Of a DNA stretch of 64,000 bases, positions 1 to 64,000 are shown in pieces (positions within the stretch are counted from its first letter, which is position 1; the number at the start of each line of letters is the position of its first letter). A program made the position numbers and the translations under genes. This DNA comes from an uncultured Eubacteriaceae bacterium. Lineage in GTDB: Bacteria > Bacillota > Clostridia > Eubacteriales > UBA1433. The stretch spans positions 20,761-84,760 of the forward strand of contig CAZHMK010000005.1 of the NCBI GenBank assembly GCA_964533615.1, written 5' to 3'. The notes under the pieces were generated by a model, which made no database searches, was not told the origin of the DNA, and saw only the letters and a program-made list of their open reading frames with translations.

Positions 1-181
1 TGCCTGCAGAGGTTCCTGCAATCAAATCAGGATATAAATTATTTTCTTCAAGTGCCTTGATGACGCCAATATGAGCCATGCCGCGCATTCCTCCTCCGCT
101 CAAGCATAGCCCCCATTGCGGCTGATATAGCCCCTTGATTTTTGTTGAAAAAATTTTTTTTATTTCTTCAAAGTCATTCAT
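1..181 (-). CDS. Patatin-like phospholipase, N-terminal part (runs off the window edge)
   Basis: Not in the ORF track. Manual translation from ATG 181 gives [60 protein letters not shown], with the Gly-rich SGGGxRG and nucleophile GTSAG motifs. Confidence 0.9.
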
Positions 182-196
182 CTAGCCATTTTCTCC

Positions 197-1513
197 TTAG
201 TCTAAATTTTTTTCTCGTTTTTTGCGTAAACTCTTTTGTAAAAGCCTAAATTCTTTCTTGCTTCTTTTAGAATACTCTTTTTCTCTGTAGAATCTTGCAA
301 TTTTTATGTCTAAAAGCTCTTTTTCAAAAATTAATTCTTCTTTTTTTATCTCTGTTACCGGACGACGCAGTAAATCTTTGAATAAAATCCGAAGAACTCC
401 GAAGATAGGTACTGCCAGCAGCATCCCCATTACTCCCCAGAACTTGCCGAAAATAACAATTGAAAAGATTACCCAAAACGCATTAATACCGATAGAATCC
501 CCCAAAATTTTGGGTTCCAGAATATTTGATTCGATCTGTTGCGCCACAATAATAATGATCAGTACCCAAAGTCCGTTGATCGGCGCAGTAAGCATTGCAA
601 GAAGTATTGCCGGGATCGAGCCTATGAGCGGGCCAAAAATCGGGATCATATTTGTGACACCGACAATAATAGCAATCAGGCTTGCATAATTAATTCGAAG
701 TATCAAACAAGGTATCAGTACCAAAATGATAATGATCAGCGAACAAAGTGCTTTTCCGGTTAAAAATGTATAAAACATTTCATCCAGCAGCATTAAAACA
801 TATTTTGTTCGGTAAAAAAGCTTTGCGGAGACTTTTTTTGTCAGCCTTGTTACCTGATTAATCAGACGCTCTTTGTCAATGAGCATATAAATGGCAAAAA
901 AGATTGCCAAAACCATATTCGTAAGCGTTGTACCAGTCGTGATAACAAAATTCACAAAATAATTCGCTATTTTTTCTAATGCGCCCTGCAGATCGGTCCA
1001 CCAAGTCGTGATGAGATTATTAATACTCTGTGAATCGGTGATATCCACGTCAAAGAATGCCAGCACATTTATAAAATGCTCGTCAACCAAAAATTTATTT
1101 GCAAGTGTATTTGCCTTTTCCATATACTGAGGTATATTAACAATGATTTGGCTGATACTGTCCACTATACCCGGTATCGCAAAGTAAATAATTAAAAAAA
1201 CTATCGTTAAAAACAAAAGAAGGGATATAATGACTGAAATTACTTTGCGCGCTCGCATGGGGATATAGAATTTTTTTATTTTAAGCAGATTCTTATTAAA
1301 GAAAATGGTAGGTTTATTTAATATATAGGCGAGCACAAACCCCCATATAACAGGCTTCAAGAGAGAATAGATAAAATGAAAAACATTTTTTATCGCATTA
1401 CCTACATCGGATATGTTGTATATTAAAAGCAAAAACAACACAACGACACATAGCGCAAACGCGGCATACATGCTGATACTGAAATATTTTTTGTTAATTT
1501 TGATTTTTTTCAT
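197..1513 (-). CDS. AI-2E family (PerM/UPF0118) transporter
   Basis: Multi-TM protein with family motifs NMIPIFGPLIGSIP and QQIESNILEPKILG. Confidence 0.9.
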   Translation of the reverse strand: MKKIKINKKYFSISMYAAFALCVVVLFLLLIYNISDVGNAIKNVFHFIYSLLKPVIWGFVLAYILNKPTIFFNKNLLKIKKFYIPMRARKVISVIISLLLFLTIVFLIIYFAIPGIVDSISQIIVNIPQYMEKANTLANKFLVDEHFINVLAFFDVDITDSQSINNLITTWWTDLQGALEKIANYFVNFVITTGTTLTNMVLAIFFAIYMLIDKERLINQVTRLTKKVSAKLFYRTKYVLMLLDEMFYTFLTGKALCSLIIIILVLIPCLILRINYASLIAIIVGVTNMIPIFGPLIGSIPAILLAMLTAPINGLWVLIIIIVAQQIESNILEPKILGDSIGINAFWVIFSIVIFGKFWGVMGMLLAVPIFGVLRILFKDLLRRPVTEIKKEELIFEKELLDIKIARFYREKEYSKRSKKEFRLLQKSLRKKREKNLD

Positions 1514-1595
1514 TTGGCTGCTCTTTCTTTATTAAAAATAGTTATAATTTCTTAAACTATGATATAATAAATAATCATGTATTTTTGAGGTCAAT

Positions 1596-2057
1596 ATGCT
1601 TTATTTTTTTATTTTTATAGCAATATTACTGCTGGACGGGGCCACCAAATATTTAGCTGTAAAATTTTTAGCACCTGTTGCAACTTATCCATTAATAAAT
1701 AATGTATTTCATCTAACCTATACTGAAAATACCGGTGCCGCTTTTTCAATTTTTCGAGACAGACAAATTTTCTTGATTATTCTGACTGCTGTTTTTTTAT
1801 TTTTGCTGTTATGTTATTTAGTTTATAACATCATTAAATACAAAAAATTTTTATTAAGCAACTTAGCAATCACTTGCATTATTGGCGGCGGCATTGACAA
1901 TTTAATCAGCCGGATTCGTTTTGGTTATGTGGTTGATATGTTTGATTTCCGGCTTATTGATTTCGCTATTTTCAATGTTGCCGATATTTTTATTACGATG
2001 GGTACTCTTTTATTAATCTTAAGTGTTTTTGTTTTCGAAAAAGACTTATTAAAATAA
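1596..2057 (+). CDS. lspA: Lipoprotein signal peptidase II
   Basis: NTGAAFS, GYVVDM and FNVAD motifs; four hydrophobic segments. Confidence 0.95.
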   Translation: MLYFFIFIAILLLDGATKYLAVKFLAPVATYPLINNVFHLTYTENTGAAFSIFRDRQIFLIILTAVFLFLLLCYLVYNIIKYKKFLLSNLAITCIIGGGIDNLISRIRFGYVVDMFDFRLIDFAIFNVADIFITMGTLLLILSVFVFEKDLLK

Positions 2058-2062
2058 ATATC

Positions 2063-2914
2063 TTATCCAAAGATTGTTTGATATATTTTACCATATTTCT
2101 TTTTCAAATTGTTATAAGCTTTATTACATTTCTCTTCGCTGGCAAAAATACCAAACACGCAGGAGCCGCTTCCACTCATCAATGCTGTAATGGCATTGTA
2201 TTTTAAAAGTTCGTTTTTTATAGTGCAAACATACTCTCTTTGCCCGATAAATCTTTCAAATGTATTGTGCGTATATTCTTTTATGATGTCATAATTCTTT
2301 TGAGCATATGCTTCATACAAATTATCCGCATTGCAATTCATATGAAGTTGTTTTGGATCCAGTGATTTATAAGCTTCCTTTGTGGATATCCCAAACGAAG
2401 GCTTTATGATGAGCACATGATAACCACGGAGTTCATTTTTTTGTGTGATATGTTCTCCTGTTCCGGCGATTACTGATGTTGCGCTTCCAAAAAAGAACGG
2501 AACATCACAGCCTATCCGAATGCCTATACTCATTTTTTCATCATAAGTCAGCTTTGTATTGTAAAGCCTGTCCAACGCATTGATCACAGCAGCCGCGTTG
2601 CTGCTGCTTCCGCCCAAGCCTGCCATATGTGGAATATGTTTTATAATCAATATATCGGCTCCGCTGCAAATATTTGTGTATTTAAAATAATACTTTGCCG
2701 CACGCAATGCCGTATTCGTGTCGATTTCATCATTTAATTCATCAATATTTGTACGGACAGTTATTGTTTTTTCATTTTTTTTCACATGTACTTCATCATA
2801 TAGCTGCACTCTTTGGATGAGAGAGGATATTTGATGATAGTTGTTTGGAAGTCTGCGTATTACATTTAAGCATAGGTTAATTTTAGCATATGATTTTAAC
2901 TTGATTTCATTCAT
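2063..2914 (-). CDS. ispE: 4-diphosphocytidyl-2-C-methyl-D-erythritol kinase
   Basis: AKINLxL start, GHMP motif IPHMAGLGGSSSNAA, GCDVPFF, MSGSGS. Confidence 0.95.
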   Translation of the reverse strand: MNEIKLKSYAKINLCLNVIRRLPNNYHQISSLIQRVQLYDEVHVKKNEKTITVRTNIDELNDEIDTNTALRAAKYYFKYTNICSGADILIIKHIPHMAGLGGSSSNAAAVINALDRLYNTKLTYDEKMSIGIRIGCDVPFFFGSATSVIAGTGEHITQKNELRGYHVLIIKPSFGISTKEAYKSLDPKQLHMNCNADNLYEAYAQKNYDIIKEYTHNTFERFIGQREYVCTIKNELLKYNAITALMSGSGSCVFGIFASEEKCNKAYNNLKKKYGKIYQTIFG

Positions 2915-5900
2915 TTATTTTTACTTCCGTGTCAATTATAATATTTTCTCCCATATTTATAAAGCATATTACGCTTTTTACCTGTTCTGCCTGCATAATT
3001 TCTTCATATGCTCTCTGATACATTTGCAACTGAAGGGTATATGTTTTTATCTTGTCTTCTTTACTTTCGTCATTGTAGTAGGTATCTGTTTTGTAATCGA
3101 GAATATATGTACTCTCTTCATCGCTGAATATGCAATCAATAACTCCTTGTATATATAATTTTTCGTCGCTTTGTATGTTCTCATCAATCTCATTTGCTTT
3201 AATTGTATAATAGAATTCAACTTCTCTTTGTACATCTTTTGCTGCAAGCATTTTTTGTCCTATATCGGATGCGAAAAATTTTGCCAGCATGAGTGTATCA
3301 ATACTTTTTTGTTCCTGTACACTAATGACATTTTCTCGCATGAGGTGCTGTACATATTCTGTTAAATATGTTTCATAATGCGGGGCGTTTTTCAACACAT
3401 CTAAAGAAACAGTTTGCAAAATATAATGTACGATGACTCCTTTGCGTAGCGGCGAGATGTTATTTTCATCAATATTTTCAAAAGATGCTGTCTTTTTTTG
3501 AGAGGCATATGCTCTTTGCTTGAGTTCGGTTACCGTTGTTTTTTGAGGTATCATTAAACTGTTTTCGTATTTATAACGCCAATTTAATTGTTCTTTTATT
3601 TCTCTGTCGAGCTCGCCTGCATCATTATTTTGGAGCAATTTAAATATTTGCTTTTTTGTAAAGTTCTTTTCCGTTTTAGCCCTGTTAAGTGCGCTCGGCT
3701 GTACAATAAGATTAAATATGCCTTTATTATAAGCGCAATCTTTATGCATAATAGCATACATTATGAAATTTATAAATGAATTTAATTTTTTTGTCTCAAA
3801 ACTATTGACTTGTCTGCTCCACTCTTTCATTCTGCTTTCCAGTTTATCTTCATCAATGAGAGATGTGATAATGAGCTGCTCTTCTGCCCGCGTGAGAGCA
3901 ACATATAAAAGACGCATCTGCTCAGCCAGTATTTCATCATAAACAGTGGCTTTGACGGCAGTTTTTGCGAAGCTGTCGCATTTATAACCGAGATCCATAT
4001 CATAGTAAGTGGCGCCGATTCCCAAGTTTTTGTGATATATAATTTCCTTTTTGATATCGTCGGTATTGAATCGCTTTGATGTTCTGCCTAAGATAACGAT
4101 TGGAAACTCCAACCCCTTGCTTTTATGTATACTCATGATTCTAACCGCGTTGCCATTTTGTTTTACTGAAGTTCCCGCAAACTGGTCTACCTGTGACTGT
4201 TTTATTTTTTCTACGAGACGAATAAATCCAAATAACCCTGCTCCGCCGTTTTTTTCATATTTCTTTGCCAAATTTAAAAGCAGCGAAAGATTATCTCTTC
4301 TATAGCTTCCGTATTCCAGCAGAGAGGCATATTCGTAGTATCCTGTCTCTTGATAGATTAAATAAAGCAGATCATAAAGACTCAAATATTTGCTTTTCTC
4401 TCTGTAACTTTTAATGACTTCATAAAAATATGCAAGTTTTTGACTAAGAACATTGCTGTGGCAACGTATATAGGCTTTCACTGCTTCGTAAAAAAAGCCT
4501 TTTTGATGTTCTTTTCTGATTTGAATCATTTCACTGAGTTTAAAATCGAAAAAAGGCGCTCTCATCAGAGCAATGAGCTCAATATCCAGATCATCATTAT
4601 CGATGACAGAGAGAAAGCTCATCATGAGATTCACTTCCATATTGTCAAAATAATCTTTGCCTGCATCATAAAAAGCGGGAATATTGTTTTGTGCAAAGAT
4701 ATCCAGATAACAAGGCGCATCGACATTTGGACTGGCAAGCAAGATGACGATGTCTCCATAGGTTACATTTCTCTTCGCGTCAAGCTTTTTATCATAGACT
4801 TGGGTATCCAAAAGCTTAGATATGATCTCAATCGTGCTTTGCGCTTCTATCTCCGCGGATTCATAGTCGTTGATTTCATCCAAAACATCATTATCCTGCC
4901 CGGTTTGACCGTCGATTTCTTGCCTTCCGTTACACTTTGTAAATAAATAAATGCCGGTTTTATCCCCCATCACGCCATCGGTCCTGGCAAATACCAATTT
5001 CGCATCGTCATCATAATCAATATCTGCCGAATCCTTATTCATAATTTCACTGAAAATGGCATTGACGCAGTTGATTACATTTTGACTGCTCCTGAAATTT
5101 TTATTTAAAATAATCAGTTCATTTTCATTGTTTTCTTTGCGATATTCTTTATACTTTCTGTTAAAAATATCCGCCTCGGCCAAACGAAAACGATAAATGC
5201 TTTGCTTGACATCACCGACCATAAACAAATTATCATCTTTGCAGATTTTCCTAAGCAATTCTTCCTGCAATATACTAATATCCTGATATTCATCAATAAA
5301 AACATAGTCGTAACTGTTTTTTATTTCTTGGGAAATATCTTCTGTTTGCAGGATTTTTAGACAATAATGCTCACAATCGTTAAAAGTGATGGCTTTTCTT
5401 TTATATTTTTTTTCGGTATAAAGCATGTCAAACGCCTGCACTACACTATAGAGCGCTTTTAGTATAATATATATTTTTTGATTTTCTTTTTCCGCCTTTT
5501 TTAAACTGAAACCGCCTATTGCTGCGCGCGTGTTTTTAACCAGCTCTTTTGCTGCATCTCTGGCTTCTTTGATTTCATCCTTGATCTCACCTTTATAGCA
5601 CCTTGGAATGGCCAGCCTACCGATAGAATAGGCTTTGGATGCAGCAGCGAATACGTCGAAGCCTTCATGAAGGCTTAAGAGGAGACGATCGATTTGCTGT
5701 TCTTCTTCTGCAAGAGCTGCAATGCTTTGCTCGTCAATATAGCTTTCTGCCAGCTCAACAGCTTTATGCTGAAGCTTTTTTGCCTGGGACAACTGCTGGA
5801 TATAAGTATTTTTTAAAACATCGGCCCATTTGCTTTTGTTTAAATTTTCGCAGCTATTGTAATACTCTATTTCACTTTGAAGCCAGGTCAGGCCTTCGGG

Positions 5901-6521
5901 TCTGCTCTGCGCATAGTCATGCGCCTGCAGAATAATTTCTTTTAAGCTTTCTATGCCTGAAGAGGTGGTATAGATATCGCTGAGCTGTAAAAAATCGCTC
6001 CGTGCTTCTTCATAAAATTGCTCCAAAACTTCCTGCAGCGCTTCCGCGCGTAATAAAAACTCATCCGCACCTTCGATAATAAAAAAATCACAAGGCACAT
6101 CGACCGCATAAAAATAATTTCTGATGATTTTGATACACAACGCATGCAGCGTGCCGATATCCGCACCGTTTAAATAAGTTATTTGTTCTCTTAAGTGCCG
6201 GCTGTCGATGCCGTCTTCATAGATAAGTCTTGAGAGCGCATCATATATTTTTTTGTTCATTTGTGATGCCGCGGCATTTGTGAAAGTTGCAAGAAGCATT
6301 TTACGAATATCTTTGTTGTCTTTTGCGATAAGTTTGATGATGCGCTGCACCAGCACATAAGTTTTGCCGCTGCCTGCCGCTGCCGATATTAAAATGTTCT
6401 TGTTTTTTTCTTCGCCCGCATAGACCGCTTCTCTTTGCTCGGCAGTCATATTCTTTTGATTTTTAATCAATGCTTCTTTTATGAGAGAGGGTATACCTTG
6501 TGCATCACTTCTTTTATTCAT
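2907..6521 (-). CDS. addA: ATP-dependent helicase/nuclease subunit A
   Basis: SAAAGSGKT, DEYQD, VGDVKQSIYRFR, HKSKGLEFP, YVALTRA and C-terminal nuclease QGVIDC..DYKT; overlaps addB and ispE by 8 nt. Confidence 0.96.
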   Translation of the reverse strand: MNKRSDAQGIPSLIKEALIKNQKNMTAEQREAVYAGEEKNKNILISAAAGSGKTYVLVQRIIKLIAKDNKDIRKMLLATFTNAAASQMNKKIYDALSRLIYEDGIDSRHLREQITYLNGADIGTLHALCIKIIRNYFYAVDVPCDFFIIEGADEFLLRAEALQEVLEQFYEEARSDFLQLSDIYTTSSGIESLKEIILQAHDYAQSRPEGLTWLQSEIEYYNSCENLNKSKWADVLKNTYIQQLSQAKKLQHKAVELAESYIDEQSIAALAEEEQQIDRLLLSLHEGFDVFAAASKAYSIGRLAIPRCYKGEIKDEIKEARDAAKELVKNTRAAIGGFSLKKAEKENQKIYIILKALYSVVQAFDMLYTEKKYKRKAITFNDCEHYCLKILQTEDISQEIKNSYDYVFIDEYQDISILQEELLRKICKDDNLFMVGDVKQSIYRFRLAEADIFNRKYKEYRKENNENELIILNKNFRSSQNVINCVNAIFSEIMNKDSADIDYDDDAKLVFARTDGVMGDKTGIYLFTKCNGRQEIDGQTGQDNDVLDEINDYESAEIEAQSTIEIISKLLDTQVYDKKLDAKRNVTYGDIVILLASPNVDAPCYLDIFAQNNIPAFYDAGKDYFDNMEVNLMMSFLSVIDNDDLDIELIALMRAPFFDFKLSEMIQIRKEHQKGFFYEAVKAYIRCHSNVLSQKLAYFYEVIKSYREKSKYLSLYDLLYLIYQETGYYEYASLLEYGSYRRDNLSLLLNLAKKYEKNGGAGLFGFIRLVEKIKQSQVDQFAGTSVKQNGNAVRIMSIHKSKGLEFPIVILGRTSKRFNTDDIKKEIIYHKNLGIGATYYDMDLGYKCDSFAKTAVKATVYDEILAEQMRLLYVALTRAEEQLIITSLIDEDKLESRMKEWSRQVNSFETKKLNSFINFIMYAIMHKDCAYNKGIFNLIVQPSALNRAKTEKNFTKKQIFKLLQNNDAGELDREIKEQLNWRYKYENSLMIPQKTTVTELKQRAYASQKKTASFENIDENNISPLRKGVIVHYILQTVSLDVLKNAPHYETYLTEYVQHLMRENVISVQEQKSIDTLMLAKFFASDIGQKMLAAKDVQREVEFYYTIKANEIDENIQSDEKLYIQGVIDCIFSDEESTYILDYKTDTYYNDESKEDKIKTYTLQLQMYQRAYEEIMQAEQVKSVICFINMGENIIIDTEVKINE

Positions 6522-9500
6522 CGTTGCAACCTTTGATTTTTTCTATGATATTTTTTTTGTTTACCTTGTCCATTTTTTTATAATAGTTCTTCTCAAAGCA
6601 ATGATCAAAATTACATACTTTTTTATAGGGACAGTAAGTACATGAACTTTTATACGGATTGGGTGCGACTTGTCCCGATAAGATTTCTTGGACAAATTTT
6701 TCTACGAGCGCCGCACTGTGTTTAAGCAGCCTCTGCATCTCCTGCGGTGAGAAGACATGCGCACTTTCCTTTAGCTGGCTGTTCGCTTTATAAGAGATTG
6801 TGCTGCATGCTTTTGTTTTATCATCCTTTGCGTTTTTATCGATTGCCATAATGATGTCATCATCATTGACTGCAATTCCGAAATATCTCATTTCCTCATT
6901 GATTTTATCGGCTAATGCCTCACCGCTGCCTACTTCATTATTATATTTTATGATTGGATGTGCAAATTTATAGTAAAACATCCCCGCGGGCTGACTTTTC
7001 TGCAAGCTTCTCAGACAAGAGAGCATATACAAATTTAACTGCAAATCAAGACCGTAATATATTTTTGTATAATCGAGATTGATATTACCTGTTTTATAAT
7101 CAAAAACTTTAAAATAAGTAATACCGTTTTGCTCAAATGTATCTACACGGTCGATTTTGCCTTCGACATTTACGTCAATGCCATCTATGTTCGCAATTGG
7201 AATGGGCGGATAGCTTTTCCCTTCTCCAAACTCGATTTCGCTGCCTGCTATCGCGAACTCGGATGCATTGATATGCTCCACCATTTTGCTGATTGTTTTC
7301 TTTGCCACTTGTTTTGCTTTTGAAAACAATGCACTGTTTAATTTGTCTGATTCAAAAACGCCGTTTTTAAATTCCTGCTCGTTTTTTTCTATGATTTTTT
7401 CAATGATCTCTTCTATTTCTTCATTCGTGACGGTTTTTAAGTCGATATGATTTTGCAAAATATGCTCGGTAAATTCTTCTCCGGTGCTGTGCATGAGATT
7501 TCCTATATCGAGTGCATTGATTTCCCATAGTTCACGCTTTTGCGGCTTTAGCGTATACTGCATAAAGTATTTAAACGGACAGTGGGCATATGTGCTCATA
7601 TTGCTGGCACTGACAATAAAAGGGTTTGATTTTACGGCTCTTATATCTTCTTTTGAAAGCTGCTCCGTAGCATTATCAAACTGCATTGCTTTTTTTATGA
7701 GCTCAATTCTTTTCTCGTATTGTGCGTTTTGGCTATACAAACAGAATAAATCTACTAATACTTTATCAGGCGCTGTTTTATTTTGAATACTTTGACTCAA
7801 CTGTGTTACCAGGCTTTGGTAAGTGCCTTCGAGCGTTGTAATAAAAAAATCCTTTTCGCCTATAGGCAGCGGAACAGTACCGAACATCGCACAAATTTGC
7901 TGTGCGATGGCGCAAAGCTCAAGTGTTTGCGCATCATCGTCTGAAAGAGGCGCTGTAAGAATTAAATTTTCTTTTGGTTCTGAGAGAATGCTGTAGATAT
8001 AAAACCTTTCTTTGGCAATATGACCTTTCAGCTCCCCTGCAAGGTCCAGCCCTTTCTCTGTGAGGATCTGTTTTTCCTTTTGTGTAAAAATTCCTTCTCC
8101 CGTTACCTTTTTGGGCATATTCCCTTCAGTCGCACCGATGATTACAGCGACTTTTATATTGGATATTCTGCTTCTCGCAAAATCCCCAACCATGATGCAG
8201 TCGGACGCAATAGGCAGCACACCCGCATTTTCACTGCTGATCGATTGCCTGAATACCTGATAAAATTCTTCAAGAGTTGCAGGCTGATCTTTTAAGAAAT
8301 AATTGATAAATTCAAGGCTTTCCTTTATGATCCGAATAATCTGCTGCTCAATGGAGCTTTCCACAAACAGCTCATTTTCCTCACAAAATGTGATATTTTC
8401 ATTGACCCGGCTTATAACAGCATCACTATCAATGACATAATAGATGAAATCAGCTATTTGGTCATATGTTTTTAATGATTTGCTTCTTTCATACCAGCCT
8501 TTTATCTGACAGGCGAATTTCTCACGTATATCGTTGATTTCTTTTAACTTATTTTTATCCTTTGTATCCGCTTTCAAAAACTCTTTAAAGTACTGCTCTT
8601 TTTTGATCCCGTATTTTAAAACGTAGTTTTCAAAAAGATTGATTTCTTCATCACTCAGTGTGCTGAATCCTGTCTTTAAAAATTCAAACACATCTCTGTA
8701 ATAGAAGCTTCCATGCTGCATCATGCTCAAAAACGAAAAAATCATTCTAACTAAACAGTTATGTTTGATATCGTGCCGGTCATCTATGAAATAAGGTATC
8801 TTTACATCATCAAACGCCTTTTGCAGATAGGGTGCGTAGGCTTCCAAATCATTTGTAAAGACTGCTATGTCCTTATAGCGCAGATCCTTCGTTTGCATGA
8901 GAGAAAGTATTTTCTGTGCTGTGTAGGCTGCTTCCTGCTGCATATCATTGAGTACATAGACTTGCGGGAGCTCTTCGTTTTGAGTAGATATGTATTTTTT
9001 GAAACGATATTTAAAAATGTTTTCTTCTATATGCAGAATAGGCTTTGATGTATTCTTTTTTTTATGAAAATGTATGTTATTTATTTTAATACGATTACAC
9101 TTGGCAATTTGGATGATATCTTTTTTGAATTTTTCCGTGATGGAAAAAATATCTCTGTCATCTTCTTCTTCATATCGAATCGCTACCGTCGTGCTTGCTG
9201 CCTGAGAGAAAATATGCTCCAGCATTGCAAGCCGTTGTTTGTCGAGCGTATAAAAACCATCGATATAAACATATGTATCTTTAAAAGTGTCTTCTTTGAT
9301 AATTTCTTCGCTCGCCTGTTCTATTAGATCCTCCGCATCATAAAACTTCCTATTGATATAGTTTTCGTATGCATCATAAATACACATAATTTCCCGTATT
9401 TTTTTATCCAGCAATTTGCTTTCACCAAGCGAGATCAGCTGGTTTGGCTTTACTTGATTTTTCTTAAATTCACCGATACATCCCAGCATCATTTCTCCAA

Positions 9501-9843
9501 GTCCGTCATGCATCCAGCTTTTTGAATAGATTGTAAGATTTGGTGATACATCAATTAATATTTTCTTTAAGACAATCAAAGCCGCTTTTTTGCTCAGCGG
9601 TTGTTTTTGCATTTTTGATGCTTTATTGAGCAGCTGATAAGCAAGGCGTGAAAAACTGAGCACATGAATGCCCATCATGCCCGGTGTATCCAAAATATCA
9701 ATGATTTCTTTTTCAGCTTGAAAGCTGTATTGCTCGGGAATGAGCAGATAGACTCTTTTTTTCCCTTTGATGTCTTTGGCAATTTGCTCGTATATGTATC
9801 TGCTTTTACCCGTCCCCTGCCTGCCTGTAATTAAATTTAACAT
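6514..9843 (-). CDS. addB: ATP-dependent helicase/nuclease subunit B
   Basis: N-terminal GRQGTGKS, PEQYSF, Fe-S Cys motifs (HCPF ... CTYCPYKKVC), nuclease GKIDRVD..DYKTG. Confidence 0.95.
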   Translation of the reverse strand: MLNLITGRQGTGKSRYIYEQIAKDIKGKKRVYLLIPEQYSFQAEKEIIDILDTPGMMGIHVLSFSRLAYQLLNKASKMQKQPLSKKAALIVLKKILIDVSPNLTIYSKSWMHDGLGEMMLGCIGEFKKNQVKPNQLISLGESKLLDKKIREIMCIYDAYENYINRKFYDAEDLIEQASEEIIKEDTFKDTYVYIDGFYTLDKQRLAMLEHIFSQAASTTVAIRYEEEDDRDIFSITEKFKKDIIQIAKCNRIKINNIHFHKKKNTSKPILHIEENIFKYRFKKYISTQNEELPQVYVLNDMQQEAAYTAQKILSLMQTKDLRYKDIAVFTNDLEAYAPYLQKAFDDVKIPYFIDDRHDIKHNCLVRMIFSFLSMMQHGSFYYRDVFEFLKTGFSTLSDEEINLFENYVLKYGIKKEQYFKEFLKADTKDKNKLKEINDIREKFACQIKGWYERSKSLKTYDQIADFIYYVIDSDAVISRVNENITFCEENELFVESSIEQQIIRIIKESLEFINYFLKDQPATLEEFYQVFRQSISSENAGVLPIASDCIMVGDFARSRISNIKVAVIIGATEGNMPKKVTGEGIFTQKEKQILTEKGLDLAGELKGHIAKERFYIYSILSEPKENLILTAPLSDDDAQTLELCAIAQQICAMFGTVPLPIGEKDFFITTLEGTYQSLVTQLSQSIQNKTAPDKVLVDLFCLYSQNAQYEKRIELIKKAMQFDNATEQLSKEDIRAVKSNPFIVSASNMSTYAHCPFKYFMQYTLKPQKRELWEINALDIGNLMHSTGEEFTEHILQNHIDLKTVTNEEIEEIIEKIIEKNEQEFKNGVFESDKLNSALFSKAKQVAKKTISKMVEHINASEFAIAGSEIEFGEGKSYPPIPIANIDGIDVNVEGKIDRVDTFEQNGITYFKVFDYKTGNINLDYTKIYYGLDLQLNLYMLSCLRSLQKSQPAGMFYYKFAHPIIKYNNEVGSGEALADKINEEMRYFGIAVNDDDIIMAIDKNAKDDKTKACSTISYKANSQLKESAHVFSPQEMQRLLKHSAALVEKFVQEILSGQVAPNPYKSSCTYCPYKKVCNFDHCFEKNYYKKMDKVNKKNIIEKIKGCNDE

Positions 9844-9944
9844 ATCAGCCTCATTTATTTGCTAACGAATTCCTATAAATGATAATAACATAAAACATCT
9901 TTTTCTTGTAAATTTTCACAAATATTTCACATACCACTTCAGGA

Positions 9945-11669
9945 TTATTTTAACTCCAGGCCTTTTACAAAGATTTTTATTTCATTTTGTTTGATTTGTT
10001 TTTTTGTGATTTTTATATTTTCTTTATATGTTATTTCATCGGATTCTTTTTCAACGACTTTGCCATCTTCATAAACCAATGTCACAAAACGGATGCTATC
10101 ATCATCTTTCGGTATGAATGTCTTAAGCGGCACTATCGAGTTATTTTTATTTTTTTCAATCGCGATCGCTTCTTTTATTTTAAGAATATCATTGCTATCC
10201 TCAAGCGTTAACTCGCAGTATTGCCCGTCGATGATTGCCGTGGTATAAAGCAAAGTATCATTTTCCGCCTTTTTATAGACGGTAATTGGCATTGAATTGA
10301 TCATATACATCGCCGAATTACTGTTTTCTGCATTTTGGTCATATGCTGAATTCTCACCAACATAATGAATAAACATTTCGCCGCCTATTTGGCTGCCTAT
10401 CAGGCAGTTACCGAAAAGTAAAGCTTTTACGTCTGTTATGCCGCTTTTGTTTCCCACTATATTTCGTGAAGCGGCAGAAACATTTTTATCGAGCAGGCTG
10501 ATATATTCTTTTAATAATTTTGAATATTCATCTGAAAATCCTATCAAATTATAGACTTTGAATTCCAACGAAGCATTCTCTATATTGCTATATGGAAAAT
10601 ATAAAGAAACGCCGCTCAAATCTTCTTTATTATTTGCAGTCTCTGCTTTGTAGACTATGAGCTTATTTAATTGAGCGCTCAGATCAGAGTCGGTTGTATT
10701 CTTTACAAATTCTTTGATATCCACCATATTTGCCTGCTCGGCCGAGCTCACCAGTCTCCCCGCCGCACCGCTTTCATAAGCTGCATTGATAAAATCATCA
10801 AAATGGGCGCTCACGTCTACAGAGCCGATTGATTTATCGAATTCATCGACAACATCTTTTACATGTGATAAATCAAGCACACAAAGAGCGCTCTCGACTG
10901 CATTTGCTTTATTGGCTTGGCTGATATATGAATCAATGAGTATTTTTCCGAAATAGTCACCGTTTTTATTTGGATTTTGCTTTACTTTTTCTATGAATAC
11001 ATCATAGGCATATCCCGTTTCCGAGAGCAATCCTTCGCTTGCCGCCATATACTTGCAATAAGGCGAAAGAATATAGGCTGTTTCGATATTAGACATTAAG
11101 CATGCATCGAATGCTACCAAGTCAAATGCCTCATCGGTTTCTTTTGCTGTCACCTCAAAAGCGTCTTTTAATTCCTTTAAAATCAGGGTGTCCCCCGGTG
11201 TGTTTTCATCAAGGCCAAAGCCTGCAATGGCTCCGCCTCCGTGATTCCATAAAATAGCGGCATATTTTTCAGCCGGATAATTTTCAATTCCCCAGATTAG
11301 AAATTCAGACAGCGTATCCGCTTTGGCCATATTTTTCAGATCTTGACTATACACTTCATCCATGCTGAACTTATTGACATACCATCGCTGACTTTTATTT
11401 TCATCCACATAATAATTATGCCAATATTTACTTCCGCCTGTCTCAACGATGACATTAACATTATCAGCACTTCCGCTGTAGATCATTTCCCGTAAATCCT
11501 TTGTTGCCGCCGCAGATGTCATCTCTAGATTTGAACCGTTCATATACACAAGCACGGTCCATGTCTTTTTGCCTTGTTCTTCATTGAATGATGTTTTGCC
11601 TGACTGTGAACACCCTGCAAAAAACAGTATAAAAATAATGAGGATTCCCATTGTTAATCTTTTTTTCAT
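9945..11669 (-). CDS. Clostripain-family (C11) cysteine peptidase, lipoprotein
   Basis: Lipobox FAGC; WTVLVYMNGSNLE; catalytic His in WNHGGG and Cys in FDACLM. Confidence 0.88.
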   Translation of the reverse strand: MKKRLTMGILIIFILFFAGCSQSGKTSFNEEQGKKTWTVLVYMNGSNLEMTSAAATKDLREMIYSGSADNVNVIVETGGSKYWHNYYVDENKSQRWYVNKFSMDEVYSQDLKNMAKADTLSEFLIWGIENYPAEKYAAILWNHGGGAIAGFGLDENTPGDTLILKELKDAFEVTAKETDEAFDLVAFDACLMSNIETAYILSPYCKYMAASEGLLSETGYAYDVFIEKVKQNPNKNGDYFGKILIDSYISQANKANAVESALCVLDLSHVKDVVDEFDKSIGSVDVSAHFDDFINAAYESGAAGRLVSSAEQANMVDIKEFVKNTTDSDLSAQLNKLIVYKAETANNKEDLSGVSLYFPYSNIENASLEFKVYNLIGFSDEYSKLLKEYISLLDKNVSAASRNIVGNKSGITDVKALLFGNCLIGSQIGGEMFIHYVGENSAYDQNAENSNSAMYMINSMPITVYKKAENDTLLYTTAIIDGQYCELTLEDSNDILKIKEAIAIEKNKNNSIVPLKTFIPKDDDSIRFVTLVYEDGKVVEKESDEITYKENIKITKKQIKQNEIKIFVKGLELK

Positions 11670-11798
11670 ATGAATATTTTTTACAAAATAAATAAATATA
11701 TCGTATAATATTTAAAGTTTCAGATGCAATTTTTAGCAAAACAGCATTTTAAACATATGTTTATATTTCTCCATTGCATCCTCAAAGGAGTGAAATAA

Positions 11799-13871
11799 TT
11801 GGCTTATAACGATAAAAATGTAGAAATTTTGGCTCCAGCAGGTAGTTTTACTGCGCTTAAAGCCGCCGTGCTTTCCGGAGCGGATGCAGTATATTTTGGC
11901 GCAAAAGCATTGAACGCAAGACGGAATGCCGCTAATTTTACACATGAAGAAATCAGGCAAGCCATTGACTTTTGCCATTTGTATGATGTGAAAGCTTACC
12001 TTACATTAAATACACTGATGTTTGACAGGGAAATTCAAATGGTAATAGATGAAATCCTCCATGCCTGCAAAGCGGGTTTTGATGCGATCATTGTGCAGGA
12101 TTTAGGTGTTGTTAGCCTGATCAAGCAAATATGCCCTGAAATCTCCATTCATGCATCCACTCAAATGGGCACGCATAATCTTGTCGATGCAAACGCGCTC
12201 TATAAGATAGGCATATCAAGAGTGGTGCTTGCACGTAAGATGAGCAAGGAGGAAATTGTCAACATCATTAACCATTCAAAAATTGAAACAGAAATTTTTG
12301 TCCATGGAGCTTTATGCTACAGTCTCTCCGGTCAATGCTATTTCAGCGCATTTCTCGGAGAGCGCAGCGGAAACCGCGGATTCTGCGCGCAAGTGTGCCG
12401 GCTGCCCTTTGGCGTAAAAAATACAAATCGATATAACTTATCTTTAAAAGATTTATCGCTCATAGAGTATGTAGATGAATTAAAAAGCCTTGGCGTGCAC
12501 AGTTTAAAAATTGAAGGCCGTATGAAAAGTGCCGACTATGTGCAAACAACCGTTACGCAATTTAAAAATGCACTTTATCATAAAAAATATGATATGCAAG
12601 TTTTAAAAGACAGTTTCTCACGAGACGGATTTACGCAAGGCTATTTTCTCTCAAAAATAGATAATGATATGTTTGGCATACGCAGCCAGCAGGATATCAT
12701 AAAAAGCAGCCAAGCTTCCATCAGCAAAGCAGATGGTTTATCATCACCGCGCAAGCTTAAAGTGCAGATGGAGTATTATATTTCCGAAAAAAAAGTAACC
12801 CTTGCAATAAAAGATTGTTTTGGGCATATATTTATATCTAATGCACCGCCCGCACAGCTTGCCATCACAAAATCCCTACGCGCTGAGGAGATTGTCAAAA
12901 GCTTATCCAGATTAACCGATACCCCATTTTTTCTTATAAATATCAACGGCTATGTACAAGAAAATTGTTATTTTCCGCTCTCTGCTTTAAATGAGCTCAG
13001 AAGAACGGCAGTAGAAGGGCTTATCAAAAGGCGGCAATACCGCAAACCATATATTTGCCATATGCCCAATATACCAGATATCAATAAACATGAAAAAACG
13101 CTTGTAAAACCTGCATTTACTGCTTCTTTTAAAGAAGTATCGCAAATAAGTGAAGAAATATTAGAGAAGGTGCAATATGCATCCCTCGATTTATTTAAAT
13201 TTTCAGAACTCGACGAACATTTATTGAATAGCTATCATGATAAACTCGTCGCGGAATTACCAAGAGTATATTTTGAAGATGAACAGCTGCTTAAAAAACA
13301 ATTAATAAAATTAAGACAATACGGCATTCATTATGCAAAGGCTCATTCCATCGGAAGGCTGCAGTTGGCAAAGAAACTCGGCTACGATGTTATGAGCGGC
13401 TTTGGACTCAATATTGCAAACAGCCTTTCTGCGCAAATGCTGTCAAACTTAAAGCCGGTCTATATCACTCTCTCCGTAGAACTTACTATCAAACAAATCA
13501 ACCAATTAAAAACTTCATCTAAAATAGCTATGCTTGCATACGGTCATTTTCCGTTGATGAGCACGCGCGTCTGCCCCATTAAGTATGAGATTGGATGTGC
13601 AGCATGCCAAAAAAAATATCCTTGTATGTTAACAGACAGAAAAGGTATGAAATTTGCCGTATTATGCAGCCATGGCATCTCGGAAATTTTGAACTGCGTT
13701 CCGATTTATCTGGCAGACAAACTGGATGATGTTAAAACCATAAATTATATGGAACTATTTTTTACAACTGAAAATAAAGAAACCTGTTATAAAATCCTGA
13801 CCGATTACGAAAAAATACGGTCACCAAACCAACCGTACACAAGAGGAATCTACTATAGAAAATTATTATAG
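11799..13871 (+). CDS. U32 family protein (RlhA-like long form, probable RNA hydroxylase)
   Basis: EILAPAG, GADAVY, HASTQ, HGALCYSLSGQC, NRGxCAQxCR, LKIEGRMK; TTG start after AAGGAG. Confidence 0.88.
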   Translation: MAYNDKNVEILAPAGSFTALKAAVLSGADAVYFGAKALNARRNAANFTHEEIRQAIDFCHLYDVKAYLTLNTLMFDREIQMVIDEILHACKAGFDAIIVQDLGVVSLIKQICPEISIHASTQMGTHNLVDANALYKIGISRVVLARKMSKEEIVNIINHSKIETEIFVHGALCYSLSGQCYFSAFLGERSGNRGFCAQVCRLPFGVKNTNRYNLSLKDLSLIEYVDELKSLGVHSLKIEGRMKSADYVQTTVTQFKNALYHKKYDMQVLKDSFSRDGFTQGYFLSKIDNDMFGIRSQQDIIKSSQASISKADGLSSPRKLKVQMEYYISEKKVTLAIKDCFGHIFISNAPPAQLAITKSLRAEEIVKSLSRLTDTPFFLININGYVQENCYFPLSALNELRRTAVEGLIKRRQYRKPYICHMPNIPDINKHEKTLVKPAFTASFKEVSQISEEILEKVQYASLDLFKFSELDEHLLNSYHDKLVAELPRVYFEDEQLLKKQLIKLRQYGIHYAKAHSIGRLQLAKKLGYDVMSGFGLNIANSLSAQMLSNLKPVYITLSVELTIKQINQLKTSSKIAMLAYGHFPLMSTRVCPIKYEIGCAACQKKYPCMLTDRKGMKFAVLCSHGISEILNCVPIYLADKLDDVKTINYMELFFTTENKETCYKILTDYEKIRSPNQPYTRGIYYRKLL

Positions 13872-13928
13872 ATTTTATTTTAATTTTCTATGATTTTTCT
13901 TATTGTTCTTTTTACAAATATTCGTTAT

Positions 13929-13969
13929 AAACAAAAAAAGACAATTTCTATGTATTGTCTTTTTTGTTT
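13929..13969. terminator. Bidirectional intrinsic terminator
   Basis: AAACAAAAAAAGACAAT...ATTGTCTTTTTTGTTT inverted repeat between convergent genes. Confidence 0.75.
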
Positions 13970-13975
13970 TGTTTT

Positions 13976-15055
13976 TTAATGGTTATATTGAATCGTATTA
14001 CTTATTTCCACTGCTCTCTCACTCGGATCATACGAATCAATGCCGTAAATTAATTCATGAAGCATGATGATATTATCTTTAAGTGTATTTGGTTTCAGAT
14101 AATAAATTCCGTTATAATATCTGTCTACTCCATAATTATCAAACGGGACTCTGAAATCTTCCAAAACAAATGTATCTTTGTGCCGCAGATAAGACCAACC
14201 CATTTTCAACATCAAATTGGTGTCTATATTTGTTTTTGTAAGCGGCGCTATTTCTTTTGTAAGCGTGAGGAGCATTTTAATATCAAGATTATCTTTTATT
14301 TTATCGATGATTTTCCCGAGTACGATTCGCTGCCTTGATGTTCTCTCCCAGTCTGAATTGCCCACTTTTCTGATTCTGCTGTATGCAAGCGCCTGTCTGC
14401 CGTCAAGGAGCTGAGCTCCTCCTTCTTTCAAATAATTTAATTCGCCGCCCAGTAATGTATGCTGCTCCTCTATAACTTGATTGATATAAGGCACTTCAAC
14501 GTCTTTTACATTTACCTCAATGCCGCCTATGGCGTCCACCAGTTGCTCCATCGTGCCAAAATCAACGGTAACATAATATTTAATATTTAAATCAAAATTT
14601 ATATTTAACGTTTTTAATAAAAGCTCTTCTCCGCCGTATGCATAAGAAGCGTTGATTTTATTATATGTGCCTTCATCGGGAATATAGACTAAAAAATCAC
14701 GCATAATCGATGTCAGCATTGTTCGGCCTGTTTGCATATCATAAGATAGAATAACAATAGTATCCGAACGTGAAACTGGCTCGTTTGGCCTTTTATCAAT
14801 GCCGATTAATGCGATATTGATTACATTTTCGTTAAAATTGACTTCACTTGAAACGCTTAGATTGTCATTGCTTGTGCTAAAGGTTTTCTGTGCAATATCT
14901 TTGATGCCCAGAGGATCAAAATAAATGAAAGCAACCGCAAGCAACCCAGCTAAGATAATAATCGTAATGATCATCTTTAGTAAAAATTTCAAAAAAGACT
15001 TTTTCTTTTTTCTCTTTTTTTTCGTCACAAAGCAACCTCTATTTTTATTTTTCAA
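13976..15055 (-). CDS. LCP (LytR-CpsA-Psr) family cell-wall glycopolymer transferase
   Basis: Basic N-terminus plus one TM; RSDTI, SIMRD, KINASY, ALAYSRIRK..DWERTSRQR. Exact start uncertain. Confidence 0.92.
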   Translation of the reverse strand: MKNKNRGCFVTKKKRKKKKSFLKFLLKMIITIIILAGLLAVAFIYFDPLGIKDIAQKTFSTSNDNLSVSSEVNFNENVINIALIGIDKRPNEPVSRSDTIVILSYDMQTGRTMLTSIMRDFLVYIPDEGTYNKINASYAYGGEELLLKTLNINFDLNIKYYVTVDFGTMEQLVDAIGGIEVNVKDVEVPYINQVIEEQHTLLGGELNYLKEGGAQLLDGRQALAYSRIRKVGNSDWERTSRQRIVLGKIIDKIKDNLDIKMLLTLTKEIAPLTKTNIDTNLMLKMGWSYLRHKDTFVLEDFRVPFDNYGVDRYYNGIYYLKPNTLKDNIIMLHELIYGIDSYDPSERAVEISNTIQYNH

Positions 15056-15184
15056 TAATATGATGTTATTTTCTATCTTCCTTCATAAAGAAAAGAATTA
15101 TACTGAATATTTATACTTTATGCTATCATTCTTTTCCACAATAATAGGACAATCAATGGCATAATCATAATGTGGAATGCCACA

Positions 15185-15200
15185 AATTGCCCGGGAAATA
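15185..15200. promoter_or_regulatory. Noc-binding-site (NBS)-like palindrome
   Basis: AATTGCCCGGGAAATA, 14/16 match to TATTTCCCGGGAAATA; intergenic. Confidence 0.55.
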
Positions 15201-15227
15201 TGTCGATTTATGCAATTTTAAATATTT

Positions 15228-15782
15228 TTATTTAAAACATTTTCTTACTGCATGCATAATATCTTTTCTGTATTTCTCAATGTCTGCGTCTATATTCAAT
15301 CCTAATTTAGGCATTTGCACAAAACTTACCAAGTCTGCATTCAAGTCCTGTATGTAAAATTCCAATACATTCGGAAACGTTTCATATTGATTTCTATATT
15401 CTCCCGCTCCAGGCGATAAGATAACCATTTTTTTTCGTTTGCTGTTTCTTTGTTTGATCCTATTGCTGAAATGCAGCGAAACAGAACGGTCAATCACTGT
15501 TTTTAAAACCGAGGAAACACTGTTATAATAAACAGGTGCGCCAAGTACAATAATATCTGCTTTTACATAGGATTCACAAAGTGATTGCATATCATCTTTG
15601 ATCATGCATGATCCTTCTGTTTGACGGCAAAACCAACAACCTCTACAATATCCTATATTTAAATCGATCAAATCGATTCTTTCAATATTTGCTTCTTGCT
15701 CAAAGTTTTCCAAAAATATATCCAGAGCGCGTTTTGTACATCCGTTTTTCCTGTGACTGCTGTTGAGTGCTAATATATTCAT
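15228..15782 (-). CDS. Flavodoxin family / iron-sulfur flavoprotein-like protein
   Basis: SSHRKNGCT, CxxCxxC-x5-C (CRGCWFCRQTEGSC), APVYY. Confidence 0.85.
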   Translation of the reverse strand: MNILALNSSHRKNGCTKRALDIFLENFEQEANIERIDLIDLNIGYCRGCWFCRQTEGSCMIKDDMQSLCESYVKADIIVLGAPVYYNSVSSVLKTVIDRSVSLHFSNRIKQRNSKRKKMVILSPGAGEYRNQYETFPNVLEFYIQDLNADLVSFVQMPKLGLNIDADIEKYRKDIMHAVRKCFK

Positions 15783-15803
15783 CTCTATTACATCTCCTTA
15801 TCT

Positions 15804-16649
15804 TTAACGTTCAGCTTGAAAATGATTTTTAAGAAGTTTAATTTCCTGTGCGTATCCGTCAATATCATTTGGTGTCTCTAAAATCATTGGTAAATGACGA
15901 ATTGGTTTATAATTGATAAATTTTATAATATTATCTATACCTATCGTGCCTTCACCTAATTTCGCATGCCTGTCTTTTTTTGAATTATATGGATTCATGC
16001 TATCATTGATATGCGCTGCTTTCAAATAATCGATACCAATTACTTTATCAAATTTCTCAAAAACGCCGTCAAGGTCTTTCACAATATCATATCCTGCACT
16101 ATACATATGACATGTATCAACACAAACTCCAATATGCTCCTTATCCTCTATTTTGTCAATAATTTCTTTCAATTCTTCAAATGTCGAACCCACTTCACTT
16201 CCTTTACCTGACATGGCCTCAAGCAATATTGTATTTTCAACCCCTTCATCAATAGCTTCATTAATCGTAGCTGCTATAAGCGTTTGCGCCTGCGATAAAG
16301 AAAGCTCTTTTCTGCTTCCCGGATGAAAGACATAGTAACTTGGAGGCATTTTTTTTAGCCTTTGCATATCTGCTTTAAAAATCATATTTCCAAATTCCCG
16401 TACTCTTGCCTCACTGGAACATAGATTGAGTGTATACGGTGCATGTGCAATTAAAGTTTTAAAATCATTTTTTTCTAAAAAAGCTTTTGCCATTGACATG
16501 TCTTTCTCATCTATTTTTTTGGCAGCGCCGCCCCGTGGATTTCTCGTAAAAAATTGAAATGTATTTGCTCCCATTTCATAGGATATTTTCGCAGCTTTAT
16601 AAAAGCCTTCAGATATGGATATATGTGCACCTATTTTTAACATGATCAT
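15804..16649 (-). CDS. nfo: Endonuclease IV (AP endonuclease)
   Basis: IGAHISI, QFFTRNPR, HAPY, HPGS, DTCH, HINDS, DRH, ILETP. Confidence 0.95.
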   Translation of the reverse strand: MIMLKIGAHISISEGFYKAAKISYEMGANTFQFFTRNPRGGAAKKIDEKDMSMAKAFLEKNDFKTLIAHAPYTLNLCSSEARVREFGNMIFKADMQRLKKMPPSYYVFHPGSRKELSLSQAQTLIAATINEAIDEGVENTILLEAMSGKGSEVGSTFEELKEIIDKIEDKEHIGVCVDTCHMYSAGYDIVKDLDGVFEKFDKVIGIDYLKAAHINDSMNPYNSKKDRHAKLGEGTIGIDNIIKFINYKPIRHLPMILETPNDIDGYAQEIKLLKNHFQAER

Positions 16650-16743
16650 TATCTCCTTTGTCTAATAATATCATAAAATGTATTTTCTTTACAATTTTTA
16701 TGTGCTATTGTATATTTAAATACTTTATATTGCGAGGTTTAGA

Positions 16744-17421
16744 ATGTCTGTACAATTAAAAAATGACTGGCAAAAATATCTTAAAGATGAATTCAGCAAA
16801 GATTATTATATCAATTTAAGAAAATTTTTAGTCCATGAATATAAAACGCAATGCATTTACCCTGATATGTATGATATTTTTAATTCGTTGCATTATACTT
16901 CATACACGGATACAAAAGTGGTCATTATCGGGCAAGATCCATATCATGAGCCCAATCAAGCGCACGGATTATGTTTTTCCGTAAAACCCGGTACCGATAT
17001 TCCGCCTTCACTGCAAAACATTTACAAAGAAATGCAAGACGATATCGGCTGCTATATTCCCAACAACGGTTATTTAGTTTCCTGGGCAACACAAGGTGTG
17101 TTGATGCTCAACGCCGTTTTAACGGTACGTGCACACAGGGCAGCCTCCCACAAAGGAAAAGGATGGGAACAGTTTACCGATAATATCATAACTCTTCTTA
17201 ATCAGTCTGCCGCCCCGATCGTATTTATCTTATGGGGCGCTTACGCACAATCCAAATCACCTTTAATCACAAATCCCATACACTTAATATTAAAGTCGAC
17301 GCATCCAAGCCCGCTTTCTGCAAACCGAGGCTTTTTTGGCAGTAAACCTTTTTCTAAAACCAACGCATTTTTACTTGCAAACGACAGGGTCCCGATTAAT
17401 TGGCAAATACCCAATATATGA
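16744..17421 (+). CDS. ung: Uracil-DNA glycosylase
   Basis: GQDPYH, PPSL and HPSPLS catalytic motifs. Confidence 0.97.
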
Positions 17422-17422
17422 T

Positions 17423-18796
17423 TTAACCCGCTTGTTGCTTAACTAAATTCTTGATCCACTTTTTAGAGCGGTATCTCGGCACAAGCAAAAACAGTTTTAA
17501 AATATGTTCAATGTTAATGAACATTATGATCCAGTAAACAGGTAATTTAAACCATAGAGCTGCAATAAAAGAGATAGGGACTACGTATCCCCAAATAGAA
17601 AATAATTCAAGAATCATACAGAATTTTGTATCTCCGCCGCTTCTGAGTATGCCTACTACAAATAAATAATCACACATTGAAAGAGGCATCGCGCAGGCCA
17701 TGACTAAAAGAATATTTGCCAGCATCATATTTGTTTGAACGTGCAGATCAAATAAACTGATAATTGGTTTTCTTGTCAGAATCAAAACAGCTCCGAGAAC
17801 AAAGCCCAGCATGATAATGATGAAGATAAACTTCTTTGAATATTTTTCCGTCAATTCATAACGTTCTTTCCCGATTTCATTTCCAAGCATAATGGCGCAT
17901 GCATTCCCTATCCCAAAAAACAATGCTTCAAAAATACCATTGATACTATATGCAATTTGTACTGCCGCAACCGCATTTGCACCAAGCCGGCCGTAGGCAA
18001 TGTAAATTACAGTCATACCAAGTGACCAAATTATTTCATTGATAAGTACGGGAAATGCAACTTTTAATTTTTCTTTCAATATTGCATAATTCCATAAAAA
18101 AAGATCCGATAATTTGATTAAAAGCGGGTACTTCTTGTATTTAAATAAGTACCATCCATAAAATAAAAACTCGACACTTCTTGCAACAAGTGTAGCCACC
18201 GCCGCTCCGCGTACACCCATTGCATAGAATCCCAAATGCCCAAAAATGAAAATCCAATTTAAAATTGTGTTTAACAAAACTGACAGTATATTGATTGCCA
18301 GCGGTATTTGCACAATGCCCAGTGATCTTAATGTGAAAGAAACAGAAAAAGAAGATGCCATAAAAAAATAACTGAATACGGCAATTCTAAGATAACTTTT
18401 TCCAAGCTGAATTACAGAATTATCTTTTATAAACCAAGATATGATTACATCTGGATATAAACTTATGCTCAAAATAAAAATAATCGCTACACAAACCCCT
18501 AAAAACCATTGCATCCCAAGCATTTTTTTTACATTCAAGATATCTTTTTTTCCCCAATACTGCGCAGTAAAAATACTCATACCACTGTATATCCCAAATG
18601 TAACCAACGTGAAGAAAAAATAAATTCTGTTGCAAATTCCTACCGCAGCAATTGCTTCTTCGCCAAGTGAGCCAATCATGATGGTATCTATTGTATTCAA
18701 TGAAATAGCTACTAAATGTTGCAGTGCAATAGGTATTGCCAGTGAAAGCATGAGAGAATAAAATATTTTTTTATTATAATTTTGTATGGATTGCAT
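17423..18796 (-). CDS. MATE family efflux transporter
   Basis: About 12 TM; DTIMIGSLG, MGVRGAAVATLVAR, LRSGGDT. Confidence 0.92.
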   Translation of the reverse strand: MQSIQNYNKKIFYSLMLSLAIPIALQHLVAISLNTIDTIMIGSLGEEAIAAVGICNRIYFFFTLVTFGIYSGMSIFTAQYWGKKDILNVKKMLGMQWFLGVCVAIIFILSISLYPDVIISWFIKDNSVIQLGKSYLRIAVFSYFFMASSFSVSFTLRSLGIVQIPLAINILSVLLNTILNWIFIFGHLGFYAMGVRGAAVATLVARSVEFLFYGWYLFKYKKYPLLIKLSDLFLWNYAILKEKLKVAFPVLINEIIWSLGMTVIYIAYGRLGANAVAAVQIAYSINGIFEALFFGIGNACAIMLGNEIGKERYELTEKYSKKFIFIIIMLGFVLGAVLILTRKPIISLFDLHVQTNMMLANILLVMACAMPLSMCDYLFVVGILRSGGDTKFCMILELFSIWGYVVPISFIAALWFKLPVYWIIMFINIEHILKLFLLVPRYRSKKWIKNLVKQQAG

Positions 18797-18835
18797 GACT
18801 TCTCCACATATGTATTTTTGTTTCTAACTATATGT

Positions 18836-18870
18836 AAGCCTTGCCAATATGGCAAGACTTTTCTTTTTTT
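18836..18870. terminator. Intrinsic terminator-like hairpin downstream of the 53-aa microprotein
   Basis: AAGCCTTGCCA-ATA-TGGCAAGACTT hairpin; the long T-tract is on the plus strand. Confidence 0.55.
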
Positions 18871-18881
18871 TAATTTTAAGG

Positions 18882-19043
18882 CTACGAATCGCAGTTTTCG
18901 ATATTATTGTATTTTTTTGAGTTACTCTGGGAATTGTTTTGTGAACTGCTTTGTGAATTACTCTGCGTATTTTTTGTATTTTTTACGCTTTCAGTATTCT
19001 TTTTATTACTCATTCTATTTTGATTTTGATTATTTTTTGCCAT
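18882..19043 (-). CDS. Unannotated 53-aa N/Q/S/K-rich microprotein
   Basis: GAGGTG RBS 6 nt before ATG; MAKNNQNQNRMSNKKNTESVKNTKNTQSNSQSSSQNNSQSNSKKYNNIENCDS*; followed by a hairpin. Confidence 0.72.
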   Translation of the reverse strand: MAKNNQNQNRMSNKKNTESVKNTKNTQSNSQSSSQNNSQSNSKKYNNIENCDS

Positions 19044-19110
19044 TATTCTTCACCTCGCTACTATTATTAAAAAAATAATCAAAATTATTCTTACCATATT
19101 TTACTATTTT

Positions 19111-19551
19111 TTATTTATGATATTTTTCATTTTTAAGTATTTTAAAACTACGATAAATTTGTTCAAGTAAAAATATACGAAACATTTGGTGCGGAAATGT
19201 CATATCAGAAAACGACAGCAGCATATTTGCTTGTTTTTTTACCTCTTCACTCACGCCGTCTGAACCCCCTATGATAAATGTAAGCGAAGTGTTTAATTCG
19301 AGTTTTTCACTGATAAGAGCGGCAAATTTTGTACTGCTGTATTTATTCCCGCAAATATCACAAACAAACACATAAGATCTTGGCTCAATTTTCTTTAAAA
19401 TAAAGCTGCTCTCTTGTGCTCGGTCGGATTCTTTGATTTCAGTGATATTTAAATCACAATACTTTTGGATTCTTTTGCTATATTCTCCGCCGGCTTCTCT
19501 CCAATAGCGTTCTCTTAAATTGCCTACGCATATTATATTAATTGTCTTCAT
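19111..19551 (-). CDS. rlmH: 23S rRNA (pseudouridine-1915-N3)-methyltransferase
   Basis: IICVG, FIIGGSDG, SFSDMTFPHQMFRIFLLEQIYR, C-terminal YHK. Confidence 0.96.
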   Translation of the reverse strand: MKTINIICVGNLRERYWREAGGEYSKRIQKYCDLNITEIKESDRAQESSFILKKIEPRSYVFVCDICGNKYSSTKFAALISEKLELNTSLTFIIGGSDGVSEEVKKQANMLLSFSDMTFPHQMFRIFLLEQIYRSFKILKNEKYHK

Positions 19552-19613
19552 AATTATTTTTCCTTTGCTCTTTATTAAATCATGAATTTGTATTCTTGTA
19601 AATCACTGATTCG

Positions 19614-19629
19614 TGTTTCACGTGAAACA
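19614..19629. promoter_or_regulatory. parS: parS site 1
   Basis: Perfect palindrome TGTTTCACGTGAAACA. Confidence 0.95.
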
Positions 19630-19712
19630 TTATTTATACTATTATTTTCATATTTAAAAATTTTTTTATTAAAAAAACCTTGTTTTTATTGCGTATTTTC
19701 TATATTTTACAA

Positions 19713-19728
19713 TGTTTCACGTGAAACA
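19713..19728. promoter_or_regulatory. parS: parS site 2
   Basis: Perfect palindrome TGTTTCACGTGAAACA. Confidence 0.95.
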
Positions 19729-19803
19729 CGCAAAACAAAGTGTTTATTTTTATTTATTTCAGTGATAAAATAGAGCCGAAAAACCTGCTCGGGGGAGGAA
19801 AAT

Positions 19804-20574
19804 ATGGCAAAGGTTTATTGCGTTTTTAATCAAAAAGGCGGCGTTGGCAAAACAGCGACAACAACGAATTTAGGTGCCGCTCTGGCAAGATTGGGTTTGC
19901 GTGTATTGGTAGTGGATGCCGATTCGCAGGGTAACTTGACAAGCGGTTTGAATATGAAAGTTGAAAAAGGCGGTAAAACGCTTTATGATGTCATCTGCGG
20001 AAAAATGGATATTCAAAAAGCAATTATGCCAACAAGATATTCCGACTTAATGCTCATTCCCGCAAATTCAACACTTGCAGGCTGCGAGGTAGAACTTGTT
20101 AGCGTTCCAAAACGAGAACTAATATTAAAACAAGCTTTATCGAGTATCTTGGATAAATTTGATTATATTTTAATAGACTGTCCCCCTTCTCTTGGATTGA
20201 TATCCATTAATGCTCTGGCGTCTTCCGATGGGATCATTGTGCCGATTCAATGTGAATATTACGCACTTGAAGGTGTCAGCAATTTAATCAATACAATCAA
20301 TCTTGTCAAAAGAGGTTTGAACCCGCTGCTTGATATTATTGGTATCGTGCTCACTATGTATGATAGCCGAACCAATTTATCGGTACAAGTTGCAGCTGAA
20401 GTAAAAAGATACTTCAGAGAAAAAGTATTCAATACCATTATCCCCAGAAATGTTAAAATTGCCGAATCACCCAGTTTTGGCAAGCCGGTTATTTACTATG
20501 ATGAATCCTCAACCGGCGCAAAGGCGTATACTCTTCTGGCTTCTGAATTAATAGAGAAAGAGGGAACTCAATGA
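19804..20574 (+). CDS. soj: Chromosome partitioning ATPase ParA/Soj
   Basis: Deviant Walker A NQKGGVGKT, IDCPPSLG, QCEYYALEG, IPRNV. Confidence 0.97.
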   Translation: MAKVYCVFNQKGGVGKTATTTNLGAALARLGLRVLVVDADSQGNLTSGLNMKVEKGGKTLYDVICGKMDIQKAIMPTRYSDLMLIPANSTLAGCEVELVSVPKRELILKQALSSILDKFDYILIDCPPSLGLISINALASSDGIIVPIQCEYYALEGVSNLINTINLVKRGLNPLLDIIGIVLTMYDSRTNLSVQVAAEVKRYFREKVFNTIIPRNVKIAESPSFGKPVIYYDESSTGAKAYTLLASELIEKEGTQ

Positions 20575-21446
20575 AAAAGAACTCTGTCGCTTTAGGAAAA
20601 GGATTAGACGCCTTAATACCAGTTTATTCTAATGAGCCGGAATCTAACAACGGCCAAAGCCAACCCATAGAATTGGCAGTTGGTAAGCTTTACGCGAATA
20701 CATCACAGCCCAGAAAGTATTTTAATGATGAAAAAATCAGCGAATTAAGCGAATCAATCAAAACACACGGTGTGTTGCAGCCTCTGATTGTTGTCCCCTC
20801 TGAAGACGGAAAATATAAAATCGTTGCCGGAGAACGCAGATGGCGCGCGGCTAAAAGAGCCGGGCTTGAAACAGTGCCGGTATTGATTAAAAATTACAAT
20901 GAACAGGAAATACTTGCTATTTCTCTTGTAGAAAATTTACAGAGACAAGATTTACATGATATAGAAAAAGCAATCACTTATCAGACATTGATAGAAGAAT
21001 TTTCCTTGACACATGATGCGCTGGCAGCTATGCTCGGTATAAGCCGTGCTGCCGTTTCCAATACACTCAGGCTTCTTTCTCTAACAAAACAGGAGCAAGA
21101 TGCTTTAACAGAAGATAAAATATCATCAGGTCATGCGCGTGCGTTGTTATCTTTACCGGAAGGCAAAATGAGAGAACATGCGCTTGCTGCAATCATTAAG
21201 AATAATTTATCAGTGAGAGAAACGGAAAAACTTGTCAAAAATATTATCAAGCCAAAACCTGTCAACCCTCAGTTTAAAGATGTAAACATCATGCAGTTAG
21301 AGGCAGAGTTAACGGAAATTCTCGGAAGTAAAGTATTAATCAACGAATTTAACGGAAAAGGCAAGATCATTATTGAATATTACAATAAAAATGACAGAGA
21401 TAGAATCATAGAAGAACTTTCTCATATATTGGATCAAGAAATGTGA
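20571..21446 (+). CDS. spo0J: Chromosome partitioning protein ParB/Spo0J
   Basis: [46 protein letters not shown]. Confidence 0.96.
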
Positions 21447-21447
21447 G

Positions 21448-22287
21448 GTGCATAACATGACAAAAAAGAAAAATCCGTCCGTATTTGCCTGCGCACTTGT
21501 GATAAATGTTATATATTACATAATATGTATTATTATTTATAAAATAAACAGCGACAATCATATAACGAATGGTATATTCTTTGCATTTTCTATTATTGTT
21601 TGGTTTGGAATTGGTTTTTTTTATTCCAAAAAAACAATAGATTTTTCATTTTCCAAAGGTGCAAAATTTATATTTCTTAGTTTTCTGCCTATTATTCTTT
21701 TTATGGTTGCATATAATGTGCTGCTAAATATGAATCTTTCTAATGATACATATAGCTGGGTTTTATTTTATAACATCGTGGCCCCGCTTATATTTTGGAT
21801 CAAGCCTGCTGTCTTTTTACTCGATTTTTTTGATATAGCATTTTATACTTTTACATATGCATATATCGGCATTTTATTGATTGCTTCAATAATAGGTCTG
21901 CTCGCATCACAGCTCTCATTACATGCAAAAAATAAAAAAAGAAATAAAAATGCTCCAGACATGCCTCAAAAGACAACAACCGAAGATTCCCAAGTATTGA
22001 ATGAAGCAGCTCTCTCTGCGGTCAATGAGACAGAAAATGAAGTAATTACCGATATTGAATTTGAAAAATCACTTGAAGATACCGAAGATATTTCTGTACA
22101 AGATGACACAGGCCTTCAAGAGACAGCAGAGAATCATTCAATTGAAAATTCTGAAAATGAATACGACATTATTTTAGATCAAATTAATTTTAACGAACTG
22201 CAAAATGATTATAATCTGTCCGCAAATGAAAAGAATAATCAATCAATAGAAGCTCTGGACGAACATGAAAACGAAAATGAAAAATAA
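21448..22287 (+). CDS. Hypothetical membrane protein with a long acidic, low-complexity C-terminal tail
   Basis: About 5 hydrophobic segments in the first ~155 aa, then a basic patch and an E/D/N-rich tail; starts 1 nt after parB. Confidence 0.75.
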   Translation: MHNMTKKKNPSVFACALVINVIYYIICIIIYKINSDNHITNGIFFAFSIIVWFGIGFFYSKKTIDFSFSKGAKFIFLSFLPIILFMVAYNVLLNMNLSNDTYSWVLFYNIVAPLIFWIKPAVFLLDFFDIAFYTFTYAYIGILLIASIIGLLASQLSLHAKNKKRNKNAPDMPQKTTTEDSQVLNEAALSAVNETENEVITDIEFEKSLEDTEDISVQDDTGLQETAENHSIENSENEYDIILDQINFNELQNDYNLSANEKNNQSIEALDEHENENEK

Positions 22288-22318
22288 TCAATAATATGAT
22301 TATAGAAAGGGGTATTTT

Positions 22319-22960
22319 ATGACATTTAATAGCATTGATATAGCCATCGTCGTTATTCTTGCAATCTTTGGAATCATCGGGTTTCGTCGCGGACTCGTAA
22401 AAAGCATCATCTCATTAACCAGTATCATCGTTGGTTTTATTGCGGCAAAACTCTTTTATTTACAGCTTTCAGATTATATCGCCACCGCTACCAATATAAA
22501 CTCTAAAATCAATTCGTTTGTTTATGATAAATTAATGGCTTCTTTCCCCAACGGACAAGTATCGCTTACGGCCTCTGATACAAGCAGCTCTCTTCAGTGG
22601 GTTTTAACAAAATTATTTCATTCACAAACCATAGTCAATGACACTGTCAGCACGATCTCCTCTCAAATCACAGTCATTGTTTTAAATATCTTGTCTTTTG
22701 TTGCATTATTTATAGCAACAATTATCATAATAAAAATAGTGGGCGTACTTTTAAATAAGATTTCCAAGCTTCCGGTATTGAGTTTTGTAAATAAACTTGG
22801 CGGCAGCATTATCGGTATTATAAAAGGCGGCCTGCTTTGTATATTGCTTGTGAGTGCTGTATCTTCCCTGACGATTTTTACCAGCAATCCAACAATTGTA
22901 GACTTACTCAGCAAGTCCGTTTTATGTCAATATTTTGACATCAGCAATTGGTTGTTTTAA
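22319..22960 (+). CDS. CvpA family membrane protein
   Basis: IDIAIVVIL..GFRRGLVKS and NKLGG..IGIIKG patterns. Confidence 0.85.
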   Translation: MTFNSIDIAIVVILAIFGIIGFRRGLVKSIISLTSIIVGFIAAKLFYLQLSDYIATATNINSKINSFVYDKLMASFPNGQVSLTASDTSSSLQWVLTKLFHSQTIVNDTVSTISSQITVIVLNILSFVALFIATIIIIKIVGVLLNKISKLPVLSFVNKLGGSIIGIIKGGLLCILLVSAVSSLTIFTSNPTIVDLLSKSVLCQYFDISNWLF

Positions 22961-22971
22961 GGAGGACGGTT

Positions 22972-23172
22972 ATGCTGCCTGCAAATTTTAATGTCGGTGA
23001 TGTTGTGCAGACAAAGAAAAAACATCCTTGCGGCTGTGATCAATGGGTGATCATTCGAACAGGTGTTGATGTGAAAATAAAATGCCTGCAATGCGGACGC
23101 ATTATTATGCTGCCAAGGCTTGAATTCAAAAAAAAAGTAAAACAAATTATCCAATCAAATAATAATAGATAA
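22972..23172 (+). CDS. DUF951 family (YyzM-like) small protein
   Basis: GDVVQTKKKHPCG..W..IRTGVDVKIKC..CGR; ATG 22972 after AAGGAGG. Confidence 0.9.
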   Translation: MLPANFNVGDVVQTKKKHPCGCDQWVIIRTGVDVKIKCLQCGRIIMLPRLEFKKKVKQIIQSNNNR

Positions 23173-23210
23173 AAGAACTTATAAACACAACCAAAGAAAG
23201 CAATGTATGA

Positions 23211-24134
23211 ATGAACATATACGAAAAAAATTTTTTCAAAAAGAGAATCAATAAATTATCACGTTTAGTAATATTTTATGAGTTGGCACAGGTCCTTGCC
23301 GCAATGATTGCAATCATGTATTATGTCTATGCGTATTCTTTTACTTCTCTTGCTGATAAAATTACCTTACTCGTTACAAACGGCTGGGTTTATATTCTCG
23401 GCGCCGGCATTGGAATGATTTATATCTTTCATTATTATAAAACAAGTTCTTTTAAACAAAAACTTACAACCATAAAATCAAAGATGCCTTTTTCAAAACT
23501 GCTTCTTTTTATTACTTTTTTTTTGGCTCTTCAGTTTATTTATCAATTATTTATTACCGTAATTGAAAATCTGTTGAATGCTGTTGGCTACAGCATTATT
23601 GGAAATCTCGAAGAAATCACCACGACAAGTACGTCGATATCGATGTTTTTATATGTATCTATTATCGGCCCTATCCTTGAAGAAGTCATTTTCAGAGGCA
23701 TTGTGCTCCGTAAATTGGAACCATACGGCAAAATCTTTGCCATTATTTTTTCCAGCATTCTGTTTGGACTGCTACATGCGAATTTTTATCAGGGTATACT
23801 GGCAATACTTACTGGCCTGCTTCTTGGTTATGTTGCACTTGAATATTCAATTGTTTATTCAATTGCTCTGCATATTATCAATAATATGCTTTTCGGGGAA
23901 CTTCTCGGCAAACTCAGCAGCCCTGCGATTACTTGGGCCATATCTATACTGTTTATACTATGTGTAATTCTCGTTATCTTTTTTTCAATTGTGAATATGC
24001 AAAAAATCAAAAAATATATTCAAGAAAATCGCACACAAAAGGCTGTTTATAAATCTGCCTTTTCAAGTTTGTTTTTTATTTTTCTTGCTATAATAAATAT
24101 TGCGTTATCATTTATAAGCATCACAAAACTTTAA
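23211..24134 (+). CDS. CPBP family intramembrane glutamic endopeptidase (CAAX protease-like)
   Basis: EEVIFRG, FGLLH and LHIINN motifs. Confidence 0.92.
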   Translation: MNIYEKNFFKKRINKLSRLVIFYELAQVLAAMIAIMYYVYAYSFTSLADKITLLVTNGWVYILGAGIGMIYIFHYYKTSSFKQKLTTIKSKMPFSKLLLFITFFLALQFIYQLFITVIENLLNAVGYSIIGNLEEITTTSTSISMFLYVSIIGPILEEVIFRGIVLRKLEPYGKIFAIIFSSILFGLLHANFYQGILAILTGLLLGYVALEYSIVYSIALHIINNMLFGELLGKLSSPAITWAISILFILCVILVIFFSIVNMQKIKKYIQENRTQKAVYKSAFSSLFFIFLAIINIALSFISITKL

Positions 24135-24206
24135 AATTAAATTGCTAATTTTATTAAAATATAAATATTGTATTGTGTTTTACAAATAATTTGATATAAT
24201 GTATGT

Positions 24207-24263
24207 TCGAATCCTTGCTCTGTACAGGGATGCAGGGCCATTAGTCCATAAGGAGGTGAGCTG
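24207..24263 (+). ncRNA. rpsF leader (S6:S18-binding autoregulatory RNA), putative
   Basis: TCCTTGCTC...GGGCC..TAGTCCATAAGGAGGTG: 5' TCCTT can pair with the SD; resembles the Firmicute rpsF leader; extended -10 TGATATAAT at 24192-24200. Confidence 0.65.
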
Positions 24264-24554
24264 ATGAAAGCTTATGAAACAATCTTTATCATGACCCCGG
24301 ATTCTGAAGAAACCAGAATCAAAGAATACATTGACAGAATCTCTGAAATTATAACGCAAGGCGGCGGAGCAATTGAAGAAGTCAATGAATGGGGCAAAAA
24401 ACGTTTAGCTTATGAAATAGCTAAAAAGTATAAAGAAGGTTATTATGTATTTATCACATTTACAGCAAATGCAGAAATTTTGCAAGAACTGACACGTGTA
24501 TACGGAATAACCGAAGATGTTATCAGGCACATTATTGTTGACAAAGTAAATTAA
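24264..24554 (+). CDS. rpsF: 30S ribosomal protein S6
   Basis: YETIFI, WGKKRLAYEI, GYY. Confidence 0.97.
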   Translation: MKAYETIFIMTPDSEETRIKEYIDRISEIITQGGGAIEEVNEWGKKRLAYEIAKKYKEGYYVFITFTANAEILQELTRVYGITEDVIRHIIVDKVN

Positions 24555-24574
24555 AGAAAGTGCAGGATACTACA

Positions 24575-25006
24575 ATGTTAAATAAAGTTATCTTAATTGG
24601 AAGATTAACAAGAGATCCAGAAGTGCGTTATACCAATGCAAATACCCCTGTTGCCAGCTTTACTTTAGCCGTAAACAGGAATTTTAAAAACAGAGACGGT
24701 AATTATGACGCAGATTTTATCAATATTGTTGCGTGGCGTAAACTTGCGGAGCTATGTTCAAACAGTCTGCACAAAGGAAGCTTGATCGCAGTAACAGGCA
24801 GAATTCAGACAAGTTCATTTGATGGCAAAGACGGCGTAAGACGTTATACAACGGATGTGATTGCTGATGAGATTGCTTTTCTTGAGAAAAAAAATGCCCG
24901 TCCATCTGACAGTGACAATAATGCATTATATGAAAAACAAGATAATAATTACGGCATACCTGTCGACGGCTTTAATCCGATCGATGACGATGATTTGCCG
25001 TTTTAG
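24575..25006 (+). CDS. ssb: Single-stranded DNA-binding protein
   Basis: [16 protein letters not shown]; C-terminal DDDLPF. Confidence 0.97.
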
Positions 25007-25026
25007 CAAAACATTATAGAGAGGAG

Positions 25027-25263
25027 ATGTCTATCATGGCAAAACCACCATATAAAAGAAGGAAAAAAGTATGCGAGTTTTGTGAAAGCAAAATCGAACA
25101 TATAGACTACAAACAAACGGATGTATTAAAAAGATATATTTCTGAACGCGGAAAAATTCTTCCCCGCAGAGTAAAAGGCACCTGTGCAAAACATCAAAGA
25201 CAGCTTACATCCGCTATTAAAATCGCAAGAAATATTGCATTGCTGCCATTTACCAATGACTGA
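25027..25263 (+). CDS. rpsR: 30S ribosomal protein S18 (zinc-binding C+ form)
   Basis: [26 protein letters not shown]. Confidence 0.97.
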
Positions 25264-25274
25264 TTAATAAAAGT

Positions 25275-25304
25275 AAAAAGCTGTATTAAAATACAGCTTT
25301 TTTT
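25275..25304. terminator. Bidirectional intrinsic terminator
   Basis: AAAAAGCTGTATT-AA-AATACAGCTTTTT. Confidence 0.85.
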
Positions 25305-25854
25305 ATTTTTTGTTTATAATAGCATACATTGCTAGATCGGCTTGAGAGCCGTCTTTCCTATAAAGACCGTTTCTTTTATTTCCCAGATAAGTCATATTGC
25401 ATTTTTTCATTACTTTGCCCGATGCGACATTAAACACATCATGCAGCGCTTCAATACGGCTATAACCTACTTCTTCAATCAAATACTCGAGTACACTACT
25501 CAGTACTTCTGTCATGATGCCATGATTCCAAAATCTTCTGCCAATGCAGTATCCTACTTCACAAGTGGACAGGTCATCTTTTTGTGAAACAACCCCAACT
25601 GAACCGATTGGGTATTTAGTAGTTTTTAAAACAATTGCCCAATTATAATAAGATAGTTTGCTATATCCATTGAGCCACTGTTCTAAAATAATTCTGGTAT
25701 GCTGCACTGTTGGATGAGCATCCCATATTAAATATCTTGTGACGTTTTCATCATTTGCCCAATTATAAAACATGTCTTCTGCATCGGTTGATTCAAATTT
25801 TCTTAGTAAAAATCTGTTTGTATGAATTATTTGTGTGCCTTTGTGAATAATCAT
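25303..25854 (-). CDS. GNAT N-acetyltransferase (RimJ/RimL-like)
   Basis: RFLLRKF, EVGYCIG..WNHGIMTE, NVASGKVMKKC. Confidence 0.9.
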   Translation of the reverse strand: MIIHKGTQIIHTNRFLLRKFESTDAEDMFYNWANDENVTRYLIWDAHPTVQHTRIILEQWLNGYSKLSYYNWAIVLKTTKYPIGSVGVVSQKDDLSTCEVGYCIGRRFWNHGIMTEVLSSVLEYLIEEVGYSRIEALHDVFNVASGKVMKKCNMTYLGNKRNGLYRKDGSQADLAMYAIINKK

Positions 25855-25985
25855 TCTGCTTCGTTTTCTTCTTTTAACCTTACTTTAACTTCTATTATAT
25901 TTATTTCTTTAACTTATATAAGACTTTTATTTTCTATAAATTTATTGTATAATATTTTTTCCAAATAAAAAAGAGGTGAATTGCA

Positions 25986-26432
25986 ATGAAAGTTATTTTA
26001 CTTCAAAATGTAAAGGGGCTTGGTAAGCAAGGAGATGTCGTAAATGCAAAGGACGGCTATGCGACCAATTATCTTTTCCCAAAAAAACTTGCAGTAAAAG
26101 CCAATGAAGAAAATATGAACATACTTGCCGAACAAATAAAATTAAAAGAAGAACAAAAACAGCAAGAGAAGCAAAATGCAACCGCGCTGTATAACAAAAT
26201 AAATAATCAAGCTTTTGAGCTAAAAGTAAAAGCCGGCAGCGGCAAAAGATTGTTTGGCAGTGTCACTTCCAAGGAAATCGCCGAGGAAATCAGTCGTGTG
26301 TGCGGCATTGAAATAGATAAACGAAAAATTGAACTCGGTGAAAATATTAAAGAACAAGGCGAAAAAGAAATAAATATAAAACTTCATCCGGAACTTACAG
26401 CCAAAGTAAAAATTATAGTTTCAGCCCTTTAG
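25986..26432 (+). CDS. rplI: 50S ribosomal protein L9
   Basis: MKVILLQNVKGLGKQGDVV..DGYA.NYL, LFGSVT. Confidence 0.97.
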   Translation: MKVILLQNVKGLGKQGDVVNAKDGYATNYLFPKKLAVKANEENMNILAEQIKLKEEQKQQEKQNATALYNKINNQAFELKVKAGSGKRLFGSVTSKEIAEEISRVCGIEIDKRKIELGENIKEQGEKEINIKLHPELTAKVKIIVSAL

Positions 26433-26444
26433 GCAGGAGAAAAT

Positions 26445-27773
26445 ATGTCTACAAAAGCAAGCAGAGTGCTCCCCTACAATCTTGAAGCAGAACAAAGCGT
26501 TGTGGCCTGTGTATTATTTGATAATCATACCATCACAACCGCTGCCGCAATTCTCAGCCCAGATGATTTTTACAATGACCAGTATCGCATTATCTATAAT
26601 GCAATGCTTTATTTGTATTCCAAAGATATGCCTATAGATATCATCACTTTATCCGACAGGCTTCGAAACCAGGAAATGCTTAATGCACTGGGCGGTATTG
26701 AATTCTTGACAAGCTTGGTGGATATCCTTTCCTCTGCTGAAAATATGGAACAATACTGCATGATCGTCAAAGACAAATCCATGCACAGACAACTTATTTC
26801 AAAACTTTCAAAAGTCATTGATGACAGCTATTCAAATAAAGCAGAAGCCAAAGATTTGATTCTTTCTACCGAGAAAGATATTTTAGATATCGTCGTTACA
26901 AGAGACAGAAAATTTTTTGTTCCATTTGACACTGCACTAAAAACAACACTATTAAAACTACAGGAAACAACCGCCAGCGGTTCAAACATAACAGGTATAC
27001 CGACAGGCTTTATAGATCTGGATAAAAAAACATCAGGACTACAGGATTCTGACTTGATTATTCTTGCGGGGCGTCCCGGTATGGGAAAAACATCTCTCGG
27101 CATCAATATATGCCAGCATGCGGCAATTAGAGAACATAAGAAAGTGGCTGTCTTCAGCTTAGAAATGCCGCTCGAACAATTGACTATGCGTATTATTGCC
27201 TCGGAGGCAAACATAAGCAGCATGGATTTACGTACCGGCAGTATTAAAGATTGGTCCAAGATATACAAAGTATGGGAAGAAATCCTTTCCGCTAAACTTT
27301 TCATAGATGATACCCCCGGCATAACCGTTAATGAAATACGGTCTAAATGCAGAAGGCTTAAAGCTCAAGAAGAGCTTGATTTGATCTTGATCGATTATCT
27401 GCAGCTTATTCGAAGCGTCGGCAGAATAGAAAATCGCCAGCAGGAAATATCTCAAATATCAAGAGATTTGAAACTGCTTGCCAAAGAACTCTCCTGTCCG
27501 GTCGTTACTCTTTCACAGCTCAATCGCTCTCCCGAAAAGCGTACGGATAATAAACCTCTTATTTCCGATTTACGAGAATCGGGCGCTATTGAACAGGATG
27601 CGGATATTGTGCTTTTCTTGTATAAAACAGAAGTTGACAACGCAATTAGTGACAAAGTGACACTCAGCATTGCCAAGCATAGAAACGGCCCTACGGGCGA
27701 TATCGATCTTGTGTTTCAGGAAGAGACGACAACATTTAAAAACGCATCAAGCTATGATTTTGACAATGAATAA
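26445..27773 (+). CDS. dnaB: Replicative DNA helicase (DnaC in Bacillus nomenclature)
   Basis: EAEQSV, GRPGMGKT, IDYLQL, SQLNR, LRESGAIEQDAD, AKHRNGPTG. Confidence 0.97.
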   Translation: MSTKASRVLPYNLEAEQSVVACVLFDNHTITTAAAILSPDDFYNDQYRIIYNAMLYLYSKDMPIDIITLSDRLRNQEMLNALGGIEFLTSLVDILSSAENMEQYCMIVKDKSMHRQLISKLSKVIDDSYSNKAEAKDLILSTEKDILDIVVTRDRKFFVPFDTALKTTLLKLQETTASGSNITGIPTGFIDLDKKTSGLQDSDLIILAGRPGMGKTSLGINICQHAAIREHKKVAVFSLEMPLEQLTMRIIASEANISSMDLRTGSIKDWSKIYKVWEEILSAKLFIDDTPGITVNEIRSKCRRLKAQEELDLILIDYLQLIRSVGRIENRQQEISQISRDLKLLAKELSCPVVTLSQLNRSPEKRTDNKPLISDLRESGAIEQDADIVLFLYKTEVDNAISDKVTLSIAKHRNGPTGDIDLVFQEETTTFKNASSYDFDNE

Positions 27774-27895
27774 ATAAACCTAATTTTTTCATAAATATTA
27801 ATAAATACACTGTTTACTCTATTGTTTTTTCTTGTAATATGCTTCCTATAATGATATAATGAAGTGTATTTTTTATTTTTTATTTTTAAAAGAGG

Positions 27896-29185
27896 GTGAA
27901 ATTTTTGAGCACTTTAGTAATTGTCGGAACACAATGGGGTGATGAGGGCAAAGGTAAAATTACAGATTTTTATAGTGAAAAAGCAGATGCCGTCGTTCGA
28001 TATCAAGGCGGAAATAATGCAGGGCATACGGTAATCGTCGGCGATAATGTATATAAATTTCATATGGTTCCTTCGGGAATTATTTGTTCTACTCCTTCCT
28101 ATATTGGAAACGGTATGGTTCTTGACCCTATAGCACTTATGCAAGAAATTACAACGCTGCAAAACAGCGGTCTTGATACGTCTTATCTTCATATCAGTGA
28201 CAGAGCACATATTATAACCCCCTATCATAAATTACTGGACGAATTAAATGAAAAAAGACTTGAGGAAAATAAGATTGGCACTACGAGAAAGGGCATCGGT
28301 CCTGCTTATGCCGATAAAACCAATCGTTTTGGGATTCGAGTATGTGATTTGTTTGAAAAAGATTTACTGAAAAGCAAAATTGATATCAATGTTCATTACA
28401 TCAATTTACTGCTTACAAAGCTATATGATATGCCTCCGCTTGATGCAGATGAAATTTACACTATATTGCTTGGATATGCAGCTAAAATAAAACCTTTTGT
28501 ATGTGATGTTTCCCTTGAGATAGATACGCTTATCAAGCAAGGTAAAAATATCGTCCTTGAGGGCGCACAAGGTGCTATGCTTGATCTTGATTTCGGCACA
28601 TATCCATATGTCACCTCTTCACATCCTACAGCCGGTGGCGTAGCCATTGGTGTTGGAATCTCTCCAAAATCCATTGATCATATTTTAGGCATCGTAAAAG
28701 CTTATACAACACGTGTCGGAGAAGGTCCGTTTCCAACAGAATTAAACGATGCTATCGGAGAATATCTCAGAAAAAGCGGCCATGAATTTGGTACAACGAC
28801 AGGAAGGCCCAGACGATGCGGCTGGTTTGATGCGGCAGTTGTGAAATATTCTGCAAGAATAAACGGTCTTACGCATATAGCACTGACAAAGCTGGATACC
28901 CTGACCGGAATTAAGAAAATTAAAGTTTGTACACACTATGAACTTGACGGACAAAAAATCGATTATTACCCGGCATCTTTAGCCACACTTGCGAAATGCA
29001 AAGCCTGTTACGAGCAGCTTGACGGTTGGGACGAAGATATATCGAAAGCCGAAAATTTCGAGGATCTCCCTAAAAACGCTCAAGCATATGTGAAGTTTTT
29101 AGAAAAGCAAACGGGCGTTCAAATTTCAATCATATCTGTGGGAGCCGAACGAAATAATACAATTATTTTAGATTCGATTATATAA
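27896..29185 (+). CDS. purA: Adenylosuccinate synthetase
   Basis: QWGDEGKGK, GGNNAGHT, EGAQG, GTTTGRPRRCGW. Confidence 0.97.
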   Translation: MKFLSTLVIVGTQWGDEGKGKITDFYSEKADAVVRYQGGNNAGHTVIVGDNVYKFHMVPSGIICSTPSYIGNGMVLDPIALMQEITTLQNSGLDTSYLHISDRAHIITPYHKLLDELNEKRLEENKIGTTRKGIGPAYADKTNRFGIRVCDLFEKDLLKSKIDINVHYINLLLTKLYDMPPLDADEIYTILLGYAAKIKPFVCDVSLEIDTLIKQGKNIVLEGAQGAMLDLDFGTYPYVTSSHPTAGGVAIGVGISPKSIDHILGIVKAYTTRVGEGPFPTELNDAIGEYLRKSGHEFGTTTGRPRRCGWFDAAVVKYSARINGLTHIALTKLDTLTGIKKIKVCTHYELDGQKIDYYPASLATLAKCKACYEQLDGWDEDISKAENFEDLPKNAQAYVKFLEKQTGVQISIISVGAERNNTIILDSII

Positions 29186-29260
29186 TTTTAGCATACAAAG
29201 AGTATTTCATAATTAAATATGTTATACTCTTTTTTAATAATAAAAATAACATTTTATGAT

Positions 29261-29276
29261 TATTTCTCAGGAAATA
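29261..29276. promoter_or_regulatory. Noc-binding-site (NBS)-like palindrome
   Basis: TATTTCTCAGGAAATA, 14/16 to the NBS consensus; upstream of the likely rsmI start. Confidence 0.55.
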
Positions 29277-29324
29277 ATTTCTTTTTCGACAAAGGAAATT
29301 ATTTACATGAATAAAGGATTCAAT

Positions 29325-30164
29325 ATGGAAAACACAGGTCTGCTGATGTTGGTTGCGACTCCGATAGGTAACTTAAAAGATATTTCTATACGCGCAGTTG
29401 AAGAGCTAAAGCAAGCTGATATCATTGCCGCAGAAGATACGCGTCATAGTGGTAAGCTTTTAAAAGCTTACGATATAAACACCAAAATGATTAGTCTGCA
29501 CAAATTTAACGAATCACAAAAACGTGCTTATCTGCTGGAACTCTTAAAAGACGGTAATACAGTTGCACTGATTTCTGACGCGGGCACCCCTGGTATTTGC
29601 GATCCGGGGGAAGATATTGTAAAAGCCTGTATTAAAGAAAATATTGCTGTCAGTATTGTGCCGGGTGCAAATGCACTTATATCCGCTCTTGCAATCAGTG
29701 GGATTTCTGCTTCATCTTTTACATTTCATGGATTCATGCCAAAAAAGAAAAAAGAAAAACAAGAGCTGCTCATTTCATTAGAAAAGTCAAAATATACAAA
29801 TATTTTTTATGAATCTCCCCATCGTATCAAAGATACCTTGCTGATATTAAATACATTAATGCCAATTAGAAACGTTACTCTTGTCAGAGAGCTCACAAAG
29901 CTACATGAGGAGGTGCTGTACGGCACAGCCGGAACATTGCTTAGAATATATGAATCAAAGGAACCAAGAGGCGAATATGTGCTCATCATCGATGGATATA
30001 CTAATGATACATCCGGACAAGAAGAAATAGCTTTAGAAGATGCTATCAAGCTTGCACATTCCTATATACAACAAGGTGTGAAAAAAACAGAAGCCATTAA
30101 AAAAGTTTGCGGCAATACAACTCTTGACAGAAGAACATTGTATGATAAACTAAAAAACGACTAA
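29325..30164 (+). CDS. rsmI: 16S rRNA (cytidine-1402-2'-O)-methyltransferase
   Basis: VATPIGNL.DIS.RA, AEDTR, SDAGTPGICDPG, YESPHR, RELTKLHEE; start moved to ATG 29325 (after AAAGGA). Confidence 0.95.
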   Translation: MENTGLLMLVATPIGNLKDISIRAVEELKQADIIAAEDTRHSGKLLKAYDINTKMISLHKFNESQKRAYLLELLKDGNTVALISDAGTPGICDPGEDIVKACIKENIAVSIVPGANALISALAISGISASSFTFHGFMPKKKKEKQELLISLEKSKYTNIFYESPHRIKDTLLILNTLMPIRNVTLVRELTKLHEEVLYGTAGTLLRIYESKEPRGEYVLIIDGYTNDTSGQEEIALEDAIKLAHSYIQQGVKKTEAIKKVCGNTTLDRRTLYDKLKND

Positions 30165-30180
30165 ATAACCGAGGTAATTT

Positions 30181-30441
30181 ATGAGACGAAAAAAGGACAT
30201 ACAAATTGATGGTGCAAAATATCTCACCACAGTAAATGATCAAATACAATTAGATATCGTTCAATCTCTTTTAAACTCATATGATATCCCTATTTTTATC
30301 AGAGATGAACTAAGCGGCAGCTTTATACGTATCCTCATGGGAAGTTCATATTTTGATTCTGATATTTATGTGTCTGAAAAAGATTATGAAACAGCCAAAG
30401 GAGTGCTTTTCGGACCTATTGAACCCAATGAAAACACTTAA
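30181..30441 (+). CDS. DUF2007-like small protein
   Basis: DIVQSLLNSYDIP ... DIYVSEKDYETAK pattern; GAGGT RBS. Confidence 0.75.
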   Translation: MRRKKDIQIDGAKYLTTVNDQIQLDIVQSLLNSYDIPIFIRDELSGSFIRILMGSSYFDSDIYVSEKDYETAKGVLFGPIEPNENT

Positions 30442-30568
30442 CATTGATTGACTTTAAGCCGTTTTTAGGAAATGCTCGGAAATTAAATATATATATCAGG
30501 AAATGTTTGGAAATATTTATTTGTTAAAGTTTTATTAAGAAACTCTTAAGGGTAATAAAGGGAAATGG

Positions 30569-31327
30569 TTATACTCCTTTAAAAATTATAAATAACAGTA
30601 TTAAAATTATTGGCTGATGCAAAAGATAAATTATCAGTGTATGACGGCCTATTTTTGAAAGCGTTGTGCTATGGGCGTTATAAAAAAAGAATGGTGCTTG
30701 ATTTCTTTTTATACCGCGTCCGAAAAAGTTTCCCGCAAGGAATAAAAACAACCACGGAAAAATCGGATAATAGTCTGCCGACTCAACACCGATGCTGCTA
30801 AATCCGAACGGAAACAAATACGGTTTATTATAAAACATAGAATGTATTTTTATTGTCCCAATTCCTGCGATACCTATATAACCGTCATAAATATTATAAG
30901 TCAGAATAAAAAGTAGTAAACTGATGATGATCCCCGCTTTCACGGGGATTTCATTTATTTTATTTTGTAATAACCCACATAGCAGCATAGCTGTGCCCAT
31001 AAAGTGCAAAATACCAAACAGTATTACTTGATCAGGCGCGACTAAAATGGTACATAGTGTAATGACCATGCCCCAAAGAATTGTCTTAATGCCTCTGCGA
31101 ATATTGCTGCGTGAATAATGACAAGAAACACCTGATATGATTACAAATAAGCTGACTGCCGTCAGCCTGATATATTCCATCCATGCTGAACCAACCCAAT
31201 CCATATCCAGACCATATATTACGGTTAAATCATACATGAGATGATACCAAACAATATAGAGGATCAGCACTCCCCTGACCTCATCGATAAAATGCACACG
31301 CTTTATATTATTTTCAATAGAATTCAT
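30569..31327 (-). CDS. DUF1624 / HGSNAT-like membrane acyltransferase
   Basis: RVHFIDEVRG, FGILH, ADYYPIFPW, GRHTLIIYLLHQP. Confidence 0.85.
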   Translation of the reverse strand: MNSIENNIKRVHFIDEVRGVLILYIVWYHLMYDLTVIYGLDMDWVGSAWMEYIRLTAVSLFVIISGVSCHYSRSNIRRGIKTILWGMVITLCTILVAPDQVILFGILHFMGTAMLLCGLLQNKINEIPVKAGIIISLLLFILTYNIYDGYIGIAGIGTIKIHSMFYNKPYLFPFGFSSIGVESADYYPIFPWLFLFLAGNFFGRGIKRNQAPFFFYNAHSTTLSKIGRHTLIIYLLHQPIILILLFIIFKGV

Positions 31328-31391
31328 TTTCTTCTCTTTGCTATTTTTTCTTTTATATTACCATACATCATACATTATGTACTGTGCAAAA

Positions 31392-31904
31392 TTACTTAAA
31401 AATAAAACTGCAGATAAGAAAAGCGGTAAAAATCCCCAATATGTCACAGCTAAGCGCGACCGGCAAAGCATATTTTGTTTTTTTGATATTGACGCATCCA
31501 AAATATAAAGCAATGATATAAATAGTGGTCTCATTGCTCCCCGCGATTACACAGGCCAACCTTCCTATAAAAGAATCAGGATGATATGCTATCAGTGTAT
31601 CTGCAAGAACCGCATTAGCCCCTGAGCCCGAAATAATTTTTATAAAAGACAAAGGCAACACCTCGGATGGAAATCCGATAGCCTCACAGAAAGGTTTAAA
31701 TACCTTAATAAGAAAATCCATCATTCCGCTGTTTCTAAAAATACCAATCGCGCATAATACCGCAAGGATATACGGAAAAACTGTTGCAATTGTGGACAGG
31801 CCGCTTTTTGCTCCTTCGATAAACGTATCATAGACAGGAACCCTGCATTTTATACCATATAAAATGATAGCCAATACAAACAAAAGAACAATTATTTCAG
31901 ACAT
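31392..31904 (-). CDS. spmB: Spore maturation protein B
   Basis: YDTFIEGAK, PDSFIGRLA, ETTIY..ALYFG; directly downstream of spmA. Confidence 0.92.
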   Translation of the reverse strand: MSEIIVLLFVLAIILYGIKCRVPVYDTFIEGAKSGLSTIATVFPYILAVLCAIGIFRNSGMMDFLIKVFKPFCEAIGFPSEVLPLSFIKIISGSGANAVLADTLIAYHPDSFIGRLACVIAGSNETTIYIIALYFGCVNIKKTKYALPVALSCDILGIFTAFLICSFIFK

Positions 31905-32488
31905 TTAAACCTTCTCCAAAAGCGCACGATCTTTACAAATACAATCCCGCTGAGTGTAGTAATAAATGTTGCAAACAATGTTGGAACAATAATTTCAGCC
32001 GGGGCTGTCGAACCATATACAGCACGTAGTGAAATAACACTGAGCGGAATGAGTTGAAGAGATGTTGTATTAAGTACAACAAACATAATCATATCATCAA
32101 GCACCTTATCATCCTGAGAACCGTTTTTCATTTTATGCATTTCCTTCATAGCCTCCATACCAAACGGTGCAGCCGCATTTCCGAGACCAAATAGATTTGC
32201 CGAAATATTAAGTAGAATATATTGCATTGCTTTTATATTTTTTTTTACCGTTGGAAACAACAGTCTGATTACCGGCATAAAAGCATGTGCTATTTTGCGT
32301 ATAATACCAGTCTTTTCTGCTATTTTCATAATACCTAACCAAAAAGACCACACTGCGCCGAATGTTATTAAAAGCTCTGCCGTTTGCATGCAACTCTCGG
32401 CTATTCCGCTTAAAACCTGCGGATAAGTGCCGTTAAACAAAGATACGACGATGCCTGATACAATAAAAAAAATAAACACTTTATTCAT
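31892..32488 (-). CDS. spmA: Spore maturation protein A
   Basis: FWLGIMKIAE, NISANLFGLGNAA.PFG, VVLNTTSLQLIP. Confidence 0.93.
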   Translation of the reverse strand: MNKVFIFFIVSGIVVSLFNGTYPQVLSGIAESCMQTAELLITFGAVWSFWLGIMKIAEKTGIIRKIAHAFMPVIRLLFPTVKKNIKAMQYILLNISANLFGLGNAAAPFGMEAMKEMHKMKNGSQDDKVLDDMIMFVVLNTTSLQLIPLSVISLRAVYGSTAPAEIIVPTLFATFITTLSGIVFVKIVRFWRRFKCLK

Positions 32489-32506
32489 ACTCCACCTCCG
32501 TAAAAT

Positions 32507-32536
32507 ATATTTATGCTGAAGGAATTGTAATTATTT
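32507..32536 (-). promoter_or_regulatory. Putative sigmaE promoter of spmAB
   Basis: Minus strand ATA-N16-CATAAATAT ahead of a GGAGGT RBS; spmAB is sigmaE-controlled in model sporeformers. Confidence 0.55.
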
Positions 32537-32590
32537 GGTAAGTTTGATATATTACTAAGCATACTTATAGAATCTAAAGGAGTATAGAAA

Positions 32591-33205
32591 ATGAAAGTTC
32601 TTGCCGTTAACGGAAGCCCGCATGAATTTGGGTGTACATATACCGCATTATCTATCATGAAAGAAGCATTACTTAAAGAAAATATCGATGTCAATATTCT
32701 GCATATCGGTACAGGTCTTATTGGAGGATGTATCGGATGCAGAAGCTGCATAGAGACAAAAAAATGTGCTTTTGATGATATTGTCAATAAAGCGGCAGTC
32801 CTCGCCAGAAATGCCGACGGGCTCATTATTGCTTCTCCCGTTCATTTTTCGGGTATTGCTGGAAATATGAAATGTTTTTTAGACAGATTTTTTTATTCGG
32901 CCGGCAGTGAGATTATGGCTCATAAGGCAGGAGCCGCCCTTGTGTGCCTTCGCCGCAGCGGCGGAAGCGCCGCTCTGGACAGCATGAACCATTACCTGCA
33001 TTATTCAAAAATGGCTGTGGCTTCCTCACATTACTGGAACATTATACACGGTCAGTCCCCGGATGAAATTTATAAAGATGAAGAAGGCGTACAAATCATA
33101 AAAACAGCCGCACAAAATTTGGCATGGCTTTTGAAATCTATTCAGAAAAGCTGTATGGACATACCTAAAAAAGAACCTCGCAAACGCACAAATTTTGTAC
33201 GCTAA
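32591..33205 (+). CDS. Flavodoxin family / iron-sulfur flavoprotein-like protein
   Basis: NGSPHEFGCT, CIGCRSC-x5-C, SPVHF, RRSGG, YWN. Confidence 0.88.
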   Translation: MKVLAVNGSPHEFGCTYTALSIMKEALLKENIDVNILHIGTGLIGGCIGCRSCIETKKCAFDDIVNKAAVLARNADGLIIASPVHFSGIAGNMKCFLDRFFYSAGSEIMAHKAGAALVCLRRSGGSAALDSMNHYLHYSKMAVASSHYWNIIHGQSPDEIYKDEEGVQIIKTAAQNLAWLLKSIQKSCMDIPKKEPRKRTNFVR

Positions 33206-33274
33206 TCAAAATGAACAAATCCAAAATCCACTGATATAATTTTGAATTTTGGATTTTTCATATAGGTAATTTTT

Positions 33275-33460
33275 TTATAAAATAATATTTATCTGGTTAT
33301 TATTTAAAAAATCTAAATCTATTAATGAAATTATAAATCCTGATGCCTTATGCGCGCAAGACGGCTTTGACGGTGCGTTGATTAAAAAGATAACACTGCC
33401 GTCGACATCATGTTTTTGAATATTTTCACTATTAAAACAGTCTTTACATTCTGCCATCAT
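33275..33460 (-). CDS. Small Cys-containing protein B (paralog of 33604-33741)
   Basis: AAGGGGAAG RBS; MMAECKDC...DGSVIFLINAPSKPSCAHKA aligns with the upstream microprotein. Confidence 0.72.
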   Translation of the reverse strand: MMAECKDCFNSENIQKHDVDGSVIFLINAPSKPSCAHKASGFIISLIDLDFLNNNQINIIL

Positions 33461-33480
33461 ATCTTCCCCTTTTTATGTTA

Positions 33481-33517
33481 TGTTACAATATATGTATTAT
33501 TTGCGTAGTTGTTGACT
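33481..33517 (-). promoter_or_regulatory. Putative sigmaK-type promoter, copy B
   Basis: Minus strand AAC-N16-CATATATTG; 30/37 nt identical to 33765-33801. Confidence 0.6.
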
Positions 33518-33550
33518 CTTATTTACATATTTCTAAAAAGACTGCATAAT

Positions 33551-33592
33551 AAAAAAAACCGGATCAATATATCTGATATGTATCCGGCTTTT
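33551..33592 (-). terminator. Intrinsic terminator after microprotein A
   Basis: Minus strand GCCGGAT...ATCCGG followed by a T8 tract. Confidence 0.75.
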
Positions 33593-33603
33593 ATTATAAA
33601 TCT

Positions 33604-33741
33604 TTAAACTTTTTTTATATCCGCTGCTTTACAAGAACAGCAAGGTTTTTCGGGTACATTAATTAAAAAAATAGTCTGTCCGTCACTTTTTTTGATTGCC
33701 TGTATTTGATTTATTTCATTACAAGTTTTACATTCAGTCAT
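33604..33741 (-). CDS. Unannotated 45-aa Cys-rich microprotein A
   Basis: GAGGAG RBS; MTECKTCNEINQIQAIKKSDGQTIFLINVPEKPCCSCKAADIKKV*; own terminator; paralog next door. Confidence 0.78.
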   Translation of the reverse strand: MTECKTCNEINQIQAIKKSDGQTIFLINVPEKPCCSCKAADIKKV

Positions 33742-33764
33742 TTTATTTTCTCCTCTTTTGTTTC

Positions 33765-33801
33765 TGTTACAGTATATGTATTATATTCTTTCTTGTTCAC
33801 T
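33765..33801 (-). promoter_or_regulatory. Putative sigmaK-type promoter, copy A
   Basis: Minus strand AAC-N16-CATATACTG. Confidence 0.6.
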
Positions 33802-33837
33802 GCTGAAAAAAACACAATTTTACTTCATTGCAAAAAT

Positions 33838-33868
33838 AAAAAATCACATATTTATTATAAAATATGTG
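33838..33868 (-). terminator. Probable terminator of the DUF134 gene
   Basis: Minus strand CACATATTT-TATAAT-AAATATGTG-ATTTTTT. Confidence 0.55.
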
Positions 33869-33937
33869 TATGGAATGCTTTGGTATTGTTAATTTTCAGA
33901 TTTTATAAAATAATTACTTTAAAAAAATGTTTTTTCT

Positions 33938-34282
33938 TTAAGTATCTTTATCTTTCATGCAATTTTTATTGCACGACCAATATGTATCTTTTGAATAAGG
34001 ACAAACTTCATATTCACCGCCTTCAATTTTAATTCTTTTACCTTCCACTAAAGCTTCTGCAATTATTTTGCGTGCACTTTCATACAGACGCTGGATTGTC
34101 GACCTGCCCACCCCCATAATGATGGCACATTCGGTTTGATCAAGGCCGTCAAAATCAATGAGACGAATACATTCATATTCTTCACATTTCATGTTAATCG
34201 TGGCGCCTTGTCCGCTGCCACAAATAAAATATTTAAAGTTCGGTTCCTTACAAATACGCTTGTTTTTTTTTGGTCTTGACAT
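33938..34282 (-). CDS. DUF134 family predicted DNA-binding protein
   Basis: MSRPKKNKRI..P, EEYECIRLID..GLDQ.ECA..MGVGRST, AR..IA.ALVEGK.I.IEGG; TTGAAA-17-TATAAT promoter at 34306-34334. Confidence 0.9.
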   Translation of the reverse strand: MSRPKKNKRICKEPNFKYFICGSGQGATINMKCEEYECIRLIDFDGLDQTECAIIMGVGRSTIQRLYESARKIIAEALVEGKRIKIEGGEYEVCPYSKDTYWSCNKNCMKDKDT

Positions 34283-34595
34283 GAAAGCCCCTCCTTTGCC
34301 TGTCCATTATAAACCTCAAATCCATTACTTTCAAGTAATTTTTTATTTTGAACAAATACTAAAAATAAAATTTATAATAATATAAAAATCGATATCAAAC
34401 GACCTTTAGAAAATAAGTAAATTAAATGTTTTTGTTTGAAATGTATTGATTAAAGCAATTCTGCGGACAAAAAATCTGCACAGTATTATAAAATATGTTT
34501 TGGGATTTTGTTTTATATTTATAAAACATCAAAAATTTGTATTCATAGCAATTTAGTGGTAGAATAAACAAAAATAAAAAAGGAGATATATTTTT

Positions 34596-34655
34596 ATGTT
34601 CAATATGTCCGGTAATTTGGATATTGTATACGTAAAGGAGGGCTGTGTAAAATAA
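34596..34655 (+). CDS. Putative 19-aa leader peptide of rsgA
   Basis: AAGGAG RBS, MFNMSGNLDIVYVKEGCVK*; lies downstream of TTGTAT-17-TAGAAT (34537-34565). Confidence 0.55.
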   Translation: MFNMSGNLDIVYVKEGCVK

Positions 34656-34711
34656 CATCAAATGCATAAGGCCTCCTATCTATAACACATACGTAACGGA
34701 GGTAAATTAAT

Positions 34712-35785
34712 TTGAATAATTTAATAAAATATGGCGCAAGTGAGCGCTTTTTTGCGGAAGCCACACTCTATGCCAACCTACATTTGGCAAGAGTGGTTTC
34801 ACAATATAAAGATTTATATAAAATTGCCACTGAGCAAGGAGAAATATTTGCAGAGATTTCAGGTAAATTTCGGCACGAATGTACACATCTGTCATCTTAT
34901 CCTGCAGTAGGCGACTTCGTGATGGCAGACCGCATGAGCAACGATAACGGCCGTGCAGTCATTCATCATGTGCTGAGGCGCAAAAGCATTTTTGAGCGCA
35001 CGGCTGTTGGCATAAATAACGAAACACAAATTATCGCCGCCAACATTGACATTGTCTTTATATGCATGTCTCTCAATGATGACTATAACCTAAACCGTTT
35101 GGAGCGCTATCTCTCGGTGGCATGGAGCAGTGGAGCAATACCGGTGGTTGTGCTTACGAAATCGGATTTATGCACTGACTTGACCACTGTTCTAACAGAA
35201 ATTTCTGACATCGCGCTCGGAGCGGATATTATCGCAACATCCGGCTACGACCAAGCTTCGTGCGAGAAACTGCTCTTTTATCTCAAACCTGGGATCACGG
35301 CATCTTTTATCGGTTCTTCCGGTGTGGGAAAATCCACGCTCATCAATCGGATAATCGGAGAGGATTTACTGGCTACATCGGCGGTCAGGCAAGATGATAA
35401 AGGCAGGCATACCACCACACATAGACAGCTGCTTATCCTACCGAAAGGCGGTATTGTCATTGATACGCCCGGTATGCGGCAGCTTGGTGTGGACTCGGTT
35501 GATTTATCCGTTTCCTTCGCCGATATCGACATTTTAACGTCACAGTGTCGTTTTACTGATTGTACACACACTTGTGAACCCGGCTGTGCTGTACAAGAAG
35601 CGCTGAGAACAGGCATGCTCGATAAACGCAGATTTGATAATTATCAAAAACTGAAAGACGAGGCCAAATATGACGGCCTCTCCTCCAAACAAATTGAAAT
35701 CAAAAAACTTAATAATATGTTTGGCAGTGTGGGCGGAATGAAAAAAGCAAAAGATTTTATCAAAAAGAACAATAAAAAAAGATAA
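34712..35785 (+). CDS. rsgA: Ribosome small subunit-dependent GTPase A (long, accessory type)
   Basis: Circularly permuted GTPase TKSD / GSSGVGKST / GRHTTT / DTPG; zinc finger CRFTDCTH..EPGCAV; TTG start after GGAGGT. Confidence 0.93.
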   Translation: MNNLIKYGASERFFAEATLYANLHLARVVSQYKDLYKIATEQGEIFAEISGKFRHECTHLSSYPAVGDFVMADRMSNDNGRAVIHHVLRRKSIFERTAVGINNETQIIAANIDIVFICMSLNDDYNLNRLERYLSVAWSSGAIPVVVLTKSDLCTDLTTVLTEISDIALGADIIATSGYDQASCEKLLFYLKPGITASFIGSSGVGKSTLINRIIGEDLLATSAVRQDDKGRHTTTHRQLLILPKGGIVIDTPGMRQLGVDSVDLSVSFADIDILTSQCRFTDCTHTCEPGCAVQEALRTGMLDKRRFDNYQKLKDEAKYDGLSSKQIEIKKLNNMFGSVGGMKKAKDFIKKNNKKR

Positions 35786-35794
35786 AAAAATATT

Positions 35795-35827
35795 AAAAGA
35801 TCCCATCCGTGAAGGTTGGGATCTTTT
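35795..35827 (+). terminator. Intrinsic terminator of rsgA
   Basis: AAAAGATCCCA...TGGGATCTTTT. Confidence 0.8.
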
Positions 35828-35943
35828 ATTTTTAGTTATATTATGCTGATAGCATACCGAATTCATAAAACAGATATGCAAAAAACACATACATCATAAT
35901 GCAATTTCATATTTCTATAACTTATCAGGTTTATATAATGTAT

Positions 35944-35976
35944 AAAGCACAGGATATAAAAATATCCTGTGCTTTT
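35944..35976. terminator. Intrinsic terminator downstream of the sipL-like gene
   Basis: AAAGCACAGGATAT-AAAA-ATATCCTGTGCTTT. Confidence 0.75.
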
Positions 35977-36035
35977 CAAAAGTTTTTCTGTTATACCTCG
36001 TTTCAATAGTTTTGGTCATTTTTATGATTCGTTGT

Positions 36036-37538
36036 TTATATAATAATCAAAGGTGTATAACTTTTTAACTCTTCTTCATTTTCAATATTATTATCTTCAA
36101 GAATTTGCTCAGGTGAAGTTAAATATTTTTTGGCGATATCCCATAACGCTTCATTGGGCTGAACATAGTGTACGGCAATGACATAATCGTCACTAAATCC
36201 GGCAGTCTGGGCATCCAGCACAATATTTTTTACAATCTTCATTGTCTTATCTTCAAATTCAAACACGCTTACTTCAATATTTAATGCCGTGCTGATGCTT
36301 GAAGAGGAGCATTTAATATCTGCCTGTGTGATTTGAGGATGAATATAAAAAGACGGACAGCTAACATCCAAATTGACATCAAACTCCAGCTTTTCTTTAC
36401 TTACAAAATATTTTTCATCTTCCGAATAAGATGAAAAGATGGCCGTGACTATCGCGCAGCCGCCGTATTTCATTTGCCCGTCGGAAAGATATGGTTCCGC
36501 AGTGAGAGATACATCATGATACAACAATGCTTTTGTTGCGTTCTGCAAAAGCGTTTCCTTTGACAGCGGAATTGCTTTTACATATTTGTTTTTAATCAAA
36601 AAAGTATTTAATTGTTCAAATTCAACAGTAGATACTGCTTTTTTTACATAAGCATCCGTGAGCACTCTGGTTTTACAGTTCTGATACATATATGCTGTAG
36701 TTTTAATATTAATTTCCACGTTGATATAACCATCCTGGCTGCTTTGGTCAACTTCGGCAGTCTTAGAGATTATGGACGCATAAATTTGGTAATAATCAAT
36801 AGAAGAGAGGCTGCTGCGTTCAATAAAACAGTTAAACGGCAATTCAAAATCAAATGTTTTATATATTTTTTCATTCTCTATATAACAAAGCACATTTCCT
36901 TTTATCATCGCATTATATAAAATTCCCACATTACTCAGGCTGTGAGAAATATCACTTAACACGCTGCTGACAGATACAATTTCAATTTCGGCCTCATTGC
37001 CAATGAAGATGCTGTCTCTTAGGGTTTTCTCTTCACTTTGGGTTCTTGCCGACATATGTTCAATATCTTCATATTTATACATCATATTTTCTGATGAAGT
37101 GACAGCCTCCAGCGCTACGCTCTCTACGGTTATGACGCTCATTCCCAAAATATTTAAAATGCACTCTGCTTCCACTTTTCTGTTTTTGAGCATTTTTATA
37201 TCTACATTTTCCACCAAAACATAATACATATGATTATAGGCGCCTTCCGGATAATCAAAATCCGCATTTACATTAAAAACAGCCGGAATATGTATGTTTT
37301 CATAATCTCCTTCCTCCGTCTCATAATACGCAGTGATATTAACAGCTCCGTCTATTGTCATTTTACCGTCTTTTATTTTTATTTCCGTTATATCTGCGCT
37401 TTGAGAAGAGGAGAGCATTTTATATACATTGCTTTTATAATCAGGTATTTTAACGCTCTCATAACACGTCGCCTTTAAATTGATACTGCTTGTTTTAATA
37501 TCAAACCGAACGGTATTATCAAATAAATTTTGATCCAT
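36036..37538 (-). CDS. SPOCS (DUF3794) + LysM spore coat morphogenetic protein, SipL-like
   Basis: Beta-rich repeats (IPDYK..V.K.L, KMTIDG.V) and C-terminal LysM (YVQPNEALWDIAKKY.TS...I...N); start placed at MDQ after AAGGGGG. Confidence 0.8.
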   Translation of the reverse strand: MDQNLFDNTVRFDIKTSSINLKATCYESVKIPDYKSNVYKMLSSSQSADITEIKIKDGKMTIDGAVNITAYYETEEGDYENIHIPAVFNVNADFDYPEGAYNHMYYVLVENVDIKMLKNRKVEAECILNILGMSVITVESVALEAVTSSENMMYKYEDIEHMSARTQSEEKTLRDSIFIGNEAEIEIVSVSSVLSDISHSLSNVGILYNAMIKGNVLCYIENEKIYKTFDFELPFNCFIERSSLSSIDYYQIYASIISKTAEVDQSSQDGYINVEINIKTTAYMYQNCKTRVLTDAYVKKAVSTVEFEQLNTFLIKNKYVKAIPLSKETLLQNATKALLYHDVSLTAEPYLSDGQMKYGGCAIVTAIFSSYSEDEKYFVSKEKLEFDVNLDVSCPSFYIHPQITQADIKCSSSSISTALNIEVSVFEFEDKTMKIVKNIVLDAQTAGFSDDYVIAVHYVQPNEALWDIAKKYLTSPEQILEDNNIENEEELKSYTPLIII

Positions 37539-37650
37539 TGCATATGCCCCCTTATAATAGTTCATACCTATTTATATTTCATAAGAATACAAAAATATTC
37601 ATACTATAATAAAATATAGTTTTAAAAAGGCTTGATTATGACAAGCAAAA

Positions 37651-37680
37651 TAAAAAAGCCGGTTATAACCGGCTTTTTTA
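37651..37680 (-). terminator. Terminator of gyrA
   Basis: Perfect 30-bp palindrome TAAAAAAGCCGGTTATAACCGGCTTTTTTA. Confidence 0.85.
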
Positions 37681-37698
37681 TTTAATTTTTTATCTTGT

Positions 37699-40146
37699 TT
37701 ATTCTTCGGAGTCTTCTTCCGCCGCAACCATTTTCGCGATTGTGATCACTTTTTCACCGTCTTTTAATTTCTGCAACCTTACACCCTGTGCCGCTCTGCC
37801 CATAGAGCTTATTTGCTTTGCTTCTAACCTAATGGCAATGCCCTGATTGTTGATCATCATCAAATCTTCTTCTTTGCTTATAACGTTAAAACCTACAAGC
37901 TCTCCTGTTTTCTTTGTAATATTATAGGTAAGCATGCCCTTGCCGGCTCTGCTTTGTGTGCGGTAATGTTTGATTGCTGTGAGCTTGCCATATCCGTTTT
38001 CACTGACACATAGTACATATTTATTATCATCGGCAATATCCATGCCGATTACACAGTCATCTTTTCTCAAATTTATGCCGCGAACACCTTTTGCGCTTCT
38101 TCCGATGGGACGTACTTCTTTTTCTCCAAAACGTATAGCATAGCCGTTTTTAGTTCCGAGCACGATTTCATTGCTTCCGTTTGTCATTTTCACACTGATA
38201 AGTTCATCTTCATTGTCCAAGTTAATGCCTATAATGCCTGTTTTACGGGAAGTGTCATATTCCTGAAGGGATGTCTTTTTAATCAGCCCTTTTGCCGTGC
38301 CCATAAGCAAATACCATCCATCAACAAAGTTTTCAACCGGGAAGACTTCGGTTATTTTTTCACCAGGCTGCATTTGAAGCAAATTAACGATCGCCATTCC
38401 GCGCGCAGTTCTGGATGCTTCCGGAATCTCATAGGCTTTTAAGCGATACACTCTTCCTTTGTTTGTAAAAAAGAGCAAAAAATGCTTTGTAGTTGTTATA
38501 AATAGATTCTGAATAAAATCATTTTCTCTTGTGCTGAGCGCAGTGATGCCTTTGCCTCCGCGCCTTTGCGCACTATATGTGTCGGCACTGATGCGTTTGA
38601 TATATCCGACATGCGTGAGCGTGATGACAATATCTTCTTTTTCTATAAAATCATCCATAGAAAACTCTTCATAGTCATTTTCAAAATCTGTTCTGCGTTT
38701 ATCGCTGAATTTTTCTTTGATGACACAAAGCTCTTCTTTGATGACATTTAAAATCAACCGTTCGCTTCCAAGCAGCATTGTAAGGTCATCGATAAGCTTT
38801 AAAAGCTGCTGATATTCATTTTCAATCTTTTCTGTTTCAAGCGCAGTAAGTCGCTGCAATCTCATATCCAGAATTGCTTGAGCTTGCCTGTCGCTGAGCA
38901 GGAAGCGCTCCATTAGGCGCATCTTTGCATGTGCACCGTCTTTTGATGTTTTGATAATTTCTACTACTTCATCAATATTTTCAAGCGCGATGCGCAGCCC
39001 TTCCAAAATATGCGCTCTTTCTTCCGCTTTTTCTAAATCATATTTTGTTCTGCGAATAATGATTTCTTTTTGATGCTCAATGTAATAATACATCACTTCT
39101 TTTAAATTTAACACCTTTGGTTCATTATTCACAAGCGCGAGCATGATAACGCCAAATGTTTCCTGCATTTGCGTATACTTGTATAATAAATTTAAAACGA
39201 TCTGCGGGCTGACATCTTTTTTTAAATCAATGGCAATATGCATACCTTCTCTGTTGGATTCATCACGAATATCAGAAATCCCTTCTATTTTTTTATCTTT
39301 TACAAGTTCGGCTATTTTTTCCACAAGTTTTGCTTTATTGACTTGATACGGAATCTCTGTGATAATAATGCGCGATTTGCCTCTTCCGATATCCTCTTCA
39401 ATCGTTGTTTTGGCTCTGATTTTAATGTGGCCTCTTCCGGTTTTATATGCATTATAAATGCCGCTCTTCCCCAAAATAGTGCCGCCTGTAGGAAAATCGG
39501 GTCCTTTGACATACTTCATCAAATCTTCAATCTCTACATCCGGATTATCAATCAAATAACAAATTCCGTCTATGACTTCTCTGAGATTATGCGGCGGTAT
39601 ATTCGTTGCCATTCCAACAGCAATACCTGAAGATCCGTTGACGAGTAGGTTTGGAAATTTTGAAGGCAGCACGGAAGGTTCTTTGAGTGATTCATCAAAA
39701 TTTGGTACAAAATCAACTGTATTTTTTTCGATGTCCTTTAGCATTTCCGAAGCAAGACGTGTCATTTTTGCTTCTGTATAACGCATTGCCGCTGCACTGT
39801 CTCCATCAATAGATCCAAAGTTTCCATGTCCGTCTACGAGTGTATAGCGAATTGAAAAATCTTGCGCCATACGCACCATTGCATCATAGACAGCACTGTC
39901 TCCGTGTGGATGATATTTGCCCAAAACATCCCCAACGAGTCTTGCGCTCTTTTTATAAGCCCTATCAGGCGTCATGCCGATCTCATCCATGGAATAGAGT
40001 ATCCTTCTGTGAACGGGTTTGAGCCCGTCTCGCACATCGGGAAGCGCTCGGCCGACAATGACGCTCATGGCATAATCGATATAGCTGGTTTTCATTTCGT
40101 CAACAATATTGACTTCTTGGATATTATCGTATAATTTGTCTGACAT
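37699..40146 (-). CDS. gyrA: DNA gyrase subunit A
   Basis: [23 protein letters not shown], GyrA-box QRRGGKG. Confidence 0.98.
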
Positions 40147-40165
40147 ATATTACTCCCATAAAATC

Positions 40166-42097
<1,932 letters not shown>

Positions 42098-43207
42098 TTA
42101 CTCATAAATGGCAAAAACTTTACCGTTAATAATTTCATATAAAAAATAAGAACCTTTATTTAAAAATTTCTTCACATCATCATTTGTAGAGGTAATAACA
42201 ACCTGCATTCCTTGCAGTCTTTCAAGCAGTTTTTGACGTCTTTTTTTATCAAGTTCACTGAAAACATCATCTAAAAGCACAATTGGATATTGATTTGAAT
42301 AATTTTTATAAATTTCCACTTCGCTTAATTTTAAAGCGATACAAGCCGTTTTCTGTTGTCCTTGAGATGAAAATTTTTTTGCATATCTGCCGTTTAAAAA
42401 AATATAAATATCATCCGTATGCGGACCTATTGATGTGGTTGTTTTTTTTATATCCTGCGCAAATGTTTCTTTTAGTTTATTATGATAGATCCTATTTATA
42501 TTTTCTGTTTCGTCAAGCGCAGAAATAACACTGCTTTGATAATTGATCGTCAATTTTTCATTACCTTCAGAGATATCATAATGTATCTTCTGCGCAATTT
42601 TTTCAATTTCATTTAGATGTTTTAATCTTTTTTTTATGATATAAGAGCCCATCATGCATAGCTGCTGATCAAAAATATCAATCATATTGCTATAGGAAGA
42701 ACTTGAATAATTTTTTAAAATTTTATTTCTGTGACGAAGCAATCTGTCATATTCCTGTAGAGCTTTTTTATAGCTTTTGTCAATTTTGGATAAAGCCGAA
42801 TCAATATATCTTCTTCTTCTTTCCGGACCGTCTTTTACAAGCCGCAGATCATCAGGAGAAAAAATCACCGCAAAATACTCTTCATAAAGCTCTGATGCAG
42901 TGATGGTATTTCCGTCTACTTTAATACTTTTTTTATTATTTTTATCTAATTTGATTTCTATTTCATTTGTTAATTTATCTTTGAGGATAGTTCCTTTTAG
43001 TATACTGAATTCTTTTTCATAAGTGATTAAATGAATAAAAGAAGAGTCTCTGTGAGATTTAGCATTTAATAAATAATAAACACTCTCTATAATATTGGTT
43101 TTTCCCTGTGCATTTTTCCCAAAAAGAATTGTATAATTTTCATTAAAACGAAGTTGAAGAGTATCCAAATTCCTGAAATTTTTAATGAAAATATTTTGAA
43201 TATACAT
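42098..43207 (-). CDS. recF: DNA replication and repair protein RecF
   Basis: GKNAQGKTN, GPERRR, GPH.DD, SQGQQK, LLDDVFSELD. Confidence 0.96.
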   Translation of the reverse strand: MYIQNIFIKNFRNLDTLQLRFNENYTILFGKNAQGKTNIIESVYYLLNAKSHRDSSFIHLITYEKEFSILKGTILKDKLTNEIEIKLDKNNKKSIKVDGNTITASELYEEYFAVIFSPDDLRLVKDGPERRRRYIDSALSKIDKSYKKALQEYDRLLRHRNKILKNYSSSSYSNMIDIFDQQLCMMGSYIIKKRLKHLNEIEKIAQKIHYDISEGNEKLTINYQSSVISALDETENINRIYHNKLKETFAQDIKKTTTSIGPHTDDIYIFLNGRYAKKFSSQGQQKTACIALKLSEVEIYKNYSNQYPIVLLDDVFSELDKKRRQKLLERLQGMQVVITSTNDDVKKFLNKGSYFLYEIINGKVFAIYE

Positions 43208-43340
43208 TACTTCTCCATGTATTTTACATAGCTGTTCTCATGTAAAATAAAAATCTCCATAACATTATTATTATAACACAAAAAACAGCACTTATCAAAT
43301 TCTGACAGTACTGTTTTTTTTTTAATTTATATATACTTTT

Positions 43341-44453
43341 TTAATCTTTGTAACGAACAGGAAGGATGACATGAAGCATGTTTTCATTATCGGCTGCTTT
43401 GAGAACACAAGGACTTAAATTATCTATAAAATACATGATAATCTGTTCTTCAGAAATGTTTTTAAGTACATCGATAAAATATTTAGAATTAAATGATATC
43501 CTTATATTTTCTCCTTCTATTTCGCTTTCTATAACTTCGTCAGCGCTTCCGATATCACTTCTTGACAAAATATTAAATTTATTTTCTTCAATATGAAATT
43601 TAATTAAATTATTTTTGCCTTCTCTGGCAACCAGGCTTGCCCTTTCACATGCATATAATAGATCTGTCGCATTTACTTTTACAACCAAGTTACTGTTTTT
43701 TGGAATAATATCTTTATATTTAATAAAACTGCCGTCAATCAAATTCGAAATTATAATTGTATTATTTATTTTAAAATGTACTTTATTTTCATGATATTTT
43801 ATATAGATTTCTTTTACATTTTCTATATTTAATATTTTATACATTTCATTTAAAACTCTGGCCGGAATAATACATGATAATTTTGTATCAGAGGTAATCT
43901 CTTCTTTTCGAATAGCCATTCTGTATCCATCTAATGCCGTTAATTGAAAACTGTCTTGATTTATTTCCAATAAAAGACCTGTAAGCACCGGCATTTGCTC
44001 TTCACTTGCAGCTGCAAAAATCGTTTCTTTAATGCATCTTTTTAATTTTTCATTTTCTATTGTTATATAACCGTCTGACTCCATGATTGCAAGAGACGGA
44101 TAATTTTCGGCATTATAGGTCAAAATTGTAATTTGAGATTCTCCTGAAAGGATTTTTATTTTGTTATCATCTTCAGAGTAAATTATAATCTGTTCAGACG
44201 GTAATTTACGTATGATTTCCATTAGGATTCTACTCGGTATTACAACACTTCCATTTTCACTTTCCGTTACAGAAACTTTTGTATATACACTCATTTCTAA
44301 GTCAGTTGCATAGAGTGTAAGATTATTATCTTCAACTGAAAAATAAATTCCTTCAAGAATGGGATTTGTACTTTTACTGAGTACGGCTTTGGATACATAA
44401 CTGAGTGCTATGAGGATATCTGTTCGATTTATAGTAAATTTCATGTGCATCAC
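43341..44453 (-). CDS. dnaN: DNA polymerase III beta clamp
   Basis: PILEG, ATDLE, ALDGYRMA, C-terminal ILPVR; follows dnaA. Confidence 0.96.
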   Translation of the reverse strand: MMHMKFTINRTDILIALSYVSKAVLSKSTNPILEGIYFSVEDNNLTLYATDLEMSVYTKVSVTESENGSVVIPSRILMEIIRKLPSEQIIIYSEDDNKIKILSGESQITILTYNAENYPSLAIMESDGYITIENEKLKRCIKETIFAAASEEQMPVLTGLLLEINQDSFQLTALDGYRMAIRKEEITSDTKLSCIIPARVLNEMYKILNIENVKEIYIKYHENKVHFKINNTIIISNLIDGSFIKYKDIIPKNSNLVVKVNATDLLYACERASLVAREGKNNLIKFHIEENKFNILSRSDIGSADEVIESEIEGENIRISFNSKYFIDVLKNISEEQIIMYFIDNLSPCVLKAADNENMLHVILPVRYKD

Positions 44454-44454
44454 C

Positions 44455-44598
44455 TTTTTTTATAAATATTATAAAATATTGTTAGTAATAGTAGTAGTAC
44501 TGTTAGTATTGTTGATAAGTAAAATTTTAACTTAAAAAACGCCTTTATTCAAGTTTAAATTAAAGTTAACAATTTGTTTATAATAAATGAATATTTCT
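44455..44598. other. oriC: oriC unwinding region (DnaA boxes, DnaA-trios, AT-rich DUE)
   Basis: Minus strand TTATCAACA-ATACTAACA then CTACTACTATTACTA (trios at 44483-44497) and an AT-rich tract before dnaN, as in the Bacillota basal unwinding system. Confidence 0.85.
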
Positions 44599-45936
44599 CT
44601 AATGCTGAAAAGTTCGTATTTCTTTAATTATTTTTTCGATATCGTTTTTTAAAATATGGTTTTTTGCAGCATCGTCTTTTATTTTTTCGCAAGCGTACAG
44701 CACGGTTGTGTGATCTCTATTACCGAATTCTGCGCCAATTTGCTTTGTGGAATGATCTGTCAAAATGCGTGTAAGATACATAGCTACTTGTCTTGGGTAG
44801 GCAACGAGTTTGGTTCGCTGTTTTGAAGATAAATCTTCTACACTTACATTAAAGTAACTGCTTACAACAGTTTTAATACTGTCTACTGTAATTTTTTTAT
44901 TATTTATAGAGGTGATATCTTTAATTTCATTTTTAACCAGATCCAGTGTGATGGCTTGTTGTGTGAGTTCACTGATAGCTTTAACTTTAAGCAGCACACC
45001 TTCAAGCTCACGAATATTTGACTGGATATTTGAGGCAATAAAGTCAATAACTTCTTTATCAATTTGAATATTTTCTCTTTCGGATTTTCTACGAAGAATT
45101 GCAACGCGTGTTTCAAAATCCGGAGGTTGGATATCGCAGATAAGTCCTTGTTCAAATCTTGAACGCAGTCTTTCTTCAAGCCTTGGGATTTCTTTAGGTG
45201 GTTTGTCACTTGAAATAACAATTTGTTTATTGTCAGCCTGAAGAGCACAGAAAGTGTGAAAAAATTCTTCCTGTGTACTCTCTCCTCCTCCGATAAACTG
45301 AATGTCATCGATGAGCAATACATCTACGGTTCTGTATTTGTTTCTAAAAGAAATATTCGTCTTTTTTTGAAGCGCATAGATAAATTCATTCATAAACTGT
45401 TCTGAAGATATGTAGAGAATTTTCATTTTAGGTTTTCTTTTATGAATATAATTCCCTATTGCATGCATCAGATGCGTTTTACCGAGTCCTACACCTCCGT
45501 AAATAAACAAAGGATTATATTTTTTGGCAGGAGTCTCCGAGACTGCAAGGGATGCGGCATAAGCAAAATGATTGCTGCTGCCGACAACAAACGTATCAAA
45601 AGTGTAGCGATCTATCAGATTGGGTGTATAAGAAGGCTTATCCACCTGATTGATAGGGGAATTAATATATAATGATGCATCAGACTGCAGTATAAATTCA
45701 ACTTTATAATATTCTCCGTCAGTTGTATATTTTAATGTATTGGAAATGAGTACTATATATCTTGCTTCTAATATATTTTTCTTGAAATCTTCATCTACCT
45801 GCAGAATCAACGTATTTTTATCAATTGAAAGAGGAACGAGAGGCTTGATAAATGAATCAAATATATTTGGTCTCAACTCGCTTTTTAAATTATGTAAAAC
45901 TTTTTCCCATATAGATAGCGCGTCTCTTTTTTCCAT
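44599..45936 (-). CDS. dnaA: Chromosomal replication initiator
   Basis: YTFDTFVVG, YNPLFIYGGVGLGKTHL, LIDDIQF, RLRSRF, NIRELEG, RDHTTV. Confidence 0.98.
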   Translation of the reverse strand: MEKRDALSIWEKVLHNLKSELRPNIFDSFIKPLVPLSIDKNTLILQVDEDFKKNILEARYIVLISNTLKYTTDGEYYKVEFILQSDASLYINSPINQVDKPSYTPNLIDRYTFDTFVVGSSNHFAYAASLAVSETPAKKYNPLFIYGGVGLGKTHLMHAIGNYIHKRKPKMKILYISSEQFMNEFIYALQKKTNISFRNKYRTVDVLLIDDIQFIGGGESTQEEFFHTFCALQADNKQIVISSDKPPKEIPRLEERLRSRFEQGLICDIQPPDFETRVAILRRKSERENIQIDKEVIDFIASNIQSNIRELEGVLLKVKAISELTQQAITLDLVKNEIKDITSINNKKITVDSIKTVVSSYFNVSVEDLSSKQRTKLVAYPRQVAMYLTRILTDHSTKQIGAEFGNRDHTTVLYACEKIKDDAAKNHILKNDIEKIIKEIRTFQH

Positions 45937-45949
45937 GGATATATACTCC

Positions 45950-46380
45950 TTGTGTTAATAAGTTAATAATAAGATATACACATGTATAATAACATCTGAT
46001 TTACATGTGGATAGTAATAAAAAAGTATTCTACGTTTAAAATGTAAACAGCAAAATAAACAAAAAAAGTATGTTACTTATTCACAATTTTCACAATAAAA
46101 AAATCAAGTAAATTAAAACCGAGTGTATTATTTATTAAAAAATAGATTATACGTTACTAACAGTTATCAACAACTTTTCCACATCTTGTGGAAAAGTGGA
46201 TAAGTAAACTGTTTATAAATCATCACTATGATAAATAATAGCAAAGAAATCATAAGTTATCAACATAAAAAATGAAAATTATTAACAGAAATTAAAATAA
46301 TTTTTTATATCACAAACAAGATATATTAAGTAAATAGTAAGATTTTTAAATATGGAAAAATATGTTTTTAACAATAGTTA
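45950..46380. other. oriC: oriC upstream DnaA-box cluster
   Basis: TTATTCACA 46077-85, TTATCAACA 46164-72, TTTTCCACA 46175-83, TGTGGAAAA 46187-95, AGTGGATAA 46195-203 and further degenerate boxes between dnaA and rpmH. Confidence 0.85.
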
Positions 46381-46440
46381 TTGACAACTTTTTGTTACTA
46401 CTATATAATTCTTGACACATCTTTACGCTGATAATATAAT
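46381..46440 (+). promoter_or_regulatory. Two tandem consensus sigmaA promoters of rpmH
   Basis: TTGACA(46381)-17-TATAAT(46404) and TTGACA(46412)-17-TATAAT(46435). Confidence 0.85.
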
Positions 46441-46496
46441 ATAATAATTGATTATAAAGAAAAGTAAGGCTGTTTGGATGGAGGAGGGAAATACAA

Positions 46497-46631
46497 ATGA
46501 AAATGACATTTCAGCCCAACACAAGAAAAAGAAAGAAAAAACATGGCTTTAGAATAAGAATGGCTTCAAAAAGCGGAAGAAATATTTTAAGCAGAAGAAG
46601 AGATAAACAAAGAAAAAAATTATCTGCATAG
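46497..46631 (+). CDS. rpmH: 50S ribosomal protein L34
   Basis: Not in the ORF track; [44 protein letters not shown]; GGAGG RBS. Confidence 0.97.
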
Positions 46632-46670
46632 ACCGCTTAAAACAGGCGGTCTTGTTGATATGTAAGCATA

Positions 46671-47021
46671 ATGATGAATAATACGCAAATGCTTAAAAAA
46701 AACGATTTTAAGAAAATTTACAACAACGCGCCTTCTTATGTAAATAGATATGTAGTGGTGCTTTGTATAGAAAATGACTTATCTTATAACAGGTTGGGCA
46801 TTGTAGCCAGTAAAAAAGTTGGCAATAGCGTAAAGCGAAACAAAGCCAGACGCAGAATCAGAGAAATTTACAGGCTAAACGAGAAAGATATTAAAAAAGG
46901 ATATGACATAGTCATTATAGCAAGAATGGCAATTCATAGTACAACTTTTGCAGACCTTGAAAAAACGATTTTAAAATTGCTGAAAAAATTTAAGATTTAT
47001 GAAAAGAATGATAGATTATGA
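46671..47021 (+). CDS. rnpA: Ribonuclease P protein component
   Basis: [25 protein letters not shown]. Confidence 0.96.
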
Positions 47022-47227
47022 AATATATATGTATTAAAATGATAAAAGGATATCAAAAATATATTTCACCTGGTCTGCCGCCAAGATGTAGATTTTATCC
47101 AACCTGTTCATCTTATAGTATTGAGGCGTTTGAAAAATATGGATTTGCAAAAGGAATGTATTTATCCTTAAAAAGAATTTTGAAATGTAATCCATTTTTT
47201 AAAGGTGGATATGATCCTGTTCCTTAA
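47018..47227 (+). CDS. yidD: Membrane protein insertion efficiency factor
   Basis: [31 protein letters not shown]. Confidence 0.96.
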
Positions 47228-47248
47228 TAGATAAAATTCGGAGGAAAT

Positions 47249-47995
47249 ATGTCAGTATTATACCAAATATTCGGGAAAGCTTTATACTTAATTTATGACC
47301 TGCTCGGCAGCTATGGACTGGCGGTTGTTATTTTTTCTATCTTAGCAAAAGTGGTATTGTTACCGCTTACGATAAGACAAAATAAGTCCATGAAAATCAT
47401 GAAAGATATTCAGCCGGAACTTGAAAAACTTCAGAAAAAATATTCAGATAATAAAGAGAAATTAAATATAGAAACACAAAAAATTTATCAAAAATATAAT
47501 TATAATCCACTCAGCGGATGTTTGCCGATATTACTGCAGTTTCCGATTATTGCAGCTTTGTTTATGGTGCTGCGACAACCGGAAACGTGGGTTTTTACAA
47601 ATGGTATGGATGCCATAAATATGAGTTTTTTATGGATACAGAACTTAGGCTTACCGGATGCAATGAATTTTTTGGCAGACGGAACAAAATTAAGTATTTT
47701 TAATCAGTTCCCGCAGATCGTTGAAGCGGTAAAAAGTGGTGCGAACAACGGGTGGTACATATTCCCGATATTATCGATTGTATCACAGATATTTATGACG
47801 AGAATGATGAGCCAGACGCAATCAGAACAGCAAAGAAATCAAATGAAATTTATGAATTATGCGATGTATGTCATGATTGGGTATTTCTCATTTACATTCC
47901 CGGCAGGGCTTGCAATTTATTGGTTTATACAAACAACACTGTCGATACTTCAGCAATATATTATGTTTAGAGAGAAACCTAAAAAGGATGTGTAG
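47249..47995 (+). CDS. yidC: YidC/Oxa1 membrane protein insertase
   Basis: LLPLTIRQ, IQPE, NPLSGCLPILLQFPI, FLWI, PAGLAIYW. Confidence 0.95.
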   Translation: MSVLYQIFGKALYLIYDLLGSYGLAVVIFSILAKVVLLPLTIRQNKSMKIMKDIQPELEKLQKKYSDNKEKLNIETQKIYQKYNYNPLSGCLPILLQFPIIAALFMVLRQPETWVFTNGMDAINMSFLWIQNLGLPDAMNFLADGTKLSIFNQFPQIVEAVKSGANNGWYIFPILSIVSQIFMTRMMSQTQSEQQRNQMKFMNYAMYVMIGYFSFTFPAGLAIYWFIQTTLSILQQYIMFREKPKKDV

Positions 47996-47998
47996 GAG

Positions 47999-48622
47999 AT
48001 GCAAAAATCTGTTATCATAAAAGCCAGAACTGTGGAGGAAGCCATTGAGAATGCGCTTAGAGAATTAGAGGCAACCATTGATCAGGTAGATACCAAAATA
48101 CTTGAAATACCATCAGCAGGATTGATAGGTAAAATCGGAAAGCAGGCAAAAGTGGAAGTGACTTTGCTTGAAAAAATGTCTCAAGATGTTGCGGTATCTT
48201 TTTTGCAGCAGCTGACTGCAGCGATGAATATCCCTGCTACAATAACTGCTCAAGAAAGAGAAGACGGTATTTTAAGCATAGATATGAATGGACAAGATAT
48301 GCGTCTGTTAATCGGAAGACGCGGTATTACCTTGGATGCCATTCAGTATTTGACAAGTCTGGCAGTGAATAAAAACAGTGATGAATATGTAAAAATTATT
48401 TTGAATACAGAAGGATACAGAGAAAAAAGGGAAAAAGCGTTGAAAGAATTTGCCGACAAAATGGCCGGCCGCGTTATTCGAAGCGGACGTAAAGTAGAGC
48501 TGGAGCCAATGAATCCCTATGAGAGACGAATTATCCATGCTTCTTTGCAAAACAACAGAAAAGTACAGACAAAAAGTCAGGGAGAGGAACCCTACCGAAG
48601 AGTTATTATTGAATTAAAATAG
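47999..48622 (+). CDS. jag: RNA-binding cell elongation regulator Jag/EloR
   Basis: Jag-N TVEEAI, KH LIGRRG.TLDAIQYL, R3H ERRIIH. Confidence 0.95.
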   Translation: MQKSVIIKARTVEEAIENALRELEATIDQVDTKILEIPSAGLIGKIGKQAKVEVTLLEKMSQDVAVSFLQQLTAAMNIPATITAQEREDGILSIDMNGQDMRLLIGRRGITLDAIQYLTSLAVNKNSDEYVKIILNTEGYREKREKALKEFADKMAGRVIRSGRKVELEPMNPYERRIIHASLQNNRKVQTKSQGEEPYRRVIIELK

Positions 48623-48627
48623 TAGTT

Positions 48628-48665
48628 AATAAAAAAGGACTGTAAGAAAACAGTCCTTTTTTATT
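48628..48665. terminator. Bidirectional intrinsic terminator
   Basis: AATAAAAAAGGACTGT...ACAGTCCTTTTTTATT. Confidence 0.85.
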
Positions 48666-48672
48666 GCAGGAA

Positions 48673-50145
48673 TTAATCAAGGGTTTTTATGAGAGGGGTA
48701 TTTTGTATTTGTTTAGCAGATGAATTGTTGTCTTGCTCTATCCAGCGGTTTATTTTTTTCATTTCCGCATGTATAAAAATAAATACGATCAATGCGGAAA
48801 TACTGTCGGCAGCCGGTCCCGCATAGAGAATACCGTTGAGATTAAAAAATAGCGGCAGTATTAAAATAAGCGGTACAAGCAAAATCAATTGGCGCAGCGC
48901 GGAAAGGATGGAGGCTTTGAGTGCCTGGCCGGTGGCTTGGAAGAAACTTGTCGATATAATTTGAAAGCCGGATAAAAAAACAGCAAATGTAAAAATACGA
49001 ATGCATTTGACGGCAAAATTCGTAAAATTTTCACTTTGTGTTCCAAAAAGGCTTAAAATTTGTACCGGGAAAATTTGACACAAAAGCCACCCGATGATAA
49101 TGATGCCGCTTGCTGCGCTGACAGCGAGATAATAGCATCTTTTTAAACGATGCGGTTGATTTGCGCCGAAATTAAAGCCTATAATCGGCTGGCTTCCAAG
49201 CCCGACACCGACACCGATTGCAACGAGGATCATCACGATTTTCATAACAATACCCATTGCAGAGAGCGCAATGTCGCTGCCTACCTGCGGGTCTAAATTA
49301 CCATAATAAACCAGAGAATTATTCATAACTGTCTGTGTTAAAGTGGCGGAACCATGTGTGATAGCCGAGGACAGACCGAGAGCCATGGTGGTGCGCCACA
49401 GACGGAAGTTTGGTTTTAAATATTTTTTTCTGAGCTTCATATGTTTTGCGTATTTTAAAAAGTAAATCGTGAGGATGAAAAAAGTAATAAATTGAGATGT
49501 AACCGTGGCAATAGCAGCACCTTTTACGCCCCATCCGAGTACAAATATATAGATAGGATCCAGTATACAATTCAAAGCGGCACCTATAATTACGCTGTAC
49601 ATCGACATACGGGGGGACCCGTCGGCTCTTGCTAAATTGGATAAGGTGATTCCTAAAACACCAAAGGGAGAACCAAGCAGGATGATAGATGCATAATCAA
49701 GCGCATACGGCATTACAGAAGGAGTCGCACCAAAAAGTGTTAGAAGAGGTTTTAAAAAAATAAGACCCAGGATCATGATGGTAAGACCGATCAGTACAGC
49801 TAAAATATATTGGTTTGTCAGTGTTTTTTCGGCTTCATCTTCTTTTTGCTGACCGAGTTTGATGGAAGCATAGGCGGAGGCACCAATGCCGATCATGCTT
49901 GCAAAAGCCAACATAATGGTCATAATCGGAAACGCTACCGTTGTTGCGGCGTTTCCCAAATAGCCTACACCTTGTCCGATAAAAATTTGGTCAACGATAT
50001 TATAAATGGAATTGATAAGCATTTGAACAATGGAAGGGATCGAAAAACTAAGCAAAAGTTTTCCTATGGGCATATATCCTAAAGGATTTTCTTTTTTTTC
50101 ATTATTTGAAGTATTTAATGGCATATTTTTTTTACTGTTGGTCAT
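48673..50145 (-). CDS. MATE family efflux transporter (MepA-like)
   Basis: YNIVDQIFIGQGVG, RADGSP, LDPIYIF..GVKGAAIAT, QPIIGFNFGA. Confidence 0.92.
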   Translation of the reverse strand: MTNSKKNMPLNTSNNEKKENPLGYMPIGKLLLSFSIPSIVQMLINSIYNIVDQIFIGQGVGYLGNAATTVAFPIMTIMLAFASMIGIGASAYASIKLGQQKEDEAEKTLTNQYILAVLIGLTIMILGLIFLKPLLTLFGATPSVMPYALDYASIILLGSPFGVLGITLSNLARADGSPRMSMYSVIIGAALNCILDPIYIFVLGWGVKGAAIATVTSQFITFFILTIYFLKYAKHMKLRKKYLKPNFRLWRTTMALGLSSAITHGSATLTQTVMNNSLVYYGNLDPQVGSDIALSAMGIVMKIVMILVAIGVGVGLGSQPIIGFNFGANQPHRLKRCYYLAVSAASGIIIIGWLLCQIFPVQILSLFGTQSENFTNFAVKCIRIFTFAVFLSGFQIISTSFFQATGQALKASILSALRQLILLVPLILILPLFFNLNGILYAGPAADSISALIVFIFIHAEMKKINRWIEQDNNSSAKQIQNTPLIKTLD

Positions 50146-50148
50146 AAG

Positions 50149-50625
50149 TTATTTCTCCTCTGTTGTGTCGGCATCCCAAAGTTCATCTTTTTGTGTGTGC
50201 ATATGCATATACGCATTTTTTGCCATAACGCCCAGCAGCCGATAGGCATCATTAATTTCTGCTTCAGACATACCTTGCACTAAGATTTCGTTCCATTGTT
50301 TTTGAAGGCAAAGAGTTGCCTCTATGACCGGCAAAGCTTTTTTTGTGATATAGACATGACGTATTCTGCGGTCTGCCGCGCATATTTTAAAAGAAATATA
50401 TCCTTTTCGATGAAGTTTTTGCAGGGCTCGTGTTGTAGTGCTTTGATCTAAAATCCCTTTTTTAGCAAGCTTTAGAATACTAATACCTTCGTTATCATAA
50501 ATACATAGTAAAAGGAATTGCTGTCCCCAGCCAATACCATACGGTCTGAGTGCCTGGTCATAATAACAGTGCCCGTTTTGATTTATAATTGCGGCGAATT
50601 TTCCAAGGGTTATATTGTTCATCAT
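50149..50625 (-). CDS. MarR family transcriptional regulator
   Basis: DQSTTTRALQKL..KGYI, DRR; start set at MMNN after GGGAGA; 3 nt upstream of the MATE gene. Confidence 0.88.
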   Translation of the reverse strand: MMNNITLGKFAAIINQNGHCYYDQALRPYGIGWGQQFLLLCIYDNEGISILKLAKKGILDQSTTTRALQKLHRKGYISFKICAADRRIRHVYITKKALPVIEATLCLQKQWNEILVQGMSEAEINDAYRLLGVMAKNAYMHMHTQKDELWDADTTEEK

Positions 50626-50655
50626 AGTTTTCTCCCATACGACAAGATGTAAAAC

Positions 50656-50671
50656 TTGCATATGCATGCAA
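50656..50671. promoter_or_regulatory. Putative MarR operator
   Basis: TTGCAT-ATGC-ATGCAA inverted repeat abutting a minus-strand TTGCAT-17-TATATT promoter. Confidence 0.5.
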
Positions 50672-50988
50672 ATATAGCACAGAAGAGATGTTTATGCAAG
50701 TTATGAGAGCGTTTAACAGAGAGTAACTTTAAAAAAGTTTAAGAAATTATTATTTTATTCTTTTTTATATAAAAAACCGTGCAGATCAGTATATTTAATA
50801 GGCTTATTGATAAAAAAAGAAACTTTTGGGCAATCGCCAAATATGAATTAACGATGTTTGTTAAAATCCAAATACTGTTTTTTTTATCACAATCATTTCA
50901 ATTGGCATTTAGAATACTATATAATATAGATGAACATTTTCCAGGCATTTTGAATTTTTGCTTAAAATAAGATGTGGAGGAAATCATT

Positions 50989-53088
50989 ATGGATTTAAAA
51001 AAAGTTTTTAAGCCAAAAAGTACGGCGATTGTGGGTGTGAGCGATCGGAACGGAAGTTTTGGGAAATTTGTTGCTATGTATTCGCTAAAGGGAAGTGATA
51101 CGGACAAGCTTTATTTTGTGCATCCGAAAAGAGAGGAATTGATGGGTAAGCGCTGCTATCCGTCTCTTGATGCGCTGCCGGAAGTGGTGGATTGCGTTGT
51201 GCTTTGCACGCCGAGCGCAACAATCAATGGATTGCTCGAAGAAGCAGGAAAGTTGGGCATTAAAGGAGCTATTGTTTTTGCGAGCGGTTTTTCGGAAGAG
51301 CGTGGAGAAGAAGGCAAGGAGCTTGAAAAAGAACTTGTAAAAATTGCGCAAAAATATGATATGGCGCTCATTGGACCAAATTGTTTAGGGCTCATCAATA
51401 ATGTGGATAACAAAATTTACTGGGGAGTTGAATCATATTTTGAATTCAATGATAAAAGAGGCGTTGGCGTAGTCGGTCAAAGCGGATTTATCATCAAATA
51501 TCTTTCGGAAGCCGGCTTTGGAATGACATATATGGCATCTACCGGAAACGGCAATGTCGTTACGATAGAAGATGTGCTTGACTTTTATGCACAGGATGAT
51601 GATGTGCGCGTTATAGCGCTTTATTTGGAAGGTGTTAAAAAACCGGAAGTGTTTATTGCGGCACTCAAGAAAGCAGCACAAATGCGTAAACCCGTGGTTA
51701 TCCTCAAAAGCGGCAGAAGCAAAAAAGGTGCGGCTGCTACGGCATCGCATACGGGCAATTTATCAGGAAGCGGTCAAGTCTATGACGCCGTGTTTGAAAA
51801 ATTCGGCGTTGTTGTGGTCGATGATTTTGTGGATTTAATTGCTATGACAAGGATGTTTACGATATTAGACGGAAGACTGCCGCACAAGCCGACACTGGCC
51901 AGCCTGAATCTATCGGGCGGGGAGACAGCGGTGTGCGCGGATTTATCGGAAAAATACGGGCTTGTGCATCCGGAATTTGATGACAACATCAAAGAAGTGC
52001 TTTTGGAATTGCTACCTCATTTCGCTACGCCGAATAATCCACTTGATGCAACAACAGGTATCATGTATAACATTGAAGCCAATAAGCGTATTTACAAAGC
52101 TATGCTGGACAGTGACGATATCGGTATTGTGACGACGGGTATTAATGTCGAAGAGCATAGTTCTGATGTGATCGACGTACAGATAGAGGCTGTATGCGCG
52201 GCTGCAAAAGACGGAGAGCTTACAAAACCGCTTATTGTGCTTTCTTCATTTGAAAGCGGCAGAAATCCGCAGCAGATACGTAAACTCGAAGATCACGGCA
52301 TCTTTATGCTGACAGGCGGAGAAAAAGGGTACAAACAAATCGCATTATTAAATAAATTTGCAGAATTTGATTATAAGAAATCGACACTGGATCTTGCTTA
52401 TCCGAAGAAAAGAGAGCATGCGAGGCAGACAGCTGCGCTAAGTGAATTTGACAGTAAAGAAGAAATCAAAAAATACGGTATCAGCATACCGGCGCAGGCA
52501 ATTGTTACTTCCCCGCAGGAACTTTCCGATATGTTGAAAAAAGATTTTACATATCCTGTTGTGCTTAAAGTGAACTCTGCGGATATACTCCATAAAACGG
52601 AAGCGGGCGGTGTGAAATTGAACGTTAACACTGCAGACGATGCGCTCAAAGCCTATGATGAAATTCTTACAAGTTGCAAGGCATATGATCCGGATGCGAG
52701 AATTGATGGTATCTTGGTTCAAGAAATGGTGCCAAAAGGGATGGAAATCATTATCGGCATTAACAATGATGCATTATTTGGACCGATTATCTTGGTTGGC
52801 CTCGGCGGAATATTTGTAGAGATATTTAAAGATGTGGTACTGTATCCGGCGCCGGTCAATAACGACGAGGCACATGCTATGCTCAAAAAACTAAAAGCAT
52901 ATAAGCTTCTTAGCGGTTATCGAGGAAGTAAGGCGCTTGATATTGATGCACTTGCGGATTTGATTGTAAAAGTTGGCGATTATGCAGTGGCCAACAAAGA
53001 CAACTTAAAGGAACTTGACCTAAATCCTGTCTTTGTATATGAAAAAGGTATCAAAGCTGTAGATGCTTTGATCGTTAAGTATAAATAA
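50989..53088 (+). CDS. Acetate-CoA ligase (NDP-forming acyl-CoA synthetase) family, fused alpha/beta
   Basis: CoA-binding N-terminus, IGPNCLG, QSG, STGN, phospho-His SHTG, NPLD, ATP-grasp PVVLKV..HKTEAGGV, ELDLNP. Confidence 0.9.
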   Translation: MDLKKVFKPKSTAIVGVSDRNGSFGKFVAMYSLKGSDTDKLYFVHPKREELMGKRCYPSLDALPEVVDCVVLCTPSATINGLLEEAGKLGIKGAIVFASGFSEERGEEGKELEKELVKIAQKYDMALIGPNCLGLINNVDNKIYWGVESYFEFNDKRGVGVVGQSGFIIKYLSEAGFGMTYMASTGNGNVVTIEDVLDFYAQDDDVRVIALYLEGVKKPEVFIAALKKAAQMRKPVVILKSGRSKKGAAATASHTGNLSGSGQVYDAVFEKFGVVVVDDFVDLIAMTRMFTILDGRLPHKPTLASLNLSGGETAVCADLSEKYGLVHPEFDDNIKEVLLELLPHFATPNNPLDATTGIMYNIEANKRIYKAMLDSDDIGIVTTGINVEEHSSDVIDVQIEAVCAAAKDGELTKPLIVLSSFESGRNPQQIRKLEDHGIFMLTGGEKGYKQIALLNKFAEFDYKKSTLDLAYPKKREHARQTAALSEFDSKEEIKKYGISIPAQAIVTSPQELSDMLKKDFTYPVVLKVNSADILHKTEAGGVKLNVNTADDALKAYDEILTSCKAYDPDARIDGILVQEMVPKGMEIIIGINNDALFGPIILVGLGGIFVEIFKDVVLYPAPVNNDEAHAMLKKLKAYKLLSGYRGSKALDIDALADLIVKVGDYAVANKDNLKELDLNPVFVYEKGIKAVDALIVKYK

Positions 53089-53100
53089 AAATATTTCAAA

Positions 53101-53135
53101 AAAGTCCCTTTCAGGCAGATGCTGAGAGGGATTTA
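53101..53135 (+). terminator. Intrinsic terminator
   Basis: AAGTCCCTTTCAG...CTGAGAGGGATTTT. Confidence 0.7.
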
Positions 53136-53170
53136 TTATTTTACGGCAAAATATGTCTGAGGTATGGCTG

Positions 53171-53199
53171 TTGACATTGGGAAATAATTGGTTTAAAAT
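53171..53199 (+). promoter_or_regulatory. sigmaA promoter of mnmE
   Basis: TTGACA-17-TAAAAT. Confidence 0.7.
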
Positions 53200-53245
53200 A
53201 ATTCAAATATATCGATTATTTTAGATATTGAGGAAATTTTTATAA

Positions 53246-54622
53246 ATGAAAACAAGTACAGATACGATTGCGGCTATTTCAACGGCTTTGGGGAGCAGCG
53301 GCATTTCTATTATTCGGATAAGCGGGGAAAATGCGTTTGAAATAGCTGAAAAATTATATACAGGCAAGCAAAAAAAGTTTTGTGATCTTGCCAACAGGAC
53401 TATTCATTACGGACACATAAAAGAAATTGAGTCGGGAAATATTATTGATGAAGTACTGATCAGTAAGATGAAGGCGCCTGCTACTTATACAGAGGAAGAT
53501 ATTGTGGAAATCAATTGTCACGGCGGACTGACCGTGGCAGGACAAGTACTTGCGGAAGTGATCCAAGCGGGGGCAAGGTTGGCCGAACCCGGAGAATTTA
53601 CGAAAAGAGCTTTTTTAAACGGCAGAATCGATCTTGTGCAGGCGGAAGCCGTGATGGATATCATCAATGCAAAATCGAAAACCGCATTGAATGCGGCACA
53701 AGATAGACTGACAGGACATTTATCCCAGGAGATTAATCATATCAAAGATGTTTTGCTGGATATCCTTTCCTATATCGGTGTAGGGATAGAGTATCCGGAA
53801 TATGACATTGAAGAAAGTGATGAAAAAAATATACGTCTCATGCTTTCGGAAGCTAAAGGCAGACTCACAAGGCTGTATTTGAGTTCCAGAAGAGGACAGA
53901 TTTTAAATGAAGGGCTTAAAGTTGCCATTGTGGGTAAGCCCAATGCTGGCAAATCAATGCTTTTGAATGTTCTGATCAACCAAGATCGCTCTATCGTGAC
54001 CGAAATACCCGGCACAACGCGGGATATTGTCAGTGAATTTATCAATATTGGGGGCATCCCAGTGAAAATTATCGATACGGCAGGGATAAGAAAATCCAAA
54101 AACAAGGTGGAGCAAATAGGAATAGAGCGCAGTATTCAGGCAATTAATGAAGCACAGGTTATCGTTTTTGTTATAGACAGCAGCAGAAAATGGGATAGTG
54201 AAGATGAACAAATTTATTCCCTTTTGAAAAATAAAGACACGATTTATGTAGCGAATAAAAGCGATTTACAACTACACGAGAGTATAAAAAAACAACTGCG
54301 TGATAAACAGGTGCTCTATATATCCGCTTTAAAAAAAGAAGGACTGGATAGGATAGAGAAAAAAATAGAAGAATTTGCGGGATTAAAAGCAGAAGATGTG
54401 TTAAGCGAGGCCATTGCCGCAAATATTCGTCAGGAAAATCTTTTAAAAAGCGCGCTGGATAGTATGGACAGCGCAATAGAAAATTTGGATTTAGGTTTAG
54501 AAATTGATATGGTGGAAATTGATATTAAAGATTGTTTAGAAAATTTGGCAGAAATAACAGGACAGGCAATCGGCGAGGATATTATTGACAGAATTTTTGC
54601 GAACTTTTGTTTGGGAAAATAA
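53246..54622 (+). CDS. mnmE: tRNA modification GTPase
   Basis: DTIAAIST, EINCHGG, GEFTKRAFLNG, GKPNAGKS, GTTRD, DTAG, C-terminal FCLGK. Confidence 0.97.
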   Translation: MKTSTDTIAAISTALGSSGISIIRISGENAFEIAEKLYTGKQKKFCDLANRTIHYGHIKEIESGNIIDEVLISKMKAPATYTEEDIVEINCHGGLTVAGQVLAEVIQAGARLAEPGEFTKRAFLNGRIDLVQAEAVMDIINAKSKTALNAAQDRLTGHLSQEINHIKDVLLDILSYIGVGIEYPEYDIEESDEKNIRLMLSEAKGRLTRLYLSSRRGQILNEGLKVAIVGKPNAGKSMLLNVLINQDRSIVTEIPGTTRDIVSEFINIGGIPVKIIDTAGIRKSKNKVEQIGIERSIQAINEAQVIVFVIDSSRKWDSEDEQIYSLLKNKDTIYVANKSDLQLHESIKKQLRDKQVLYISALKKEGLDRIEKKIEEFAGLKAEDVLSEAIAANIRQENLLKSALDSMDSAIENLDLGLEIDMVEIDIKDCLENLAEITGQAIGEDIIDRIFANFCLGK

Positions 54623-54637
54623 GAAGGTATTCATAAA

Positions 54638-56536
54638 ATGACATATACAGCAGGAAATTATGATGTAATTGTAGTTGGCGCAGGCCATGCAGGCTGTGAG
54701 GCGGCTTTAGCCGGTGCGAGAAAAAATAAAAAAACATTGCTGCTGACCATTAATTTGGACGCAGTTGCTATGATGCCATGCAATCCGTCGATTGGGGGCA
54801 CAGGCAAAGGGCATTTAGTGAGGGAAGTGGATGCGTTAGGCGGGGAAATGGGCAAAATTATCGATAAAACATTTATTCAAAATAGAATGCTCAATACCAA
54901 AAAAGGGCATGCCGTGCGCTCGCTGCGTGCACAAGCAGATAAAAAAAGATACCAGGCAGCTATGAAGCAAGTTCTTGAAATGCAGGAAAACTTGGATTTG
55001 GTGCAGCAGGAAGTGGCGCGTCTGGACGTTGAAGATGATGTTATCAAAGGTATTACCACACAATCGGGGCTCTATTACAGCGCAAAGGTTGTTATTATTG
55101 CATCGGGCACTTATCTGAACGGAAAAATCATTATCGGGGATTATTCCTATCAAGGAGGGCCAAACGGTATACGTGCGGCAGTGGGGCTTTCGGATAGTTT
55201 GCTAGAGTTTGGAATCAAGCTTATCAGGCTAAAGACCGGTACTCCGGCACGGATCAACAAGAGAAGCGTAGATTTTTCAAAAATGGGTCGTCAAGACGGA
55301 GATGAATATATTGAGCCGTTTTCATTTGAAAACACATTTGACTCTGCGCCGCAGCATCCGTGTTATCTGACGTATACGAATGAAGAAACACATGAGATTA
55401 TCAGACAGAATCTGCATCGCTCTCCTTTATTTGGAGGTAAAATAGAAGGAACGGGGCCGAGATACTGCCCGAGTATAGAAGATAAAGTAGTGCGATTCTG
55501 CGATAAAGATAAGCATCAGCTCTTCATTGAGCCTGAAGGGCTGGATACAAACGAGCTCTATGTGCAGGGATTATCTTCTTCATTGCCTGAAGATGTGCAG
55601 GTAAAATTGATGCACACTATCAGCGGACTTGAAAACGCGGAGATCATGCGCAGTGCGTATGCCATTGAGTATGATGCTATTGATCCTGTGCAGCTTAAAA
55701 CATCACTTGAGACAAAAGCCGTTAAAGGCCTTTTTATGGCAGGGCAAATCAACGGCACATCGGGCTACGAAGAAGCAGCAGGGCAGGGAATCATTGCCGG
55801 TATCAATGCAGCGAACTATATTGACGGAAAAGATCCTGTGATATTAAAAAGAAGCGATGGATATATCGGTGTTTTGATTGATGATATCACAACTAAGGGG
55901 ACAAGCGAGCCTTATCGCATGATGACTTCACGTGTGGAATACAGACTTTTGCTTCGTCAGGATAATGCGGATATGCGTTTGACGGAAATAGGCTACAGGC
56001 AGGGGCTGATATCCGAGGAAAGATATAAGAAGTTTTTACAAAAAAAACAAGCGATTGAAGAGCAGCTTCAAAGATTAAAAACCATAAAAATAAAGGCAGA
56101 TGAAAAAACAAACAAATGTTTAGAAAATAGGGACTCGTCGGCTATAACAGAAAGCATGACACTCTATGAATTATTAAAACGCCCGGAGATCGATTATAGT
56201 TTTGTTGAGCTATTTGATGAAGAATCCAAAATGCTTGACAGACGAGTAAAAGAACAAGTAATAATTCAAATAAAATATGAGGGATATATTAAAAAGCAAG
56301 CACAGCAGGTAGAAAGATTTTTAAGGATGGAAGAAAAATTAATCGATGAAGAGATCGATTATAAGGATGTTGAGAATCTGAGACTTGAAGCAAGAGAAAA
56401 ATTAATCAAAATCAAGCCAAAATCTCTGGGACAAGCATCAAGGATACTTGGCGTATCACCATCCGATATCTCGGTGCTGATGATTTACATGGAAAAGCAG
56501 AAACAAAAAACAAAGCAGGGAGAGGAGAAAGTATGA
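54638..56536 (+). CDS. mnmG: tRNA uridine-5-carboxymethylaminomethyl synthesis enzyme (GidA)
   Basis: [42 protein letters not shown]. Confidence 0.98.
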
Positions 56537-57315
56537 AAGTAAAAAATAAATCTGAAATGATACCTATTGATTGGATTGTTCCGAATAGAAATCAGCCGCG
56601 AAAGCATTTTGACGAAGAAAGTTTAAATGAATTGGCAGATTCCATAGCAAAAGTGGGTATTATTCAGCCGCTTACCGTTAAAACGATGCCAAACGGCAGA
56701 TACGAACTCATAGCAGGCGAGCGCAGGCTGCGTGCTTCTAATATAGTAGGGCTTACAAGGGTACCCTGTATTATTGTTGAAGCAAGTGAAGAAGACGCAG
56801 CTTTTATAAGTATGATTGAAAATGTGCAAAGAGAAGATTTGAATTTCATTGAGGAGGCAATGGGATATAAAACACTTTTATCTACATATAATTTAACGCA
56901 GGAAAAACTTTCCAATATTATAGGGAAAAAACAGTCGACTATTGCCAATAAGCTTAGGATATTGAATTTAAATGAAGATATTTTAAATTTGCTTAATGAA
57001 AATGCTCTTACGGAAAGACATGCCAGAGCATTGCTCAAGCTTCCCACAACTGAGCGTCTTGCGGCAACAAAAAAGATCATTAAACGTGGACTCAATGTGC
57101 GTCAGACAGAAGAAATGATTGATGACATGAATCAAAAAGATGGTATAAACCCAAAAAAGAGAAGAGTGACAAATATTATCGATAAACGAATTTATGTCAA
57201 CACGATCAAAAAAGCTTTTAATGACATCAAAAAAACAGGGTTGCGTGCGCTGTATGCAGAGCAGGAAGACGGAGAAAATATCACGATTACGATTGTGATC
57301 CCAAAAAAGAATTAA
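56533..57315 (+). CDS. noc: Nucleoid occlusion protein (ParB paralog)
   Basis: [17 protein letters not shown]; [15 protein letters not shown] and TERHARALL typical of Noc; follows mnmG. Confidence 0.88.
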
Positions 57316-57340
57316 AAACATATGTTTTTAATATAGATAC

Positions 57341-57369
57341 TTGACAGAAATGCAATAATAGACGATAAT
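57341..57369 (+). promoter_or_regulatory. sigmaA promoter of the ileS leader
   Basis: TTGACA-17-GATAAT. Confidence 0.65.
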
Positions 57370-57385
57370 AATGCTTATATTTTTA

Positions 57386-57617
57386 TACTGATGATGATGA
57401 AGCCGTGTTAATAAGTGAGTATTACCAGAGAAGTGGGGACGCTGAGAGCCACGAATAGTTACCTTAACTGTATCACTTCGGAGTCAAATGCCTGAGATTG
57501 TAGGGCATTTCGCATAAAAGCGTTAATTGAACTTGAGAGGGCAGAGCAAAAGACGTTTGCCAAATTGGGTGGTACCGCGGTTTTTAATCGTCCCATTATT
57601 GTGGGATGATTTTTTTT
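57386..57617 (+). ncRNA. T-box riboswitch (Ile)
   Basis: AG box CAGAGAA, GCTGAGA loop, candidate specifier ATC at 57472-74, stem II, T-box AATTGGGTGGTACCGCG at 57563-79, terminator TCGTCCCA..TGGGATGA plus T tract. Confidence 0.92.
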
Positions 57618-57655
57618 GTTTATTATAAAAATAAGCAGCAGAACAGGAGAAAAAG

Positions 57656-60600
57656 ATGGTTTTTAAAACACTGAATGCCAACATCAAAGAGAGTGAACAA
57701 AATTTAATTAATTACTGGAAAGAGATCGACATTTTAAATAAGAGCATAGAAAACAGAGCAGGCAAGCAAAATTATGTATTCTATGAAGGTCCGCCTACGG
57801 CAAACGGGAATCCGGGAATTCACCATGTGCTGGCCAGAAGCATCAAAGACGGTATTTGCAAATATCATGTGATGAAGGGTCAGAGAGTTGTAAGAAAAGC
57901 CGGATGGGATACACATGGGCTTCCTGTAGAAATAGAAGTTGAAAAGCAGCTGAATTTGAAAAACAAAACGGAAATAGAAGCATACGGCATTGCAAAATTC
58001 AATGAAAAATGCAAAGAATCCGTTTTTGCGTACGAATCACGCTGGAGAGAAATGACGACGCGTATGGGTCATTTTATTGATATGGACAACCCTTATATCA
58101 CGCTGAACAATGATTATATTGAAAGCGTGTGGTGGAGTTTAAATAAATTTTACAAAGAAGGATACATGTATGAGGGGCATAAGGTCATGCCTTACTGCAG
58201 CCGCTGCGGGACAGGGCTTGCATCACATGAGCTCTCGCTGGGATATACCGAAATACAAAATGAAACTGCGATTGTGCCCATGAAACGCAAAGACAGAGAA
58301 AATGAATATTTTCTGGCATGGACCACAACGCCCTGGACGTTGATTTCCAATGTGGCTTTGACGGTGCATCCCGACGAAACCTATGTGAGAGTGAAAAGCA
58401 AAGATAATATTTTGTATTGTGCCAAGAACTTAGCTTCAAATCTTTTTGGTGATGAATATGAAGTACTGGAAGAAATGAAAGGCAAAGATTTAGAATATAT
58501 AGAATACGAACAGCTGATGCCGTTTGTGAAAGTGCCCGAAGGCGCAAAGGCCTTTTTTGTGACCTGCGCGGAATACGTAACAACAGAAGACGGCACAGGC
58601 ATTGTGCACTGTGCGCCGGCATTTGGGGAAGAAGACTACCAGACCGGAGTGGAATATGGCCTTCCGGTACTGCAGCCTGTAGACGAAACCGGTGTGTTTA
58701 CGGCAACGCCATGGGAAGGGAAATTTGTTATTGATGCCGATAAAGAAATCCTAGCATGGTTGAAAGCTGAAGGAAAACTATTTAAAAAACAACGATTCAC
58801 ACATAATTATCCGCATTGCTGGAGATGTAAAACACCGCTTTTATATTATGCGAAATCAAGCTGGTATATCAAAATGTCGGATTTAAAAGATATTTTGATC
58901 AAAAGCAATAATGATGTGAATTGGCATCCTGAATTTGTGGGAGAAAAACGTTTTGGAAACTGGATTGAAAATGTAAAAGACTGGGCGATCAGCAGAAACC
59001 GTTACTGGGGAACGCCGCTCAATATTTGGAAATGCACCTGCGGGAATACCACATCGGTAGGCTCAAGAGCGGAGCTCAAAGAACGCGCGATAGAAGACAT
59101 TGATATCAATATAGAGCTTCACCGCCCTTATGTGGACGATGTGCATCTTAAGTGTGAAAAATGCGGAGGCACAATGAACCGCGTTAAAGACGTTATTGAC
59201 TGCTGGTTTGACAGCGGCAGCATGCCGTACGCGCAATACCATTATCCATTTGAAAATGAAGAAATCTACAAAGATCAATATCCGGCGGATTTTATCTGTG
59301 AAGGGATCGACCAAACAAGAGGATGGTTTTACTCGCTGATTGCTATTTCTGTCTTTTTAAACAAAGAATCATGCTATAAAAATGTTTTGGTCAATGACCT
59401 GATCCTTGATGCCGAAGGAAGAAAGATGAGTAAAAGCCGCGGCAACACCGTTGATCCGTTTGCCTTGTTTGACCAGTTTGGCGCAGATGCACTCAGATGG
59501 TATATGCTGCATGTATCCCCTGTGTGGACGCCAACCAAGTTCGACGTTGAGGGCTTAAAAGAAGTGAAAAGTAAATTCTTTGATACGCTGCGAAACGTAT
59601 ATAACTTCTTTGCGCTGTATACCAATACGGATAACGTGGATCCAAGAGAGTTTTATATTGAGCCGAAAGACAGAGACGAAATAGACAAATGGATCTTGTC
59701 AAAATATAACAAACTTGTCAAAGACGCTACCGAGGCAATGGATGATTATGACATGACAAGGACTGTGAAAAGGATACAGCAGTTTGTGAATGAAGATTTA
59801 TCGAACTGGTATATCCGTCGAAACAGAAGAAGATTTTGGGGCAGTCAACTCACAGATGATAAGAGAGCCGTATTTAACACAACCTATGAAGTGCTTCGAG
59901 GCGTGTGTCTGCTGGCGGCACCGTTTGCACCGTATCTGCCCGAAGAAATTTATAGAAATCTGACAGGAGAGGCAAGTGTTCATTTGGGCGATTACCCAAT
60001 TTATAATAAAAGCCTAATCAACGAAGCTATTGAAGAAAAGATGGATTTGGTCAGAGAACTCGTAAGTATCGGAAGAAGTGCAAGGGAAGATGCACAAATC
60101 AAAGTACGTCAGCCGCTCAGCGCGATCCATATCGATGGCGCATATGAAAAACTAATTTCGGGTTTAATCCCATTAATGAAAGAAGAACTCAATGTGCAGC
60201 AGGTGCGCTTTGAGAAAGATCTTTCAGAGTTTATGAACTTCAGCCTGAAGCCGAACTATAAAACGGCAGGGCCTGTTTTGGGAAGCAAGGTAAAGCTGTT
60301 GGCGCAAGCCTTGCAGAATACAGATGCGAATAAACTATTAAAAGATTTGGAAAAAGATGGAAGTGTAGAAATGAACATTTCCCAGGAAATAATTAAAATC
60401 GACAAAAATTTACTGGATATACGAATCTCGGCAAAAGAAGGATTTAATGTTCAGACTGAAAACAATCTTTTCGTAATCCTCGATACGCATTTGACGGAAG
60501 TGCTTTTGCAGGAAGGATTAGCAAGGGAACTGATCTCCAAAGTACAGCAAATGCGAAAAAACAGCGGCTTTGAGGTAATGGACAGGATCGATATACTGCT

Positions 60601-60754
60601 CAGCTGTCCGAAAGAAGTGAAAGACGCAACGGAGGCATTTGACGCATTTATTAAAAAGGAAACACTTGCGGACAATATCGTATTCACAGACGAGACTTAT
60701 GAAGCGGTGAATTTGAATGGGCGAGACTGTACCATTAAGGTTTTAAAAAAATAA
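57656..60754 (+). CDS. ileS: Isoleucine--tRNA ligase, type 2
   Basis: EGPPTANG.PGIHH, GWDTHGLPVE, WTTTPWTL, DWAISRNRYWGTP, EGIDQTRGWFY, KMSKS; 1032 aa with IleRS2-type C-terminus. Confidence 0.96.
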   Translation: MVFKTLNANIKESEQNLINYWKEIDILNKSIENRAGKQNYVFYEGPPTANGNPGIHHVLARSIKDGICKYHVMKGQRVVRKAGWDTHGLPVEIEVEKQLNLKNKTEIEAYGIAKFNEKCKESVFAYESRWREMTTRMGHFIDMDNPYITLNNDYIESVWWSLNKFYKEGYMYEGHKVMPYCSRCGTGLASHELSLGYTEIQNETAIVPMKRKDRENEYFLAWTTTPWTLISNVALTVHPDETYVRVKSKDNILYCAKNLASNLFGDEYEVLEEMKGKDLEYIEYEQLMPFVKVPEGAKAFFVTCAEYVTTEDGTGIVHCAPAFGEEDYQTGVEYGLPVLQPVDETGVFTATPWEGKFVIDADKEILAWLKAEGKLFKKQRFTHNYPHCWRCKTPLLYYAKSSWYIKMSDLKDILIKSNNDVNWHPEFVGEKRFGNWIENVKDWAISRNRYWGTPLNIWKCTCGNTTSVGSRAELKERAIEDIDINIELHRPYVDDVHLKCEKCGGTMNRVKDVIDCWFDSGSMPYAQYHYPFENEEIYKDQYPADFICEGIDQTRGWFYSLIAISVFLNKESCYKNVLVNDLILDAEGRKMSKSRGNTVDPFALFDQFGADALRWYMLHVSPVWTPTKFDVEGLKEVKSKFFDTLRNVYNFFALYTNTDNVDPREFYIEPKDRDEIDKWILSKYNKLVKDATEAMDDYDMTRTVKRIQQFVNEDLSNWYIRRNRRRFWGSQLTDDKRAVFNTTYEVLRGVCLLAAPFAPYLPEEIYRNLTGEASVHLGDYPIYNKSLINEAIEEKMDLVRELVSIGRSAREDAQIKVRQPLSAIHIDGAYEKLISGLIPLMKEELNVQQVRFEKDLSEFMNFSLKPNYKTAGPVLGSKVKLLAQALQNTDANKLLKDLEKDGSVEMNISQEIIKIDKNLLDIRISAKEGFNVQTENNLFVILDTHLTEVLLQEGLARELISKVQQMRKNSGFEVMDRIDILLSCPKEVKDATEAFDAFIKKETLADNIVFTDETYEAVNLNGRDCTIKVLKK

Positions 60755-60770
60755 AGGGTTATTATTCAAT

Positions 60771-60796
60771 AAAAAAGCGGGGAGGCCTGCTTTTTT
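60771..60796 (+). terminator. Terminator of ileS
   Basis: AAAAAAGCGGG-GAGG-CCTGCTTTTTT. Confidence 0.75.
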
Positions 60797-61177
60797 TATT
60801 TATACAAACGAATTGATATATATTGTTTTTTTTCGTCGTTATTATTCTTTTTGGGGCTTTGGGTATTTATGCAGAAGAAAAGGATATTACCGTAACCTTC
60901 TGTTCCAGATGCAATATGGTGGAGTTTTATTACTGCGATAACTGTGGGATATGGGGATATATCTCCTTCAACAGTAATAGGAAGAATCATTGCAAGTATT
61001 TTGAGGCTTGTTGAAATAGGTACCATAGGAATGCTGACGGGAACAATTGCTACATATTTTTTGCCTAAAAAAGATATACGGAATGATTCTAATGCAGTAG
61101 AAAAAAATATTATGGAATCAACCGATATAACAGAGGAAGAAAAAAATAATAGATTATATAAGATATTTAAAATTTAA
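60797..61177 (+). pseudogene. Frameshifted, 5'-truncated potassium channel gene
   Basis: TM segment in one frame (FVVIILFGALGIY..E); after a 1-nt shift near 60897 reads SVPDAIWWSFITAITVGYGDISP..GRIIA (K+ filter TVGYGD); no RBS or start seen. Confidence 0.8.
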
Positions 61178-61873
61178 ACATGAACAAGAAAACAAATGAT
61201 AAGAATGAAAAATAATGAAGGACATGAAAAGCATATGAATGACTATGGATCTCATTACGGTTAAGAAATGCGTTAACGTGAAATCGGGTTTATAACGGAG
61301 AACGTTTTTTTATCAGAAATAAAAAAAGGACGCCGGAGGGTAAAAGATAAGAGTCCTCTTGAGCAAAATCGAAAGATTCAAATAGAAACGGTAAAGAGGG
61401 AGAAAGTTATTTATAAAAGCGGATATTGATTTGTTTTGTGTATATGAAAGCAACGCCTGCCTGGTTAGATTCTTCGATACGCTCAGATGATATTTCCTCC
61501 ATGAATTTATCCGCGCAGGGTTTTTGGGTGTTGTGAGAAGGGGAAAACACAGTTCTTTTTTACATTGAAAGAGAATTGTGAAAATTTGAATCATTTTTAT
61601 AAGATATTCATTATGGCAGGATTACAGAACGGGAAAGCAACTCCGTCATAAAAGGAGTTTTTTAAAGAAACAGGATGAAAGCAGGGTGCGTTATTAGAAT
61701 GATAGAAAGTAAACATATGGTATTTACGCTGCTGAATTTTTATGTACGCTCAAAGCGATTTGTCTCACTTATAATACATCTAATTGCTAAGACAAAGAAG
61801 AGCAACGGAAATCAATATTTTGCATAGCAAGGCAAGTCATAGAAAATATGCCTTATGAAACAGGGCTTACAAT

Positions 61874-61904
61874 AAAAAAACCGATACGAAAGTATCGGTT
61901 TTTT
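61874..61904 (-). terminator. Terminator of the prsA-like gene
   Basis: AAAAAACCGATAC-GAAA-GTATCGGTTTTT. Confidence 0.85.
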
Positions 61905-61919
61905 GAAAGAATAGCATTA

Positions 61920-63383
61920 TCAGCTTTTTACACGTCTCAGGTAAAGTTTTATATCATATTTATCATATAGACTATCTATATAAATATCATGAACATTTTT
62001 GATTTCTTTCGGAAGCTTTACCTTTACTTTTTTAAGCAGTTTTGCTTCTTTATCCGAGAGCTCGGAATCTTTATAATTGGAAATGAGCGTTTCGGTGATT
62101 TCTGCTTTTGCGTCTTCCAACGTTGGAGCCGCATATGCGTAGATAACGTGGTATCCATATTCCGACTTAACAGGATCGCTCACTGCTCCTGCTGAAAGCG
62201 CGAAAGCGCCTTCCGTGAATTCTTCGACCATTGTGTCGGTATCAAAACGTCCAAGGTCGGATGCCTCAAGCACATAGTCTTTATCCTGGTATTCTTCCAT
62301 CAATGTGTCAAAATCTTCTCCGGCCTGCGCTTTATCTGCACATTCCTGCGCTTCTTCTAAGTTATCCTCAGAAAACAGGATATGCTTTGCGTACATGGTT
62401 TTGCCTTCTTTGGTGGCGTAATTTTCATCATAATAAGATTGTATTTCTTTATCGGTTGGCGTGTAATCTTCTATTTCTTCTTCGAAAGCAGCTGTGATTT
62501 TATCTTGCGCTACGAGCATTTTGGCATATTCCGTTGAATAAGTCTGCCAGTTTTCATAAGATATAAACTGCTCTTCCAAAAATTCTTTTTTACTGTCTTC
62601 GTCTGCGGCAAACATATTCAAATATGCATTGACTTCTTCTAATTTTGCATTGATTTCATCATCCGTGATTTCGATTTCTTCATTAACGGCTTCATTGTAG
62701 TAGACTTCAGTTTGTGCATAGTTCTCAATGATATTGGTATAATAGGTCTGAAATTCATCGTCTGTCTCAGGGCTGTCGGAGCCTGACATATAAGTATCGA
62801 TGACCTGGTTCATTAAATAATACAGGAACTTATTCATTGTCAGCGGTTCGCCGTTTACTTTGGCAACTTCATAGTTTTGAAAATCTTCCTCTTCGGAGAT
62901 GATGGAATAAAAATCATCTTCAAGAGCGGTTACATAGGATAACTTCATATAGAAATCTTCCAAAAAAGCTGTGAAATCTTCTTCGGTGGTATCAAACTGA
63001 CTATAAAAAGAATCCATGTCCTCAACGCCGGCAGCATCGGTGATATAACTTAAAGCATAATCTACATTTTCCTGCCAAACAGAGTCTTCCACTTCGTATC
63101 CGCGATCAATTGCGTCCAGATATTCTGCGTTTACTTCAGCGAGCTCCGTGAGCATGCTTTGTCTGAACTCAACCAGTTCATCATCGGTCGGCATTGAGGC
63201 GTTGTTGATGCTATAGACAATTTCATAATATTTAAAATAATCATTAAAAGTTGATTTTAAAATATCCGTATCATTTACGACGGCAACAACACGAGCGGCA
63301 TCTTTTTCTTCGTTGACTTGTGCGCACGAAGTAAAGCTTATAAGCAGAGAGAGGGCTACAAGCAACGTCAAAAATTTTTTCAT
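61920..63383 (-). CDS. PrsA-like peptidyl-prolyl isomerase / foldase lipoprotein
   Basis: Lipobox FTSC; two VAxVN SurA-N-like starts; parvulin AKHIL..DLGRF..MVEEF..PVKSEYGYHVI; canonical position after mfd. Confidence 0.85.
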   Translation of the reverse strand: MKKFLTLLVALSLLISFTSCAQVNEEKDAARVVAVVNDTDILKSTFNDYFKYYEIVYSINNASMPTDDELVEFRQSMLTELAEVNAEYLDAIDRGYEVEDSVWQENVDYALSYITDAAGVEDMDSFYSQFDTTEEDFTAFLEDFYMKLSYVTALEDDFYSIISEEEDFQNYEVAKVNGEPLTMNKFLYYLMNQVIDTYMSGSDSPETDDEFQTYYTNIIENYAQTEVYYNEAVNEEIEITDDEINAKLEEVNAYLNMFAADEDSKKEFLEEQFISYENWQTYSTEYAKMLVAQDKITAAFEEEIEDYTPTDKEIQSYYDENYATKEGKTMYAKHILFSEDNLEEAQECADKAQAGEDFDTLMEEYQDKDYVLEASDLGRFDTDTMVEEFTEGAFALSAGAVSDPVKSEYGYHVIYAYAAPTLEDAKAEITETLISNYKDSELSDKEAKLLKKVKVKLPKEIKNVHDIYIDSLYDKYDIKLYLRRVKS

Positions 63384-63426
63384 ATATCAATTTCCTTTCA
63401 ATAGCTTAATAGTTCTATTATAATCT

Positions 63427-64000
63427 TTAATTGTGAATTTTCAATGAAGATATTTTATCTAAAATCTTTTTTACATATTCTATCGAAGAGAGATAGGAGG
63501 TGTTGTTAAAATGAAGTTCATTGACTTGTTTTTTTGTTGTGATGACTTTAAAACTGCATGTTTTATATAGTTCTTGCAAAACAGTTGTATCAAATGTAGC
63601 CAAAGGAATCATTTTAATAATATTTTTCTCTTGTTTTATCTTTTCTATGCCCAGGTTTTGCGCTTGATTGCGGATGTAGCCGATTTGCAGCAGATTTTCG
63701 GTCGCATAAGGCAATTTTCCATATCTGTCAACGAGAGCTTCCCGCAAAGAGGATATTTGCTGTGGTGTGGCAAGCAGTGCGATATCCCTGTAGAGCTCCA
63801 TTCTTTGTGTGGAAGAGCTGACGTAATGCTCCGGCACATATGCATTGACATGCAAGTCAATTTCTGAGTAAGTGATTTCCTGCGGCTCAATACCCTTGGC
63901 TTCGCTGAGTACTTCTTTTAAGATTCTTGAATACATTTCATAACCGACATCGCCGAAATGACCGCTTTGACTGAGGCCGAGGATATTGCCGGCGCCGCGG
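63427..64000 (-). CDS. mfd: Transcription-repair coupling factor, C-terminal part (begins outside the window)
   Basis: RGAGNILG.SQSGH...VGYEMY at the window edge, then TRCF domain AYVPEHYV...RMELYR...LVDRYG.LP. Confidence 0.93.
   Translation of the reverse strand, partial: RGAGNILGLSQSGHFGDVGYEMYSRILKEVLSEAKGIEPQEITYSEIDLHVNAYVPEHYVSSSTQRMELYRDIALLATPQQISSLREALVDRYGKLPYATENLLQIGYIRNQAQNLGIEKIKQEKNIIKMIPLATFDTTVLQELYKTCSFKVITTKKQVNELHFNNTSYLSSIEYVKKILDKISSLKIHN

Follow-up and report, generated by a model that had tools for sequence, protein, structure and literature searches.

The window, a stretch of 64,000 nucleotides of DNA from an uncultured Eubacteriaceae bacterium, carries on its minus strand a tandem pair of very small protein-coding genes, here called A and B (Table 1). 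Both open reading frames have the coordinates and translations reported in a preliminary description of the locus, which had also proposed that the two are paralogues with about 20 of 40 residues and a motif in common. BLASTP bears this out, aligning them with 20 identities over 40 positions and one gap (E=2e-11); the motif is M-x-E-C-K-x-C ... DG-x-x-IFLIN-x-P-x-KP-x-C ... KA. The encoded proteins are 5-7 kDa in size and Lys-rich, with three to five cysteines each. The cysteine patterns are those first described, CxxC and CCSC in A (C34 and C37 forming the second CxxC pair) and CxxC and CxH in B, and each gene does possess its own Shine-Dalgarno sequence. For comparison we used seven genomes of the family, G000 (that of the window) to G006. 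Translation of B probably starts at the second of its two ATG codons, since the B orthologue in G006 has one methionine only and the second ATG is better placed. The C-terminal tail of B (...LIDLDFLNNN..INIIL) is kept in all five B-type sequences of the family alignment. The duplication that separates A from B extends over the promoter region, and it is more than a chance resemblance because orthologues of both copies are retained in other genomes and are under purifying selection. In style the two genes are alike: monocistronic tandem duplicates, each with a strong Shine-Dalgarno sequence and its own terminator.

Table 1. Features at the A/B locus, with positions counted along the window
Feature	Position	Strand	Description	Basis
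Hairpin separating B from the convergent FMN-reductase gene	33217..33256		AT-rich, 14 bp; fold -13.6 kcal/mol, z=-2.51, 3/200 shuffles as good	
Microprotein gene B	33275..33460	minus	61 aa from first ATG; probably 60 aa from second ATG at 33457	
Shine-Dalgarno sequence of B	33465..33470	minus	AGGGGA, 4 nt 5' of first ATG, 7 nt 5' of second	
Promoter-like site of B	33487..33512	minus	AC 33512-33511, 16-nt spacer, CATATATT 33494-33487	
Hairpin 3' of A	33548..33592	minus	with T8; fold -15.5 kcal/mol, z=-4.69, 0/200 shuffles as good	
Microprotein gene A	33604..33741	minus	45 aa; N-terminal CxxC, predicted beta-hairpin, C-terminal CCSC	ORF list, orthologues, dN/dS, AF2
Shine-Dalgarno sequence of A	33750..33755	minus	GAGGAG, 8 nt 5' of ATG	read from sequence
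Promoter-like site of A	33771..33796	minus	AC 33796-33795, 16-nt spacer, CATATACT 33778-33771	conserved in orthologues
Weak hairpin after DUF134, before A	33832..33868	minus	with T-run; fold -8.6 kcal/mol, z=-1.63, 11/200 shuffles	
DUF134 (UPF0251) HTH protein, lineage-specific paralogue	33938..34282	minus	PF02001 E=2.6e-22, 79.7 bits vs cut-off 27	
DUF134 promoter	34334-34306	minus	TTGAAA-17-TATAAT	sequence scan
SipL-like protein	36036..37565	minus	C-terminal LysM, 28 bits vs cut-off 20.9	
Pair of Gate-domain membrane proteins	31392..32488	minus	PF07670 in both	

Terminator hairpins had been claimed to separate DUF134 from A, A from B and B from the convergent gene. Folding recovers all three, the one behind DUF134 being weak (z=-1.6). 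A strict terminator scan of positions 33100-34500 returned 0 sites, because the stems are AT-rich or the loops long. The hairpin between B and the FMN-reductase gene probably acts as a two-way terminator for both. Similar structures are found in the related genomes: G006 has a hairpin at the position equivalent to the A terminator, in G006 and G003 hairpins resembling that behind B in the window follow the B gene, and G003 and G004 carry a GC-richer hairpin with a T-run where DUF134 and A are separated. The search of Rfam gave only a sub-threshold hammerhead match on the terminator hairpin, at 25.5 bits where the gathering score is 75.

Upstream of A lie the DUF134 gene and a SipL-like gene, whose SPOCS domain scores 20.1 bits, below the cut-off of 23.6. 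On the other side, beyond the FMN-reductase gene, the Gate-domain pair encodes what we take to be SpmA/SpmB-like proteins. The DUF134 gene is a paralogue peculiar to this lineage: its orthologues are 78-93% identical, occur only in the five genomes bearing A/B genes and always adjoin them, and its identity to other DUF134 genes is at most 52%. DUF134 is present in 82 of the 102 genomes of the order, where other paralogues adjoin genes for NifX-like and Mrp/MinD-type metal-cluster proteins and small Gly/Cys-rich open reading frames. The DUF134 protein has two invariant cysteines, C11 and C94, and a C-terminal group of cysteines. The searchable literature holds passing mentions of DUF134 and no tested function. 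A predicted complex of DUF134 with A received a score of 0.00, which is evidence neither way.

Orthologues of A are found in G006, G003, G004 and G001. The tandem of A and B is kept in the first three, and a single copy is present in G001, which represents a second genus. These genes always come after the same DUF134 paralogue and SipL-like gene, in the same order in five of the seven family genomes. Reading frames are intact in five genomes of two genera, and the Shine-Dalgarno sites and start contexts are conserved. Compared with G006, dN/dS is 0.17 (0.165) for A and 0.10 (0.099) for B; over four close orthologue pairs the values are 0.165, 0.099, 0.192 and 0.283. A and B are real, conserved genes under purifying selection.

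Searching 1.84 billion proteins with a profile recovered eight small relatives in other assemblies. P0008, P0010 and P0011 are more distant family members. Two other proteins from the profile search were discarded as repeat artefacts: P0005 is a long protein built from fn3 repeats, and P0009, a repeat of 2056 aa, matches no Pfam family. The word-index homologue search of a collection of 5.8 billion proteins gave two proteins, and the window's A is not among the matches listed from that collection. Scans with a narrower alignment yielded one relative among 38 pattern matches in genome contigs and one among 321 in metagenome contigs. Searches of Pfam, NCBIfam, PHROGs and PADLOC returned nothing significant for A or B; at E<=1, Pfam and NCBIfam gave no family save one chance NCBIfam match scoring 12.6 bits where the cut-off is 160. 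No homology to known coat proteins was detected in Pfam, NCBIfam or the PDB sequence search, and by sequence A and B fall outside the known spore coat and exosporium families of Pfam and NCBIfam. Among the remaining 95 genomes of the order no family match is better than E=0.004. Two sources label the family members simply 'hypothetical protein'. The family had been called undescribed, and these searches agree: it is an unnamed, rare and lineage-restricted group of proteins of 45-67 aa.

The distribution of the family among its closest relatives follows that of sporulation genes. Members are present in G000, G001, G003, G004 and G006, and none was found in G002 or G005, which are 99% and 100% complete. 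SpoIVA above its cut-off, the SipL-like gene and SigE/SigK-type sigma factors are each present in five of the seven genomes, in every case the same five. Within these, a whole sigK-like gene was not found in G003 (87% complete), G004 (82% complete) has only a sigK-like fragment covering model positions 6-94, and yabG was not found in G000. The A/B family is present in spore-formers and absent from their asporogenous relatives G002 and G005, whose genomes are ~30% smaller. At the locus itself, G002 and G005 retain the flanking genes in the order HGSNAT-like, FMN reductase, gyrA. They lack the block B-A-DUF134-(RsgA-like)-SipL-like, and they lack the spmAB-like pair between the HGSNAT-like and FMN-reductase genes. 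The FMN reductases of G002 and G005 are 77% identical to each other and 56-59% identical to that of G000. The co-loss was probably one event, because G002 and G005 are mutually closest at this locus. A single deletion of the SipL-like gene could have carried off dispensable neighbours.

We compared the promoter regions of nine A/B-family genes from five loci in two genera. All nine have a -10 element containing CATA, located 26-33 nt 5' of the start codon; it reads CATATAnT in eight and CATACTCT in G001. An AC at -35 lies 16 or 17 nt upstream of the -10 element in seven genes, and a GC takes its place in two (the B genes of G003 and G004). The spacers between the two elements have diverged. 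In the A and B promoter regions a TGTAACA element follows the -10 box. In C. difficile, according to PMC3789822, sigma-E and sigma-K have very similar -10 boxes and different -35 elements (ATA and AC, respectively), the sigma-K promoter of sigK consists of CATATAAT and AC, and many coat and exosporium genes depend on sigma-K. The A and B promoters fit the sigma-K regulon form of that organism as given there, with AC at -35, 16-17 nt, and CATA---T at -10 (PMC3789822). A predicted promoter of sigma-K form on all nine family genes examined is the new element of this analysis. The DUF134 promoter in the same five loci reads TTGAAA-17-TATAAT in four and TTGCAT-18-TATAAT in one, with CATA in none; the promoter types of A/B and of DUF134 are therefore distinct, and both are conserved. 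Sigma-G/F-type promoters were rejected for A and B by eye, against their consensus sequences. The sequencing runs listed for the stretch are DNA runs labelled sludge metagenome, with no RNA run among them.

The promoter form was also looked for in front of other sporulation genes of the genome. The same form occurs 5' of spoIIIAA and in front of the cotJ-like operon (AC-N17-CATATTAT), and the sigK-like gene has CATATAAT as its -10 element. The region upstream of the dpaA-like gene offers only AC-N15-CATAAGCT, and that of the SipL-like gene CATAATCA. As a base rate, AC-N16/17-CATAnnnT stands at the right distance before 25 of the 2807 open reading frames of at least 100 aa, and the strict form before 6 of the 2807. 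Genome-wide the strict motif has 97 matches, with ~100 expected by our own estimate from composition. A downstream open reading frame follows 23 of the 97, and 17 of the 23 were annotated, leaving aside A, B and four frames of 44-67 aa. The 17 comprise spoIIIAA, nine members of other families and seven with no family. The strict motif alone thus predicts little, because only one of the 17 is a recognised sporulation gene. Two further function-unassigned open reading frames behind the strict motif, chosen because they look Cys-rich, have the same pattern of presence in five of seven genomes. The sites of A and B also score 9/12 as sigma-70-type promoters, the geometry of TTGACA-17-TATAAT being identical; such 9/12 sites are common in the AT-rich DNA here, with 12 found against 8.9 +/- 2.5 in shuffled sequences.

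Structure prediction suggests a common core. The AF2 model of A has low confidence (pLDDT 64.5) and places strands at residues 13-17 and 23-27; that of B, also of low confidence (pLDDT 59.5), contains the same hairpin and a short helix at 48-53. Foldseek matched nothing in the PDB at E<=0.001. In the protein atlas there are unnamed clusters only at 0.90, and named clusters lie below 0.9. The best match of the PDB sequence search is monothiol glutaredoxin 5 (E=0.089), a weak local likeness over 26 residues covering a strand and the active-site loop. We rejected an assignment to monothiol glutaredoxins: the match is not significant, a thioredoxin fold needs more than 45 aa, and the CGFS motif is absent. 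Solved zinc ribbons gave no significant match in the same search (bL33 E=0.56, HypA E>5).

Conservation of the cysteines is uneven over the 15 family sequences. The N-terminal CxxC is present in 14, one B-type member having CKSY at its N-terminus, and all 15 have at least one C-terminal cysteine. Outside the window's A the C-terminal ligands vary between HCSC, CCSG, CCTT, a single C and CxH. The second CxxC knuckle is complete only in the window's A; three other sequences have HxxC, and the rest one or two cysteines at shifting positions. A four-ligand zinc ribbon or rubredoxin-like site is not supported on this account, the second knuckle not being conserved across the 15 sequences. The preliminary description had proposed either zinc-ribbon/metal-binding proteins or disulfide-crosslinked spore-surface proteins. 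The variable ligands speak against a classical zinc ribbon; the mother-cell-type promoter on every copy, the co-occurrence with SpoIVA, SipL and sporulation sigma factors, and the co-loss favour the spore-surface reading.

In this uncultured Eubacteriaceae lineage the A/B family most likely forms part of the sporulation gene set. We propose, with a probability of roughly 0.5, that A and B are small late-sporulation mother-cell proteins and probably components of the spore surface. Each would form its own transcription unit with a mother-cell-type promoter (-35 AC, 16-17 nt, -10 CATATAnT). Because the promoters have the sigma-K form, we infer that both depend on sigma-K and are made late in the mother cell. 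The proteins would most likely be added to the forming spore as small coat or surface components with a structural role. Their predicted core is a short beta-hairpin, with a CxxC on its N-terminal side and one to three Cys/His residues on its C-terminal side. These residues may form cross-links between subunits, as disulfides after release or by sharing a metal, instead of making up a single closed site of four ligands. A candidate docking element is the acidic-hydrophobic tail conserved in B.

Several features of the locus can be read differently. A and B might bind metal (Zn or Fe-S) or be redox-active, as small partner, sensor or co-regulator proteins of the DUF134 regulator, or as its direct targets; the module would perhaps still be sporulation-specific, with proteins that are regulatory or cytoplasmic and not structural. 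We think this unlikely, for all that five of five genomes carry both the DUF134 paralogue and the microproteins and two others carry neither, that other DUF134 paralogues keep company with metal-cluster proteins and small Gly/Cys-rich frames, that DUF134 has invariant cysteines of its own, and that the cysteines at both ends of A and B are so widely kept. The likeness to glutaredoxin 5 is a lead only, given its score and the length of A. Partner or antagonist gene pairs are usually co-transcribed, whereas A and B each have a separate terminator and a separate promoter, of a type unlike that of DUF134, and a complete four-ligand set is not conserved in the family. Somewhat less likely again is that A and B are ordinary small vegetative proteins under sigma-A, for example thiol- or stress-related, lost from the reduced genomes by a hitch-hiking deletion. 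Such a reading would accommodate the 9/12 fit of both promoters to TTGACA-17-TATAAT, the chance-level frequency of the strict motif, and a co-loss that was probably a single event in genomes that have lost ~30% of their DNA. It leaves unexplained that the C and A directly 5' of TATAnT are kept in nine of nine promoters from two genera despite diverged spacers, whereas the good sigma-A promoter of DUF134 is without them in five of five loci. It also has to contend with the absence of the family from both non-sporulating genomes of the family and with the E=0.004 limit on matches in the rest of the order. A further variant, to which we give slightly less weight still, treats the DUF134 paralogue and both microproteins as a sporulation-specific regulatory module, in which DUF134 would be a late-stage regulator and the microproteins its metal- or redox-sensing partners or dedicated output. 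GerE is not known from this lineage or from other Clostridia. If true, it would provide the first assignable biological process for the large DUF134/UPF0251 family.

The small size of A and B, their several cysteines near the C-terminus and the tandem paralogous copies would also suit RiPP precursors, for example thioether-bridged ones, with a maturing enzyme encoded elsewhere. The preliminary description had judged such a role less likely, and we find it very improbable. A scan of 50 of the 52 window open reading frames of at least 90 aa detected no gene of the radical-SAM, lanthipeptide, cyclodehydratase, peptidase-transporter or a similar kind, the orthologous loci read contain no peptide-modifying enzyme, and no NCBIfam RiPP precursor model matches A or B. 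Conservation is strongest at the extreme N-terminus and in the central hairpin, rather than in a C-terminal core that follows a variable leader; the C-terminal cysteine pattern varies freely. Least credible of all is that A and B are non-functional remains of a duplication or are untranslated, as their small size and the absence of the window's A from the matches listed in the 5.8-billion-protein collection might suggest. With dN/dS of 0.10-0.28, frames and translation signals conserved across two genera, and eight related small proteins in other assemblies, that reading is refuted as far as sequence comparison goes.

Spore-surface and late-sporulation proteins are poorly conserved beyond model species, and gene callers routinely overlook the small ones; the window's own A appears not to have been called as a gene. 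The proposed role would enlarge the sporulation-linked gene set by a new family of small proteins. The family is rare, so its practical value is modest. The locus presents a clean, conserved microprotein pair with a recognisable mother-cell-type promoter, from an uncultured Eubacteriaceae lineage of anaerobic digesters.

Several known systems resemble A and B in part. SpoVM and CmpA of B. subtilis are very small mother-cell proteins acting on SpoIVA-based coat assembly, and SpoVM is an amphipathic helix. A and B share their microprotein size, and their genes lie in a conserved block with a SipL-like gene; unlike SpoVM, they are predicted to form a beta-hairpin with flanking cysteines, and there is no homology. 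Both SpoVM and CmpA are named in PMC9542656. That paper also describes the 44.7-kDa CdeC and the 19.1-kDa CdeM, Cys-rich spore-surface proteins of C. difficile believed to cross-link the spore's outer layers through disulfides (PMC9542656). Like these, A and B are Cys-bearing and lineage-restricted, but they have no sequence similarity to CdeC or CdeM, are only 5-7 kDa with 3-5 cysteines, and are putative spore-surface proteins. They carry a promoter of the form seen with sigma-K in C. difficile, and they co-occur with SpoIVA and SipL. The window's A, with CxxC, predicted hairpin and CxxC, resembles zinc-ribbon or rubredoxin-like mini-proteins, from which the family departs in its unconserved second knuckle and in the one member without a second N-terminal cysteine. 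SCIFF and ranthipeptide precursors are similar in size and in having cysteines near the C-terminus, but A and B have no maturase nearby and no model match, and their conservation pattern is reversed. As in other DUF134 loci with NifX-like and Mrp/MinD-type genes, a DUF134 HTH protein here adjoins small Cys-containing proteins, but the partners are unrelated in sequence, and the present paralogue occurs only in sporulating genomes of a single family. Because DUF134 is widespread, this sporulation-linked paralogue is a usable entry point to it.

The two minus-strand microprotein genes A and B are paralogues: BLASTP of A against B aligns 40 positions, 20 of them identical, and opens one gap (E=2e-11), and the duplication includes the upstream region. 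Their positions, strand and translations in the preliminary description agree with the sequence and the ORF list, as does an SD of its own for each gene: GAGGAG lies 8 nt 5' of the ATG of A, and AGGGGA lies 4 nt 5' of the first ATG of B and 7 nt 5' of the second. A start of B at 33457, giving 60 aa, is more likely, because the orthologue in G006, one of six other genomes of the family (G001-G006) compared with that carrying the window (G000), has one Met only. Hairpin terminators had been proposed after DUF134, A and B. Folding recovers all three, but a rule-based scan of 33100-34500 finds no terminator. The one 3' of A is strong and runs into T8 (-15.5 kcal/mol, z=-4.7; 0 of 200 shuffles did as well). 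An AT-rich hairpin of 14 bp fills the interval that separates B from the convergent FMN-reductase gene (-13.6 kcal/mol, z=-2.5), and that 3' of DUF134 is weak, with a T-run (-8.6 kcal/mol, z=-1.6). In G003 and G004 a GC-richer hairpin separates DUF134 from the first microprotein gene. It is reasonable to regard A and B as putative separate transcription units. The B/FMN-reductase hairpin also gives a sub-threshold match to the Rfam hammerhead HH10 (33207-33266, plus strand; E=0.022), which at 25.5 bits is far under the gathering score of 75 and was taken as chance.

Coordinates of the microprotein genes and associated features (window positions unless a contig of G000 is given)
Feature	Position	Strand	Remarks
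Gate-domain (PF07670) membrane protein pair	31392-32488	-	13-nt overlap; past the convergent FMN-reductase gene
B	33275-33460	-	61 aa from first ATG; ORF list and sequence
GTAACA(G/T)AAAC element	33477-33486 and 33761-33770	-	
A	33604-33741	-	45 aa; ORF list and sequence
DUF134 protein gene	33938-34282	-	PF02001, 79.7 bits; upstream of the A/B pair
RsgA-type GTPase, second copy	34712-35785	+	357 aa; DUF134/SipL-like interval
224-aa ORF	G000:C4:163921-164592		many Cys, no Pfam family; 3' of AC-N16/17-CATATAAT
123-aa ORF	G000:C12:13371-13739		no Pfam family; 3' of AC-N16/17-CATATAAT

A and B belong to a genuine protein family under constraint, one that is rare and has no name. Five of the seven family genomes give strong six-frame matches: G000, G006, G003 and G004, of one genus, each carry the tandem pair, and G001, of a second genus, a single copy; the conserved order is SipL-like, DUF134, A-type, B-type. 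Across the order, 19 of 102 genomes have some match at E<=0.1, with values better than 3e-21 only in these five genomes (nine places) and the next best at 0.004. A word-index search of 5.8 billion proteins recovered two relatives at 76-79% identity, each annotated as 'hypothetical protein'. Among 1.84 billion representatives, a profile search returned 10 proteins at E<=0.001, eight of them of 47-67 aa; the other two, long repeat proteins with summed weak partial matches, were rejected as relatives. Scans of genome contigs and of metagenome contigs added one locus each, 91% identical to A. Neither A nor B has a significant match in Pfam, NCBIfam, PHROGs or PADLOC, in keeping with the earlier view that the family is undescribed. 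Nei-Gojobori dN/dS was taken from four close orthologue pairs, synonymous sites being saturated in farther ones: it is 0.165 for A and 0.099 for B between G000 and G006, and 0.192 and 0.283 between G004 and G003. These values indicate that both copies are under purifying selection as proteins; that they are dead ORFs is scarcely credible.

The distribution of the microproteins follows that of sporulation genes. SpoIVA above its curated cut-off, a SipL-like protein and SigE/SigK-type sigma factors (E<=1e-40) are each found in five of the seven family genomes, the same five (G000, G003, G004, G006 and G001) in which the microproteins occur together with the linked DUF134 paralogue. G002 (99% complete) and G005 (100% complete) show no more than an open frame of 408 aa with weak sigma matches (1.7-1.8e-18), which we read as the primary sigma factor. 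At their locus the order is HGSNAT-like, FMN reductase, gyrA: the B-A-DUF134-RsgA-like-SipL-like block and the Gate-domain pair, which we take to be SpmA/SpmB-like, are missing, with the flanks kept in order. These two species of the same genus have genomes of 1.6-1.7 Mb, about 30% smaller, and look like an asporogenous, reduced sub-lineage that lacks SpoIVA, the SipL-like gene and the sporulation sigma factors. Being 77% identical to each other at the locus and 56-59% to G000, they are sisters there, so a single loss event is probable, and one deletion could have carried neighbours away. The sigK-like gene is whole in G000, G006 and G001; G003 (87% complete) yielded no whole copy, and G004 (82% complete) has only a fragment (model positions 6-94) on a separate contig, which may reflect incomplete assemblies or an interrupted sigK.

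When the upstream regions of the nine microprotein genes are aligned by start codon, CATA is present in all of them and the octamer CATATAnT in eight, the G001 gene having CATACTCT; the -10 octamer ends 26-33 nt from the start codon. AC precedes the octamer in seven of the nine, at 16 nt in A and B of G000 and G006 and at 17 nt in the G001 gene and the A copies from G003 and G004; the B copies from these last two genomes show GC, not AC, at 16 nt. Spacer sequences diverge widely between orthologue groups. The accessible part of a C. difficile study (PMC3789822) describes the -10 boxes of sigma-E as very similar to those of sigma-K, distinguishes the two at -35 (ATA and AC, respectively), and for sigK gives CATATAAT plus AC as the sigma-K promoter. 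The same mother-cell form precedes three other loci of G000: the sigK-like gene has CATATAAT as its -10, and spoIIIAA and the cotJ-like operon lie behind AC-N17-CATATATT and AC-N17-CATATTAT, respectively. The DUF134 promoter, by contrast, is conserved and of sigma-A type at the same five loci as the microprotein genes, TTGAAA-17-TATAAT in four and TTGCAT-18-TATAAT in one, without CATA. However, the geometry of the A and B promoters is also that of sigma-A, both scoring 9/12 in a sigma-70 scan; such scores are common in this DNA (12 found versus 8.9 +/- 2.5 in shuffles). The strict form of the motif also occurs 97 times genome-wide, about the base-composition estimate, which counts against a mother-cell reading, and the 17 annotated ORFs 3' of it include just one known sporulation gene. 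Correctly placed, the relaxed form AC-N16/17-CATAnnnT precedes 25 of 2807 ORFs that reach 100 aa, and the strict form 6 of 2807. On balance we lean towards mother-cell-type promoters for A and B, nearer sigma-K than sigma-E. Seven ORFs of unknown function lie behind the strict motif; two of them, chosen for their Cys-rich look, show the same five-of-seven pattern as A and B, with absence from G002 and G005, and are candidates for further spore proteins.

Right 3' of the -10 box, the promoters of G000, G006 and G001 carry GTAACA(G/T)AAAC, which makes a 9-bp palindrome, CTGTAACAG, in the A promoters from G000 and G006. Element and palindrome are absent from G003 and G004; the element could be an operator or merely the start region.

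In an alignment of 15 family sequences, Met1, Cys4, Ile27 and Pro30 are invariant, and Cys7 is kept in 14; the exception, the B-type relative P0007 with CKSY, may reflect natural variation or faulty sequencing. The conserved centre reads (D/K)G-x-x-(I/V)(F/Y)(F/L)I(N/H)-x-P-x-x-P, and the B-type sequences carry, in addition, a conserved tail, ...LID(L/I)..LDFLN.... At least one Cys follows the central segment in all 15 sequences, with variable place and companion residues. As aligned, the conserved trait of the family is a CxxC at the N-terminus with one additional thiol. The earlier suggestion of a zinc ribbon does not hold as a family property: zinc ribbons have a conserved ligand set, whereas the variable Cys after the central segment leaves no conserved closed four-ligand site. 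The AlphaFold2 models, of low confidence on shallow alignments (pLDDT 64.5 for A, 59.5 for B), share a beta-hairpin at about residues 13-17 and 23-27, with a short helix within the tail of B. Foldseek with the predicted model gave no match at E<=0.001. The best sequence match among solved structures, monothiol glutaredoxin 5 (26 residues, E=0.089), is a lead and not a finding.

The best-supported reading, to which we give a probability of about 0.5, is that A and B are sporulation-linked microproteins. They would be expressed from mother-cell-type promoters and placed at the spore surface, probably as small components, where their thiols would join subunits to one another. They would act as the Cys-bearing, lineage-specific proteins of the clostridial coat and exosporium do, yet they belong to none of those families. 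The sigma-A geometry of the promoters and the block loss in G002 and G005 would also suit small vegetative proteins of an ordinary kind that disappeared through hitch-hiking; we consider this doubtful. A RiPP precursor, for which a short Cys-bearing peptide might be taken, is very improbable: in agreement with the preliminary description, no radical-SAM or other peptide-modifying enzyme was found among 50 of the 52 ORFs in the window that reach 90 aa (all but 18782-19078 and the antisense 33706-34032).

Slightly less doubtful, though still unlikely, is that A and B bind metal or have a redox role in connection with the DUF134 regulator. Of the 102 genomes from the order, 82 encode DUF134 proteins, often with more than one copy, and the other loci read mostly have as neighbours NifX-like and Mrp/MinD-type genes together with small Gly/Cys-rich ORFs. 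The copy linked to A and B stands apart as a paralogue of its own (78-93% identity among five genomes, at most 52% to other DUF134) with the C-terminal Cys motif CPYSKDTYW(S/A)CNKxC, and is confined to the family's five sporulating genomes. The searchable part of the literature offers nothing beyond passing mentions of DUF134/UPF0251.

The window covers the replication-origin region (dnaA, dnaN, recF, gyrB, gyrA). The RsgA-type GTPase gene between DUF134 and the SipL-like gene occurs there in G000 and G006 only; the sole RsgA of G002 and G005 lies elsewhere and is 31-33% identical. Past the RsgA-like gene (opposite orientation) is encoded a 509-aa protein with a C-terminal LysM and a sub-threshold SipL domain. 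The origin region also contains two MATE transporters, and a ParA-like gene with two ParB/Noc-type genes (19804-21446 and 56533-57315, plus strand); two FMN_red flavoproteins are encoded in the window, at 15228-15782 and 32591-33205.
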